Assembly (NCBI GenBank): GCA_977017645.1 | Contig: OZ360243.1 | Location: forward strand, 18,042,001-18,106,000 | DNA: 64,000 bases | Direction: 5' to 3' | Origin: Torpedo marmorata | Taxonomy: Eukaryota | Shown: positions 1-64,000 of the stretch, one piece after another | Layout of the letters: each line of letters opens with the position of its first letter | How positions within the stretch are numbered: the stretch's first letter is position 1 | The notes under the pieces: generated by a model | Seen by the model: only the letters and a program-made list of their open reading frames with translations | What the model was told of the DNA's origin: nothing | Database searches by the model: none | Translations under genes and position numbers: made by a program

Positions 1-720
1 GGGATGGTGAAGTTGAGACGGTTGATGTCTCGGCGGCAGTTGGAAATAAAAAGGTCCAGAGCGGGCAGCTGGCCAGGGCGATGTGTCCAGGAATAGGAAG
101 AAGGCTTGAAGCGGGAGAAAGGGTCTTGGGTGGGGGGTGGAGAATCACGGTCATGGAAGTGAGCACGGAGGCGGAGGCGACGGAAGAAGAGTTCGGCATC
201 ATGGCGTGCGCGGAACTCGTTGAGGTGTTGGCGGAGGGGGATGAAGGTGAGGCCTCTACTGAGGACGGAGCGCTCCGTCTCAGAGAGGGGAAGGTCGGAG
301 GGGATAGTAAAAGCCAAGCAGGGGTTAGAGTGGGGATCGGTGTTGTGGAGGGTGTTGAGGGGAGGGGGAGGGTTGGGGAGGTCAGAGGGGGGAGGTGGAG
401 GGTGGGAGAGGTTGGAGGGAGGGGGGGGTCGGAGGGGGGAGGTGGGGGGTAGGGGACGTAGGAGGGTGGGAGAGGGGGGTAGGCAGGGTAGCCAGAGAGA
501 GGGGGGGATGGAGGGAAGGGATGTATGAGGGTTGGGGTGGAGAGTGGGGCAGAGAGGGGGAGATGGGGGTGGAGTAGGGAGAGGGAAGGAGTAGTGAGGG
601 GGATAGGTAAGTGGGATCTTGTTGCAAGATGAGGACTCCAGTGGCAGTCAGCGTGGGAGGCTCCAGCAGGTAACAGTCTGTGTCGGGAGTCGGCGGTGGA
701 GGCATCGGGAACTCTGGTGA
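1..720 (-). mobile_element. Penelope-like retroelement (PLE) fragment, N-terminal part of RT ORF plus pyrimidine-rich upstream region; runs off window start
   Basis: Reverse translation of 1-310 gives ...PLSETERSVLSRGLTFIPLRQHLNEFRARHDAELFFRRLRLRAHF...PALDLFISNCRRDINRLNF, resembling the L-S-x-G-L-x-F-x-P / FxRRLRL N-terminus of PLE RT proteins. Confidence 0.75.
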
Positions 721-735
721 GTAGAGGCTCGGTAT

Positions 736-866
736 TTTTTTCTGAGGGTTGGGGAGGAGAGTGGGGCTTTTTTCTGAGCGTTGGGGAGGAGAGTGGGGCT
801 TTTTTCTGAGGTTTGGGGAGGAGAGTGGGGCTTTTTTTCTGAGGGTTGGGGAGGAGAGTGGGGCTT
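736..866. repeat. Minisatellite, ~4 copies of ~32-nt unit TTTTTCTGAGGGTTGGGGAGGAGAGTGGGGC
   Basis: Direct tandem repeats visible between the PLE fragment and the Rex1 3' end. Confidence 0.9.
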
Positions 867-3810
867 TAAGACAGTGTCTTATTCAAGAATCTGATGGCAG
901 CGGAGAAGAAGCAGTCCTTGTGCAGCTGAGTGTTCGTTTTCAAGCTCCTGTACCTTTTCCCCGATGGTAGCAGAGTGAAGAAGGCATGGCCTGGGTGGTG
1001 GTGGTCCTTGAGGATAGAGGTTGCTCTTTTCAGACACCTGTGGATGTCCTTGATGGAGTGAAGTCTGGTGGCTGTGATGTCGCAGGCCGAGTTAACAACC
1101 CTCTGGAGTTTTTTCTGGTCTTGAGCGTTGGTACCTCCATACCAGACAGTGATGCAACCAGACAGAATGCTCTCCACGGTACACCTGTAGAAGTTTACGA
1201 GAGTCTTCGGTGACATACCGAATCTCCTCAAACACCTCAAAGTATAGCTGCTGGCGAGCCTTCTTCGTGATTACATCGACCTGGAGGCTCCAGGACAGAC
1301 CCTCGGAGATGTTGACACCCAGGAATTTGAGGTTCTTGACCCTCTCCACTACTGAGCCCTCAATGAGGACTAGGTCGTGTTCCCCTGACTTCCTCCTGAA
1401 GTCCACAATCATCTCCTTGGTTTTGCTAACGTTGAGCGCAAGGTTGTTGGCGTGACACCACTCAACGAGCTGATCTATCTCCCTCCTGTACACTTCCTCA
1501 TTGCCATTTGTGATTCTGCCAACAACTGTGGTGTCATCGGCAAATTTGTAGAGAGCATTGGAATTGTGCCTGGCCACACAGTCTTGGGTGTATAATGAGT
1601 AGAGCAGTGGGCTAAGCACGTATCCTTGGGGTGCGCCTGTGTTGATAATTAGTGAGGAGGAGACGTTGTTTCAAATTCGTACTGACTGTGGTCTTCTGAT
1701 GAGGAAGTCAAGGATCCAGTTGCAGAGTGGGGTGCAGAGGCCTTGAGTTTGTAGCTTCTTGTCTAGTACTGAGGGAATAATGGTATTGAAGGCCGAGCTG
1801 TAGTCGATGAAGAGCAGCCGAATGTATGAGTTGCTGTTTTTGAGGTGATCCAGAGCTGAGTGGAGAGCCAGCTATATTGCGTCTGCTGTGGAGCGATTGT
1901 GACGATAGGCGAATTGCAGTGGGTCCAGACCTTTGCCTAGATATGTGTTAATTCTGGCCATGACCAGCCTCAAAGCATTTCATCACAGTTGGTGTTAGTG
2001 CTACTGGGCGGTAGTCGTTGAGGCAGCTCACAGCAGGTGGGAACCTCTGACTAGCAATGAGAGGTTGAAAATGTCCATGAACACTCCAGCTGGTTGGTTG
2101 GCGCAGATTTTCAGTACCATATCAGGTACGCCGTCAGGGCCTGACGCCTTGCGAGCGTTCACCCTCTTGAATGATGTTCTGACGTCGTCCTCAGAGACAG
2201 ATATCACAGGCCTCAGCCTTTTCAGGGATTCTATTAGGCACTGTTGGGTTCTCCTTCTCAAAGCGGGCATAGAAGGTGTTCAGCTCATCGGGTAATGAAG
2301 CATCACAACCATCCATGGTGTTCGCCCTCGCTTTGTAGGCTGTAATGGCCTGTACTCCCTGCCATAGCTGGCATGTATCTGTTTCTGTCTCTAGCTTCCT
2401 CCGGAATTGCCACTTTGCTTCAGAGATGGCCTTCCGCAGGTCGTACCTGGACTTCTTGTAGAGATCTAGATACTTGGCCTTAAACGCCCTTGATCTCACC
2501 CTCAGCAGGTTGCGAATCCTCTGATTCATCCAAGGCTTCTGGTTGGGGAATACCCGGTATGTGTGTGTGGGCACACACTTGTCCACGCAGGTCTTGATGA
2601 AGTTGGTGACACCTGTTGCATATTCATTCAAGTCTATGGATGAGTTCTTGAATATGGTCCAGTCCACCGATTCAAAGCGGTCCTGCAGACGCTCCTCCGC
2701 CTCCCTCGACCATACTTTCGCCGTCTTCACTACTGGTGCTGTGGTCCTCAGTCTCTGCTTGTACGCCGGGAGTAGAAGTACAGCCAGGTGATCAGACTTG
2801 CCGAAGTGCGGTCGTATGGCTAGGTAGGCATTCTTCATGGTGGTGTAGCAGTGGTCGAGTGTGTTTGCTCCCCTGGTCTCGCATGTGATGTGTTGGTGGT
2901 AGTTTGTCAGAGACTTCTTCAGGTTGGCCTGATTTAAGTCCCCTACAATGATCGGGAAGGCATCAGGATATGCCGTCTCATGGTTGTTAATTACAGTACT
3001 CAGTCCCAGCCTGATGTTAGCCTGGGGTGGAATGTACACTGCGACCAGGTTGATGGCGGTGAACTCCCTCGGCAGGTAGGATGGGTGGCACTTGATCGCC
3101 AGATGTTCCAGGTCAGAGGAGCAGGACTGGGACATAACCGTCACGTTTGTGCACCATGATGAATTAATGATGACACTAATGCTGCCTCCCCTGGTCTTTC
3201 CTGACGCCGCTGTCCGGTCAGCGCGGTGGAGGGTGTAGCCCACGGGCTGTAGTGCCGTGTCCGGAATGTCCGCATTTAACCATGTTTCTGTAAAGCACAT
3301 CACACAGCACTCTCTGATGTTGAAGTCTGGCTTGGAGTTCATCGAGTTTGTTCTCCAAGGATTGTACGTTGGCCAGGAGGATGGCAGGGAGCGGAAGCCC
3401 CAGGGCCCGGCATCTCAGCTTAACCTGTAGCCCCCATCTGCATCCACGTGGTCCTGTCTTCTTTAAATGGCCCGTGGGTCCGCTGCTAGTAATTCCCACG
3501 GTGTTTAAATGGTTTGTGCGATGTCCCTTTAAATCTCCCGCGATTTTTAAATGGCCCGATCGCTGACTGTGTAAAACTCCCGCGGTGTTGAACTTGTCTG
3601 AGCGCCGGCTGTTTAAAGGTCCCGCGGTCCGACAGTGACTGCCAATTCTTTTAATTCCGAGGTCTGCTTGCGATCTTAGGATATCCTTATTCACGGGTAA
3701 GTTTGATTTTATGGTTCTGGGGTTGAATTTTAATAGTTCTGAACGGGAATATTTGATAATTCCCATCAGAGCTGCACACAGAGTCGCCACTGAAAGGCGC
3801 CATCTTGTAA
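866..3810 (-). mobile_element. Near full-length, degenerate Rex1/Babar-clade LINE (APE endonuclease + RT)
   Basis: ORF pieces: APE (LANVQSLENK, CFTETWL, IIVGDLNQ, TLDHCY, SDHLAV); RT (GPDGVP, LSPLLYSLYT, YKFADDTTVVGRI, KFLGV); C-term HHPGHAFFTLLPSGKRYRS; 5' end carries CAAGATGGCGCC (3796-3807, minus); several frameshifts. Confidence 0.9.
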
Positions 3811-4026
3811 ACGTAAACGTGCAGAATATGAATCATCCACAACCACCCTCTGTCTTCTCTGGGGAAACATATTTCATGTGAATTAACTGCAGTTAATTAT
3901 AAACTGACAGATTTGAATATGTAAAAGGTAACCTAGTTTTTGATTGTATTGTGCAAGCAGAATTTAAAAAAAAAAATCTTCCTAGTTGCATTTAAGCAAG
4001 ATTCTCACTTTGCTGCTTATAATATA

Positions 4027-4310
4027 AGAACATAAGAAATAGGAGCAGGCCATCCGGCCCGTCAAGCCTGCTTCGCCAAATCATGGCTGATCTGATGACA
4101 GGCTCATCTCCACCTACCTGCCTTTTCACCCATATCCCTTAATTCCCCTTTATGTAAAAATCTATCCAATCTTGTCTTCAATATATTTTCTGAGGTAGCC
4201 TCCACTGCTTCAATGGACAGCGAATTCCACAGATTCGTGAAAAGCAGTTCCTCCTCATCTCTGTCCAAAATCTACTACCCTGAATCTTACGGCTATGTCC
4301 CCTAGTTCCA
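4027..4310 (-). mobile_element. CR1 LINE 3'-end fragment
   Basis: Similar to the 3' end of the CR1 copy at 4775 (..ATAGGAGCAGGCCATCCGGCCCGTCAAGCCTGC.., TCATGGCTGATC, TTCCACAGATTC). Confidence 0.7.
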
Positions 4311-4774
4311 GTGCAAATTGTATGCAAATATTCTGGATGAATTTAAGCTTTGAAATTTTAATTTTGCCTCCTGAAAATTCACTATCAGCTTTCTGGGCTG
4401 AATCTTTGAGGCAGCATCATGAAAGTTTCAGTAGTTCAGTTTAAAATTGTACAAGTAAATGTTCTTTGAAGTAACACATAGACTTTTGGTGAAGATGGGA
4501 GCAAATATCCAGCCAGTGGAGTGCCTTGGTCGTGCTTTGCTTGTAGCAGCTGTTTGAATAAGGTTGTGTGAAACAGCAATGGCAATACCCGGGATGAAGA
4601 GTTGGTTGATGTCGCTTGCCGTTGGGGTGACTCTCTTAAAGTGTCTCCTTATCCCTGCTAGTAAGAGGCTTTATCTGTAAACTTGGGGGAAGGGAGGGGG
4701 GTTAATTATCTATAATATTATTGTTTGTCTTTCGGGCGGCTCTATGGAGGGGGAGGAACCTGCAGATGCAGAGA

Positions 4775-6160
4775 TAATAGACAATAGGAGCTGGAGTAGG
4801 CCCTTCGGCCCGTCGAGCCAGCACCGCCATTTTACAGATCATGGCTGATCACTACTATCAGTACCCCTTACCAGCCTTATCCCCATAACCCTTAACTCCT
4901 CTGCCCACTAGAGTCTTATCTAACTCTCTTTTGAACATAATCAGCGAATCTGCCTCTACCACCCTCTGTGGCAGAGCATTCCACAGATTCACACTTCTCT
5001 GGGTAAAAAATTTTTTCCTCATCTCCGTCCTAAAGGGCCTTCCCTGTATTCTTAAACTATGCCTTCTAGTCCTCGTCTCTCCCATCATTGGGAACAAGTA
5101 ATCTGACTTCACCCTGTCTATCCCCTTGATAATTTTGTATACCTCAATCATGTCCCCCCTCATCCTTCTAAACTCCATCGGATACAAGTCCAGTTTTTCT
5201 AACCTTTCAGCATAAGTCAACCCTGCCATCCCTGGAACTAACCTTGTAAATCTGCGCTGCACACCCTCTAGCTAGTATGTCCTTCCTCAAATTTGGAGAC
5301 CAGAACTGGACGCAATACTCCAGGTGGGGTCTCACCAGGGCCCTGTACAACTGCAGAAGGGCGTCTCTGCTCCTATACTCCAATCCCCTCTTTATGAAAG
5401 CCAACATGCCATTTGCCTTCTTCACAGCTTTCTGAACCTGCATGTTAGCCTTCAGTGACCGGTGAACAAGTACACCCAGATCCATTTGCACTTCCCCACT
5501 CCCTAGCTTGTCTCCATTTAAATAATACTCAGCTTTCCTATTTCTGCCCCCAAAATGGATAACCTCACATTTGCTCACATTGAACTTCATCTTCCATTCT
5601 TCAGCCCACTCCCCCAACCTGTCCAAGTCCCTCTGCATTTTCCTGACATCCTCTTCACACTTTACACCGCCACCCAGTTTAGTGTCATCTGCAAATTTGC
5701 TCATGTTATTAATAATCCCATCATCCAAATCATTTACATAAATGACAAACAACTGAGGACCCAACACCGATCCCTGCGGCACTCCACTCGTCACATCCTG
5801 CCATCCTGAAAAAGACCCGCTTACCCCAACCCTTTGTTTCCTATTTCTTAACCAACTTCCTATCCATGTCAGCACCTTACCTTCAATACCATGCTCCCTG
5901 ATCTTGCCCACTAGTCTCCCGTGCGGTACCTTATCAAAGGCCTTCTGGAAGTCCAAATACACCACATCCACTGGCTCTCCCAAGTCCACCCTTTTTGTCA
6001 CATCTTCGAAAAATTCCAGAAGGTTAGTCAAGCATGACTTACCCTTAAGGAATCCATGCTGACTAGCCCTTATACTATTATTTCTGCCTAAGTGTTCCGC
6101 TATTACTCCTTTTATGATAGATTCCAATATCTTCCCCACCACTGACGTCAGGCTGACCGG
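4775..6160 (-). mobile_element. 5'-truncated CR1 LINE, RT C-terminal half and 3' UTR
   Basis: ORFs 5207-6142 and 4858-5262: SQHGF, YLDFQKAFDKVPH, SGVPQGSVLGP, KFADDTKLGG, RPHLEYCVQFWSP, RRMRGDMIEVYKI; one frameshift near 5265. Confidence 0.95.
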
Positions 6161-7689
6161 TTAAATGTTTTCAATGAATGTGACTGAAAATGAAGTAAAA
6201 TGCTTTAAGGTTTATATTTTCATGCAAGTGAAGTTTGTTCAGTGTAAGTACAGTAGAGTATTTTTGTCTTTTAAACTGTTTATTCTTAATGCAGGTGTAT
6301 TAGTTAGGCATTGTAAGAGTAAGTCTCAGGCAACCAGAAAATACACTTATCTGGTTACCACCCATCCCCATAGGTGCCGGATACCAGGGGTTTTACTGTA
6401 CTTGGTTTCTTCGGGAGTAACTGCAATACCTCATCCTGTATTTCTTGTTCAAAGTGAGTAATACGTTTGTCTCAAAGGCTCGTAGGTGAAGGCTAATTTT
6501 ATGTTTTGTCAATTGTGTTGAATCCAGCTGAATATAATATTGATCAGATACCAAGCAAATACTCTTGCTTCAGTTATGTATACAGAAATTTGCCCTGACA
6601 GAATTCACAAATCACTATCCAAAAATGTGAGATACGGAATAAAGTTTGCTCTAACCAGATTTGTGTTAGGGGAAGGCTCTAAGCAAATTTGTGTTTCTAG
6701 ATGTTTGAGGAATAGGTAGGAAATAATTGATACTAACATCAGATCAGTCAGTCTTATTCAAATGCAGACAGTTCCTTGAGCCTGCTGTGTTATTCCTCAT
6801 TCCTGTCTGCTATGCATGTGAAAATTGACAATGAAAATTTTTGGGTTGGTGAATGAATATTCAGTGATGCAGTTATCTGTCCTGTGCATTAATCGCCATA
6901 ATTTTAAACTGTGACATTTAAAATGAACAATTTGAATTCCATGAATGCACTTTGTAAGTACATGAGTGATAGGAATAGGAAATGTTTGATACCATAAAGC
7001 AGTGCATATGGCACAAAAATTTGACAGTGCTAAGCTGGTAACATTTCCAGAAGAGCCCACTCATCTTTCTCCTTACCCAATCAATAAATCCTGCTTTCCT
7101 TCCTGCCTTCATAAAGTTAAAGATGTTAAGGTGGACAAAAAGTATACAATAGAGCTGAAAGTGCAGCCAAGACCTGCATTAGAGTGACAAAAACCAAGGA
7201 AGATTCTCCTAAATTCTTTGCAGGGCTCATTTAATACATCTAAAGGGTACTGCTCTTAAATTTTCCTTTCTTCTAACAGATACCTTCTGAATTATTTTTC
7301 CTTTCTTGCTTTTCCAACAACCCACTTATTCTTTGCAATTTCCCTAGATTCTGAGACTGAAGAAATATACCTTTGAATGTGAAATTTTCAAATCCGTGCA
7401 ATTTCATGAATGGTGCTAGCGGTATAGTGTCTTCTGAGGGGGGGGGCGGGTGGGGGCACATATGTACTCAACCCCTACCATCCTGAGTGCTTGAATCCAA
7501 GCAGGGCACAATTGTATTTATAATTATTTAAATGCACCACTAAGTACCTTTTCAAAAGCCATGTGTGTGTGGGAGGTGGGGAGAATGGAGACAAAATGTA
7601 AATATCTTGAGCTAGGTGACTTGATTTGCAAATCTAGGCGTGACTATATTGTGAGTTAACTGTGCCAGGAACATCTTTCTTCATTGGAG

Positions 7690-8050
7690 GAATGGTAGCA
7701 TCGTGGTTAAGATATTTGACTGCTCCCCATATGTTGGACCATTCATTTGGAGATGATGTTTGAATCTTACTGTGGCATTTGGGGAATTTAAAGTTAATGT
7801 ATTCAAAAGCTGGAATGGGAAGCTAATATTTAATGGTGATGTATGAAACTGTGTTGTCATAGATTTATTGACCTTCAGTAATGGAAGTATGCTGATCTCC
7901 TTGGTTTGGACAATATTCACAGAACTGTGGCAAATACTGAGCTGCTCCTTGAAATGCCCACTCATGTTGGAGATTGTTTGGGGTAGGTGTTAAATATTAG
8001 CTTAGTTTAGTGGAGAAATAATCCCACCACCGCTGATATCGGGCATTCAT
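7690..8050 (+). mobile_element. Old degenerate SINE, possibly DeuSINE/SacSINE1-like
   Basis: tRNA-like head (GGTAGCATCGTGGTTAAG ... TTTGAATCTTAC) followed by sequence resembling the 58410-58670 repeat; recognised by eye only. Confidence 0.35.
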
Positions 8051-9200
8051 TTTTCACTCGAATACATGTCTTGGATGCACTATCAGATCTACTGTCTCCT
8101 ATCTTATCAGATAATTCCCTTTTATGGAGGAAAAAGGTCTGGTTGTTCAATGATGGGTATATCTTATTTCTTTTATCTTTCCAGCTGATCCTTTTGTGCA
8201 CCTTCTCCAGCGCTTCTATTCTTTCTACAATGCAACCAAGGTTCTATGCATATTCGGCATAATTGATGTTTCAATTGCCTTAGATGCAAATCATATTTCT
8301 AATTACCTTGTATCATTGTAACTTGGCTGTTCTTAATTAAATTGGATTTCCTTGTTTTTTCCTTGTACAGTATCTGCCTGTTGATTTTAATATTTTAGAG
8401 CAGTGCTTAAATTTTTTTTGTTAGAGATTTCTGCAGCTTGCATCGCTTCCTAATTGACTGGTCTGTATTTCTTGTGTGGTGCTTTGACCTATTAAAACTC
8501 CACAGAAATTGAGAGTTAGTGAAAAACTTCAAATTTAACTTTAAATTTGACTTTTAAGTTTTACAACCGCAAATCTTAAAAGAATTTGGCTACGTGTTTT
8601 TATTCACTTTCTGGGCAAAGGTTGATTGGCAGCGTGAACCATTATTGTAAAATACAATCTGCTGGAGAAACTTGAGGGTCAATCAGTATCGATTGGAGAA
8701 AAAGAATTGTCAACGTTTCAGGCCACATCAAGACTCCATGGCCAGTTGGAATGGAATGAATGTTTTTGCCAATTGAGCAGGCTCTTTTGCTCTGGTTGGT
8801 GTTGATGCTGCTCTCTTTCAGGCAAGTGGAAAATGCTTCATCACACTCCTGACCTGCCTCACAATAACATGTTTGCTGCAGTTGACCATACAGTATAGTT
8901 TTAAGAAAGAGTTCCAGCTGCAAAGATTGACAATCCTTTTTTCTCCATGGATGCTTCCTGACCTGCTGAGGCCCTCCAGCCTCTCATTATTTGCTCAAAA
9001 CTCCAACATCTGCAGTTCTAGGTTTCTCAACATTTCTGATGTAATAGTTATTTAATCCTGTGATGCAGAGTGGAAGAGGGGATAAAACAATAAATTATGT
9101 AAGGGTCATAAAAGGATTTAAAGATTAGTGATGCAGGATAGGCATATGGGAATGGAATAAATGTAGAAGTGAACTGGGGTCTGGGAAATTGTTGGAAATA

Positions 9201-9398
9201 CCGTAGATTTCGGCGTATAAGTCGACTCGCGGATAAGTCGACCCCCTTTTTCAGCCTCATTTTAATGGTTTTATTGTATATCTGGCGTATAAGTCGACCC
9301 CCAATTTTCAGGCTGTCCGGGCCTCCCAGCAACAACCCAAAATTTGTTACAACACCCCAATCGCTAAGTAACAAAGCTGTAAATTAAGCAAGTAAGTT

Positions 9399-9430
<32 letters not shown>

Positions 9431-10034
9431 CTTTGCTTCTGGCCGGGAAGATGCCAAACGGAGCTGGGTCCAAGTCTTCAGCTTCGGCTGTAGCCATAGT
9501 CGGCGACTCCATTCTCCACATCGGGTGCGGTGCTGTCCGCATCGAAGAAGTTGCCTCGCTGCCCAAGTGTGCTTGGTGCAGGAACCACGGCTACGTGTCG
9601 GCTCCCGGGCAGGTGCGGCGACCTTGTTCTCCCGGGCAGGTGCAGACTCGGACTACGTGGCAGGAGCGGGAACCTCCCCCTACCGTCCAGGAGCATCGGC
9701 CTTGACTTACCGGGCAGGAGTGGCGACCTCAGGCTCCTGGGTAAGAACGGGGACCTCGGGCTCTACAATTATAGAATGTCTGGGTGGTTTATGGCAGTGC
9801 CCGGCGGTGGGGAGGTGCTTCCAGGGTCGACCTATATGCCAAATCGGTTTTTCATGGGTCGACTTATATGCCGAATCGGGTTTTCAAGGGTCGATTTATA
9901 CGCCAAATCGGCGTGGAGTAGTTTTTGAGCTGATTTTAAGGTCTCAAAAGTATATCCAGCGTATAAGTCGACCCCCGTTTTTTTGAGAGATTTTTGAAGG
10001 TTGCAAGACTCAACTTATACGCCAAAATATATGG
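9201..10034 (+). mobile_element. Tc2/pogo-like (Tc1-mariner superfamily) non-autonomous TIR element, copy 1, carrying a DMRT-like insert
   Basis: TIR CCGTAGATTTCGGCGTATAAGTCGAC ... GACTCAACTTATACGCCAAAATATATGG, TA on both sides, repeated internal GTCGACTTATACGCC motifs; homologous to three other copies in the window. Confidence 0.9.
9451..9600 (+). pseudogene. dmrt1: Captured fragment of DMRT1 exon 1 (start codon to first half of DM domain) inside the MITE
   Basis: ATG CCA AAC = MPN start; an alternate frame gives SASKKLPR; a 1-nt shift then gives LPKCAWCRNHGYVS (DM consensus PKCARCRNHG; R>W fits a CGG>TGG CpG transition). Confidence 0.8.
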
Positions 10035-10972
10035 TACTTCTATGTCAGGCAGTATTTATGAAGGGAAGAAAAATCTTAACATACAAAATTAGTGAACTTT
10101 CATCAGTACATCAGGAAAGCTGCTTCCAAAGGTTAATTGTGATTCCTCAAATTCCATTGGAACATGATTGGAATAGAGAATGGAAAAGCATCTGGAAGTT
10201 TAAGTTTGTGCTAATGGACTTAGCAAAAGTGTTCAGCAAAACAACTTAATGTAATGGCATCCAGATGAAATGGCATTTAAACATTACTGCAACAGAATTT
10301 TTTCTCCCTTGTTTACCCCCTCCCCCACTTTCTGCAGTTATTTTGACAGTGCTGAATTTATTTTAAAAAATGAATTGGTCAGTAATTTTAAGTTTTCTGC
10401 CTTTCACATGTGTTGAGATAAGGTTTTTAATTTATCATGAGAATTGGCCAAATAAGATGAAGTACCCCCAAGTTGGAATTTTATTATCAATTGTGAAGAG
10501 GACTTGACATTTTCAATTACAGAAAAAGCAATGAGACAAATTGAATCACTTCCATAAACTATCTAAATGCAAAGCCAGAAGCATGAAATAAATAAAAACT
10601 GAACATGCAGGAAATGTGTAGCATGCAAGCAGTATCGATTGAAAGAGAAACTTAGCTTTGGGTCAGGGAGCATTCAAAACAGTAAAAGTTAAATTTCCAG
10701 GGACTAATTGTACTTTTTAGAAGTTTAATTCATGGAGCTTGCATAACAACCTGTTTATATGGACCAGTTTATATGCCCCCACCCCAAACACCAGTACCTC
10801 CCCTAGATATTCTGAAGAAGTGGTAGTCTGCTTCAAATGGCAACCCTACAGTGAATCACTTTCAGAAAGGGGAGTAACATCGATCTCTGAATCTGATCAA
10901 ATAGCCTCTCCACTTGGTACTTGAATATTGACTCCACCCCACTCATTTGCAATTTCAAGAACGTTTGTCACT

Positions 10973-11723
10973 AGGCCTTTTCACACCGCCGAGTGCATGT
11001 GGGCAGACCGTCCGATTTCCTGGGAACTTACCTGTAAAATATCCAGTCTGGAAAAGGCCCAACCTGGCATGGCAGGTCAAAATCGACCGGGCTCCGAGAC
11101 CTACTCGGGGGTACTCTCGGAGCCCGGCCGAGTTAACCCGGCAGCCGTCCTCTGGCAGTCTGAAAAAGCAAATGGCTTACCCAGTAATATTATTGATGTC
11201 AGCACCTGCGTGCTTGCGTCACATAAAACCCATAAAAATAGAAATAAGAGATACAACAATATAAATGTTACTTTAATGATGGCAAAGGGACCTAAGCCAC
11301 AATATTAAAAGTATTTTAAAATTGAAAAACTTATAGCTTACGAGATCAAAAAACAACGGGCCCGCTCAGGGCAGTGGCGGCTCAATGCGGGATCAATGGC
11401 CGTCTTTGTTACCCATAATCCCCCACCCAGCTGGAACCGCTCTGCGTTTCCCTGGCGCTGGCAAAGTGGTTCCACCTGCGTGGGGGATTATGGATAACGA
11501 AGACGGCCATTGATCTCGCATTGAGCCGCCGCCCTGAGCGGGCCCGTTGTTTTTTGAAACATTTCCTGTGAGTGCGTAACGCGTCACTCGCATCATCATC
11601 GTTGGAGGCGGGACCGCCCTTAAAACGCCTGGTAGGTTAGGCTGCAGTCTGAAAGAACCCGGAGGTCCAGGCTTCCCTGGAACTTTTCCTGGGACACAAG
11701 ACGTCGGTGGTGTGAAAAGGCCT
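10973..11723. mobile_element. Non-autonomous TIR element (Harbinger-like termini) with large internal hairpin
   Basis: Terminal inverted repeats AGGCCTTTTCACACC(G/A)CCGA ... TCGGTGGTGTGAAAAGGCCT; TSD ambiguous (TA, or ACT/AAT). Confidence 0.75.
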
Positions 11724-11974
11724 AATGATTCATAAGCTTGATTTCCATACTCCAGATGCCGTGGAGTGGAACTCATTTTCTAATAGCTTATGACTGATTT
11801 GCCATTAGTGGCATTGGGGCAAGTTTTCCAGAAATCAGTGTTGGCTCTTCAGCTTGGCTCAATGCAGGCATATTGAGAGAGGTATTCCAGAGAAGGGGGA
11901 AATATAGTATTATATTTTGAATTATAGATGTGATTACCTTGCACTCTATTAAAAATACTGCTTTCTCTTCAAAG

Positions 11975-12179
11975 TATCAGCAGCACCTTAATGGATATGG
12001 ACAGTACTATCTCCAGTGGACGCTCTACTCCAGCGCTGATAAATGGTCACGGAAGCACTACTTCAGGAAAGAGTATCACTTACAACTGCTGTTGGGACCA
12101 ATGCCAGACCAGTTTCTGCTCCAGTCCAGATTTGGCAGACCACATCCGATCAATTCATGTGGATGGGCAACGTGGAGGG
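11975..12179 (+). CDS. aebp2: AEBP2 coding exon (human exon 2 equivalent): [21 protein letters not shown]...[34 protein letters not shown]2H2 finger 1
   Basis: Acceptor TTTCTCTTCAAAG, donor GGG|GTCTGT; peptide closely matches vertebrate AEBP2; ends phase 0, in frame with next exon. Confidence 0.95.
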
Positions 12180-13934
12180 GTCTGTTTTTCTTTTTATTCC
12201 TATTCATTTGGATAGCTAAGTGCTGAGATAAAATGTAATTATCAGTCCATTAATAAGGCTCAGTGGAGTCAAAGCTTGAAATTTAATTTAGCAGTCAGTA
12301 ACTTACCAACTTTGTTCTTTTGTACAATTTAATTCCTGTTTAGATGTAGTTTTAGAAGATCTAGGGTTACTGATTATGGGTTTCTCATCTTATTTTTGAT
12401 TTGATATTCTAAATTTGCTTTCAATGAAATCTGCCAAATTCATTTTTGGGGTTGCAGGTGTTAAATGATTAAGAAATACGTTGATTTGGTTGTCTCTCAT
12501 GGCAAAACATGTGTTGTAAAGCCACGTAGTCCTGTGTGAAGGACCAAGTGAGTAGCATGTTCTGTGGATGCTGTGTCATTTACTGGGAAGAATACAAGAT
12601 AATTACCGTAGTCAAACTGAAAGATTGAATTTCAAACAATCTTTCGTGTGCTCCTTCATATAACCTCTGCCAAACTTTGTGCATCATTTTCTTCCTGCTA
12701 AAGTCTCTATTGTGGATATGTCATTGATGGCCCATTTAGCTACTGGATGCCTAAGTATTGTTTGATTTATTTTTGTATCCATTCTCCTTGAAGGGGAGTT
12801 TCAAATTTTTATCCTCCCTTTTCTTCAGGCTTTCTAAATGCAGTTACCTGCACGGAAAGTGTGTTTTTAAACAGAGTAACAATCCTGGACTAATTTCTAT
12901 CTAGTTGCTTGTCTGATTGCAATCTTTCAGTTGTAACTGCCCATGCAAACAAGAATAGCTACTAATGTTCTATGAAGATTCAGTAACTTGAATCAATATG
13001 TTCTACCAAATTGTATTTAAAATTTAAGTTGAAATTTATCCCTATCCTGAAATTCCTCTTGATATGCATGCACTGAGCGAAGTTGCTTGAGTTGTTGCAC
13101 AACCAGCCAAACATTGTGTTTGCCTTGCACTTCATGACTTTTGCCTTGTAGAAGCATTTGAAGAGTCAGATAGTGAGTCTTTCACCACGGGGCGCCTGGC
13201 CCTTTTTCTGTCTTAGTGATGGTATTTAAAGGTTACTTGGTTTCTGGATCTATGAGGCTGATGCAGCAAATGGCATTATAATTCATGTGGAAGAATGTTT
13301 GCATTTTAGCTACAAGCACTTCACATTGCTGGAGGTGAAGTGGAGATCTTAGCTGTGCTGCTGATTACTTATGACACGGTGTCTTGAATTATCTGACAAT
13401 TGTGTTCCAAATGCTTTCCCTCAAAAACTGGGGTTTAAATTGTTTTTGAATGTTTAACAAAAAGGCAAAATGGGAAATAGCATTTTCTAGTTAGATGGGC
13501 AAAGTTAAATTTATTTTTAGGATTGTCTTCAAAAATTTTCTGAAATTAAACCTTGAGGCGAATAGATGTGAAATTTCTGCTTATGGATTGTTTGATGTCA
13601 TTCACCTAAAATTAGCACAAGTAGTGCAAAAGGTATTTCAATTTTAAAAGCAGATTAGATCCAATGCTAATCAAATCTCTGCATTCAACATTGTGCTGGA
13701 AGGGAATCTCACTCAAAACTGGCAGTACCCCATAAATTGCTCACAACTTGTGTTTATGGATAGTGGTGTTATTTGGAGGATTTGAAAAGAATAAGCCAAT
13801 TCTCTTCTAATCAAGAATACACATTGGATACATTAAACTGTTTACTGTATCCTAATATAATTATCCTGAAATAAAATAAAATAATTTATAAAGACTTGTA
13901 TGCATTAACATTTTTAACTTCAGTTAAAAATTGT

Positions 13935-14151
13935 TGAGTCATTGTACCTTTGACCTGATGTGTCCATGTCAATGCTTTAGACCATTTGCACTAATCCTAT
14001 ATGCCTGCATAGATCTATTTCCTTCTATGCCATATTTAAGTGCCCATCTAAATGTGTCTTAAATGTAGAGTGTATCAGCAAGTTCCAGATATCAAACATT
14101 TAAAAAAAAAACTCTTTAAAATGCCTTCCTCTCATCTCGCCTTAAATCTAT
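13935..14151 (-). mobile_element. Old CR1 3' fragment, left part (interrupted by the TIR element at 14152)
   Basis: CR1-like sequence (..CTCTCATCTCGCCTTAAATCTAT) that resumes after 17342 (..CCCTCAGCCTC..CCAGAACTGCATGCAATTCCTCAAG). Confidence 0.55.
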
Positions 14152-15852
14152 AGCCCCTTTCACATTGGCAAACCATTAAATTGGCAGGTGAACGAACCGT
14201 TTTGAAATACCGGTAGGGCTGTTCACACTGGACCAAGAAAACCCGGTTCCATGCGCCCTTTCACATTGCCTACCCGGTATCGCGGAGCAAAGGGGGACCC
14301 AGCCTCCAGCGATGACGTTCTGAGTGACGTATTACGTTCTCACAGGCAGTGAATGCTTTATTTTATACACCTCACTCCAGCCTCTCACTCTCGAGTATGT
14401 TCCCACACGTCGCAGGGATTTCCCGTCCCCGCGGTGGGGTCACGGGGGATGCGCAGAAACATACCAGGAAGTTTCCAGTCAGGGGTGGCTGATAGACATT
14501 GTTGAAACCGCGGTCACAGGAGGCAAAGTCGAAGATGGCAATGACGGCACGCTGGCATCTGGCTGGGTTGGAGGAGCCGCTGAAGGTGACGGTGGTGCCA
14601 GGGGAGTGATCAGCTGGCTGCACGTTCTTGGTGCAGGGACCTTCGAGGACGTGGCTCTGGGAGATGAAGATGTTGTAGCCCAGGGGCAGGCAGGGGCTAA
14701 CGGCACTTCTGTTGGAACCCTGAGACTGCCGGAGGCACAGATGGATCAGTCCCCCTCTCCAATCCCCAGCCAATATGGGCACACCCCCCCCCCCCCAAAA
14801 CACCCAACCGCAGGAGGATAATGAAGCAGATAAAATCCTTGAAGAAAATAACAAACAATAAAGATGACTGAATCTCAAATTTAGTTGGGTACATTCTTGC
14901 AGAACTTTTGAAGTATACTTTAATTCAGTTGTTTAAATTGTGCGCGTATTTTCCCACAATCAGGAAACAGATGAACGCAGTTTTGTAGTAAATGATTTTA
15001 TTTACAAAAGATGGGCGTGGGAAAATGGTAACGGGATAACACACACAGACACACACACACACACCCTAGATTTGACACTAGGTCTGCCAGATTGGGAGGA
15101 CAATCACAAAGCATAAAGATTTAACACTAGGTCTACCAGATTGTGAGCAAGCTGGTCTGTGGGTTTGTCCTCATTTTGAACAGTCTGAAGCCCACCGCCC
15201 TGCTCCCCCACTGACAGCCCGCCACCAGCCCCCAACGATAGGTAGCGGTGATTAGAAAGGGATTACTTAAGATGGTATGTGAGTGGAAAGAAAAAGTTTG
15301 AAATCCACTTCTATGGATCAATACTTGCAGTAGATTTTCCCACGCTCTTTTATACATTGTGCGCGTATGTCTTATTAAATTGTGCGCGTTTTTTCCCACG
15401 CACTTTTATACATTGTGCGCGTATGTGTTTTATTCCCGCTATGATTTTCCCACGCTTTTCTATTATTTGTTGTGTGTTTTTGATAGCAAACCCTTGTGTC
15501 CAGACTCGTCTCTCACGGACCTAACACTTTCTCAACATGACAATGACCAGTGCGGGGACCGACAGCGTTACTGTCGGCGTTACTCACCATTATCACCCTG
15601 ATTTCAACCTGGCATATAAGACCGGGGGAATATTTTTAAGCCATTTTTTTGGAAAAACAAGTGGGTCTAACATGCCGTCACATACGGCTTGCTGTGTAAA
15701 AAGACGCACTGACCCGGAAAAATGTCGGCTTTGTTCGTTTCAGTGCGACCAATGCCGGCATATCGGAAGCTCTTCATAACGGAAAAATCACGCAAATGCT
15801 GTGTAAAAAATAATAAATAAATAAATAGAAAGAAAGTAAATATATATATATA

Positions 15853-17048
15853 CCGTATATTTCGGCGTATAAGTCGACCGGCAGATAAGTCGACCCCCCT
15901 TTTTCAGCCTCATTTTAATGGTTTTATGGTATATCTGGCGTATAAGTCGACCCCCAAAAATCGTGATGCCTGAGATGTTGCGCATTGACCGGCGTATAGG
16001 TCGACCCCCAATTTTCAGGCTGTCTGGGCCTCCCAGCAACAACCCAAAATTTGTTACAACATCCCAATCGCCAAGTAACAAAGCTGTAAATTAAGCAAGT
16101 ACCGGTAAGTAAAAAAAAACAGTAAAATAAACCTTTGCTTCTGGCCGGGAAGATGCACGTGCGGCGACGTCTTTCTCCTGAGCAGTAGCGGGGAGCTCGT
16201 TCTCCTGAGCAGTAGTGGGGACTCATTCTCCCGAGCAGGAGCGGGGACGTCTTTCTCCCAAGCAGGAGCGGGGAGCTCGTTCTCCCGAGCAGGAGCGGGG
16301 AGCTCGTTCTCCCGAGCAGGAGCGGGGACTCGTTCTCCCGAGCAGGAGCGGGGACTCGTTCTCCCGAGCAGGAGCGGGGACTCGTTCTCCCGAGCAGGAG
16401 CGGGGAGCTCGTTCTCCCGAGCAGGAGCGGGGACGTCGTTCTCCCGGGCAGGCATGGGGACTCGTTCTCCCGGGCAGGAGCGGGGAGCTCGTTCTCCCGA
16501 GCAGGAGCGGGGACGTCTTTCTCCCAAGCAGGAGCGGGGAGCTCGTTCTCCAGAGCAGGAGCGGGGAGCTCGTTCTCCAGAGCAGGAGCGGGGACGTCGT
16601 TCTCCCGGGCAGGTGCGGGGAGCTCGTTCTCCCGGGCAGGAGCGGGGAGCTCGTTCTCCTGAGCAGGAGCGGGGAGCTCATTCTCCCGGGTAGGAGCGTG
16701 GACCTCGGGCTCTACAATTGTAGAATGTCTGGGTGGTTTATGGCGGCGCCCGGCGGTGGGGAGGTGTCGTAGAGAGACGGCGCCGGCGGTGGAGAGGTGT
16801 CGTAGAGAGGCGGCGCCGGCGGTGGAGAGGCGCTTCCAGGGTCGACCTATACGCTGAATCGTGTTTTCAGGGGTCGTATTATACGCCGAATCGTGTTTTC
16901 AGGGGTCGACTTATACGCCGAATCGGCGTGAACTCGATTTTGAGCTGATTTTAAGGTCTCAAAAGTATATCTGGCGTATAAGTCGACCCCCGTTTTTTGA
17001 GACATTTTTGAGGGTTTCAAGGGTCGACTTATACGCCGAAATATACGG
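15853..17048 (+). mobile_element. Tc2/pogo-like MITE, copy 2 (expanded minisatellite)
   Basis: Perfect TIR CCGTATATTTCGGCGTATAAGTCGAC / GTCGACTTATACGCCGAAATATACGG, TA TSD inside a (TA)n tract. Confidence 0.95.
16181..16700. repeat. GC-rich minisatellite, ~19 units of 26-28 nt (GCAGGAGCGGGGAGCTCGTTCTCCCGA)
   Basis: Head-to-tail repeats with no spacers; source of the repetitive ORFs (ENELPAPAR, RSPEQERGA). Confidence 0.95.
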
Positions 17049-17342
17049 TATATTTATTTATTTTTTGCTCTTTCCATTCCCTGCGTCTTTTAACAACCTC
17101 CCACGCACGCAAGAACGTCATCATCACGTCACTAATGGGACCCGGCATACTGGGTCGCCCGTTCACATTGGGTGACCCGGTATGCCAATTTGAAATGGAT
17201 CGGCAATGATACTACCTCCCGAGGTGGTTAATTCCCGGGTCGATTTGGACCCCCCATACCAGTTTGGGAGCATTCACACTGGCAGGTGAACCGGTAAATT
17301 GCCGGTTAATTACTGGGTTTAAGTGCCAGTGTGAAAGGGGCT

Positions 17343-17810
17343 TTTTCTCTCCCATGGAAAGTGTATCAGTAAAAAAAAAAAGAGAGATTCCGGCTACCCT
17401 ATTGAGGCCTCATACCTCCATCTCATCATCCCTCAGCCTCTTTTACTCCACAGAAAACAAACCCAGTCTCTTCCCATAACCAAAGACCATATCTGGGAGC
17501 ATCGTGGTGAATCACCTCCAGCTCAAACATCCTTATCGTGTGGCAACCAGAACTGCATGCAATTCCTCAAGTACAGTTTAATTGGTGTTTTGTAATGTTG
17601 CAATATAATGTCCCAACTTTTGTATTCTGTGCTTGAGCCTGTGAAGGAGAGTGTGCCAAATGCTCTCTTCGCCATCCTGTCTACCCCTGTTGCTACTTTT
17701 GGGGATCGATGGACTTAAACCCTCTGTTCATCAACATAGCTTTTGCCCCCTTTTATTTACTGTTTCTGTCTTATTCCTCTTCCCAAAATGCATCACCTCA
17801 CACTTGTCAA
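17343..17810 (-). mobile_element. Old CR1 fragment, right part
   Basis: Degenerate CR1 RT C-terminal sequence (CCAGAACTGCATGCAAT.., CCCAAAATGCATCACCTCACACTT). Confidence 0.6.
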
Positions 17811-17893
17811 GATTGGTATATAAAATCATGAGGGGCAAATAGTTATGTTTTTCCCAGCAGAGGGGAGTCTATAATTAGACTATATAGGTGTGT

Positions 17894-18566
17894 CATCTTC
17901 ATTCATTATTGCAATTTAAAGTCTTACATCGAGCTCACTATTCCAAAGTTCAATTGGCTAAATTTTATTCTAATTTCTCATCAAAATGTGATAGATGTAA
18001 GACTGAAGAAGGTACATTATTTCATATGTTTTGGGCATGTTCCTCGCTTTCCAATTATTGGGAAAGTATTTTCCATACCTTGTCTTTAGTTCTTAATATT
18101 AATTTGGCTTCTAACCCTTTTCTAGCTCTATTTGGAATAAGTAAGTCAGCTGATTTAAATTTATCTAGGCTACAATCCCATGTAGTTGCCTTTGCTCTCC
18201 TTATTGCCAGAAGAGCTAATGAGATGGAAGGATGCTGTCCCTCCTACACATACTCAATGGTTATCTGATGTGATGGCATGCTTGACTCTGGAAAAAATCA
18301 GATGCTCTACTAATGAAATGAACCTTAATTTTCTAAACTTATGGGGTCCTTTCCTTAATTATTATCAGAATTTATAAGATTATTGGATCCCATTTTATGG
18401 TTTGGTTGTTTTTTCTTTCATACATTAGTGGAACATATATGTTTAATCATAACTTCACAAGGGAGGGGTTAGATTATTAGAGTAGTTTTATTAGAGTAGT
18501 TATATATATATATATATATATACTGCTCATACATAGGTATAAACATACAATAAAAATATTGGAAAG
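17894..18566 (+). mobile_element. 5'-truncated L1/Tx1-clade LINE 3' end inserted into a + strand CR1 fragment (17812-18820)
   Basis: QFKVLHR...KCDRCKTEEGTLFHMFWAC (C-terminal zinc knuckle), AATAAA near the end, perfect 17-bp TSD AGACTATATAGGTGTGT at 17877-17893 and 18567-18583. Confidence 0.9.
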
Positions 18567-18999
18567 AGACTATATAGGTGTGTGAGGAGAACAATTTTTA
18601 AAAGGGAGCTAAGAGGCACCTTTTTTCCACACACAAGACAGGTTTGTTGATGGTTGCCAGAGGAAATGGTAAAGCCAAGTATGATTGAAACATTTAAAAG
18701 ACATTTCAACAGGTTTGCGGATAGGAAAGGTTTTGAGGGTTATGGGACTGGCTTAGGTAGACAGCTTCATTGACATGAACAAGTTGGGCTAAAGGGCCTG
18801 TTTCTGTGCTTGCTCTGACTCCAGCATCCATCTGACAGTGCTCCCCCTGACTTTATACCTGATCAAAATCCTGCTGGAATTTTAGACAATCTTCTTTGCT
18901 CTCCACAGCAGTTCATGTCATCTCCAAAGTTACTAATCATAACTCCTATATTTGCATCCAAATTGGTCATTTGCATCACAAACAGGTCCTAGCGCCTGG

Positions 19000-19320
19000 C
19001 AAAAGTGAACTGCTAGAAGAACTCTGGGTTCACCTGCACCTCTGGAGGAAGAGAGATTGTAAGCGTTTTGGTTGGAGACTCTGCATCAGGGCTGAGAGTG
19101 TAAAGGGGAGATGCCCAGTATAAAGAAGTGAGATTGGAAGGCTGAGGCAAGTGATAGGTAGAACTAGGTGAAAGGGGTTGCAAATTGACCCAGATGGGGG
19201 AGAGACAGGTGGAGATGGCAACTGAGGCTATGAGGTGATAAGTGGAGACCACGGCATGCACTTTATAGAATCTGATAAGAAAGGAAGGTAATGAGGGGAA
19301 CCAGATGAAGGAGGGATGGT
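19000..19320 (-). mobile_element. Degenerate Penelope-like terminal repeat fragment
   Basis: Minus strand reads ..CCCTGATGCAGAGTCTCCAACCAAAACG.., a decayed version of the hammerhead-bearing terminus seen at 37612 and 40678. Confidence 0.5.
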
Positions 19321-19489
19321 GGATGTTTTTAGTTTGCATCTGGAAAGGAGTTTGAAAGTATGGGATAACGTATTAGATAAAAGGATCTCTTTTGTTTCAC
19401 ATACATATTGTGTAATTTAAATGTACATTTTGGCTTTGGTTTGGATTTCCCTTTTGCCTGAAATGTTTCATTAGTTCTCTCGGTATGAT

Positions 19490-20045
19490 GGCATTCGCAG
19501 TACTAGAGGCGATTTCAGTTGAGGAATGCTTTGTAAAATTTGAGGCTTGTTGATAACACAAACCAGGAGTACAGGAAGAAAGGATGTCTTGTTCCAGTTA
19601 TGCAGGGCCTTTAAGACACCACCAAGAGAACTGTGGTTTCCATCTCCTCGCCTTAGAAAAGATGTGATCTGAAGATAATAAAAGGATGGTGGAACCACCA
19701 TATGAGTTTAGAAGAATGAGAGGGGATCTAATTGAAATGTACTAAATTTCAACAGGGTTAGACAAACTGGATGAGGAAGATGGTTTCCCTTTGCTGGAGT
19801 GCTGAGAAATAATTGTATTGGGATAAGATGTTTGTGACTGAGATGAGGATAAATTTCTTCTTTCAAATGGTGGTGAACCTGTGGAATTTGTTACCACAAG
19901 GCTGTGAAGCCACAGTGAATATATTTGTGGAGGTGGAAATCTCTTGACTAAACATGAAAGACACCAAGGGATACTGGGTAATAAGTCTATATTATAAGTG
20001 ATCAGTCATGATCACATAATTTTGAGAAGGCTCAGAGGGTCTATT
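19490..20045 (+). mobile_element. Old CR1 3' fragment
   Basis: TTTAGAAGAATGAGAGGGGATCTAATTGAAA and GAGATGAGGATAAATTTCTTC..GTGGTGAACCTGTGGAAT motifs as in the CR1 at 4775. Confidence 0.7.
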
Positions 20046-21988
20046 ATTTGTTCCTCATGCAGCTTACATCTTAAATTGTCATGTGATTAGTTGTAAATTG
20101 AAATCCTTTTTTGATATTGCATTCTGTCATGTATTTTGCTAAAAACAATCTTAGTGGAAGATGAAAAGATTACTTTGAACAAGCAAACTTTGAGGGAAAA
20201 TAAAACTTGAGGCATGCGAAGTCTTGTCTGAAATTGGTCGTGTGATCTTTTGGATATTTAATTATCAGGTCTTTGATATTCAAAGCTTGATTACAATTGT
20301 ACAAGTATTTCAGATTGATGAACAAATATCCTTCATACAAGTAACTTAAATCCTCAGTAGTGCTGGAGGACTCGCAGAATTTTCAGACTTTTGGGTGTGA
20401 CTCCTGTAAATATAAACTCTTATTTCACCCTTTTTTTTTGCATGTTACACAGTAATATAAAATTTACAGTTAATACAGTGAGTTGAAAGGAAGAAGAAAA
20501 TGTGCAAGTACTTGTGGTCCCAGCTCTGACAAATTATGCAGCCCTATGTCCAGACCTGTAGCTCCTGATGCTAGACCATCAAAATTTCTGAAAATAAGGT
20601 GCTGGGTGGTTGGATTTTAACTGTAATTGGGTTCCATGCTTGAGGGTCTGCTGAGAAACTATTTAATTTTGTTGCTGATATGCCAAAAAGCTCATCAACA
20701 TTGGGTAAAGTAGACGTCGAAGGGTTCTTAGTCCATAATTAGACTTAGTACCCTGCTCCCATCTATTCCTGCTGTTAGCCATCCTGCAGGCTCATCTGTA
20801 TATTGGGTCTAAGCTTTAGCAGTCTTGTGGTGTGTTCTGGATGGAGTCTGTTCCAATGTGATTTTTAAAAAAAGTACACCAGTTGAGTAACTGCTAAATT
20901 TATTCTGTAGGAGCACAGATCGCAACAAATCTAACTGTTCATTTAGTGGTTTAATAATATTGTTTCCCTTGTATTGGGTATGGCTAATTGTGAAGAATTG
21001 GCTGTTTCCATGTCTGGTCAGATGAATATGTCATGGTTTAAATGCAATTTTTTCCATTGAGATACTAGTGGCCATTGGATTGCCCGAGTGGCATTTTAAC
21101 TTTATAGAAAGCTCATAACTTGCATAGTAGCTAGATTATTACTATTGCTTGCCAAAAACACTCATCATTGCACAATAGCATTTTGTTTGAAATCATTTTC
21201 GTGTTTTCCTTCATCCCCAATTCTTAAAATACAAAGAGAATTGCCGAAGCAGCTTTTCTCTCAGCATTTTACAAATTGGCCAAATAATACTGAGAAATTA
21301 ATCAAGGTTTAATTTCATTTGTTTATGGGGAGCTTTTCATTTAAATTGATTTTGTATGTACAGAGAATGAATCCTAATATCCTTCAGTCATACTACCTAG
21401 CTGGTTATACAATGCAGTGCACTGATATTAACTGCTCTTTGTGGAAATCTAATGAATTATGCTTTATAAAAAGAATTGTCATCTATAATTCAGCCATTCC
21501 AAACCTGCAACTTTTTGAAGGTGGGCAGATCTGAAAGCCTGGTTGCTTTTCCAAGTTATTTAATTGTTCGGGTAACTTTCATCATGGTAAGATCTCTTGA
21601 ACAGCTATTCTCAGCTGATTTTTGGCTATGGCCCCCTTAGGACTCTGCTCAAAGTTTATGGGCCCCCTTCCTTGTGAAGCAGTCAAGTTTACTCTGTTTC
21701 TTCCGTACTTTTCTCCTACCGACTTCATAAAAAACATTGATTTGTATTTACCGGTACTTGAGGTTGGAAGTGACCTTGGAATTTTGATTGTTTTTGCTCG
21801 CTGAAATTCCTGAGGAGTTATTTCACCTCTTAACTCGTAGATACCTTTGTACATATTGAGGTGCCATGATAATCTGAGAAAGATGTCACTTTACTGAGGA
21901 TTGACAACCTTACTCATTTCATTAATTTTAAAGCAAAAGAATGTTTGAATCTTATGATGTTTCAAACATTGTAAACTTTGTTTTTCAG

Positions 21989-22096
21989 GTGTTTGTTTGC
22001 TTATGGAAAGGGTGTAAAGTGTACAACACGCCATCTACTAGTCAGAGCTGGCTTCAGAGGCATATGCTTACACATAGTGGAGACAAGCCATTTAAG
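21989..22096 (+). CDS. aebp2: AEBP2 coding exon (exon 3 equivalent): [37 protein letters not shown]2H2 finger 2
   Basis: TTTTTCAG| ... |GTAGGT, 108 nt, phase 0-0; peptide matches AEBP2. Confidence 0.97.
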
Positions 22097-23829
22097 GTAG
22101 GTATGAAAATATTACCCAAGCATAATGCAGAACAGCATGGATTCATTTTCTTGAATGAGTGAATGAGAACCTCTGTTTGTTTATGAATTATTAAAGGATG
22201 CTTGGAGATCCCAAAATGCTATTCCTTAATATTGAGTTTAAAAGTGGGTTTTGATTAAATGCGCAGATTATAATGTTTGAATATCAGCTTGCTTTTTGTC
22301 ACTGGCCAGCTTATCTGTAGATGTTGCAGAACTCCATATTGCTGGCTAAACATTTTTTTCAATTGCACTTGGTTAACATTCAAAGGAGTTTCCTTCCAGA
22401 GAGCTTGAAAGTATGTGTGGAAAGCTAAACCAAATTTTACAAATCTGAATGTTATACTAGCTAGGACTTTATTTAAAAAGCATCCATACATGACATATTT
22501 TGATATTCGATGGTGCAAGTCTGCTTGTTGTTCAGATCTGTTGCTTACTCTTGTGGCCAAGGGCTTCAACATGGAATGTATTGCAGAGCATTGAAATTAA
22601 AAGCCTAAGATAACCACAGCAGAATTAGTTCCTTGAACTTTGTGTTGTATATGAGCCATGGAATAAATAATTAACAAGATTATTTTATACTGTACATTGT
22701 TTCACAAGATGCTTCTTGAAGATGAGATTTTTGTGGATTGTTAAGACTTGTAACTGACATTAAAAAAAAAAAAAAAAAAAAAAAAACAACAACCAGTTGA
22801 TCCATGCAATAGAGTTTTCATAAATTGAGATTATGGCAGAGAGATTTTACTGGAATTTTGTCCATTTATCAATGTTCTACAATAGTTTAGTGGAGTATAA
22901 ATGCATGGTTGTAAATAGGTTTTAAATTGAAAACAGCATTATAACTCTAAAGTCGAACAGCCATTTAATAAACTGGCATTTGTTTCTGTTAAAACTGATG
23001 TAATTTTTTTCCCCATAGAATTTAGGAACAGGATTTTATTTTTCATTTATATTCTCCAACTAGTATGAATTTTAACTTGATGCTTTTTCAGCATAACACA
23101 CATCATAGATTTTTATTGGAGCCAGTTGCTAATTTTGTCTTGTGCTTGTCTGAATATGTTTTTGGGTTTCGTCACTCACATTAAGAGTTTATTCTATTGT
23201 TCTGGATTACCTCACCAGATAGTCCATCATATTTATGCGCTGATTCTTCCAAGATTTTAATGTGATCATATCTCAGACTCCCAAATTAATTCCTGACTGC
23301 ACAAATTGTCCTTGTCTCTGAGCTGCTTATATCCCAGTATTCAAGTTAAAGTAAGCAGTACATCTCCAAGTCCAAAACATCTGTCTTCCCCCTTTGATAT
23401 GTTCTGCAGAAGCATTAGATTGTCAGCATTCTACAAAGCTATGCCTTATCTCAATTTATACCTACCATGTTTCCAACTTGCCGATCAAGGCCACAGCATT
23501 AAATGTATATATTTTTTAATTACTTAGTTATATTTGCCAGTTTTGGAACATGCTTTTCATTTTTTATGCACAAATTGATTTTGTGGATAATTGCATGCAT
23601 ATGAGTTGGCATCCAGATGCATATTCAATAGCTTTCCAGTTTGCACAAGTGCTTAATCAATGTTTAATTTGCATCAAATAGTTTAGAACTGACGTGCTTA
23701 TTGAAGCATAGCTGGGTGGAGTGCAACACTTCAATTAATCTGTAGTTAATCAAGATGGTTGCATTTATCCAAATATTCAGAATTGTGCACAGGTTTTGTG
23801 GTGATTTTTATTTTCACTTTTCTTCTCAG

Positions 23830-24016
23830 TGTGTGGTTGGTGGGTGTACTGCTAGCTTTGCATCTCAAGGTGGCCTTGCTCGTCACGTCCCCACTCATTT
23901 CAGCCAACAAAACTCTGCAAAGGTCACAAGTCAGCCCAAGGTCAAAGAGGAGTCCCCTTCGAAAGCAGTAATGAATAAACGAAGGAGGCTAAAAAATAAG
24001 CGGCGACGTTCACTGC
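23830..24016 (+). CDS. aebp2: AEBP2 coding exon (exon 4 equivalent): [24 protein letters not shown]...[16 protein letters not shown]2H2 finger 3 and basic KR-rich motif
   Basis: TTCTCAG| ... C|GTAAGT, 187 nt, phase 0-1. Confidence 0.97.
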
Positions 24017-25547
24017 GTAAGTTTCTTTTGTTAAACTTATCCACAATCAGTATTGGGTGTTCACCCTGAGTCAATTTCTTGAACTCTTTCAATTTTAATT
24101 GCTTACAATATGATGTATTGTATTCAGCATTTGGACATCTTGTTGATCAGGTGGATGTAGCTGAAGGTGGTACAATGAGTAAACCTCTACTTCAATTCTA
24201 ATTCTTCCTGAGTTAATGATGGAAGTTTTTTGTGTGGCCACTTGCATGGACAATGTAATTCTAGGCTCTTTTACCGGGTGTTTTTAGATAATATTGCTTG
24301 TGATTTGAGAGGTGGTAGGTGCAACAAATATTCATGTGGCATAGGAATACTTGTGTGCAGTGAGACCAGTTAAAACAAGAGATGAAATATGTATGTGCCT
24401 ATTCATGGCATGATGTTTTGTCTCCCCCACTCATTCCTGTTTTCCAATTTAAAAAGGTTCTTGGGTGTCTTTCATGAAAGGGCATATATTGCTACCTTCT
24501 CTGGCTTGAATGTGATTTAAGACTCATTTTATATAGTTCATATTAAAATGCCCACTGAATTGACCTTGCAAACCATGCAGTTCTTCAATATTTAAAGTAT
24601 TATGAATTAAGTGACTTGCCTTGTGGAGTGAGGCAGAACTAATGTAGTGCAATCTGAGAATTCTAAGCAACAACAAACTGCATTGCTGACAGGAAAACTG
24701 TTCTTGGGCATTCGTCCGAATAGTATTCCTTGTTATGGAAGTTTTAAGTCATTAGTGTGAAATGATGCTTCACTTGATGGTTCTCATTTGGTATGATGGC
24801 TTATTTTCTCCAAGCTCCACTTAATAGAAGAAGCAGGCTTGGATGTTTTAAAATCCTTCTTTCTCAAACAAAGGAGAGGGCCATTTGAAATAATTTAAAT
24901 ATTGATGAACTGTTCATAAAACTCAAGAAATGACAGAAGCAAACTTTAATACAATCAGTATTTAATGGGGCTAGGAACTTGAATGTGATACACACCAAAG
25001 AAGGATGGCAAAGCCATGACAGATGTAATGAAAATTTACAATAATGGCACTGATTATAGAGTTTCCACTGAACGGAGAGCCTCAAATTTCTTCCTTGGAG
25101 GAGAAACAGTTTAAGGGGTATTTTTATAGAGGCGTTCAACATGGTATTGTTAGAGTAAATGCTGATAACTTTTTCCATTAACAGAGGAGAATAATTAAGG
25201 CAAAACAATAATCAACAAACTTTTTTTATACCATGGATTGACTCAGAATGCATTGCCTAAAGGGGTCGTGAAGCAGATTTCCCCCCGATATTTCAATTGA
25301 AAATTGAATATTAAAGGAAAATATCTGTGGAGTTCTGGAGTTTAAAAAAAAAAAATCAAGGAGTGAAGTTGATTGTTTTTCTCTTTCAAAAAGGACTTGT
25401 GGGGTTAATTTGCTATCTATTTTGATTCTATAAGACTAAACAAAGCATTGCTGGTGATGAAAGGACTCCAAGGTAATGCTGGGTTGTGATGTGTAAAGTC
25501 TTTTTTTAAAAAAACCATATCCAAGCTTGTTATAGATAGCATCCAAT

Positions 25548-28500
25548 GGAGCGGTCACGTGATGCAGCAGAGCTAGGAGGACGCGGGCCCCGGGGCTTCC
25601 CAGAAGAATCTAATTGAAAGCCATTAAAAACGCCCAGAATCAACTAAACTAGCTGAATAGCTAGAATATGAGCAAAAAACAAATAAACAAACAAGGTAAT
25701 TTAGTCACCAATCAAAATCTAGCTTCTACAGCAGAATCCATTTCAGCAACCGGCCGTCGGGAAAATGGCAAAATGGCGGCCGCAAAAGCCTCGAGGTCAA
25801 CGGAGGGATCCATCCCTGGAACGGGGCCAGCCCAAGAGCAGCTGCTGAAGGAGGGAGATTCACGTGTCCTCCTCCAGGAGATAAAGAGAGGTAATGAAGC
25901 CATTTCTAATAAGTTGGACTCCAAAACTGAAGAGATTAATCAGTCCATCTCCGGACTTAAAACTATGTTAGACCAGCTGAGTTTCCGCGTGGCTGATACG
26001 GAGGAACGCGTTGGGATGGCAGAGGATCGATTAACGGAGACGGACTCTTCCCTTAGTGTGTTAAGGAGAGAAAATGACTTTCTACTGGGGAAAATAGACC
26101 AGCTAGAGAACCACAGCCGATATAATAATATCCATATTGTTAACTTGAAAGAAGGCTGTGAGGGAAATAACCCCTTAGAATTCTTCACTGGCTGGATCCC
26201 AGACATTATGGGATGAGAACACATTAATGAACTGATAATAACTGAACGGGCCCATCGAGTTTTTGCGCCCAACCCATCTGCGGGCCAGTATCAGGACCGG
26301 GAAAATATTCTGCGTGTCGCCGCGTGGCAGTCGAGAGAGGACAAGGGCCCCATTACATACAACAATAGGCCAGTGCTATTTTTCCCCGACCTCAGTGCGT
26401 TAATGAAGCGCAGGAGGGAGTTCGATCAAATCAAGAAGGAACTCCAATCTAAGGACATTCCATTTGCCTTACTTCACCCTGCAACATTGAGGGTCACACT
26501 CCCTAATGGAGGGAGGAAATTCTTCAAAACGCCCGGGGAAGCAACGACATTCTTGCGTGATTGGCCAGGAGGAGAATAAAATAGCGAGCAAGAGCAGATG
26601 GAGGAAAACTGGATAGGCAGTCGTGGTCATCACGAGCTGCCGTGGATATGTGCCTTAAACTGTAGTCACTTTTTCCACAATGGATAGACGAGTTCCAATT
26701 TAAACAGACTAGTTTCTTTTGTAGCTGATTTTTACAGTAATTCTGAGTTGGGTGTTTTTAAATCTATTGTTGTATTCAAAATTAAATAATCTTGCATAAT
26801 AGTTCATGTTTTTTTAGATAGGAGCCCTGGGCAGGGCAAAATGTTTAAGAATTAGTTAGATATGCTGTGTCTAAACGAGTGCAAGATGCACATCCCAGTC
26901 TGATGGGGAAGGTAATGCTGAATATTCAGAAGTCGACATTGGGAGGGGGGAGGGGGGGGCTTTTTACTTTTATTTTTATTAACCTTGTCAGTGCCTTATC
27001 CGATCTTTTACTATTTTGTCACAAGAGACATTTTTTGCTTGTATAGAGATTTTACAGAGAGGTCATAACACTTCGGTGTGTATGTATGTATGTATTGCCT
27101 TTATACAAGAAACCCACCTTACTACACAGGAACATAAGAAACTAACGAGAGAATGGGTAGGACATGTAATATCGTCATCTTTTAATTCCAAAGCCAGGGG
27201 GGTAGCCATCCTGAAAAACAAAAAACACGGCAGTAACAATTGTAGAAACTATCATTGACCCATCAGGCCGATATGTATTAGTTAATTGTCGGCTTTATTC
27301 AGAGTCCTGGACACTTTTAAACCTATATGCACCTAACTATGATGATGAATCCTTTATTCAAGATATCTTCCTTAAGGTTTCAGGGGGACAACAAAATATA
27401 CTTGTAGGGGGCGACTTCAGTTTCTGTTTGGATCCTGTCCTGGACAAGTCAACGCAGACAGTATCCAATAAAAGTGGCCAAAACTACTTTGGCTTTCCTG
27501 AAAGATTTAAATTTGACAGATGTGTGGAGGCAAACGCACCCTCGAACCAGGGACTACTCCTTTTATTCTCCACCCCCCCCACCCCATAATTCCCACACTA
27601 GGATTGACCTCTTTTTGTTATCAACACACTTAATTCATAAAACATTAGAGTCAGAATATTTATCTAGAACCCTGTCGGATCATTCGTCTTTGACCCTCTC
27701 TATTTTGATGCCAGAAAAACCAACTAACTCATACAGATGGCATCTGAATCCTACCCTACTTCAAAAACCAGAATTTTGTAAGTTTATTAGAGACCAGATA
27801 AAGTTATTTTGTGAGATAAACTGTCCCTCTGCTTCCAATAGTTTTATTTTATGGGACACGTTAAAAGCCAACCTAAGGGGACAGAGAATCTCATATACAA
27901 AAGGTATTAAGAAGAAATACATGGCAGACATCGAAGGACTGGAAACAGAAATTCTGAAATTGGAAAAGGAGTTCCAACAGTCTGGCTCTAAGGAAGTATA
28001 TAAAGTGCGTGTAAACAAAAAAACTCAAGTATAATACACTACACACTTATAAAATTGAAAAAAAACATTCTAAGGACTAAACAAAGATATTATGAACTGG
28101 GAGAGAAAGCACATAGTCTTGTCCTGGCAATTGAAAGCAGAGGAAAGTTCAAGAACAATTAATTCAATTCAGACTGAAATGGGCTCAGTCTCATATAATC
28201 CAACTGAAATCAATGACACATTTAAACAGTTCTGTACAAATTTATATAAATCAGAATTGCCAGAAGAACTGACTAAGATTGATGACTTCTTATCCACTGT
28301 TGAACTGCCCAAACTTGACCAAGAAGATCAAGCAAATGTGGACCTCCCCTTTACCCCAAAAGAAATTGAAAAAGCCTTAGGCTCCCTGCAGTCCAATAAA
28401 TCACCAGGGGAGGACAGTTTCCCGCCAGAATTTTATAGAGAAATTTAAGGATTTACTTATACCCCTCATCATGGATGTAATTAATTTAGCGTCTAAAACC

Positions 28501-30859
28501 CAAACTCTCCCTGAACCATTTTCTACTGCCATAATTACTGTGATTCATTAAAAAAAACCACAGACCCATTAAAATGCTCTATTTCGGCCCATTTCATTAT
28601 ATGGTTAAACTCAGATTATAAATTGATTTCTAAGACCCTTGCTAACAGGCTTGGCCAATACTTGCCGAAATTAATAAATCCAGAACAGAGTGGCTTTATT
28701 TTGAAACGCTGCTCAGCCAACAACCTATGTAGGCTCTTTAATATTATCCACTATGCAAAGTCTAAGGCTGAACTGAGTGTCACTGTGGCTCTGGATGCTG
28801 AGAAAGCCTTTGACAGGCTGGAATGGCCATATTTAGAGTCTTGGCCAAGCTCGGGTTTGGGCAGCTGTTTATTAACTGGGTTAAAACTCTTTATCATAGA
28901 CCCAAAGCCAGGGTCGCCACTAATAGACAGATCTTGGCAGCGTTCCCTTTTGAGCAGGTCGAGTCGACAGGGTTGTCCCTTATCTCCTGGACTTTTTGTC
29001 TTGGCTATTGAGCCCTGAGCAGAGGCAATTAGACAAGACTCGGATATAAAGAGTTTTATAGTGGTTCATACAAATCACAAAATTAATCTTACGGCAGATG
29101 ATGTAATCCTGTACTTAACAGATCTGGTTAATTCCCTCACTAAATTACAGACTTTATTAAAAACTTACGGCGAAGTTTCAGGATACAAGGTAAACTTGGG
29201 AAAAAAGTGAAATTATCCCACTAACAAATTTTGATTACACTGAGTACCAGCGAACAAGCCCATTCAAATGGCCCTCGGGTGTCATTAAATACCTTGGAAT
29301 AATGGTAGATAATGATCTTCAGAATTTATAAAAACGTAACTACCTCCCGTTACTTATAAAATTGAAGAAGATTTGAGTAGGTGGGTGAACTTGCCCATCA
29401 CTAATTGGCAGAGTCAACTGTGTGAAGATGAATATATTGCCGAGATTGCAGTATTTTTCCAGTCCTTGCCCATTCCACTACCCCAAACCTTTTTCAAAAC
29501 CCTTAATAAGCATGTTGGGCAATTTATATGGAACTGCAAAGTACCCAGAGTATCCATGGAAAAGTTAACATGGGATTATAGATTAGGAGGCATCCGGTTG
29601 CCCAGTTTCAAAAAATATTTGGCGGCCAAAATGAGATTTATTTCTTCAGGTTTTGAGTGATGATAGCCCCTCCTGGGTACAAATTGGATTGTGTTACAGA
29701 ATCAAACCAGCAACGACAGAAGACGCAATGCAAAAGGGGTAAAAATTGAAATTATTATTTATTAAACACAAGTAAACATATAATTTCACAACAATTAACC
29801 CCACTATAAACGTCTATAAACTCTATTCTTATCTAAAAGGTGTATGTGTGTGTGTGTAAAGCCCAGACCATTACAGTCTGTGCCCAACCCTTATGAAAAA
29901 AATGGAAAAACTTTCCCCAAAAACCCCAGGTCAGTCATAAAACAACAAGTCAGTCAAAAAAAAAGATAAACAGTCCACAAGATTCACTCTCTAAGTTCAG
30001 GCTTCACTTCAGCTCTGGGTCTGGTAGAAGTACTTCTGAATGAACGTTGGAGAGAGACAAATGACTGTTATGCTTACAAATACTTGTTTTCTTCTCTGAT
30101 GACGTTCCCTTCTTGTAGGTTCATAAGGATTGCAAGTTCCAGATCAGTATACCACTGATTTAGGCGTACGCTTGAATCTCACAGCTAGTCTCGCTGATCT
30201 CACGCCTGTTCTCCACAGAAGTTGCTTTTCTCTCAGAATTTCTCTCTGAGACAGGAGGCCATGTGCTATTCTGTCAGTCTTTCTCTGACTTTTGCACACA
30301 AAACTGGATCTGGCTGTGTTCTGTAGCCTTGCAACTCACAACTGTCTGCTTTGCAGAGATCTGCCCCTGCTTTTTGAAGAAGTGAAACAAATGTATCTTC
30401 TCCAGCCTGTCTCTGTCTCTCTCTGTCTGGGTACACCAGAAGTGTGCAACAATGTATCTTGTCTGGGTACACCAAGTAGCTGGGGAAGTTAACCCTTTCA
30501 GTACCTGTCCCCAGTGTATACTCCAAAAGAATTCATCCTTCCTGCTAACCGTCCGCAGTCCAAATGGTCAGTCATGGTCCATAACAATTGCAATCCCAAA
30601 AAGAGAAGGTGTACAATGATTTTACCTATAAATGGAATTCCAGAATTATAGCCAACAGGACAGACAACCCCATTTTAAAACACTTGGTTAGAATATGGCG
30701 TGAGATCTGTGGAGGCTCTGGACGGAAAAGGGGATTGTCAGTGAAAACACCATTAAGACAAAATGAACTTATACCCATGACGTTGAACAATAAAATTCTG
30801 GAAGCCTGGTATCATAATGGGATACAACATCTGGAAAATTGCCATGAAAAAGGACATTT
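25548..30859 (+). mobile_element. L1-clade LINE, 5'-intact but degenerate (ORF1 25668-26579; ORF2 ~27080-30859), interrupted by a solo LTR and ending in the assembly gap
   Basis: ORF1 coiled-coil with LENHSRYNNIHIVNLKEG and FFPDLS; ORF2 APE (AFIQETHL, RGVAIL, RIDLFL, SDHS) and RT (KSPGED, LDAEKAFDRLEW, RQGCPLSP); many frameshifts. Confidence 0.92.
29692..30586 (-). mobile_element. Solo LTR (Gypsy/ERV-like) inserted in L1 ORF2
   Basis: TGTTAC...TAACA termini, 4-bp TSD ATTG on both sides; L1 frame resumes across it (PSWVQIG-L-QSQKEK); homologous to 61288-62230 in reverse orientation. Confidence 0.9.
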
Positions 30860-31492
30860 NNNNNNNNNNNNNNNNNNNNNNNNNNNNNNNNNNNNNNNNN
30901 NNNNNNNNNNNNNNNNNNNNNNNNNNNNNNNNNNNNNNNNNNNNNNNNNNNNNNNNNNNNNNNNNNNNNNNNNNNNNNNNNNNNNNNNNNNNNNNNNNNN
31001 NNNNNNNNNNNNNNNNNNNNNNNNNNNNNNNNNNNNNNNNNNNNNNNNNNNNNNNNNNNNNNNNNNNNNNNNNNNNNNNNNNNNNNNNNNNNNNNNNNNN
31101 NNNNNNNNNNNNNNNNNNNNNNNNNNNNNNNNNNNNNNNNNNNNNNNNNNNNNNNNNNNNNNNNNNNNNNNNNNNNNNNNNNNNNNNNNNNNNNNNNNNN
31201 NNNNNNNNNNNNNNNNNNNNNNNNNNNNNNNNNNNNNNNNNNNNNNNNNNNNNNNNNNNNNNNNNNNNNNNNNNNNNNNNNNNNNNNNNNNNNNNNNNNN
31301 NNNNNNNNNNNNNNNNNNNNNNNNNNNNNNNNNNNNNNNNNNNNNNNNNNNNNNNNNNNNNNNNNNNNNNNNNNNNNNNNNNNNNNNNNNNNNNNNNNNN
31401 NNNNNNNNNNNNNNNNNNNNNNNNNNNNNNNNNNNNNNNNNNNNNNNNNNNNNNNNNNNNNNNNNNNNNNNNNNNNNNNNNNNNNNNNNNNN
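30860..31492. other. Assembly gap (633 N)
   Basis: Run of n. Confidence 1.
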
Positions 31493-32220
31493 CTGTTCCA
31501 ACCTGTTCATTTCCACTTCAAGTCCTGTAGGATTGTGCAGTAATGAGATGGTAAGCAAATGAACCCCGTCTGAATCTTAAAACTCAAATTATTAGAATGC
31601 AGTTAATTGGGAGAAAAAATGCCCACTTTGCAGAAGGCTGCAATTTACACATTTGGCCAGTGTGCTTGCTGTACATAAGATCACTTGAGTTCAATCAAAT
31701 AGATCCCGACATTCTACTGTTTGTGAGGCCACATGTATTTTGGGATAAATAACTGACCATAATTGAAACTAAGATCATAGAAAGTCTCGAGTAAAGGAGA
31801 TCAATCTTGCATCAGGGAAATTATTTGAATATTCTGTTTGTGATTTTTATTGTTGTGCCCACTGCAGGCACTTGAGACTGCCTCTCTTTAATTTTGAATT
31901 GAATCCCATTGTACTTGAGAATTGGGTAGGTTGAATAATATCAATTATTAAGTTTAGTTCGAAATCAAATCATTGAAACACTGTGTTGCTGCAGTTTTTA
32001 TGAAAGGGCATGAATGAATAAACATCAAGTGCTATTTGTTTTATTTTGTAATGGCTTTTGGATGGATACTAGGATTGGCCTGGTGAGGATTGGATGACAA
32101 ATTAGATTCTTGGTTATGGGAGAAGACAGACTACTGAAATTGATTGTCTTGAATGGATCAAGTTGCTTTGTAGATTTACCAGTTTAGAACCATCATGAAT
32201 CAGGGCAAGTTTTTTATATA

Positions 32221-32837
32221 CCGTATATTTCGGCGTATAAGTCGACCCTTGAAACCCTCAAAAATGTCTCAAAAAACAGGGGTCGACTTATACGCCGGAT
32301 ATACTTTTGAGACCTTAAAATCAGCTCAAAATCGAGTTCACGCCGATTCGGCCTGTAAGTCGACCCATGAAAAACCGATTCGGCGTATAGGTCGACGCTG
32401 GAAGCACCTCCCCACCGCCGGCGCCGCCGCTCCCCGACACCTCCCCACTGCCGGGCGCCGCCATAAACCACCCAGACATTCTACAATTGTAGAGCCCGAG
32501 GTCCCCGCTCCTGCCCGGGAGATCGAGCTCCCCGCTCCTGCCCGGGAGATCGAGCTCCCCGCTCCTGCCCGGGAGAACGAGCTCCCCGCTCCTGCCCGGG
32601 AGAAAGACGTCGCCGCACCTGCATCTTCCCGGCCAGAACCAAAGGTTTTTTTTACTGTTTTTTTTTTTTTACTTACCGGTACTTGCTTAACAAATTTTGG
32701 GTTGTTGCTGGGAGGCCCGGACAGCCTGAAAATTGGGGGTCGACTTATACGCCGGATATACCATAAAACCATTAAAATGAGGCTGAAAAAGGGGGGTCGA
32801 CTTATCCGCGAGTCGACTTATACGCCGAAATATACGG
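32221..32837 (-). mobile_element. Tc2/pogo-like MITE, copy 3 (reverse orientation)
   Basis: Perfect TIRs CCGTATATTTCGGCGTATAAGTCGAC, TA TSD, ~4 minisatellite units. Confidence 0.95.
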
Positions 32838-33666
32838 TAATTGTGCTACTATTTCAGTGGGATATCTTGGAGTTCTTGATTGTTATTTTATCTGCCCTCT
32901 CTCTGAAGTGTTCAGGTCTGAGATCAGTTGATGCAGCCGTTATTGTGGCCCATTTTAAATGGTTGAATAGCCACTGGATTGTAGGATGTGAGTTCGCTGT
33001 TCCCTATTATTTGTATTCATCGCATTTGTCCCCTTAGAAATTAAGTATGGGCCAACTGAGGGGCAGAATACAAAAATATGACTGAGAGAATGTGGCAGTA
33101 ATCAGCTTTTGGGACACCTGACCTTCTGCATCTTCTTACCACTGCTCACAATCCCAAACATTTTCCAGATGCACCAGTTAATTATTCACGTACTTTCAAT
33201 ATACCAGTAGTTTATGGTTGTCACTGGTTGTGATGTATTCACCTCTGCACTGGGAAGATCAAATGCAGTCAGGTGACCACTTTGCAGAAATCCTTTCTGT
33301 CCAAGCCTCCATTTCTCTCACTTCAGTTCTCGGCCTCACTCCCTCTCTGCCTATTACCACCTCATTTGTTCTAATGAAGTTCAACCTCAGCTTGAGGAAC
33401 AACACATTTTTTCCATAGACATGATGCAGCCCTTTGGGTTCAACTGTGTTCAATCTCAGGTCTGCAGCATTTGCAATATTTTCCTTTTGATAATTTTGGA
33501 TAATTTCATTTGCGACTCTCATTTTGATCTGTTGTTTCTTGCCCCACTGTTGCCCTCTTTCACCTTGCACTATCACCTCTTTGTTATTTAATTTCTGCTT
33601 TTTTGTCATACACTATCTCTTAAATCCTCTCCACCCCACCCAGATTCCTTTTGTTTCGTAGAACTT

Positions 33667-33918
33667 GGGCAGCACGGTTGGCGCAACGCCTTCAGAGCGC
33701 CAGCGATCGGGACTGGGGTTCGAATCCCGCGCTATCTGTAAGGAGTTTGTACGTTCTCCCCGTGTCTGCGTGGGTTTTCCCCAGGGGCTCCGGTTTCCTC
33801 CCACCGTTCGAAACGTACCAGGGGTATAGGTTAATTGGGTGAAATTTGGGTGGCACGGACTCGTGGGCCAAAATGGCCGTGTTACCGTGCTGTATGTCTA
33901 AAATCTAAATTTAAAAAT
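33667..33918 (+). mobile_element. tRNA-derived V-SINE (HE1-like), young copy
   Basis: Pol III B box GGTTCGAATCC, V-domain GTTCTCCCCGTGTCTGCGTGGGTTTTCC..GCTCCGGTTTCCTCCCAC, LINE-like tail ..CCGTGCTGTATGTCTAAA. Confidence 0.9.
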
Positions 33919-33994
33919 CTGAAAGAAGCTTCTGAATTTTACTACTCATCATGCATGAATTTTCTTTTGATCTCTTGGAAGAGATTGGGGATGA

Positions 33995-34272
33995 CACAAG
34001 TGGTGCAATAGGGAGCAGTGCAGTGACATGGGTTTCCTGTGGTCCTCCAGTGCTGTCTGTACAGTTTGCATGTTCTCACTTTCACTCTGGGTGCTCAAGT
34101 TTTTTTCCTCATAGCAAAGACGTATTATATGGGAATTAGCCACTAAGTTGCGCTCATGTGAACAGTAGAATCCAAGGAGTGGCAATGGGAATAAAAGTTT
34201 TTGTGTAAATGACTGCTTGATTGTTGACATGGACACAATGGTCTGAAGGGCCTTTTACTGTGCTGTATCTCT
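33995..34272 (+). mobile_element. Old V-SINE copy
   Basis: Degenerate V-domain (GTTTGCATGTTCTC..GGGTGCTCAAGTTT) and tail GAAGGGCCTTTTACTGTGCTGTATCTCT. Confidence 0.6.
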
Positions 34273-34986
34273 CGGACAAAGACTCAGTTGGTTAGGAAGC
34301 TATTATTAGTCCTCAGAGGCTGGAACGCATTTGTTTAAATTAAATCCTAAATTACGTTATTTCATAGCAACATTTTACAACTGAGTGTTTAATATTTGGT
34401 CCTGTGTCCTCTGTGGCGTGGCATGTTTCAAAAGGGAAGGAGAGGAAACTAACCAGCAGCAAATGGTTGAGAGATGTGTTACAGGCTTTGTAACATGAGC
34501 TGGTTTGCTATATTTGGGTTGAGGTAAAAACTGTGTATTTGACAGAAGTTGGCTGTGAACACGTGGCTACAGGTGGTTGCGTTTGGTTGCTGGAGGTGAG
34601 AATACTTTGTGTGGAGGAAAACATGCTCTAAATTGTTTTGAGGGCTACTGTTATTGAAGGAACAGCACATAAACACTGAACTAAATGGCTGACAGAAGCA
34701 CTCAATAACCTGTGCAAACTATGGTGTACCAATTTGCACACTTCATTTCGTCCACTTTAAGACTTTTGTGTGCTTCATTATGGTAATACACTTGTTCAGC
34801 TTGTCAAAGATACTGATCTGTAATTCCAGATTGAAAAATTTAATGCTGGGAAATTGGTCAGTGTCAACTGTTATTTTACATTTTCAGTACAAGATAACGA
34901 TGTCTCACCATAACTAACTGGAATTCTTGTTGAAAACAGCAGTATGCCTACTAGTGACCTGCTCTTCTGTTTTTTTGTTTTTACAG

Positions 34987-35111
34987 CAAGACCACATGAC
35001 TTTTTTGATGCTCAAACAATGGATGCCATAAAACATCGTGCCATCTGCTTTAATCTGTCGACCCTTATTGAAAGTCATGGAAATGGGCATAGTGTTGTGT
35101 TCCATAGCACA
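34987..35111 (+). CDS. aebp2: AEBP2 coding exon (exon 5 equivalent): (P)[44 protein letters not shown]12-binding region
   Basis: TTTTTACAG| ... |GTGAGT, 125 nt, phase 1-0. Confidence 0.97.
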
Positions 35112-37593
35112 GTGAGTAAACTTTTGCGAGTAGATTGCTCTTCCAATTATGAAAGGGTTTCTTCGCCAATAAAAATAACTTCTTGCAACCATTTGTCCTG
35201 ATAGGAATTCCATTTTTGTAAATTTAGCTACAAATAAACATGGCCTAAATGAGTGAAGGTGATGCATCAACATTTGACTTTGTCAGCTAAACAATACTGT
35301 TTATTGGCCAGAATGGGACATCAGCATCAGAAACATCATGCTTGCACTGGCCAGATTTCTATCCCTACACGTGGTGGGAGCATTCTAATATTTACAAATT
35401 GGGAAACGTGTTGCACTGAAGGTCTTGTTCAGTAACCTGTGGAATGAGTTGTGTATCTTGCATTCCAGAACAATCTACCTGTTTAATAGATACAGCTATT
35501 TAGCAGATTTGGCCTCATGTGAGTCTGTCCTATTTAAGAATCTGAATTGTTGACTTGTTTGGGAGTTGGTTAGTCCAGTCAGGTAGCAATTGAGGTGCAA
35601 TGCAGCCCCAGGCTGGCATGTAGTCAAATCCCATCATACGTTTTTGCATTGTGGGAAGTGCACGTAAGGACGGAATTGGTTCTGAATAAAGTGGGGGGGA
35701 AGATCAGGTTGAGCAGCACATGACTTTTCATCAGAACTGGGAAAAGTTTTCCATTCTGATAAAGAATTGCTGGTCCTGACGTGATCATTCCCAGTGTTTT
35801 CTATGTAGCAAATTTCAGTTGTTGAAGGAAGATGGCCATGATTCACAATGCCTTTGAATATTTCCAATGATGGATCACATTTGTATTCTTGGGAAAAGCA
35901 TCACCACTGCTGGCACGTTTGAAGATTAAGCCAAGATGAGAAGATGAGGGTAGAAGGGAGAAAGAAGAGAGAATATGCATGCGTAATGTCATGCAGCTGA
36001 TGGGTTTTAACTTGCATTGGCTGGTATAAAGTAACTTAATTTTGATGTCACACTGAATCTGATTCTGCCATACAGTTGACTTCATCTTTTAAGTTGAACA
36101 TTACGTCAGAGCAGAAATATTTGATTTTTTAACTGCCACGATCTTGTGATAGTTCATTGAAAAATTGAAGTTTCTCATTGGACATGGTATGAAAATATGA
36201 GTGATCTCAATAAAATTAACACCGAGGAAGCATGAAACTGACTCTTGAGCAATCAAGGGTCTGTCTTCTGATGTTGCAGTGGTTGTGGAGACATACCCTT
36301 GTCTACCCTTTGGATTTCTTGCATTGACCACACACATCTGGAAGGTTCATGGGTACCTGCTTCATGTCATTTGGAGCAAGAATGAACAAAGACCCATCAA
36401 GCCTGCTGCACCATTTTGTAAGATGACAGCTGTCCAGCATCAAATGCACTATTTCGTACGTACAACTAAATTCCAGAAATACTATCTGTCTTGGTTCTGA
36501 ATATGTTTATAGTTTGAGCAGTGACATCCCTTTAGGGTAGTAGAATTCAAAGGGTTGCATCTTTTGTGTGAAGAGTTTTCTTTGGACCTAAGAATTCGGC
36601 TATTTTCTCAACATTTACCTAGTCAGAATTGTTTCTTTACTCAAGATATTGCCCCATTGTAGTAAATTAATTTTTCCAGTCAACCCTTCATCCCAGTAGT
36701 ATATCCAATGAAGCTTTGTTGCACTAAGATGACCATATCTTTCCTCGAACAAGGAGACCAAAACAGCAGTGTTTCAGGTGTGTTCGTATTTGACTGATCT
36801 TAAACTTCAATACCTTGCATTCATCGCTAACACTCGTCATCATTTTGGTAGCTTGCTCTGGCTATGAATTTTGCAAGCAATACATGAATGCCTACTTTGT
36901 TTTTTTTCTCCCTCTGACAAATGGACCTTTGCATCATTCTCAGTGTCACTTCCTTTTCCAGTGACTTTAACTAGAGCTTCCCTCTCATCCTCGAAGCATG
37001 GAGTCTCAGTTTGCTTTGTGTAATTGTGCAGGTTAGATGTACAAAGCACAATCCCTCAATTAAACCATTGATTAAAATGGTAAATGAAGCCAAAGCACTA
37101 ATTCTTGTGCCATTCCTAATTAAAGCTGACCAACCTCAATCTACTTATTTTGTTCTTTACCGTGAGCTACCTTTGCTGAAGTAATGGCCCAATCTGGTGT
37201 CCTAATTTTTGATAAACGTGTGGTACCAGTTAATTTGTGTATTCAATATCTGAGATGGCATTGTTCTCTGCAGCAGGATCATCACGTTTATAATAGTGGA
37301 ATGATGAGTACAGAATGTGCAACTGTTTTAGACTGGTGCAAAGCTGAAAGGTTAGCCATGTGAAGATGAGCCCTTTAGTTGGAAGTAGTTGATTGATGAA
37401 TCTAAATTGCAGTTATATAACATAAAAAGATTCTTTGGGCTATATTGCACTTTCCTATCCATTTTCCTGTCGGTGTCTTTAAAACATTGTAATTGTAGTC
37501 ACCTCTATTGCTTCTGTTCTATATATCTAGCCAACCTCTTTGTGGATAAACATGCCTCTCAGGACCCCTCTCACTTTAAACCTATGCCCTCTA

Positions 37594-37720
37594 CGCCTGC
37601 CGGCATTTTCTCATACTTTGATGAAGGGCTCAAGCCCGAAACGTCGGTTATGTATTTCTACCTTTGCTACATAAAAGACACTGTTTGACCTGCTGAGTTC
37701 TCCAGCTTTTGTGTTTTTTA
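37594..37720 (+). mobile_element. 127-bp Penelope-derived terminal-repeat unit
   Basis: 7-bp TSD CCCTCTA (37587-37593, 37721-37727); near-identical to the arms at 40610-40740 and 45764-45927. Confidence 0.85.
37612..37652 (+). ncRNA. Putative minimal type I hammerhead ribozyme motif (PLE-type)
   Basis: CATACT-TTGATGA-A-GGGC(TCAA)GCCC-GAAACGTC-GGTTATG: core boxes (U3 variant), 4-bp stem II, palindromic ACGT stem III, GUC site, stem I pairing CAUAC/GUUAUG. Confidence 0.65.
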
Positions 37721-40609
37721 CCCTCTATTTTTGTGCTCTTCCACCTTGAGGAAATCTATGCCTCTCATGATTTTATAAACCTTTGCCTCCACTCTAGGGA
37801 AAACTATCCTAATATATCCAGTCTCCTTGTAACTCAAGCCCTCCAGTCCCAGTAACATCCTTTCATCACATTCGTCATTAGTGTGGTGACCAGAGCTACA
37901 CAAAGTATTCCAGGTGTAGACTCTCAAATGTCCTGTACATTATCCGATTGAAGGCAAGCGTGCTCTACACCTGCTTCACTGCAATGTCCATATTGTTGCC
38001 ACTTTTGGGGAACTATGTCAGTGTTTCCCTAGATCTCTGTTCTACAACACTCCCAGGGGCCTTGTTATTCACTATCTATGTTCTGCCCTGGTTTAATTTC
38101 CCGAAATTTGTCACTTTGCACTTGTCAGAGTTAAATTTCATTTGCCATTCCTTTGACCACTTTCCCAGTTGATCAAGATCATGTTTCAATTTTAGAATAC
38201 CTTCTCTGTCCACCACACCACCAAATTTGGTGTCGCCCACAAACTCGTGCAACCTACATTTTTATTCCAAATGTTAATCAGCCTCATGGAATTTATCCAC
38301 CTTTATGTGCCTGAAGACAGCCAACACTCACTTCCTCTTTCAAAATGTCAGTATGTTTAACAACATCTCATTTGTCTTTCTTGAATTTCCTAGCTCCTTG
38401 ACCTTCTCCACAGCAAATACAGACAAGAAATAGTAAATTAAGATCATTGAATAACTGTTGTTTCTCATGTAGTTCTTGGTTGTGATTATCTGTCCTAAAT
38501 CTCAGTTAATTTGCCAAATCAGCTTGTGGTTGAAATGAAGTCCTGAACAGTCTTCACATTGATTTTATTTTGGCTGTTGTTCCATGTTACTACAATATGA
38601 CATTAAATTGTCAATCATGCTTTTAGTGTACAGGTGCTGAAAATATAAAGTCAACTGTGGACCATTGCTAACACAAGGCAAGTTGCTTCTGGCAGCTTTT
38701 ATAATATTTAGACATTTTGCTCAGCTGCCCAAAATCTTCTGAGAACTTCCAAATCTTGGACAAATCCACAGTTTAATTATGAAGATATTTGAATGCCAAA
38801 GAAAGAGTTTTGTTTTAAGAAAACACATTAGTCCATTTTATTTCTGGTTAGTTAGTTCAGATGGCTCTGCAGGTGGTTTATGATCTGGAATTCACTTCCT
38901 TTAAGGATGGTGGGAGCAGAATGAATATCCAAAGGGAAATGGGTAAGCCCTGAGGGGGAAAGAGCAGAGAATGGGGCTGAAGCTTGTGTAGACTTTAGAG
39001 GCTGAATGATTGCCCACATATTTGCTATAATTTTATAGTCTTGGAATTTAGACCGGGTAAATGTGCAGGGATGATAGTGGAGATTGGCCATAATTAAATG
39101 GTGATATTGTGCCCCAGGTGCTAGTTCAGACCCTGCTTTAAATTCAGTTTGTTAAAAGATTCCATTTGTTTTGCTATATTCAGTGAGGTAAGTTCTGAAA
39201 TCACTCTGGTACTTGAGGTGCATATTCAATACAGTTGAAGGTGCATTTTGCATTGCTTGGCTAGCCACGTTTTTGCACCCCTCAAAATTTAAATTTACAG
39301 GTTAGCCTTTATAAAGGAGTCATTAGCAAAATGCGTAATGCCTTGTGATATTCTGAAGCAGGTGACTCATTGTGACTTAAAGGAGCTGATTCATTGGAGA
39401 TTTTGATGTCTGCATCGTGAGAGGAGTAAAGAGTAAAAAAACACATTTTTGTCAAGTTTCTTGGGAGCTGACCATTCATTAGCTTTCTTACCTGCTCATT
39501 TAAGTATAATGGATTTCTGCCTTGAATTTTGGGAACATTTCGGTTCATTTAATAATGACAATTTTTGTTTTAAAAAAAAAAAAAAAAAAAAAGTACTTCA
39601 TATTTTAAACAGTAATGAATTAAATACTGATGGAGTGAGTGCCTGTGGCATTCTGTTGTAATATTCTGTTGGAATGATTTCCTCTGGCAAGCATCTTTGT
39701 TTTGGGAGTTTTTGCAAGAATCAAATGGTTTTTAATTAATCATGATTGCATCTTTTGCTCCATTATCACTTACTTTTTCCAGCGACTTAATTGGAGTTTC
39801 AAATGTTCTCAACCTATCGTCCCAGATAGTTCTGTGAATCAGCAAAGTTGGCTGTAGTACGCACTAACCCTCATTCAAGTTGATTAAAAGGGTGGATGAA
39901 GCTCAAACACTGATGTTTGTGCAACTCTTGATTAAAATCTGACCAACCTTAAAGTTTTTGTTTTTACTGGACATGAACCAACTGTAAATCCTTGCTCAAG
40001 TTATGTTTCAAATCATTGTTCTGTACTAATTTTTGTAACCTCTTGTATGACACCAGGTAAATCGTATTTTATATTTAAGGTGGCAGTGTTCTCTGTACCC
40101 AGATCAAGATACATTTCTAAAACATTTGTGCACAAGGTTGGGATTTTTGAACATTGTTCAATTAGAAAATTTTAAATTAAGGTAACTCACAAAATAGAAT
40201 AAAATGGCTGTGTTATTAGTGGAAATCTGTCAAGAGGAGCTCTTAGACTAGAATTGACAGAAACTACTTGCAAATTGCTGACATTTTCCCTCTTAATCTG
40301 CAGCATGACACAGCAGTTCTGAAAAGCATGTGAGTAACCTGTAATATGCTCATTTTATGAGTCATGTTTCAAGATCATAATTCCAGGCTGTTTTACAGCT
40401 CCAATAACTTTTTCTGCAGTTTGAAAAATTAGTCACTCTTTTGACCTTCAATTAGTTTTGTATCTGAGAAAATTAACTGGTTGCCATCTAGTGGTGGTGT
40501 GAATCAGGCTGCATACTTCGTGGATTGATCAAAATTCTGGAGAAAAGCCAGGAATACAATAATGCTTAATTTGTATGTTCAGCAAGTGAGTGGTTTAACT
40601 GAAGAAAGT

Positions 40610-41230
40610 AAAAACACAAATTGCTGGAGAAACTCAGCTGGTCAAACAGTGTCCTTTATGTAGCAACGGTAAAAGTACATAACCGACGTTTCAGGCTTGA
40701 GCCCTTCATCAAGGTATGGAAGAATGTCGGCAGGCGTCCGAACAAAAGGATGGGGGGAAAAGGGGGCAAAGGCAGGAGATGATAGGTGGAGAAGGGAGGG
40801 GACAGCAGCGATCAGGGGGAGGAGGGATGGCTGGCTGGGTGGGGGGAGAACTGGAAAAACTGGAAAGGGGGAGGGGAAAAAAAGGCGAGTAGGTTAGCAG
40901 AAAGCAGAGAAGTCGGTTAATGCCATCTGGCTGGACGACTTCTCTGCTTTCTGCTAACCTGCTCGCCCTTTTTCCCCCTCCCCCTTTCCATTTTTTCCAG
41001 TTCTCTCCCTCCCTTCCCCTCCACCTACCCAGCCACCCCTCCTCCCCCTAATCGCTGCTGTCACCTCCCTCCCTTCCCCTCCTATCATCTCCTGCCTCCC
41101 CCCCCCCCCATCCTTTTGATCGGACGCCTGCCGACATTCTTCCATACTTTGATGAAGGGCTCAAGCCCGAAACGTTAGTTTTGTGTTTTTACTTCAACCA
41201 CGGTGTATACAAATTTTCGTGATTTACTTC
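40610..41230. mobile_element. Fold-back Penelope-derived element: two inverted terminal-repeat arms, each with a hammerhead motif
   Basis: Arms invert around a ~20-nt spacer at ~40916-40935; hammerhead motif on - at 40678-40718 and on + at 41143-41180; flanking direct repeat TAACTGAAGAAAGT (40596-40609, 41231-41244). Confidence 0.85.
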
Positions 41231-43597
41231 TAACTGAAGAAAGTGTCTTGTTTCTTTTTTTTTTTTGTAAAGCTTGTAACCTTTTCAATCTAATTCTACA
41301 TCTCAACGTGTAATGAAGTTTTAGACTTACGGCATTTTCCAAAGGGCTGGTTGCAATCTGTTGCTTTTTCCCATTCCTTTCTAACAGTTCAAAATCCGAT
41401 TAAATTGCCAGTCTTGCTTTTAGGGAACAGGTGCAGAAAGTGAAAAATGTCACTGCTGTAGTCAAGATTGGATTAAATTTTAATATCTGAGTTTGAACCT
41501 TGGGATAGATGTGGATTTCCCACTACCTTGGGTACTGAGCTGGGTTCCTGTGAGTCATCATTCCTTTTGATACATTTATAATTGATGCCCACTGTACTGG
41601 AGAAGTGGTGGATAAAGGAGAAACAATTGCAGTTGCTCACCCTACTGAAATTGGGTGGAAGGGTCAAAAGCCTGTTGAAGAGGGAGGAAAATTTGAGAAA
41701 GCAATGTTGCTATTAGAACTGCTGTGTCAATTGACTAATTCTTCATTCTTTGGCCTTCCATATGTGCCTCGTACTTTAATCAAGAAGTCTTGATTTTGTT
41801 CCAAATTCTAGTCACTACATCCATAAAGAGTTCTTGATATGTGTTAATTGTGATCTTTTTGCTCATCAGTAAATGTGTTCTACTATTCATGGACAGCACC
41901 CTTGGCCCTGGAATTTTCTTGTCAAACGTTGTAGCCTCGCAGGCATTTTTCTCCTCTGAGATTTGCCTTGATCACCCTCTTGGTTAGCGAGTTGTATCAA
42001 TGGGAGAGGTATAAAAATAACGTCAATCAATCAGCTATTAGTCAAGGAACAGTTTGTAGATTGCCACAAGTAATGATCAGCATTGCTTTGCTGACCCTCT
42101 GCTGCTTATTGAAACTGAATGCAATTGACCTGATGTCAAATAACAAAGCAACTTAAAACAAATATGCAAGACCAGCAGAAATCTACAAAGCTTTTTTGAT
42201 TCAGGCTAAACTCTTTCCAAGGAATATACACTCGATGTCTGCCCTGGGAGTACAATATTTCATCCATCCATACATGCAACAATGAGGTAACACCTGATTC
42301 AACTACAAGGGCAATTCCATGCTATCAGTTCCCAGCAAAATTTTTCATGGTATCCAACTGAATCTTTTTGTGCAGCACTTTAAATAAGGGTTTTCACCAG
42401 AACAATTACCGGTATTCCTTCAGATGAGGGTGTTGGACCTGAGAGCATTTGAAGCTCGTCGACTTTGGAGGGGAAAACAGGAATGGAATTCATATCTTTG
42501 TACCACTTTTATGACCTGACAAAAGCATCTTTTTTTCTTCCTGTATTCATATTTTTTTCACTTTGTGGCATCTTTAGTTTATACTTCTGTTAATGTGCTT
42601 TATGTAACTTGGAAACTGCAACATGCAAGACTTTCATTATACTTGTGTATTTGACAATAAACTCTTGTTCATTAACTCATTTTAGAGCCAACTAAGGAGA
42701 TCTGGCAAAATTTCGTTGCCTTTGGAAATATATGGCTGAGGTTCAGTATTTCAAAAATGGAATATTTGGTCATATTAGTCATCTGAAACACTCCCAATCC
42801 ATAGTGGAATATTACAGTGCTAATATCTTATGGCACTCCTAATCTCCCAGCCAGATATGGCTTTGTAGGCATGACAGAAAGATCATAATGGAAGAGGTTA
42901 TGTATTTGGAAAACAAAGCCAGGTTAAGAAGCTATTGTAATCTTCCTGTTCTTGATCATGGATTCCTGAATCATGAAAGCATGACTGAGCTTGTTGTCCC
43001 ACAGAGTATGTTGAGCATGTGATAGCTTGAATGCGCAAATTCACATCAAGATGAGTTGTGCAGCAGGTTAGATGTAACATCTGGAGTGTACCATCATAAT
43101 CATTATCAAATGCTGCAGGCGGTGGGCATTTACATCTCTGGCATTTCAAACAAGGAAAACGATTGAATTGCTAAAGCAATATGACCTTCAGATTAGATGC
43201 AAATGAATGTGATTGCAGATTTGTTGGTCAACAAACAAATCGCAAATGTTTCATGTTCACAATGAAAGCAAAATACGGGAAGGAAGGTGGTTGAGCAGTA
43301 TTTCCTCTCTCACTCCCATCACTCGTATGCATCTGTGCTTGTGCGGTATTTTGGTGTATGAATGCAAAATTTAGTTTGAAGATACTTTAAAATTGAACCA
43401 CACAAATCAGAAAAATTTTGCAGTGTGGCCTGCGTTCCACATGTCTACACCTTGTTGACAGTTCGTGTCACCAAGATGGCAAATGCGTAAAAGGGAAAAC
43501 ATTTGGGGATGGATATTTTTAAAGTATTCTTTTTATTCATACTTAATGCTTCATTGCAGGTGCTTGGTATAGGGAGAATCTTGTGCGTGATTCTCAC

Positions 43598-43915
43598 CAA
43601 TGGCACAGCTGTAGTGTTGGTGTCACACTACTCTCGTGACCGGTTTCATCCTGACCTTTTCCCATGTTTGAAATTTGTAACTGGATTTCCTCTGGGTGCT
43701 TTGATTTCTTCCCACTTCCCAATGATATATGGGTTCATAGGTTAATTGATCATAGATAATTGTCCTGAATGTTTTGGTGAGTGGTAGAATCTTGGGGGGG
43801 GGGGGGGTGGGGGAGAAGATGATGAGAATGAAATTGATGCGTAGCATTGGTATAAATAGGTATTTGATGGTTGGCATGGTGGGTTGAAGGTATGCCGTAT
43901 CACTCCAAACATGTA
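43598..43915 (+). mobile_element. Old V-SINE copy
   Basis: Degenerate head, GGATTTCCTCTGGGTGCT..TTTCTTCCCAC, ATAGGTTAATTG and tail GGCATGGTGGGTTGAAGG. Confidence 0.55.
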
Positions 43916-45704
43916 AAGAAGAGCAACTGTCTGAGAGAACAACCAAGGCAAAGCCAAATGCATAGTGTTCATCTTACAATAGCAGCAGAGCTGCAAATAA
44001 TCATGCAACCCAGAGCATTTCCTCTCTGTTTTCTTCAATTTAAAGAACCACCTACTGAGTGGCGACATGTTCACAAAAAACAAACAACGTCATGGTTATC
44101 TTTGAACTCAAAAGATAAATGTGCAAAATTGTGTTGAGTAATTTCATAATATGCCTTAATCAAAATTTTGATTAGAAATTCTTTTGAACCAGGTTCTATC
44201 TTTTCTGGCAAGAACTTGAAAGGTGGTTAGGGAATAATGTTACAAGAATGGCAGAAAACATGGGCTCTGATGTGAGGATGTAGAAATGCTGAGGATATAA
44301 AAATCATAAGGCAGTTTGGATCTGGGCAAAAGCTGTTAGTCATTTCATGTTATATTCTTCGTATTTATCCTTGGGTTCCTTTCTTAACCTAAAACCCCAA
44401 GCAACTGTTCAACAGAAAACTCAGGAGGAGAGTCTCATTATTATCTTGACTTTTCAGATAAAACTGACACCGGGTGTATTTGGAAGAATGTGTTGGTAGT
44501 ACAGAATGGTTTTACTTGATTTTTGCAACCAGTCCCAGTATGCTGAGCAATCGTTTTCCTGTATTCATTCTGAGTGGACGTTTGATTCTTTCTATTGGTG
44601 TCTATGTTATTGCACGGTAGAAAATGACTGGCCAACATAGGATCATGTCTGTGCACAGTTATTCAGAGCCAATAGTGAGATGACGAGTCACCAGATACCA
44701 CCAGACATTCTTGTTGGAGTTGATGAGCAAATGCTTTCTTTGCTTCAGGACTCCTTCATGTTCTACGGTGAATTGCAATGCACTATATGCTAGTGTAGCA
44801 AGTGTTTGACATCAGATAGTAAATTGTCAAATTACAGTTAAATTAATTGGCTGTCTGAGCTTAAATGCTGCCAGTGAAGCTTGGCAAAATTTTACCAGCT
44901 GCTCCTAGCAGCTCCTCTTCATAAAATGCCATTCCACTGCTTTTCCTTACGTTCTAACACTCTCCATACACGTTTCTCACTGTAACCCAATGCTCTTTCA
45001 CATTGCTCTTACCTTGTGACTTTGTACAGCTGAATGAATGTTAGAGTAGAGCTGTTAGACTACTCATTACCCTTCTCATTGTACCAGGTATAATGTGACA
45101 ATAAACGTGAAACTTGAGCACTTGAATTCTGTTCATCAGAAATCTGTTAACTTGTCCACAAGAGGGCAACCCAATCTCAATCTTTTATAAACAGATCTGT
45201 TTAAAAATATTCTGCTGGTTTTTCGCTTGCAGATTTTTTGAATAATATAATTCAAGATTATATGTAAAGAATTTGGATGGCATTCTTGAATAATCTCTGG
45301 AGATCCAAGTGAATTCAAAACTGCAGTTGCTGGAAATGTACAATAAAACAAAATAACTATCACCTGAAACATTAGATCTTCCCACAGGTGCAGTCTGACA
45401 TGAGTTTTTGCAGCAATTTCTGGATATCCAGTATCACTTACTTGATCAGAAACTGGTGTAATTCACTAAGTATATGGATGATGAGTTAGGGTGTCATTGT
45501 GGAAAGTAGGACATGTGTATAACCAATCCTCTCCCCAAATTTACAGAAGGACAAATGAGGAAAGTTAACCAGGAGTAGATGAGCCTTGAGGTAACCAAGG
45601 CATAGACAAGGGATTCTGCAGCAAGTCACCTGAAGTCAGAATGAAGTTAAAATAATCAGTGCAGCTACTATCTGGAGCTCCTCTTGGAGCACAGCAAAAG
45701 TAAT

Positions 45705-45927
45705 AGTAAATCACGAAAATCTAGACAACATGGTTGAAGTAAAGAAACACTTCTCCAGCATTTCTGGAGAAGCTCAGCAGGTCAAACAGTGTATTTTATG
45801 CAGCAAAGGTAGAAATACATAACCGACGTTTCGGGCTTGAGCCCGAAACGTCGGTTATGTATTTCTACCTTTGCTACATAAAAGACACTGTTTGACCTGC
45901 TGAGCTTCTCCAGCATTTGTGTTTTTT
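45705..45927. mobile_element. Short palindromic Penelope-derived element
   Basis: Near-perfect ~73-bp arms (45764-45913) around loop TTGA; flanked by AGCAAAAGTAAT / AGCTAAAGTAAT (12 bp, 1 mismatch). Confidence 0.85.
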
Positions 45928-48627
45928 AGCTAAAGTAATGTCTGGTTTTAGTTTTGTTGGAGTTGGTCAGGTGGTAAACTTTGTGATTGGGACTGTGGTT
46001 TAAAGAATGTCATGCTGTACAACCTGATAATAGATGGAAAGTTCAAGGGAAATGGTGGTTACCTTCACATATTTGGTGAGTTGGAAGAAATTGGCAAAGG
46101 AAAGTTGGCAGTAGCCATTTAGGACCGAGATGGGGCACCAGTGGAATTCTGTGACAGAAGGTAGTTGAGCCCAGTTATTATTCAAGAAGCAGTTTGGTAT
46201 GGTTTTGATGGGTAATGAAGTCAAGTCTATGAGCAAAAAAGTAAAAAGTGTGCTAAATTTGGAGATGATGCATGAGATTGAATGGCAGAGCGAATAACTT
46301 ATTCCTGTATTCTATGTTTTTATTGTATCAGTGATGGGCCCACTGATGTTCATGTAGTCCAGCCAATTCAGTTCAGTGGATGTGTACCGTGGAACCGAGG
46401 GAGCAGTGAGGAGGGCCAGGGAGAATGTCCAGGGTGCAAGTAATGGCTTCAAAGAGTTCCCAACCCAACAGAATGATGTATGTATGCATTTGTTGCATTG
46501 TATTCAAACACTTGGGGAGGCAGTTTGTAATATCGGACTTGCCATTTCTGATCCTCCTTCATAAATGAAGAAATGTCACTTGTGTTGTAAACAACTTCTC
46601 ATTATAATTTTAACTCAATTCAGTACTCTGGGGAAAATCAGCAAGTGCTTGATCAATGAAATGAAAGAACTCTACATTCTTACATGGGCATTGTGGCTGA
46701 CGTTGGTGTGGAGAGACAGCCTTTATAGTTTTGAAGCGTTTATAATCCTGCCCTTGATGCACACAAGTGATTGATCTACATCACACACAGCAGAGATCGC
46801 TGTTTGTTGAACATGAAGTGCATTACATTTTGTATTGACCAGATCAACTGGTGCTAATACTCTGAACTTGGATGACTCAAGGACACCTTTATGGTATGTT
46901 TTGTTTTGAGGAAGACTTTTCTAACAGCCGTTGAGAGCAACATAGCCTGGAGAGAAAATGATAGTACAGGTGGGAAATCAGTGGCAGGAGAGGAGCTTTG
47001 ATCAGCCTGAAAATGTGAATTAGGTTTTCATGAATGGGAAAATCTTTCAAAATATGATACAGGTGTCAAAGGGATTCTTTGCTACTCTGTTTTATTTCAT
47101 TGGAATAACCCAACTCTGCAGATAAATGTTAATTGCTGGATTTTATGGCTAATTGCAGACACTTCAATGTATTTAAATTGGAACAAGAATCAATTTTTGT
47201 CTCAGGTGTTGTTATTCTGTGAAATATTATTTTCCAAGCTTTCAATAGTTGTGTCGAACAGTACTTTCTATTATATAGAAAGTAACTCTGATTTGGCTTT
47301 CTATGCAGTGACCTGTAATTGCTTAAATGAATATTTGCACTGCCATTTCCAAACTTGCACTCTTGTGTGCCAGAGTCATATGATGTATCTTTTGAATGTC
47401 ATTTAGCTGCATGATTAGTCGATGAGCAATCTCATATTTGTTGCAAATTTTGCCTTCTGCTTTTGTAATTACCATAATTGATTAATGTTGCACATGAAAA
47501 ACTGAGTGTTAAAGGTATTTTATTCACTTCCAGGACTATTGGTTTGAGAGTAATTTTGGTTAGGTACTGCCTTCGTTATAAAAAAAAAATGTTGAATGCA
47601 TGAATCCATGGCTTCATTACATAATTTAATTTTGTGCAATAAACTTGTAGGGCTTAGTTTTGCCTTATCCGGCACACTGTTTGTGGTCCCAGCAATCCAC
47701 ACTTAAACTAAGATGGGTGCAAACAGCTTGCTCACTAACACTCTGCATCCAGAAAGCTTTCAGTGACGAGTGTGCTTCAGGAGGCATATACTAGGGCCCT
47801 GATCCTGGAGTACCCTGGCGTGCAAAACTGTGAACGACTTGCTTTATATTTATTAAATGCCCAGCTATTGGAAACTAATCAAAGCCACCAACATTGAGTA
47901 AATGAAATATGATAAATTATTTCAATTTAAAAATCAATAGAAATATTAAAACTAAAAGAACACAAACAAGTTTTCTGTTCTTAGAGTTTTGGGTCAAAGG
48001 GGTCGAATCCTCAGGATATTGCTGAGAGTGCCATGCATTGGAATTCATGTGGAGTCCTGAGGTGATGTGAAGTGACAGATATGTTGCTCAGTGTAACCAG
48101 GTCCCAGACTTGATTCATTTGAAAACCAATGACCACAGCGAGTACTCTCCTGAACAAAAATCTAGTGATTGCTGCTTCAGATTGTGCAATCCTGAATAAA
48201 ATTGTGCTAAAATATTTTTTGCTGTTTTGAGAGTCATCTAATGCATTAGAATCCAAGTAGATTGTGACCTGTATTGCAGAGGGCAGTGTAAGCAAATATC
48301 ACAAAAGTCCCTGGATTGTTTTGTATACCAGATTTCAACCATAAAATGCGTACATTGGAGAGCAGTGCACTTTTAGTGTTGGAGTGCTGGGAGATTGAGA
48401 GAAATATTTTTCGTCAGGCATTCTTGATCTCAAATAATTTTGCCTTGGAATTTAAGTGCACCGTCTACGAATTTGATTTTTACCAGTACTATACTCAAGG
48501 TTTTGCATTTGAAATGGAGATTTGTCAATTGGGTAATCTTTATTTTGGAAAGCATTCACTAGTAAAGGCAGCAAAATGCAAGTGCCCTTTAAATCGTGCA
48601 CTTGGTTCAAATTTCAGTCTTGTAAAA

Positions 48628-49425
48628 TTTCAGATTTTCAGATTCAGATTTCAGATTTATTGTCAGAGTACATACATGACATCACATACAACCCTGAGAT
48701 TCTTTTTTTCTGCGGGTGAGGCAGAATTACCACTTATTGGTAGTGCAAAAAAAAACTACACAGCGTATACATGTAAACAAATAAAGAACTGTAAACAGAT
48801 AATGAATGTAAAAAAACTGTGCAATACAGAGAGAATAAAAAAATCAATATAGTGCACAAGTAAGAGTCCTTAAGTGAGTCTCCGATTGAGTTTGTTGTTG
48901 AGGAGTCTGATGGTGGAGGGGTAGCAGCTGTTCCTGAACCTGGTGGTGCGAGTCTTATGGCACCTATACCTCTTTCCTGATGGCAGCAGCGAAAACAGTG
49001 CATGTGCTGGGTGGTGTGGATCCTTGATGATTGCTGCTGCTCTCCGACTGCAGCGTTCCCTGTTGATGTTCTCGACAGTGGGGAGGGTTTTGCCTGTGAT
49101 GACCTGGGCTGTGTCCACTACCTTTTTGGAGGGCTTTATGCTCAGGGGTATTGATTGGTGTGCCCATGCTAGACCGTGATGCAGCCGGTCAGCACACTTT
49201 CCACCACACATCTGTAGAAATTTGCCAGGGTTTCTGGTGTTGTACCAAACCTCTGCAAACTCCTGAGGAACGAGAGGCGCTGACGTGCTTTGTTCACAAT
49301 GCCATTAGTGTGTTGGGTCCAGGAAACACTCCCAAGAACTTAAATTTGCTCACCCTCTCCACCTCTGATCCCTCAATGATCACTGGATTGTATACCTCTG
49401 GCTTTCCCTTCCTGAAGTCAACAAT
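48628..49425 (-). mobile_element. Rex1/Babar-clade LINE 3' fragment with (TCTGAA)n tail
   Basis: ORF 48870-49211: IIKDPHHPAHALFSLLPSGKRYR..TTRFRNSCYPSTIRLLN; microsatellite-like tail TTCAGA repeats at ~48628-48657. Confidence 0.9.
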
Positions 49426-49467
49426 TATTGGATGTTTCCGAGAATTACATTTTCAATGTTTTTTCAG

Positions 49468-49535
49468 GTAATAGCACGGAGGAAAGAGGATTCTGGGAAA
49501 GTTAAAGTGCTGCTTCACTGGACACCGGAAGACAT
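49468..49535 (+). CDS. aebp2: AEBP2 coding exon (exon 6 equivalent): [22 protein letters not shown](I)
   Basis: TTTTTTCAG| ... AT|GTAAGT, 68 nt, phase 0-2; not in the ORF track, found by manual translation. Confidence 0.95.
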
Positions 49536-49629
49536 GTAAGTTTTTGAAACTAATGACCATATCCTTTACAGGTTGAAAATTGTGTTCATGTTCAAATGTT
49601 GCTTGAAAGGACAGGAGATCCAAAGTGAA

Positions 49630-50530
49630 TGGGGTATTTGATAGTTAAGAGGTGCAGGTGAGCATTTTTATACCCAGAGGAATTATTCCTGAATCTTGTG
49701 TTTACCTTTGTAGTGATGCGGTCAAGAATAACACTGAGCAGACATTAAGGTGTTGGTTGTTAATTTTGGTGCCATTTACAAAAGTCTTCATAATGGGAGT
49801 AGATGTGGTGGAGGAATTGAGAGAAAGGAATAGAATCCTTACAAGGAGACTAGATGGGAAGAAGTATAGTCAAGGTAACTGTGGGTGTTTGTGGGTTTAT
49901 AAAAGATGTCTGTAGATAGTTTGTGTCCCAAAACGGAGACAGAGAAATGGGCAAAGTGAATTAGAGGTCAGGGTGGAAGTTGGCAGCAAAGTGGATATGA
50001 CAAGTTCATCATGGGTGCAGGAGGGAGCACCAATGTAGTCATCAATGTAATGGAGAAAGAGGAGCCTTGCCTGTGTAGGCTTACAGCATGGATTGCTCCA
50101 ATGTAATGGAGAAAGAGGAGCCATGCCTGTGTAGGCTTACAGCATGGATTGATCCGCATATCTGACAAAAAAAAAGGCATAGCTGAGACCCATGCAAGTG
50201 CCCATGGGTCCTCATATTCTCTCCCATCACTTGGACAACTTTCATTTCCCTGGGCTAGTTTGCCTCGATTTCACCACGGTCGCCCAGTCCTTAGACACGC
50301 TCATTCCTCAAAGGCAGCCTCAAGGCTCTCCTTTTCCTGGATAACAGACCTAACCAGTTCCCCTCCACTACCACCCTCCTCTGCCTGACAGAACTTGTAC
50401 TTGCCCTCTAACTTCTCCTTTGGTTCATCCCACTTTCTCTAAATCAAAAGTATATCCATGGGCACTTGCACGTATCCCAGCTCTGCCTGTATTTTCGTGG
50501 AATATGTGGAGCAATCCATGCTGCAAGTGT
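49630..50530. mobile_element. Degenerate Penelope-like RT fragment with internal inversion and a 56-bp tandem duplication
   Basis: Minus strand LFLHYIDDYIG (PLE YIDD motif); from ~50210 the + strand carries the upstream RT region (ELVL..NFSFGSSHFL..SMGT..YVEQSM). Confidence 0.7.
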
Positions 50531-52499
50531 ACTCTATTTCTCATGGGATTTGCTTGATTGCAGCAGCATTCACTTGACAAATGTCTCTATTTTCCTGACC
50601 AGAACCTCTTTGTCCCTTGTCAACCAAGGTTCGCTAAGACTACCATCCTTGACCTTCACTCTAATAGAAACATGCTGGCCCTGAATTCTTCATTTTTTGA
50701 AACCTACTTGCCAGGCATCCACTAACCTCCAGACATCCCCGTCCAATCAACATTTGAAAGGCAGTGAAGTTTCTGTGCATGTAGTTCAATTCAAAAAAAT
50801 TCAGTGTTTGAAAATGTGTTCCAATTGGTGTACTGCCATTTGGAGATCTGTTTGAATCCTCCAGTTTATGATTAAAGATTAGTTAAGTGAGGGGATACAT
50901 AAGACAGGATAAAAATTGCTGTTTGTTGTTATTCCTTTTTAAATGCTTAAACATGAAACCAATCCTTTTGGAAAAGACTAATCTAATTGCCCGATTGTCA
51001 TTTCAGAGGAAATGGCTGTGGCCCAAATTTGAGAACTTGGATGAGTTGTAATTGTTACTATTTGATTTATGGCAGTCATCTCTTGTGAGCATCACGTGGG
51101 GTATTTAGCTTTAAAATTAATGATTTTTCACTTTCAAGAAAAATTGTATCTATAATTTTTGTGTTGACATTTTTCAATGCTATGGTCTCGAATGAGCGAA
51201 CATTTCCCCATCTGACTTAAAGCCAGTAACAACAAAGTATTTTGTCCAGTGTATTTAAATCTTTTCAGCTGCAAATATTGCAAGCAACATATTAGTCAAC
51301 AGTATTTTGAATTTTAGTGTTTCTATCAAGTCATCATGGTACAACCACCAAATGTAGAGTTTTGAAGGAAAGTCATTTGAGGTTTGGTTGCTGTTCGCTC
51401 AAGTGAATGGAGTTGCTGGACCTGTTCATTAACCAGCTTTCCCAGCTGCGCGATGTTGGTGCTCTGTTATTGGACTCTTTAAAAAGTTGAGTAGCAGGTT
51501 ACATTTGTGAAGAAAATAATTCCATTAGGTACCCATGTTAAAGTTAAGGCCCAACACAAGTACTGGCAGTTCTGCATGGATCTGCTGGAATAATTTGGAT
51601 AATTAAGCCAATTGTTTTCTTTCAAACAATGATTGGGAGTTTGTTTCATACGAGGGATGTATGAGTATGCTGAGTTTATATGAAAATTGCTATTTCTGAT
51701 CTGTTTGTCAACCCATCAGTTCCTAAAGATTATAGTTTGGCCCAGGGTTGAGTTTCCATCCCTATCACTGAGTTTCCCTACTTGCACTTGTGTGATGTTC
51801 TCCTCTGCCTCGTATCAGTTCATTTTCAGGCCATTTTATTGGTATCAAAAATGAATTATAATCTCCTAATTGGTTGCTAATCTTTTGACTTCCTTCAATT
51901 TAACAGAAACTTTGTCAGATCACATGTTCAGTACTCTGTCAAGGAGCATTTCAGTTGGGATGCAAGTTGCAACTTGGACAGCTTTTTTCTGTTAAACATT
52001 GGATTTGTGCAAGCTTTTCAAACTTTACTGAGGAGAGCATAGAGAAAATAATGGAATTATGGAAGACTGTTGGTATAAAAACAACTTAAATATAAAGTGT
52101 CAGTTACCGTATATGCTTTTTTCGGTTTCAGCATTCTGGTTGCTTCCACTCTGGAGGGAAGGTTCAGAGTAAAATTCCTTGAGCTTTCAAGTTTATCCTG
52201 ATATTGACTATATATTTACTGCTTTTCACTGCACTGCACTGTGACATCAATGTTACCTGTCATTGAGAAGTAAACTTGCATATTATTCAATCTATTTCAA
52301 GATGTAGAATTTAACTCGACATCACCATTTGTCTCCACTCCACCATTTATCACTTTCACAAATTTGCATTGAGATTTTGGAATCAAAACATTGTAACCTG
52401 GAGCTTCAAACTGACCAATTGCTCTGAAGATTGTTTTTGAAATTGCAATTAAAATTTTGACACCCCAGCATAAAAATATTGATTCAATCTAAAGGCAGC

Positions 52500-53345
52500 C
52501 TGCTAGAAATGCCTAAATTGGGTTGCATCTATGGAGAGGTAAAACTTTCGAGTCAGTGACTTTTCATCAAAACTATAATGTTTTGCAGATAAGTTTTGAA
52601 ATGCAGCAAAGTGGAGAAATGGGGGGTGGGGGCAGGATGAAAGAGAAGAACAATGATAGAATGGTATAATGGGGAGATTAAAGCAACAAAAGGATGGTGC
52701 AAGACGCAAGGATGGAGAAGTACAGAAACAAAAGCATCGTGGAGGTGATGTAAATGGTGATAAAAGCTTTCTCTCAAATTGAACTCAACATAGAGTCCAG
52801 AAGGTTGTAATGTGTTGGTTGAAAGACGAAATGCTGTTCAAAGAGCTTGCATTACACTGGACCAGTGTGGGAAACTGAGGTTAGAGATCAATTTGCAATT
52901 GGGTCAGAGAATTGGTCATTCAATTCTCTGTCCCACTCTTGTTCTGTCCTTGGCCCCCCTCCTATATTGTTCAAATGAATTTTGGCATAAGCTCAAGAAA
53001 CAGCATATCGTCTTGAAGCACATTTCAGCCTTACAGACTTGCCATTGAGTTTAATTTCAGATTATTCTCCCATTTACCTCTTCTCTAGATTGATCTTTGT
53101 TTCTATACATTCTTTTGCCATCTTTTGTTTTGCACCTTGTCCTTGTCATTTAATCTCTCCCATGTGCTACCCTATCACTGATCTCTGCTCCCCCGGCCCC
53201 TTTTTCTGCATTTCAAATCATTTACATCTGTTTTTTCCAGTTTTGATGAAAGGTCATTGACCTGAAATGTTAACTCTCTTTCTCTCTCCACAGATGCGTC
53301 TGACCTGTTGAGTATTTCTATCATCAGCAGTATTTTGCTTTCGTA
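52500..53345. mobile_element. Older fold-back Penelope-derived element
   Basis: Decayed hammerhead motif on - (~52543-52572) and on + (TTTGATGAAAGGTCATTGACCTGAAATGT, ~53242-53270); endonuclease C-terminal remnant KLKKQHIVL; inversion point near 52915 (CAGAGAATTG..CAATTCTCTG). Confidence 0.6.
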
Positions 53346-56214
53346 ATTTTTTTTCTGAAAGATGCTAACAAACACATTTGGAACTTAGAAGATAAAACAC
53401 AGAACTCTAGACACCAGAAGGTAATTGAGTGGATCAACATCACTGTGCTCTCATCAGTTACATGACAGCTATTCTCCCAGAATTATTCCTTGTAAATTTT
53501 TTTTCTTTGTGTAATTACCAGCACTGCTTTTAATCAAATATTGCTTTGGCCTTTTAATAAGAGAGGATTGTCGTGGTGCTTCATGGAATTTTCTGGATAG
53601 CTGAGGTTTTTTGTGTACTTCCTTTCGATATGAAAGCTATCCAGTTTGCTGATATTCTGTCAGTCCCTAACTTTTTTTTATAATTCATTCATTTTGGCAA
53701 CATGCATGTATTTAGTGATTGGTTGTGGAAGTAATTATAAAACAGCTAATTAGCAGAAATGAATCTGATAAATATGGAGAAAACATTGCTGAATATTATC
53801 AAGCAGTCAAAAATGATTGTCATATTTAAATGATTTAAAGTGAGAGTCTTTGGAAAGAAAATGTATATCTTTGCACTCCTTTCAAAATGTTTTGTTATCC
53901 TTTTATAAAGGTATTGTACATGGTTGTGGTCCTGCATTTTGAAAGGAAAAATTAGGTAATAAAGTGCTTGAAAAATGTCTGAATAAAGAAACAAAACACA
54001 AACATCAAATTCCAAATAGTCAAAAGTAGTGATGCAGGATAATAAAATATAGATTTAAGTTTGAATTCCTTTCCAGTTGTCTAGAAATAGGGAAAACATA
54101 AGTTGCAGTAAATTTATTAAACCATGGATCGACTGCATTTGAAATACAGTACTTTAGTTTTATTCTTTATTTTTGAGAAGAAGATAGCATAGAAAATTAA
54201 CTTGATAAAAGAGCGCAGGCTGGATTTAATGTGAATTGCTGAATGCTGCAGAGCTTTTGAGAACTTTTTTTAAAAAAATATATAAATAAATAAATAAATA
54301 AATAGAGTTTTTTAAAAAAAGTTGGAAACACTGAGCGGGTCTGGCAGCATCTGTGGAAAGGAAAGGTTTTCAACCCAAATTGTTTAACCTGCATGCTTCC
54401 AGCATTCACTGTTTATGTGAGATTTTCAGCATCTGCAGTTCTTTGAAGACTGAATGAACTAATGGCTAATGACATTTCATGATATGGCTAATGCAGAAAT
54501 GTTTTTTTTTTTGTAGTTAAAAGCAATGGTAGATCATAAACATGACATTAATAAATTCAGTGAGGAACTCGAAGTTTTTTTTTTGCCCTGAGTATAGCAA
54601 CGTGGTGGCTAGTATGATGCATTAAAGGAAAAGGAATGAGGATGGTTATCAGGATTTGTTAAATCAAAGACTGGATGGACTTGCTTGGAGAATAAATAGG
54701 TTTCTCAGAAGTAAATGCTTCAGTTTTATAGTCTTTCAGAAACTGTTGGGACAAGAGGTCATTTCTTGGTGAGAAGGGCCAAAGCAGAAAACCCAGCAGA
54801 AAGTACAATTGAGGACTCTGATGAACATTTTCTATGTGGTTTAAATTTTAAGCAATTTCACCGACTATATTGCTCAGTGGAAACCAGGAATGGAGAATTT
54901 GGGAAATTATTGCCATTAGCCTTCATTACTGCTGTCTAATTGCAGTCTTGTCCTGGAAATGCACGAGAACCCAGTGAAATATTCCTCTTTTCATTCACCT
55001 GGAAATGGGGGAGGGAGGGAATTAAATGTCTGAGTATCATTGTGTTCTTTTGGAGCCACAGGTTAGCTAGTTAATGTTATGAATTTACCAATGCTCCCAT
55101 CTTGATGATTTTTGAAGATTGGGCAGTTTGAAAACTGATCGATAGCCCAAACAGTTTGAAATCTTCACTTGGATTTTGGGGTTTTATTACTAACAAACAG
55201 CATTACTATTTCCAAACAGGCACATTACAGCTCATAGAACTGAACAGCAAATTCAACAATTTCAGGGAACAAGCCTTCCAGTTTCTATAAACTGGCTACT
55301 TCTGTTGCCAAGTCTTCGAGCAGAAACATCAACTTTCCTTCTCTGCAAATGCTGTTTGACCAGAGTACTTCCAGCATTCTTTTATTTCAGGTTTCCAATT
55401 TCTCTCTGCTGTTTATTTGTTGTTAGATGGAGACGAGACTGCAAATGCCAGAATCTGAAGCATAAAACAAGCTACTGGAGAATTTAGCGGGTCATATGTG
55501 GATGCAAAGGGTGATTGACATTTCGGGTTGAGACCCTGCAGCAGGACTCGGGTTTTTTGTAGTTAGAAACTGGTCCAACAAGGGTGACTTTAAATTCCAT
55601 GGGATTTGATTAAAATTGGCTTGGCATCATTTTGAAACATTACTGAATAGCTTCTAAGGCCATGATTAAATTTGGTTGGTAAATGTTTGGATTTTTTCCC
55701 ACCCTAACTCCTAACACAATCGGCTGGCAGTGTGAGCTCTGATCAGTTTATTCAAAACCATTTCATACTTTCAACTTTTTAATATGCGTATATTCAAACG
55801 AGCTTCTAACCAAAGAATACAGTGGCATTTGAGATTGGCAAGGAAAAATTAAAATTCATTGTTATCAAAAAGCATAAAAAAACAGCTGATGCAGGAAATC
55901 TGAAGCAAAAACAGACAACATTGGAAATACTGAGCAGGTCAGGCAGCATCCTGAGAATGAAACCGAGAACATGGATCAGCAGTGTTCTGAAGATAATGTG
56001 TTTGTTTATTCGGCTGTCTGGGATCTGTAAGTATTTGGATGTACCACAAGTGATGAAGCAGCAGGGATGCAAGCTATTAAAACAATGAAATGGGTGTTTC
56101 AAGCTGAGTTAATTTGCTGGAAGAACTGGCATTTGATAATGCAAGAAATTTAATTTAGCATGCATTTAGGCGAAGCAAATTTATTTTGTAGTAATTGTTT
56201 GATTTCTTTTGCAG

Positions 56215-56328
56215 TTTGCCTGATGTATGGGTAAATGAAACTGACAGATCTCAACTGAGGACCAAAACAGTTCATTTGTCAAAACTACCGCAGGATGCTG
56301 CTTTACTCCTCGACCCAAACATATACCG
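56215..56328 (+). CDS. aebp2: AEBP2 coding exon (exon 7 equivalent): [37 protein letters not shown](R)
   Basis: TTCTTTTGCAG| ... CG|GTATAG, 114 nt, phase 2-2; not in the ORF track, found by manual translation. Confidence 0.95.
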
Positions 56329-58409
56329 GTATAGTTGAAGTATATTTCTAACTGATTTGGTGCAGTGAATGTTATTTGTACTTTGTGTGGTGAACTAACT
56401 TCTATGGCCCAAATTGTGCCAAATCTTGTCTTGCCTGAGGGGCACAGTTGTTTGGAAAATCATTGTATTTTTTTCTTTTTTAAATGACTGTTTGCACTTC
56501 CCTTCTGACATTTACTTTAGAACATTTTCTAAAACCTTTTTTTAATCTGTATACCTGGGTAGAATTTGGGCACTTTAACCTTTTTGAAAATTAATTTACC
56601 GGTAATTCACCTCAAGAACACATCCGCAACTTGCTTTCCATTTTCTCAATGGGCGCAGGAGATGCGAAGATACTGTAGTGAGGTTTAAGTTAATTGTCAC
56701 ATGTACATTGATAAATCTTCAACTCGGTGATTTAAATCAAATTGATAATCCAGCAGAGCATGTATTTCCTGTTTCAAAGCGATTTTTTTTTTTTTTTTTT
56801 TTTTTTTGTAGGATGTGGCCATTTTTGAGGTGCATTTTTCAATGTGACTTCACACTTTGTTTAAATTTTTTTTTTTTTTGATTGGTTGAGATGAAAAAAA
56901 TCTGAAGGACTGAGGCATATTAAAAGTGACGATTTCAAGCGTTTAACAGTTGCTCAACATCCGCTGTCTCATTGTCGTTTAAACTGGCAAATCATAAACT
57001 TCGACAAACTTCTTTGACTGTCTTCACCAATTTGGTATTTGATTAAGTGGCACTTGCTGCCTTGTCCAACCATCCCCTTGGGGAGGCATCCTGTTTCTTA
57101 ACCTAGCGTTTCTACTTGTGATTACTTACCCTAGGTTGAGGGTGTCTTGGTTGCTTCTCTGTTGCCATCCCCAGCCACCTTTTTAATAACAGCAGCTGGG
57201 TTTTCTACTTTCGTGTCATTAGATGAGCAGGGGAAACTGGAAGAATCCTCACAGGAGGTAGGATGGAAGAAAGAGTTGAGGTAACCATTGGAGTCTGGGC
57301 TTGTAATGGATGTTGCTCATCTATTCCCTGAGATCATAGCAATTGCAGACAAGGAAGAGGTAAAGGTGCCATGTGGAAGGGGGCAGAGTGGTAATTGACA
57401 GAAAAAAAGTATTGAAATTTAACTTCCACGAATACAGGAAGTAGCATTAATGCAGTGTTGCTGTCTGGAAAAAGCAGAGGGAGAGGACTGAGTAAGACTC
57501 AAAAACTGTATTTGTAGTTGCCACAATTTGTCTTATTACAGTTTCTGATCCCCAAAATGTTACTGATTTTGCTGGGGATATTGTGGTGAACTGTAATGGT
57601 CAGACTTTTTTTGGTACAATGAATGTTGCCTATTATCATCCCGTCTGTTTGTGGGTCATACAATGCTGCATATGTCGTAGTGCTTCAGTATCTGAAGTTC
57701 TAAAGGGACCTGAATTCTCCTTATGGAGCTTGACAGGTGGATGAAGAGCTGATGCGTCCCTGACTGGCATGTTTGGAACTAGGAGTTAACACAAAAAATA
57801 AGGAGTCAGCCACTCAGGACAGAGATGAGGAGAATCTTCACACAATGTGCAGAGAATTTTTAGAATTCTACATGTCTGATATCTCTGTATGCTTGGATAC
57901 TGAGCATATTCAAGACTCTGCATGATGTTTCTTATAGATTAAAGGCTTAAAGGTTATGTGATGAATGCAGGAAAGTGAGCTGAGGTAAAATACTGGCTGC
58001 AGTTTTATTGAACAGTGGATTGGGTCGATTTGTTCTTGAGATGGCTCCAATTGTACAGGAACAGATTAGTTTACGAATTGACTGATTCTTGATTCTAGCG
58101 TGGTCTTTGGGGGTGAGGGCAAGATGGATCATCCATTTGATGCATCTGGTGTAGATATTTACTCGTGCCTTAACTCATCATGCAGGTGGTTTTTCGTCAT
58201 TAAGGTTGCTTTAATGGAGCATGCATCCCATCCCATAGACCTAATAAAAGAACAGCATCATTGTTCTCATCCACTGTTTGTGGAAATGCTAAGTTCTGTG
58301 TACTATATTTCAGATTCAGTGTTTTACTAGGTTGGCTCCTTACCTTTAGAATTATGGTAACAATTCTTACCTTACTGGATCACTATGCAGGAACCTGAAC
58401 AATTGATAC

Positions 58410-58670
58410 AGAGACTTGATTTTAAATTCAAAATTATGTCTGGGATGACAAAGTGGAATCAGGAATGGCAAACATGAAAACTCACAAAGTTGATACACGA
58501 ATGTCCTGCATGGAAGAAAATCTATCAGCATCCTAGATGTAACTTAACCGAGCAATGTGATTTTACTGCACCCCAAATTGCCCAGTAAGCCACTTAACAA
58601 ATAGAACAATTCGTGATGGCTAATAATTGTCACCCTTGTCAGTTATGTCCTCATCTGTGCCTAAATAAAA
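58410..58670 (+). mobile_element. Old SINE body, possibly DeuSINE/SacSINE1-like
   Basis: Degenerate ..GGAAGAAAATCT..AGCAATGTG..CTGCACCCCAAATTGCCCAGTAAGCCAC..GATGGCTAATAA.. pattern; by-eye recognition. Confidence 0.35.
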
Positions 58671-60108
58671 TAAAACTGCTGTTCATTGCATTCTGTTCTG
58701 CAGAACTCATTGAATCAAGATTCATCCAATCTGAATTGTTCCCAATAAACATTTTGTTAGGGCCATACACCAATAATGGATGATAGCTTTGGCATGAAGG
58801 ATGGTACTTTGTCCCCACAAGGTCTCTGCAGCATCATCTTAACAAAATGAACAGATTCATTTGCAGCTGCAGAGTTGGTGAGTGTTTGGTGTTAATTTCT
58901 ATCACTTGCTGCAGGTTCACTGTGGCTACCATTTCTTTCAGGAATTGGCCAGTTATATTAGAAATTGTGCAACTGAGCCAGTGATAGGGATTGAAGTTCC
59001 CCATTGTGTTCATTTTGTGCACTTCCTATCCTCTGCACTTTCAGTTGTGTTAAAAATGAATACAGAGTCAAACCACAGAAAATTAAAGGTTCAAGAAGAT
59101 TTTGTCTTTGTGTGTAATGATTTAATCCCATCAGATTTTGTGGATTTGAGTTGGGATCCTGTACTATTGCTATTACCATCACTACTCCCTGCCCTATATA
59201 AAAATAAAGCAAAAAATACCTTCAATCTGCACTATCAACTGTGCTCACCCCAATGCTGATCCCAGACCCACATAACCATAAGGGGGCTCTGTGGTTCTAA
59301 TTGAGCTTAGCGTCATGCCAAACCCCTTCTGTGAAGTTCAGAAAACCCTGAACAGTGAACTGGTGTGGAGCGGTGGATTTTCTGAGCTTGCCCGAAGTGC
59401 CCTGATAGCCAGTTGGCAACTACTTTTAAAAATTTGTAATAGACATTTAAGAAGTTGAAATAGATTTAAATATTTAAATGATTTTTTGGAAAAAAACATT
59501 TAAACCACAAGAAACTAATTTTAAACATTAAAGAGTAAAACAATATATTGGCACTTAACCATTTTTTCCCAGAGTATATTAACCATTTAATGTGAATGCT
59601 CTCTCGCTATTTGGATCAGCCACCTATCTTTGCCAGAGAGCAGTTGGATCTGGACTCTTTTGCTCAGTAAATTCGTGCTTTGCTCTCAAACTTGTGGACG
59701 ATTCCAGTGAAGGAGCACAGTCTGCAGAGCATCTGACCTCTCAGGAACTGCTGACTTGAGAAGCTTACCTTTTACTTCATTGTATGTATCTAATTGATGT
59801 GAGAGCTCAGCAGAAGAAAACAAGTAGTATTGCATCCTTATGTGCTTCATACCTCAGTAAAATAATCCTTGTCCATACAAGTAATTACCGGTAGTTTTTT
59901 TTTAAACTACCAAAAGAAATTGGTAAAATAGGTAACGGTTAATTTGACAAAACTGTTACAAAAATAATTTTCAGTGGCCAATTCTCACTCTTAATCAGAT
60001 TTCTCACGCTAATGATGCTGCGGGACTTTAATACATAGCATCTCTGAGATTATGGGTAAAATTGTATTCTGCATACTCTGTTTGTTGAATGTGCTCTTTT
60101 GGGCACAG

Positions 60109-60127
60109 GATGTTCTTTCTCTTTTGA
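60109..60127 (+). CDS. aebp2: Candidate AEBP2 terminal coding exon: (R)MFFLF-stop, followed by putative 3' UTR to AATAAA at ~60675
   Basis: Acceptor GTGCTCTTTTGGGCACAG| with the right phase (CG+G); resembles the short ..NIYRMFF C-terminus I recall for teleost Aebp2 (unverified). Confidence 0.5.
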
Positions 60128-61287
60128 TCATTGAAAGTTCAGTGTTGTAAACTTGGTGAAGCAGAGCAGAGGCAGAAAGAAGCATCTCTGTTGCAATTTC
60201 CATATGTCTCGCAGTTAATTCGAGTGCAGTTTCATGGAGTTGCAATACAATTTGCAATGTAAAATGCAAGAATATTCCCATGGTTCTTCCAAGGCAGTAA
60301 ATGAGAAATACTATACATTTATGGTTTGGTATTTTTGAGTGCGATTATCTTTGAAACGGGTATTTTAATAATATTGAGACTACGTTTTGGTTTTATGCTG
60401 GAGTATGGATGGATGCCTTCAAAATGAGGAGTAAAAAACACTTTGGGGCAATGACTTGCTGTAGTTTCTGTTCATTAATTTTTTTTTCACCATAGGTGCG
60501 ACTTGAAATGAACATTGTTTCCTTATTTTGAGTTTCAGCATCTGCTCACTTGTGGATTTGTGTAAGGAAGTTGTTGGGTATCACCTGAAAGTAACCATCA
60601 ATGAGGCCCGCATGTACTAAATCAATAACCTCGAGACTTGCCCATGTGTTTGTTCAATGGCTGAAATTGCTTGGAATAAATAAAAGTTTGGGAAGTGTGG
60701 ACATAGTTTGCTGTACAACTCCGATTTTAGATCTTACTATGGCGAGTACTGATGGATAGGTGAAAGTAAAGTTAATTTGTGGCTCGATTGATTTTGCAGA
60801 TTTTTTTTTTTTTTTTTTTTTTTATAAATATAAATCATTTTTGATCTTGTGATAGTCTAAAGAGAATGGTGCCTAAGCTTCCCAGCAAATAAGGGCAGCA
60901 AATTAGTCTGAGGGTTGCACTGATACGAAGCCCAGAAGGTATTCCCTGTGGTTGAGTGGGAGATTATAACATGTTGGATGGAATGCTTTCCTGAGAAACC
61001 ATATCCCTCACCAAGCCTTAGGAACTGGCAAACGAAGCAAGCATGTGGGTAACTTTGATTTGGTTCCAATTTCATTTGGGGAACATTCAGCTGGTGATAC
61101 CATAAGTTGTTTTTTTTTTTGTTTTTTTTGCTAGCTGGGTATAAGTAGAATTTTAATGCCACACTTCATGCCTTGTTTGGTTTGAGCAAATTAAACCAGT
61201 TATTATGAGGGAGCTGTGCTCAGTTTCCAAAAGCAGCTCGACATGAAATTTGAAATTTTTGATGTCGGTGAATGAAAAATAACATAC

Positions 61288-62230
61288 TGCTATGGACCAT
61301 GACTGACAATTTGGACTGCGGGTGGTAAGCAGGAAGGATGAAGTCTTTTGGAGTATACACTGGGGCCTGGTACTGAAAGAGTTAACTTGCCCAGGACTTC
61401 TTGTATTTACAAGAGAGAGACATCAGAGGGAGACAAACTGTGGAAAGATACTTGGTGGTGAAACTTTTGGAAAAGACAGAGAAAACTCTCTCTGTATGAA
61501 GGCCTCAAGCTCAGTCATGGAAAACTGTATCAGTGGCAGTTTTGGAGTTGCAAAGGCGGAAGAACTCAGCAGGATCCAGGCTTGTGCATCCCAGAGAAGA
61601 AGTTGGGAGAATAGCAGAGTCTCTTGAATCAGAAAAATCCAGGCTTGTGTATCCCAGGAGAAACGGCTGGGAGAAATACAAGGCCTCTTGATGATTCAGC
61701 AAAATCCTGAGTTGAGAGCAGCTTTTGTGAAGAACAGACTGTGAGATCCAAGTACACGCCTCAATCCAGAACGGATCTGAATTCGCAATCCTTGTGAAAA
61801 CACCAGAAGGGAAAGTCATCAGAGAAGAAAAGCAAGCCAAGTATTCGTAAGCATAAACAGTCATTGTCTCTCTCCAACGTTCATTAAGAAGTCCTGCTTG
61901 CCAGCACACAGAGCTGAATTTGGACCCTGAACATAGAGAGTGAATTTTTGTGGACTGTATTTTTGGGACTGACTTGTTTTTATGACTGACCTGGGGTTTT
62001 TGGGGAGAGTTTTTCCATTTTTACATGAGGGTTGGGCACAGACTGTAATGGTCTGGGCTTTATACACACACACACATACACACCTTTTAGATAAGAATAG
62101 TGTTTATAGATGTTTATAGTGGGGTTAATTGTTGTGAAATTATATGTTTAATTGTCTTTAATAAATATAAATTTCAATTTTACCCCTTTTGCATTGCGTC
62201 TTGTGTCGTTGCTGGTTTGAATTTGTAACA
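61288..62230 (+). mobile_element. Solo LTR, second copy of the family at 29692
   Basis: TG(C)TATGGACCATGACTGAC ... GCTGGTTTGAATTTGTAACA; flanks ATAC/ATAT (4-bp TSD, 1 mismatch); AATAAA near 3' end. Confidence 0.88.
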
Positions 62231-63283
62231 ATATTATTTGCAGAATGATAAACAAAGAATGTTGTTTTATTTACCTTTACTGAGTGGCACCTGCAAAACA
62301 TTTTTGCATTTCAAAAATTACATTTCTGTATCATGAGTAGATAATGCATGTAAAAAAGACCAGTTAAACCGGCCTTTGGAAGAAAGAAATTAGATTGGCG
62401 AATAGAAAATGCCTGAGATAGTAAATCTTGATTCACCCTGCACAAGAGAAGAGACCACACCAGAAATAGTGGGGAAATTTATTTCTAATTGAAGCGGGAT
62501 TTGGAGTAATTAATGAGTGGGAAAGTATTGGAGAAATTAAGCAGTTTAAAAACCAACCGATTCCTTGGACAATAAGAAATGTCTGCATAGACGACCCATA
62601 ACATTGCTTCACTGTCATATATTCCCTCCTTTCTCCCCACTCACCCCACCCCACCCCCAAAATGGTGACTTGAAAGGAGCGAAGAAGAGCCTTCAGATGG
62701 GGTAAAGGAAATGATCGATGGAGAAAGTGGTGTTTGTGTTGTATTTCTTCCTGGTGGGAGCTGGCTCTTCTAACAGCCTAGGGATCCATTACTGGGAATT
62801 ATAATGCATGTGCATGTTGTGGGAGAATTTAGATTTGTCTAATTCGAAGATGATCCTTTTCATTGAATCCAAATGAAGTGCATTCCGAGCACAAATATCC
62901 AGGTTAGAAATATAACAAACTCCTTGACCAGAAAGCTATGGGGGGCTAAGTAGTTGAGCATTTTCAAGGCTGAGATTGAGGTGTATTTTTGCAAACTTCT
63001 TATGTTTGTGGATCAGGTAAAGAAGTTACAAGGAACTTTTGTGATATTGTTGGTTATAAAGACTTTTTTCTCCCACTTGTTTGAGGAAAATAATATACAG
63101 TGGATCGCTTTTAATTCCAAATAGGCTCCATTAGTTCAATATCTGACCTGCAGACTGTTTTTCTTCAGTGAAGTTGGGTAGGCAAAAACCAATCAGAATC
63201 CAGTCATGGGTGATGTTTTTTCAAAAAAATATTGGGAAGTCATTATTTAACCAGACAATGTTTTCTTGTAGTTCCTTGATGTA

Positions 63284-63450
63284 CCGTATATTTCGGCGTA
63301 TAAGTCGACTCGCGGATAAGTCGACCCCCCCTTTTTCAGCCTCATTTTAATGGTTTTATGGTATATCCGGCGTATAAGTCGACCCCCAATTTTCAGGCTG
63401 TCCGGGCCTCCCAGCAACAACCCAAAATTTGTTAAGCAAGTACCCCGGTA

Positions 63451-63482
<32 letters not shown>

Positions 63483-63937
63483 CAGTAAAAAATACCTTTG
63501 GTTCTGGCCGGGAAGATGCAGGTGCGGCGACGTCTTTCTCCCGAGCAGGAGCGGGGAGCTCGTTCTCCCGAGCAGGAGCGGGGAGCTCGTTCTCCCGAGC
63601 AGGAGCGGGGAGCTCCTTCTCCCAGGCAGGAGCGGGGAGCTCGATCTCCCTGGTAGGAGCGAGGACCTCGGGCTCTACAATTGTAGAATGTCTGGGTGGT
63701 TTATGGCGGCGCCCGGCGGTGGGGAGGTGTCGGGGAGCGGCGGAGGGGAGGTGCTTCCAGCGTCGACCTAAACGCCGAATTGGTTTTTCATGGGTCGACT
63801 TATACGCCGAATCGGCGTGAACTCGATTTTGAGCTGATTTTAGGGTCTCAAAAGTATATCCGGCGTATAAGTCGACCCCCGTTTTTTGAGACATTTTTGA
63901 GGGTTTCAAGGGTCGACTTATTCGCCGAAATATACGG
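63284..63937 (+). mobile_element. Tc2/pogo-like MITE, copy 4
   Basis: TIR CCGTATATTTCGGCGTATAAGTCGAC; flanks TA / TG; ~5 minisatellite units. Confidence 0.95.
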
Positions 63938-64000
63938 TGTATATATAACTGGCCAGATTAATAAGAAAATTGCAGAGCCTGCTTAAAACCAAACACCTAG

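Follow-up and report, generated by a model that had tools for sequence, protein, structure and literature searches.

A non-autonomous transposon of the pogo/Passer type in the first intron of AEBP2 of Torpedo marmorata contains the 5′ part of the DMRT1 gene between its terminal inverted repeats (TIRs), and relatives with the same interior occupy thousands of sites in this genome. Likely, the elements were mobilised in trans, the DMRT1 DNA travelled in them as a neutral passenger, and it was later relayed to transposons of other families.

Results

Structure and genomic context of the window element

The window is the whole stretch of 64,000 nucleotides that was analysed; its features are listed in Table 1. 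As the first-pass annotation had proposed, the element is a TA-flanked, TIR-bounded MITE: it is short, lacks a transposase gene, belongs to a high-copy family and has the ends of an autonomous partner. The two TIRs of the window copy are mismatched (left CCGTAGATTTC..., right ...ATATATGG). Positions 9301-9309 are a leftover of the original 5′ capture boundary, next to which an internal deletion is found, and the poly-A tract is enlarged. No match to the second GC-rich segment was found in the DMRT1 locus (L043) or in the autonomous copy. At 9775-9814 of the window this segment corresponds to DNA that forms tandem repeats in some copies, and it is possibly a further captured piece.

The proposed insertion into an AEBP2 intron was confirmed. 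Exon 2 of the host gene follows on the same strand as the element, and what we take to be exon 1, located with a 9-residue motif, ends in a CpG-rich stretch near C57:18013312, about 29 kb upstream of the window, which places the insertion in intron 1. The supposition of a single captured copy had to be given up, as the element is one of thousands and three other members in the window also hold DMRT1 5′ UTR and minisatellite DNA. With regard to AEBP2, four family copies were counted in the 64-kb window and none in the 80 kb upstream, at an estimated genome-wide density of about one per 350 kb. The window also contains another element at 10968-11728 with 34-nt inverted-repeat arms and an internal 70-nt hairpin at 11376-11530, and broken frames at 866-3414, 4858-6160 and 25665-30620 that are presumably fragments of LINE retrotransposons.

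Table 1. Features of the window; positions count from its first nucleotide.
Feature	Position	Strand	Remarks
Non-autonomous pogo/Passer element	9201-10034		834 bp, without transposase; TA on both sides
TA target-site duplication, left	9199-9200		TA present
TA target-site duplication, right	10035-10036		TA present
Left TIR	9201-9226	+	CCGTAGATTTCGGCGTATAAGTCGAC; family form CCGTATATTTC...
Left subterminal arm, TAAGTCGACCCC repeats	9227-9300	+	common with autonomous Passer element, 93.6% over 110 bp
Captured DMRT1 5′ upstream/UTR DNA	9301-9450	+	aligns to L043:1222-1350
Captured DMRT1 exon-1 coding piece	9451-9604	+	begins with ATG; DM half at 9559-9603
84-codon open frame, DMRT1 ATG into minisatellite	9451-9705	+	no functional DM domain
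GC-rich 26-27-bp minisatellite from DMRT1 intron 1	9599-9763	+	L043:1701-2372 array
Arm junction (TACAAT) and second GC-rich segment	9764-9814	+	common to family members
Right subterminal arm, 32-bp repeats	9815-10008	+	common with autonomous element, 85% over 223 bp including TIR; repeat families D2-D4
Right TIR	10009-10034	-	...ATATATGG
AEBP2 exon 2 (host gene)	11973-12185	+	match to AEBP2 chains of solved structure, E 2e-35
Family member	15853-17048	+	DMRT1 5′ UTR to ATG-C and enlarged minisatellite; coding piece deleted
Family member	32221-32837	-	part of DMRT1 5′ UTR to ATG-C and minisatellite
Family member	63284-63937	+	part of DMRT1 5′ UTR to ATG-C and minisatellite

Origin of the captured DNA

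The genome was searched for DM domains; 150 of 3,770 candidates were scored, with 87 matches among those scored. The single DMRT1 gene of the genome is locus L043 (C2:246.43 Mb), whose best protein matches are elasmobranch DMRT1 sequences (Pristis, 94%) and whose exon 1 encodes MPNGAGSKSS...KKSPRLPKCARCRNHGYVS...MAAQ, followed by a GT donor. It lies upstream of exons that we take to be DMRT3-like and DMRT2-like, in the order DMRT1-DMRT3-DMRT2 on C2.

Window positions 9314-9604 were aligned by BLASTN to L043:1222-1549 with an E-value of 5e-71 (253 of 338 columns identical, 57 gap columns), a similarity that extends beyond the short DM string and is not due to chance. The match begins about 130 bp 5′ of the ATG, and about 140 bp of 5′ UTR are included in the captured DNA. 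Together with the ends of the autonomous element described below, this alignment upholds the earlier proposal that a Tc2/pogo-like element captured the DMRT1 5′ end; the captured span, first given as 9431-9612, is corrected to 9301/9314 to about 9763.

The cargo consists of the DMRT1 5′ UTR, a deleted exon 1 and a minisatellite that in the gene starts 60 bp inside intron 1, so that non-transposon DNA with an identifiable parent is enclosed by TIR arms, as in a Pack-TIR. Since intron DNA is part of the cargo, the donor was genomic DNA and not mRNA, and a retroposed origin is ruled out. When the joins were inspected by eye, a CC(G/C)CCAATTT-type overlap was seen at the 5′ boundary and a putative CGGCTC microhomology where exon 1 is fused to the minisatellite; at the latter join, what remained of the exon was lost along with the splice donor. 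Apart from the DMRT1 gene, the 3′ half of exon 1 has matches at only four places in the genome. The minisatellite was retained in 66 of 69 and in 10 of 10 sampled copies; 17 G-quadruplex-pattern matches lie on one strand of the array in the gene and none in the window copy.

The host DMRT1 N terminus (L043:1351-1640) has itself changed since the capture: in a comparison by eye with copies L092-L094, three amino-acid changes and a two-codon deletion stand against two silent changes within exon 1, numbers too small to test.

Reading frame of the coding piece

The peptide MPNGAGSKSS, the shifted-frame SASKKLPR and LPKCAWCRNHGYVS, all noted in the first-pass annotation, are present in the coding piece. 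The claim that the ATG frame runs through the DM half is correct: from the ATG at 9451-9453 the frame is open for 84 amino acids up to the TGA at 9703-9705. The frame gets to the DM half because a 44-bp deletion at 9520/9521 and a 1-bp deletion at 9558/9559 cancel each other, and the codons between them are read out of frame. The DM half itself (LPKCAWCRNHGYVSA, 9559-9603) contains three of eight zinc ligands (C, C and H, according to the ligand set that we assumed for scoring), an R to W exchange and no recognition helix. A Pfam scan of the 84-aa frame gave DM at an E-value of 0.039, which is below the cut-off and not significant, and a protein search with the out-of-frame ORF of another copy (L007) gave none at an E-value of 0.01 among 3,412 candidates with lengths of 55-175.

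The autonomous Passer partner

Passer transposons were reportedly described by Gao et al. in 2020 and by Wang et al. in 2023. In a search for the BrkDBD domain with 13,207 candidates, 150 matches were scored, and the majority of these lie in open frames of 456 codons. The family TIR was found upstream of 29 of 30 BrkDBD loci and the DMRT1 UTR at none of the 30, which rules out an autonomous element that uses the DMRT1 UTR. In one 2.36-kb copy with a 445-aa ORF (C1:4875850-4878208), the arms match those of the window element (93.6% and 85%) and PF09607 (BrkDBD) scored above the cut-off at C1:4876523, at the N terminus of the transposase. The second and third Asp are 35 residues apart, as counted by eye in the translation with catalytic motif positions that we assumed. 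A TA target duplication, TIRs under 30 bp, a transposase of 400-500 aa and an element length of 1.6-4 kb were also found. With its TA target, short TIR, BrkDBD and DD35D spacing, the predicted transposase partner fits Passer as defined in PMC7386202 (Gao et al. 2020) and PMC9976928 (Wang et al. 2023).

A transposase copy with older ends is present as well (L212). Among the 30 best loci of a DDE_1 search, none had family TIRs as its own ends and one contained an inserted copy. The many intact 456-codon frames suggest recent activity of this Passer family (L198, L199; L156-L185), which is a candidate active transposon in a cartilaginous fish. Judging from the ends that they have in common, the cargo elements were likely moved in trans by its transposase.

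Copy number and distribution

A 20-mer ending in ATG-C, representing the start-codon region, has 8,881 exact matches in the genome, and a 28-mer reaching into the coding sequence has 1,869; the DMRT1 gene is included once in each count, and the reversed controls gave 0. Exact family TIR ends number 24,896. The first 30 of them on C1 belong to 22 elements, of which 12 bear a transposase, 10 carry DMRT1 cargo and none is of another kind, i.e. all ten transposase-free Passer members in the sample hold DMRT1 DNA. Of these ten cargo elements found by TIR alone, five contain the exact 20-mer, which suggests a total of roughly 18,000 cargo copies, with a two- to threefold uncertainty. Of 40 sampled copies in which both TIRs are present, 38 are flanked by TA on either side, and the flanks differ between copies, as is the case for Pack-TIRs that were multiplied by transposition to distinct target sites. 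Copies L071 and L072 (G000:C1:20488628 and 20556123) are identical including their flanks, lie 67 kb apart and are likely a segmental duplication.

Part of the window stretch is contained in 20 sequencing runs from 12 studies, none of which is listed as RNA; X7 is possibly an RNA run. In four of these runs, from four organisms and four studies, 2,788, 105, 150 and 3,415 contigs fall on the stretch. Contigs listed for runs X2 and X9 bridge three joins, namely the one between arm and UTR, the one at the 44-bp deletion and the one to the minisatellite; those listed for runs X6 and X7 cover the parts, and their length does not suffice to span the joins by 31 letters. As the bridging contigs come from two other organisms, the family is common to other organisms and the window copy is no assembly chimera, a possibility raised earlier that is also excluded by the dispersed copies with different flanks. 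Runs X2 and X9 have low depth over the young TIR compared with arm and cargo, and more CpG changes. It is suggested that the two organisms (B and F) are without much of the young expansion, contig depth being a poor measure.

Order of deletions and possible time of capture

The deletions in the cargo are nested and thus give the order of its history. In copies L092-L094, which represent a first stage, the ends are of the older form, the UTR is retained from L043:1165 on, and exon 1 continues as far as a 62-bp deletion by which recognition helix and splice donor were removed; their identity to the gene is 89-92%. All eight zinc-ligand codons are kept in L093, and most or all of them in rare old copies. 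At the second stage (L095) the 44-bp deletion was added, which is common to 68 of 69 sampled copies. The 1-bp deletion, the CGGCTC join, the shortened UTR and the younger ends came later, and in most copies everything 3′ of ATG-C has been lost. Cargo copies occur with ends of both ages; together with the older-ended transposase copy L212, this makes it likely that the cargo swapped ends or co-evolved with them.

The copies keep six bases (Val-Gly) that are found in other rays and sharks and are absent from the host gene and Narcine, and they resemble the host gene and Narcine in having P/Q-S-A instead of S-P-A. If each change occurred once, the capture would date to the electric-ray stem; the six-base loss lies in a short repeat and could recur. 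The difference between copies and the group majority is 2.7-5.5%, in samples biased to low divergence. In a tree of cargo copies (79 rows; one locus without a row) bootstrap support was unsettled and only the young Passer group was separated (97/93). The order among the other carriers is not resolved by the tree and rests on indels and junctions.

Probable transfer of the cargo to other carriers

The carriers were classified in 69 copies with an exact 28-mer, taken in order along C1 (70 copies, one identical twin dropped). Passer elements accounted for 52 of them, hAT-like elements for 11 and Tigger-like elements for 5, and one was truncated. The 44-bp deletion is present in all 52 Passer, all 11 hAT-like and four of the five Tigger-like copies as well as in the truncated one; the fifth Tigger-like copy is truncated right at the deletion point. 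The names are provisional: Tigger was assigned from TIR likeness, and Charlie-like and Tip100-like are the subfamilies that we assume for the hAT-like carriers.

The hAT-like carrier of DMRT1 has short TIRs and an 8-bp duplication, exact in L070, L247, L268, L300, L303 and L313 and matching at seven of eight positions in L087 and L311. Its right end has 228 exact matches in the genome. Among 18 elements sampled from these (two already in hand were skipped), seven are cargo-free parents, five contain DMRT1 exon DNA, four the minisatellite only, next to a different left end (CAGTGGCGG...), and two are fragments. The Tigger-like carrier, with TA-CAGGTCGAGTACCCC ends, has 545 exact end matches, and 12 of 20 sampled elements (two skipped) carry DMRT1 DNA from L043:1298. 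Four elements (L302, L305, L309 and L312) combine the left end of the DMRTA carrier described below with the right end of the other hAT-like carrier and contain the DMRT1 minisatellite. These likely represent a fourth relay step, the elements' own right ends not being seen.

The hAT-like copies retain the Passer arm junction and the Tigger-like copies the second GC-rich segment of the Passer copies, so the cargo was likely taken from Passer copies. The DMRT1 cargo was thus likely relayed second-hand between transposon families, from pogo to hAT-like and Tigger-like carriers.

Capture of a second DMRT gene

The 30 best DM loci in the genome include 21 dispersed copies in which exon 1 of a DMRTA-type gene and the beginning of its intron 1 are found. 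The source gene is L034 (G000:C2:256478365, C2:256.48 Mb), which from its position we take to be DMRTA A1. In a protein search with the DMRTA exon the choice between A1 and A2 was unsettled and no named ray copy was listed. The copies are 87-93% identical to this gene and number at least 38 besides the gene (38 by 27-mer). Their carrier is hAT-like, with CAGTGGCGGATTAAC ends and a length of 1.5-2.1 kb (L035-L060, L216-L245); among 20 loci in which both ends are present, its 8-bp duplications are exact in 13 and match at seven of eight positions in five more. In 10 of the 21 copies, which are the best-scoring ones, all eight ligand positions were seen by eye in one frame. The native ATG is absent, and none of these ten has an in-frame upstream ATG. 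Further DMRT loci are a second three-gene DMRT cluster at C22:158.07-158.18 Mb (L031, L038, L055), a second DMRTA-type gene at C22:191980666 (L032) and an extra divergent DM exon at C2:256448128 (L057), 30 kb from the DMRTA gene.

Discussion

The probable course of events would begin with a single capture in an electric-ray ancestor, through a template switch in the course of gap or fork repair and guided by short homologies. Coding DNA would then have been lost stepwise by neutral erosion while the elements spread in trans by means of the Passer transposase and exchanged ends with newer autonomous subfamilies. Other carriers would have recaptured the cargo second-hand, aided by its high copy number and by the unstable G-rich minisatellite. 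Several observations speak against a mere passenger: all ten transposase-free Passer members and 12 of 20 Tigger-like elements bear the cargo, a second DMRT gene was captured separately, and, in raw figures, the cargo has undergone somewhat less CpG decay than the arms. The repeated success of the cargo exceeds the obvious needs of a passenger.

A less probable explanation, which we nevertheless take seriously, is that the DMRT1 5′ piece benefits its carriers, either through germline-open chromatin or transcription or by blunting small-RNA silencing, since silencing of the piece could also hit DMRT1 (epigenetic conflict), and that this benefit drove spread and relay. The sole cargo of the transposase-free Passer members, its presence in three and in part four carriers and the capture of a second DMRT gene point in this direction. 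So do, in the parts of these sources considered here, the higher copy numbers of bat Helitrons with 5′ gene ends (PMC4224331) and the epigenetic conflict model known in maize (10.1101/777037). In maize, however, capturing elements reportedly show no gain in copy number (10.1101/777037). Furthermore, the commonest forms lack the coding piece (8,881 versus 1,869 matches), and GC-box, CCAAT and E-box-like motifs, located by eye at L043:1073-1115, fall outside the captured DNA. CpG transitions amount to 7.2% in the cargo and to 10.4% and 9.0% in the arms, and non-CpG transitions to 1.5% and to 1.6% and 2.1%, respectively. The resulting ratio of 4.8-6.0 in the cargo lies within that of the arms (4.4-6.4), so the copies look methylated like ordinary repeats and resistance of the cargo to methylation is unsupported. 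The window element also contains no ACAWTGY core, a motif based in part on the medaka site in PMC2820524, and a spread of DMRT1 binding sites was rejected on this basis.

In its strongest form, which we consider rather unlikely, the DMRT1 5′ module would be a selfish cassette that aids any transposon holding it and was relayed between pogo and hAT, with DMRT1, a regulator of the testis, placed under small-RNA cross-fire from about 10^4 partial copies. If so, this would be a capture-driven epigenetic conflict in an animal at a sex-development gene, in which a second DMRT gene was likewise caught.

It is very improbable that one or more copies act as a truncated sex regulator like DM-W or DMY, or encode a dominant-negative DMRT1 peptide. 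The native ATG and 5′ UTR are retained, the open frame in the window comprises 84 codons, rare old copies have most or all zinc-ligand codons (all eight in L093), and in DM-W dmrt1 exons were fused to hAT-derived coding DNA (PMC9250109). The DM domain of the window copy, on the other hand, is cut after the third zinc ligand. Of the 69 copies, 49 keep the DM half, only seven read it in the ATG frame and none has the second half; no recognition helix was found in the four longest copies, and no copy examined retains the splice donor. In 45 selected young copies, 128 nonsynonymous changes were counted, where 119 would be expected on the basis of site classes; synonymous changes number 49. This count gives no purifying selection on the coding piece in the pooled young copies, related copies being treated as independent and common changes counted repeatedly; a single constrained copy would escape it. 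According to PMC12318234, no DMRT1 orthologues were detected on the X chromosomes of elasmobranchs. With neither a complete DM domain nor coding constraint, the window copy is, from its sequence, not a DM-W/DMY-like gene, contrary to what the first-pass annotation had raised.

That the carriers acquired DMRT1 from the gene in separate captures is hardly credible. The tree does not separate the hAT-like, Tigger-like and old Passer groups from each other or from the gene, and AGCAAG occurs near the 5′ junction in both the hAT parent and the gene. Yet the 44-bp deletion shared by 11 of 11 hAT-like and four of five Tigger-like copies contradicts independent captures unless it recurred, as do the Passer junction in the hAT-like and the Passer GC-rich segment in the Tigger-like copies. 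An assembly chimera or a chance peptide match, in favour of which stands the non-significant Pfam result for the window frame, is already refuted by the alignment to the gene, the thousands of dispersed copies with different flanks and the diagnostic joins bridged in two other organisms, and may be dismissed.

Comparison with known systems

No publication on a DMRT1-carrying transposon family was found, although repeat libraries, subscription papers and supplements beyond the scope of the search may hold one; 'dmrt' is absent from the main text of the shark-and-ray genome-size preprint. The element is a Pack-TIR, and the novelty lies in the scale, in the probable relay across superfamilies and in the capture of two DMRT genes. 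This one genome contains the intermediates, the probable source of transposase and, for two other carriers, the parental elements without cargo. Two questions thereby become testable: whether a transposon gains from captured host DNA, for which copies of one carrier with and without cargo can be compared, and whether the silencing of such copies acts back on the donor gene in the germline of an animal. In practical work on these rays, the copies will interfere with dmrt1 PCR, probes, read mapping and repeat masking.

The partner element resembles Passer of PMC7386202 and PMC9976928 in its TA target, TIRs under 30 bp, length of 2.36 kb, 445-aa transposase, BrkDBD and DD35D. It differs in that the main-text passages of these papers name no cartilaginous fish host and no gene-capturing derivative, which their supplements may list. 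Like the Pack-TIRs of the animal survey of Tan et al. 2021 (PMC8277862), the DMRT1 elements hold GC-rich host DNA with an identifiable parent between TIR arms, have possible microhomology at the joins and became multicopy by transposition. In the part of that survey considered, four multicopy cases were reported from 100 genomes, with examples of 3 and 5 copies. Here, in contrast, there are thousands of copies, about a thousand-fold more than in those examples and in a vertebrate, the cargo defines the non-autonomous form, and it was likely passed to other carriers. As described there, the survey method starts from consensus elements of libraries and may therefore miss such cases.

In bat Helitrons, a NUBPL fragment composed of promoter/5′ UTR, exon 1 and a portion of intron 1 was amplified to about a thousand copies (Thomas et al. 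2014, PMC4224331), so mass amplification of a 5′ gene end has a precedent in another class of transposons. HelibatN3 and other Helitrons that capture 5′ ends are alike in that 5′ gene ends amplify most; they are rolling-circle and not TIR elements, whereas here the piece of one gene reached at least 8,880 copies and likely crossed from pogo to hAT-like carriers. In the plant Pack-MULE and Helitron conflict treated in 10.1101/777037, captured fragments could make silencing RNAs that cross-react with the donor gene, which may also apply to DMRT1. The present case differs by the animal piRNA system and by a single gonadal-regulator donor that faces about 10^4 partial copies.

Xenopus DM-W (PMC9250109) and medaka dmrt1bY/Izanagi (PMC2820524) also join partial dmrt1 to DNA-transposon sequence. 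In both, the transposon entered a single DNA-binding dmrt1 duplicate. The DMRT1 element is the reverse, since here dmrt1 entered the transposon, the DNA-binding domain was lost and no constraint is apparent. Raw material for DM-W-like genes can be mass-produced in this way, most directly by the DMRTA family with its whole DM-domain exons.
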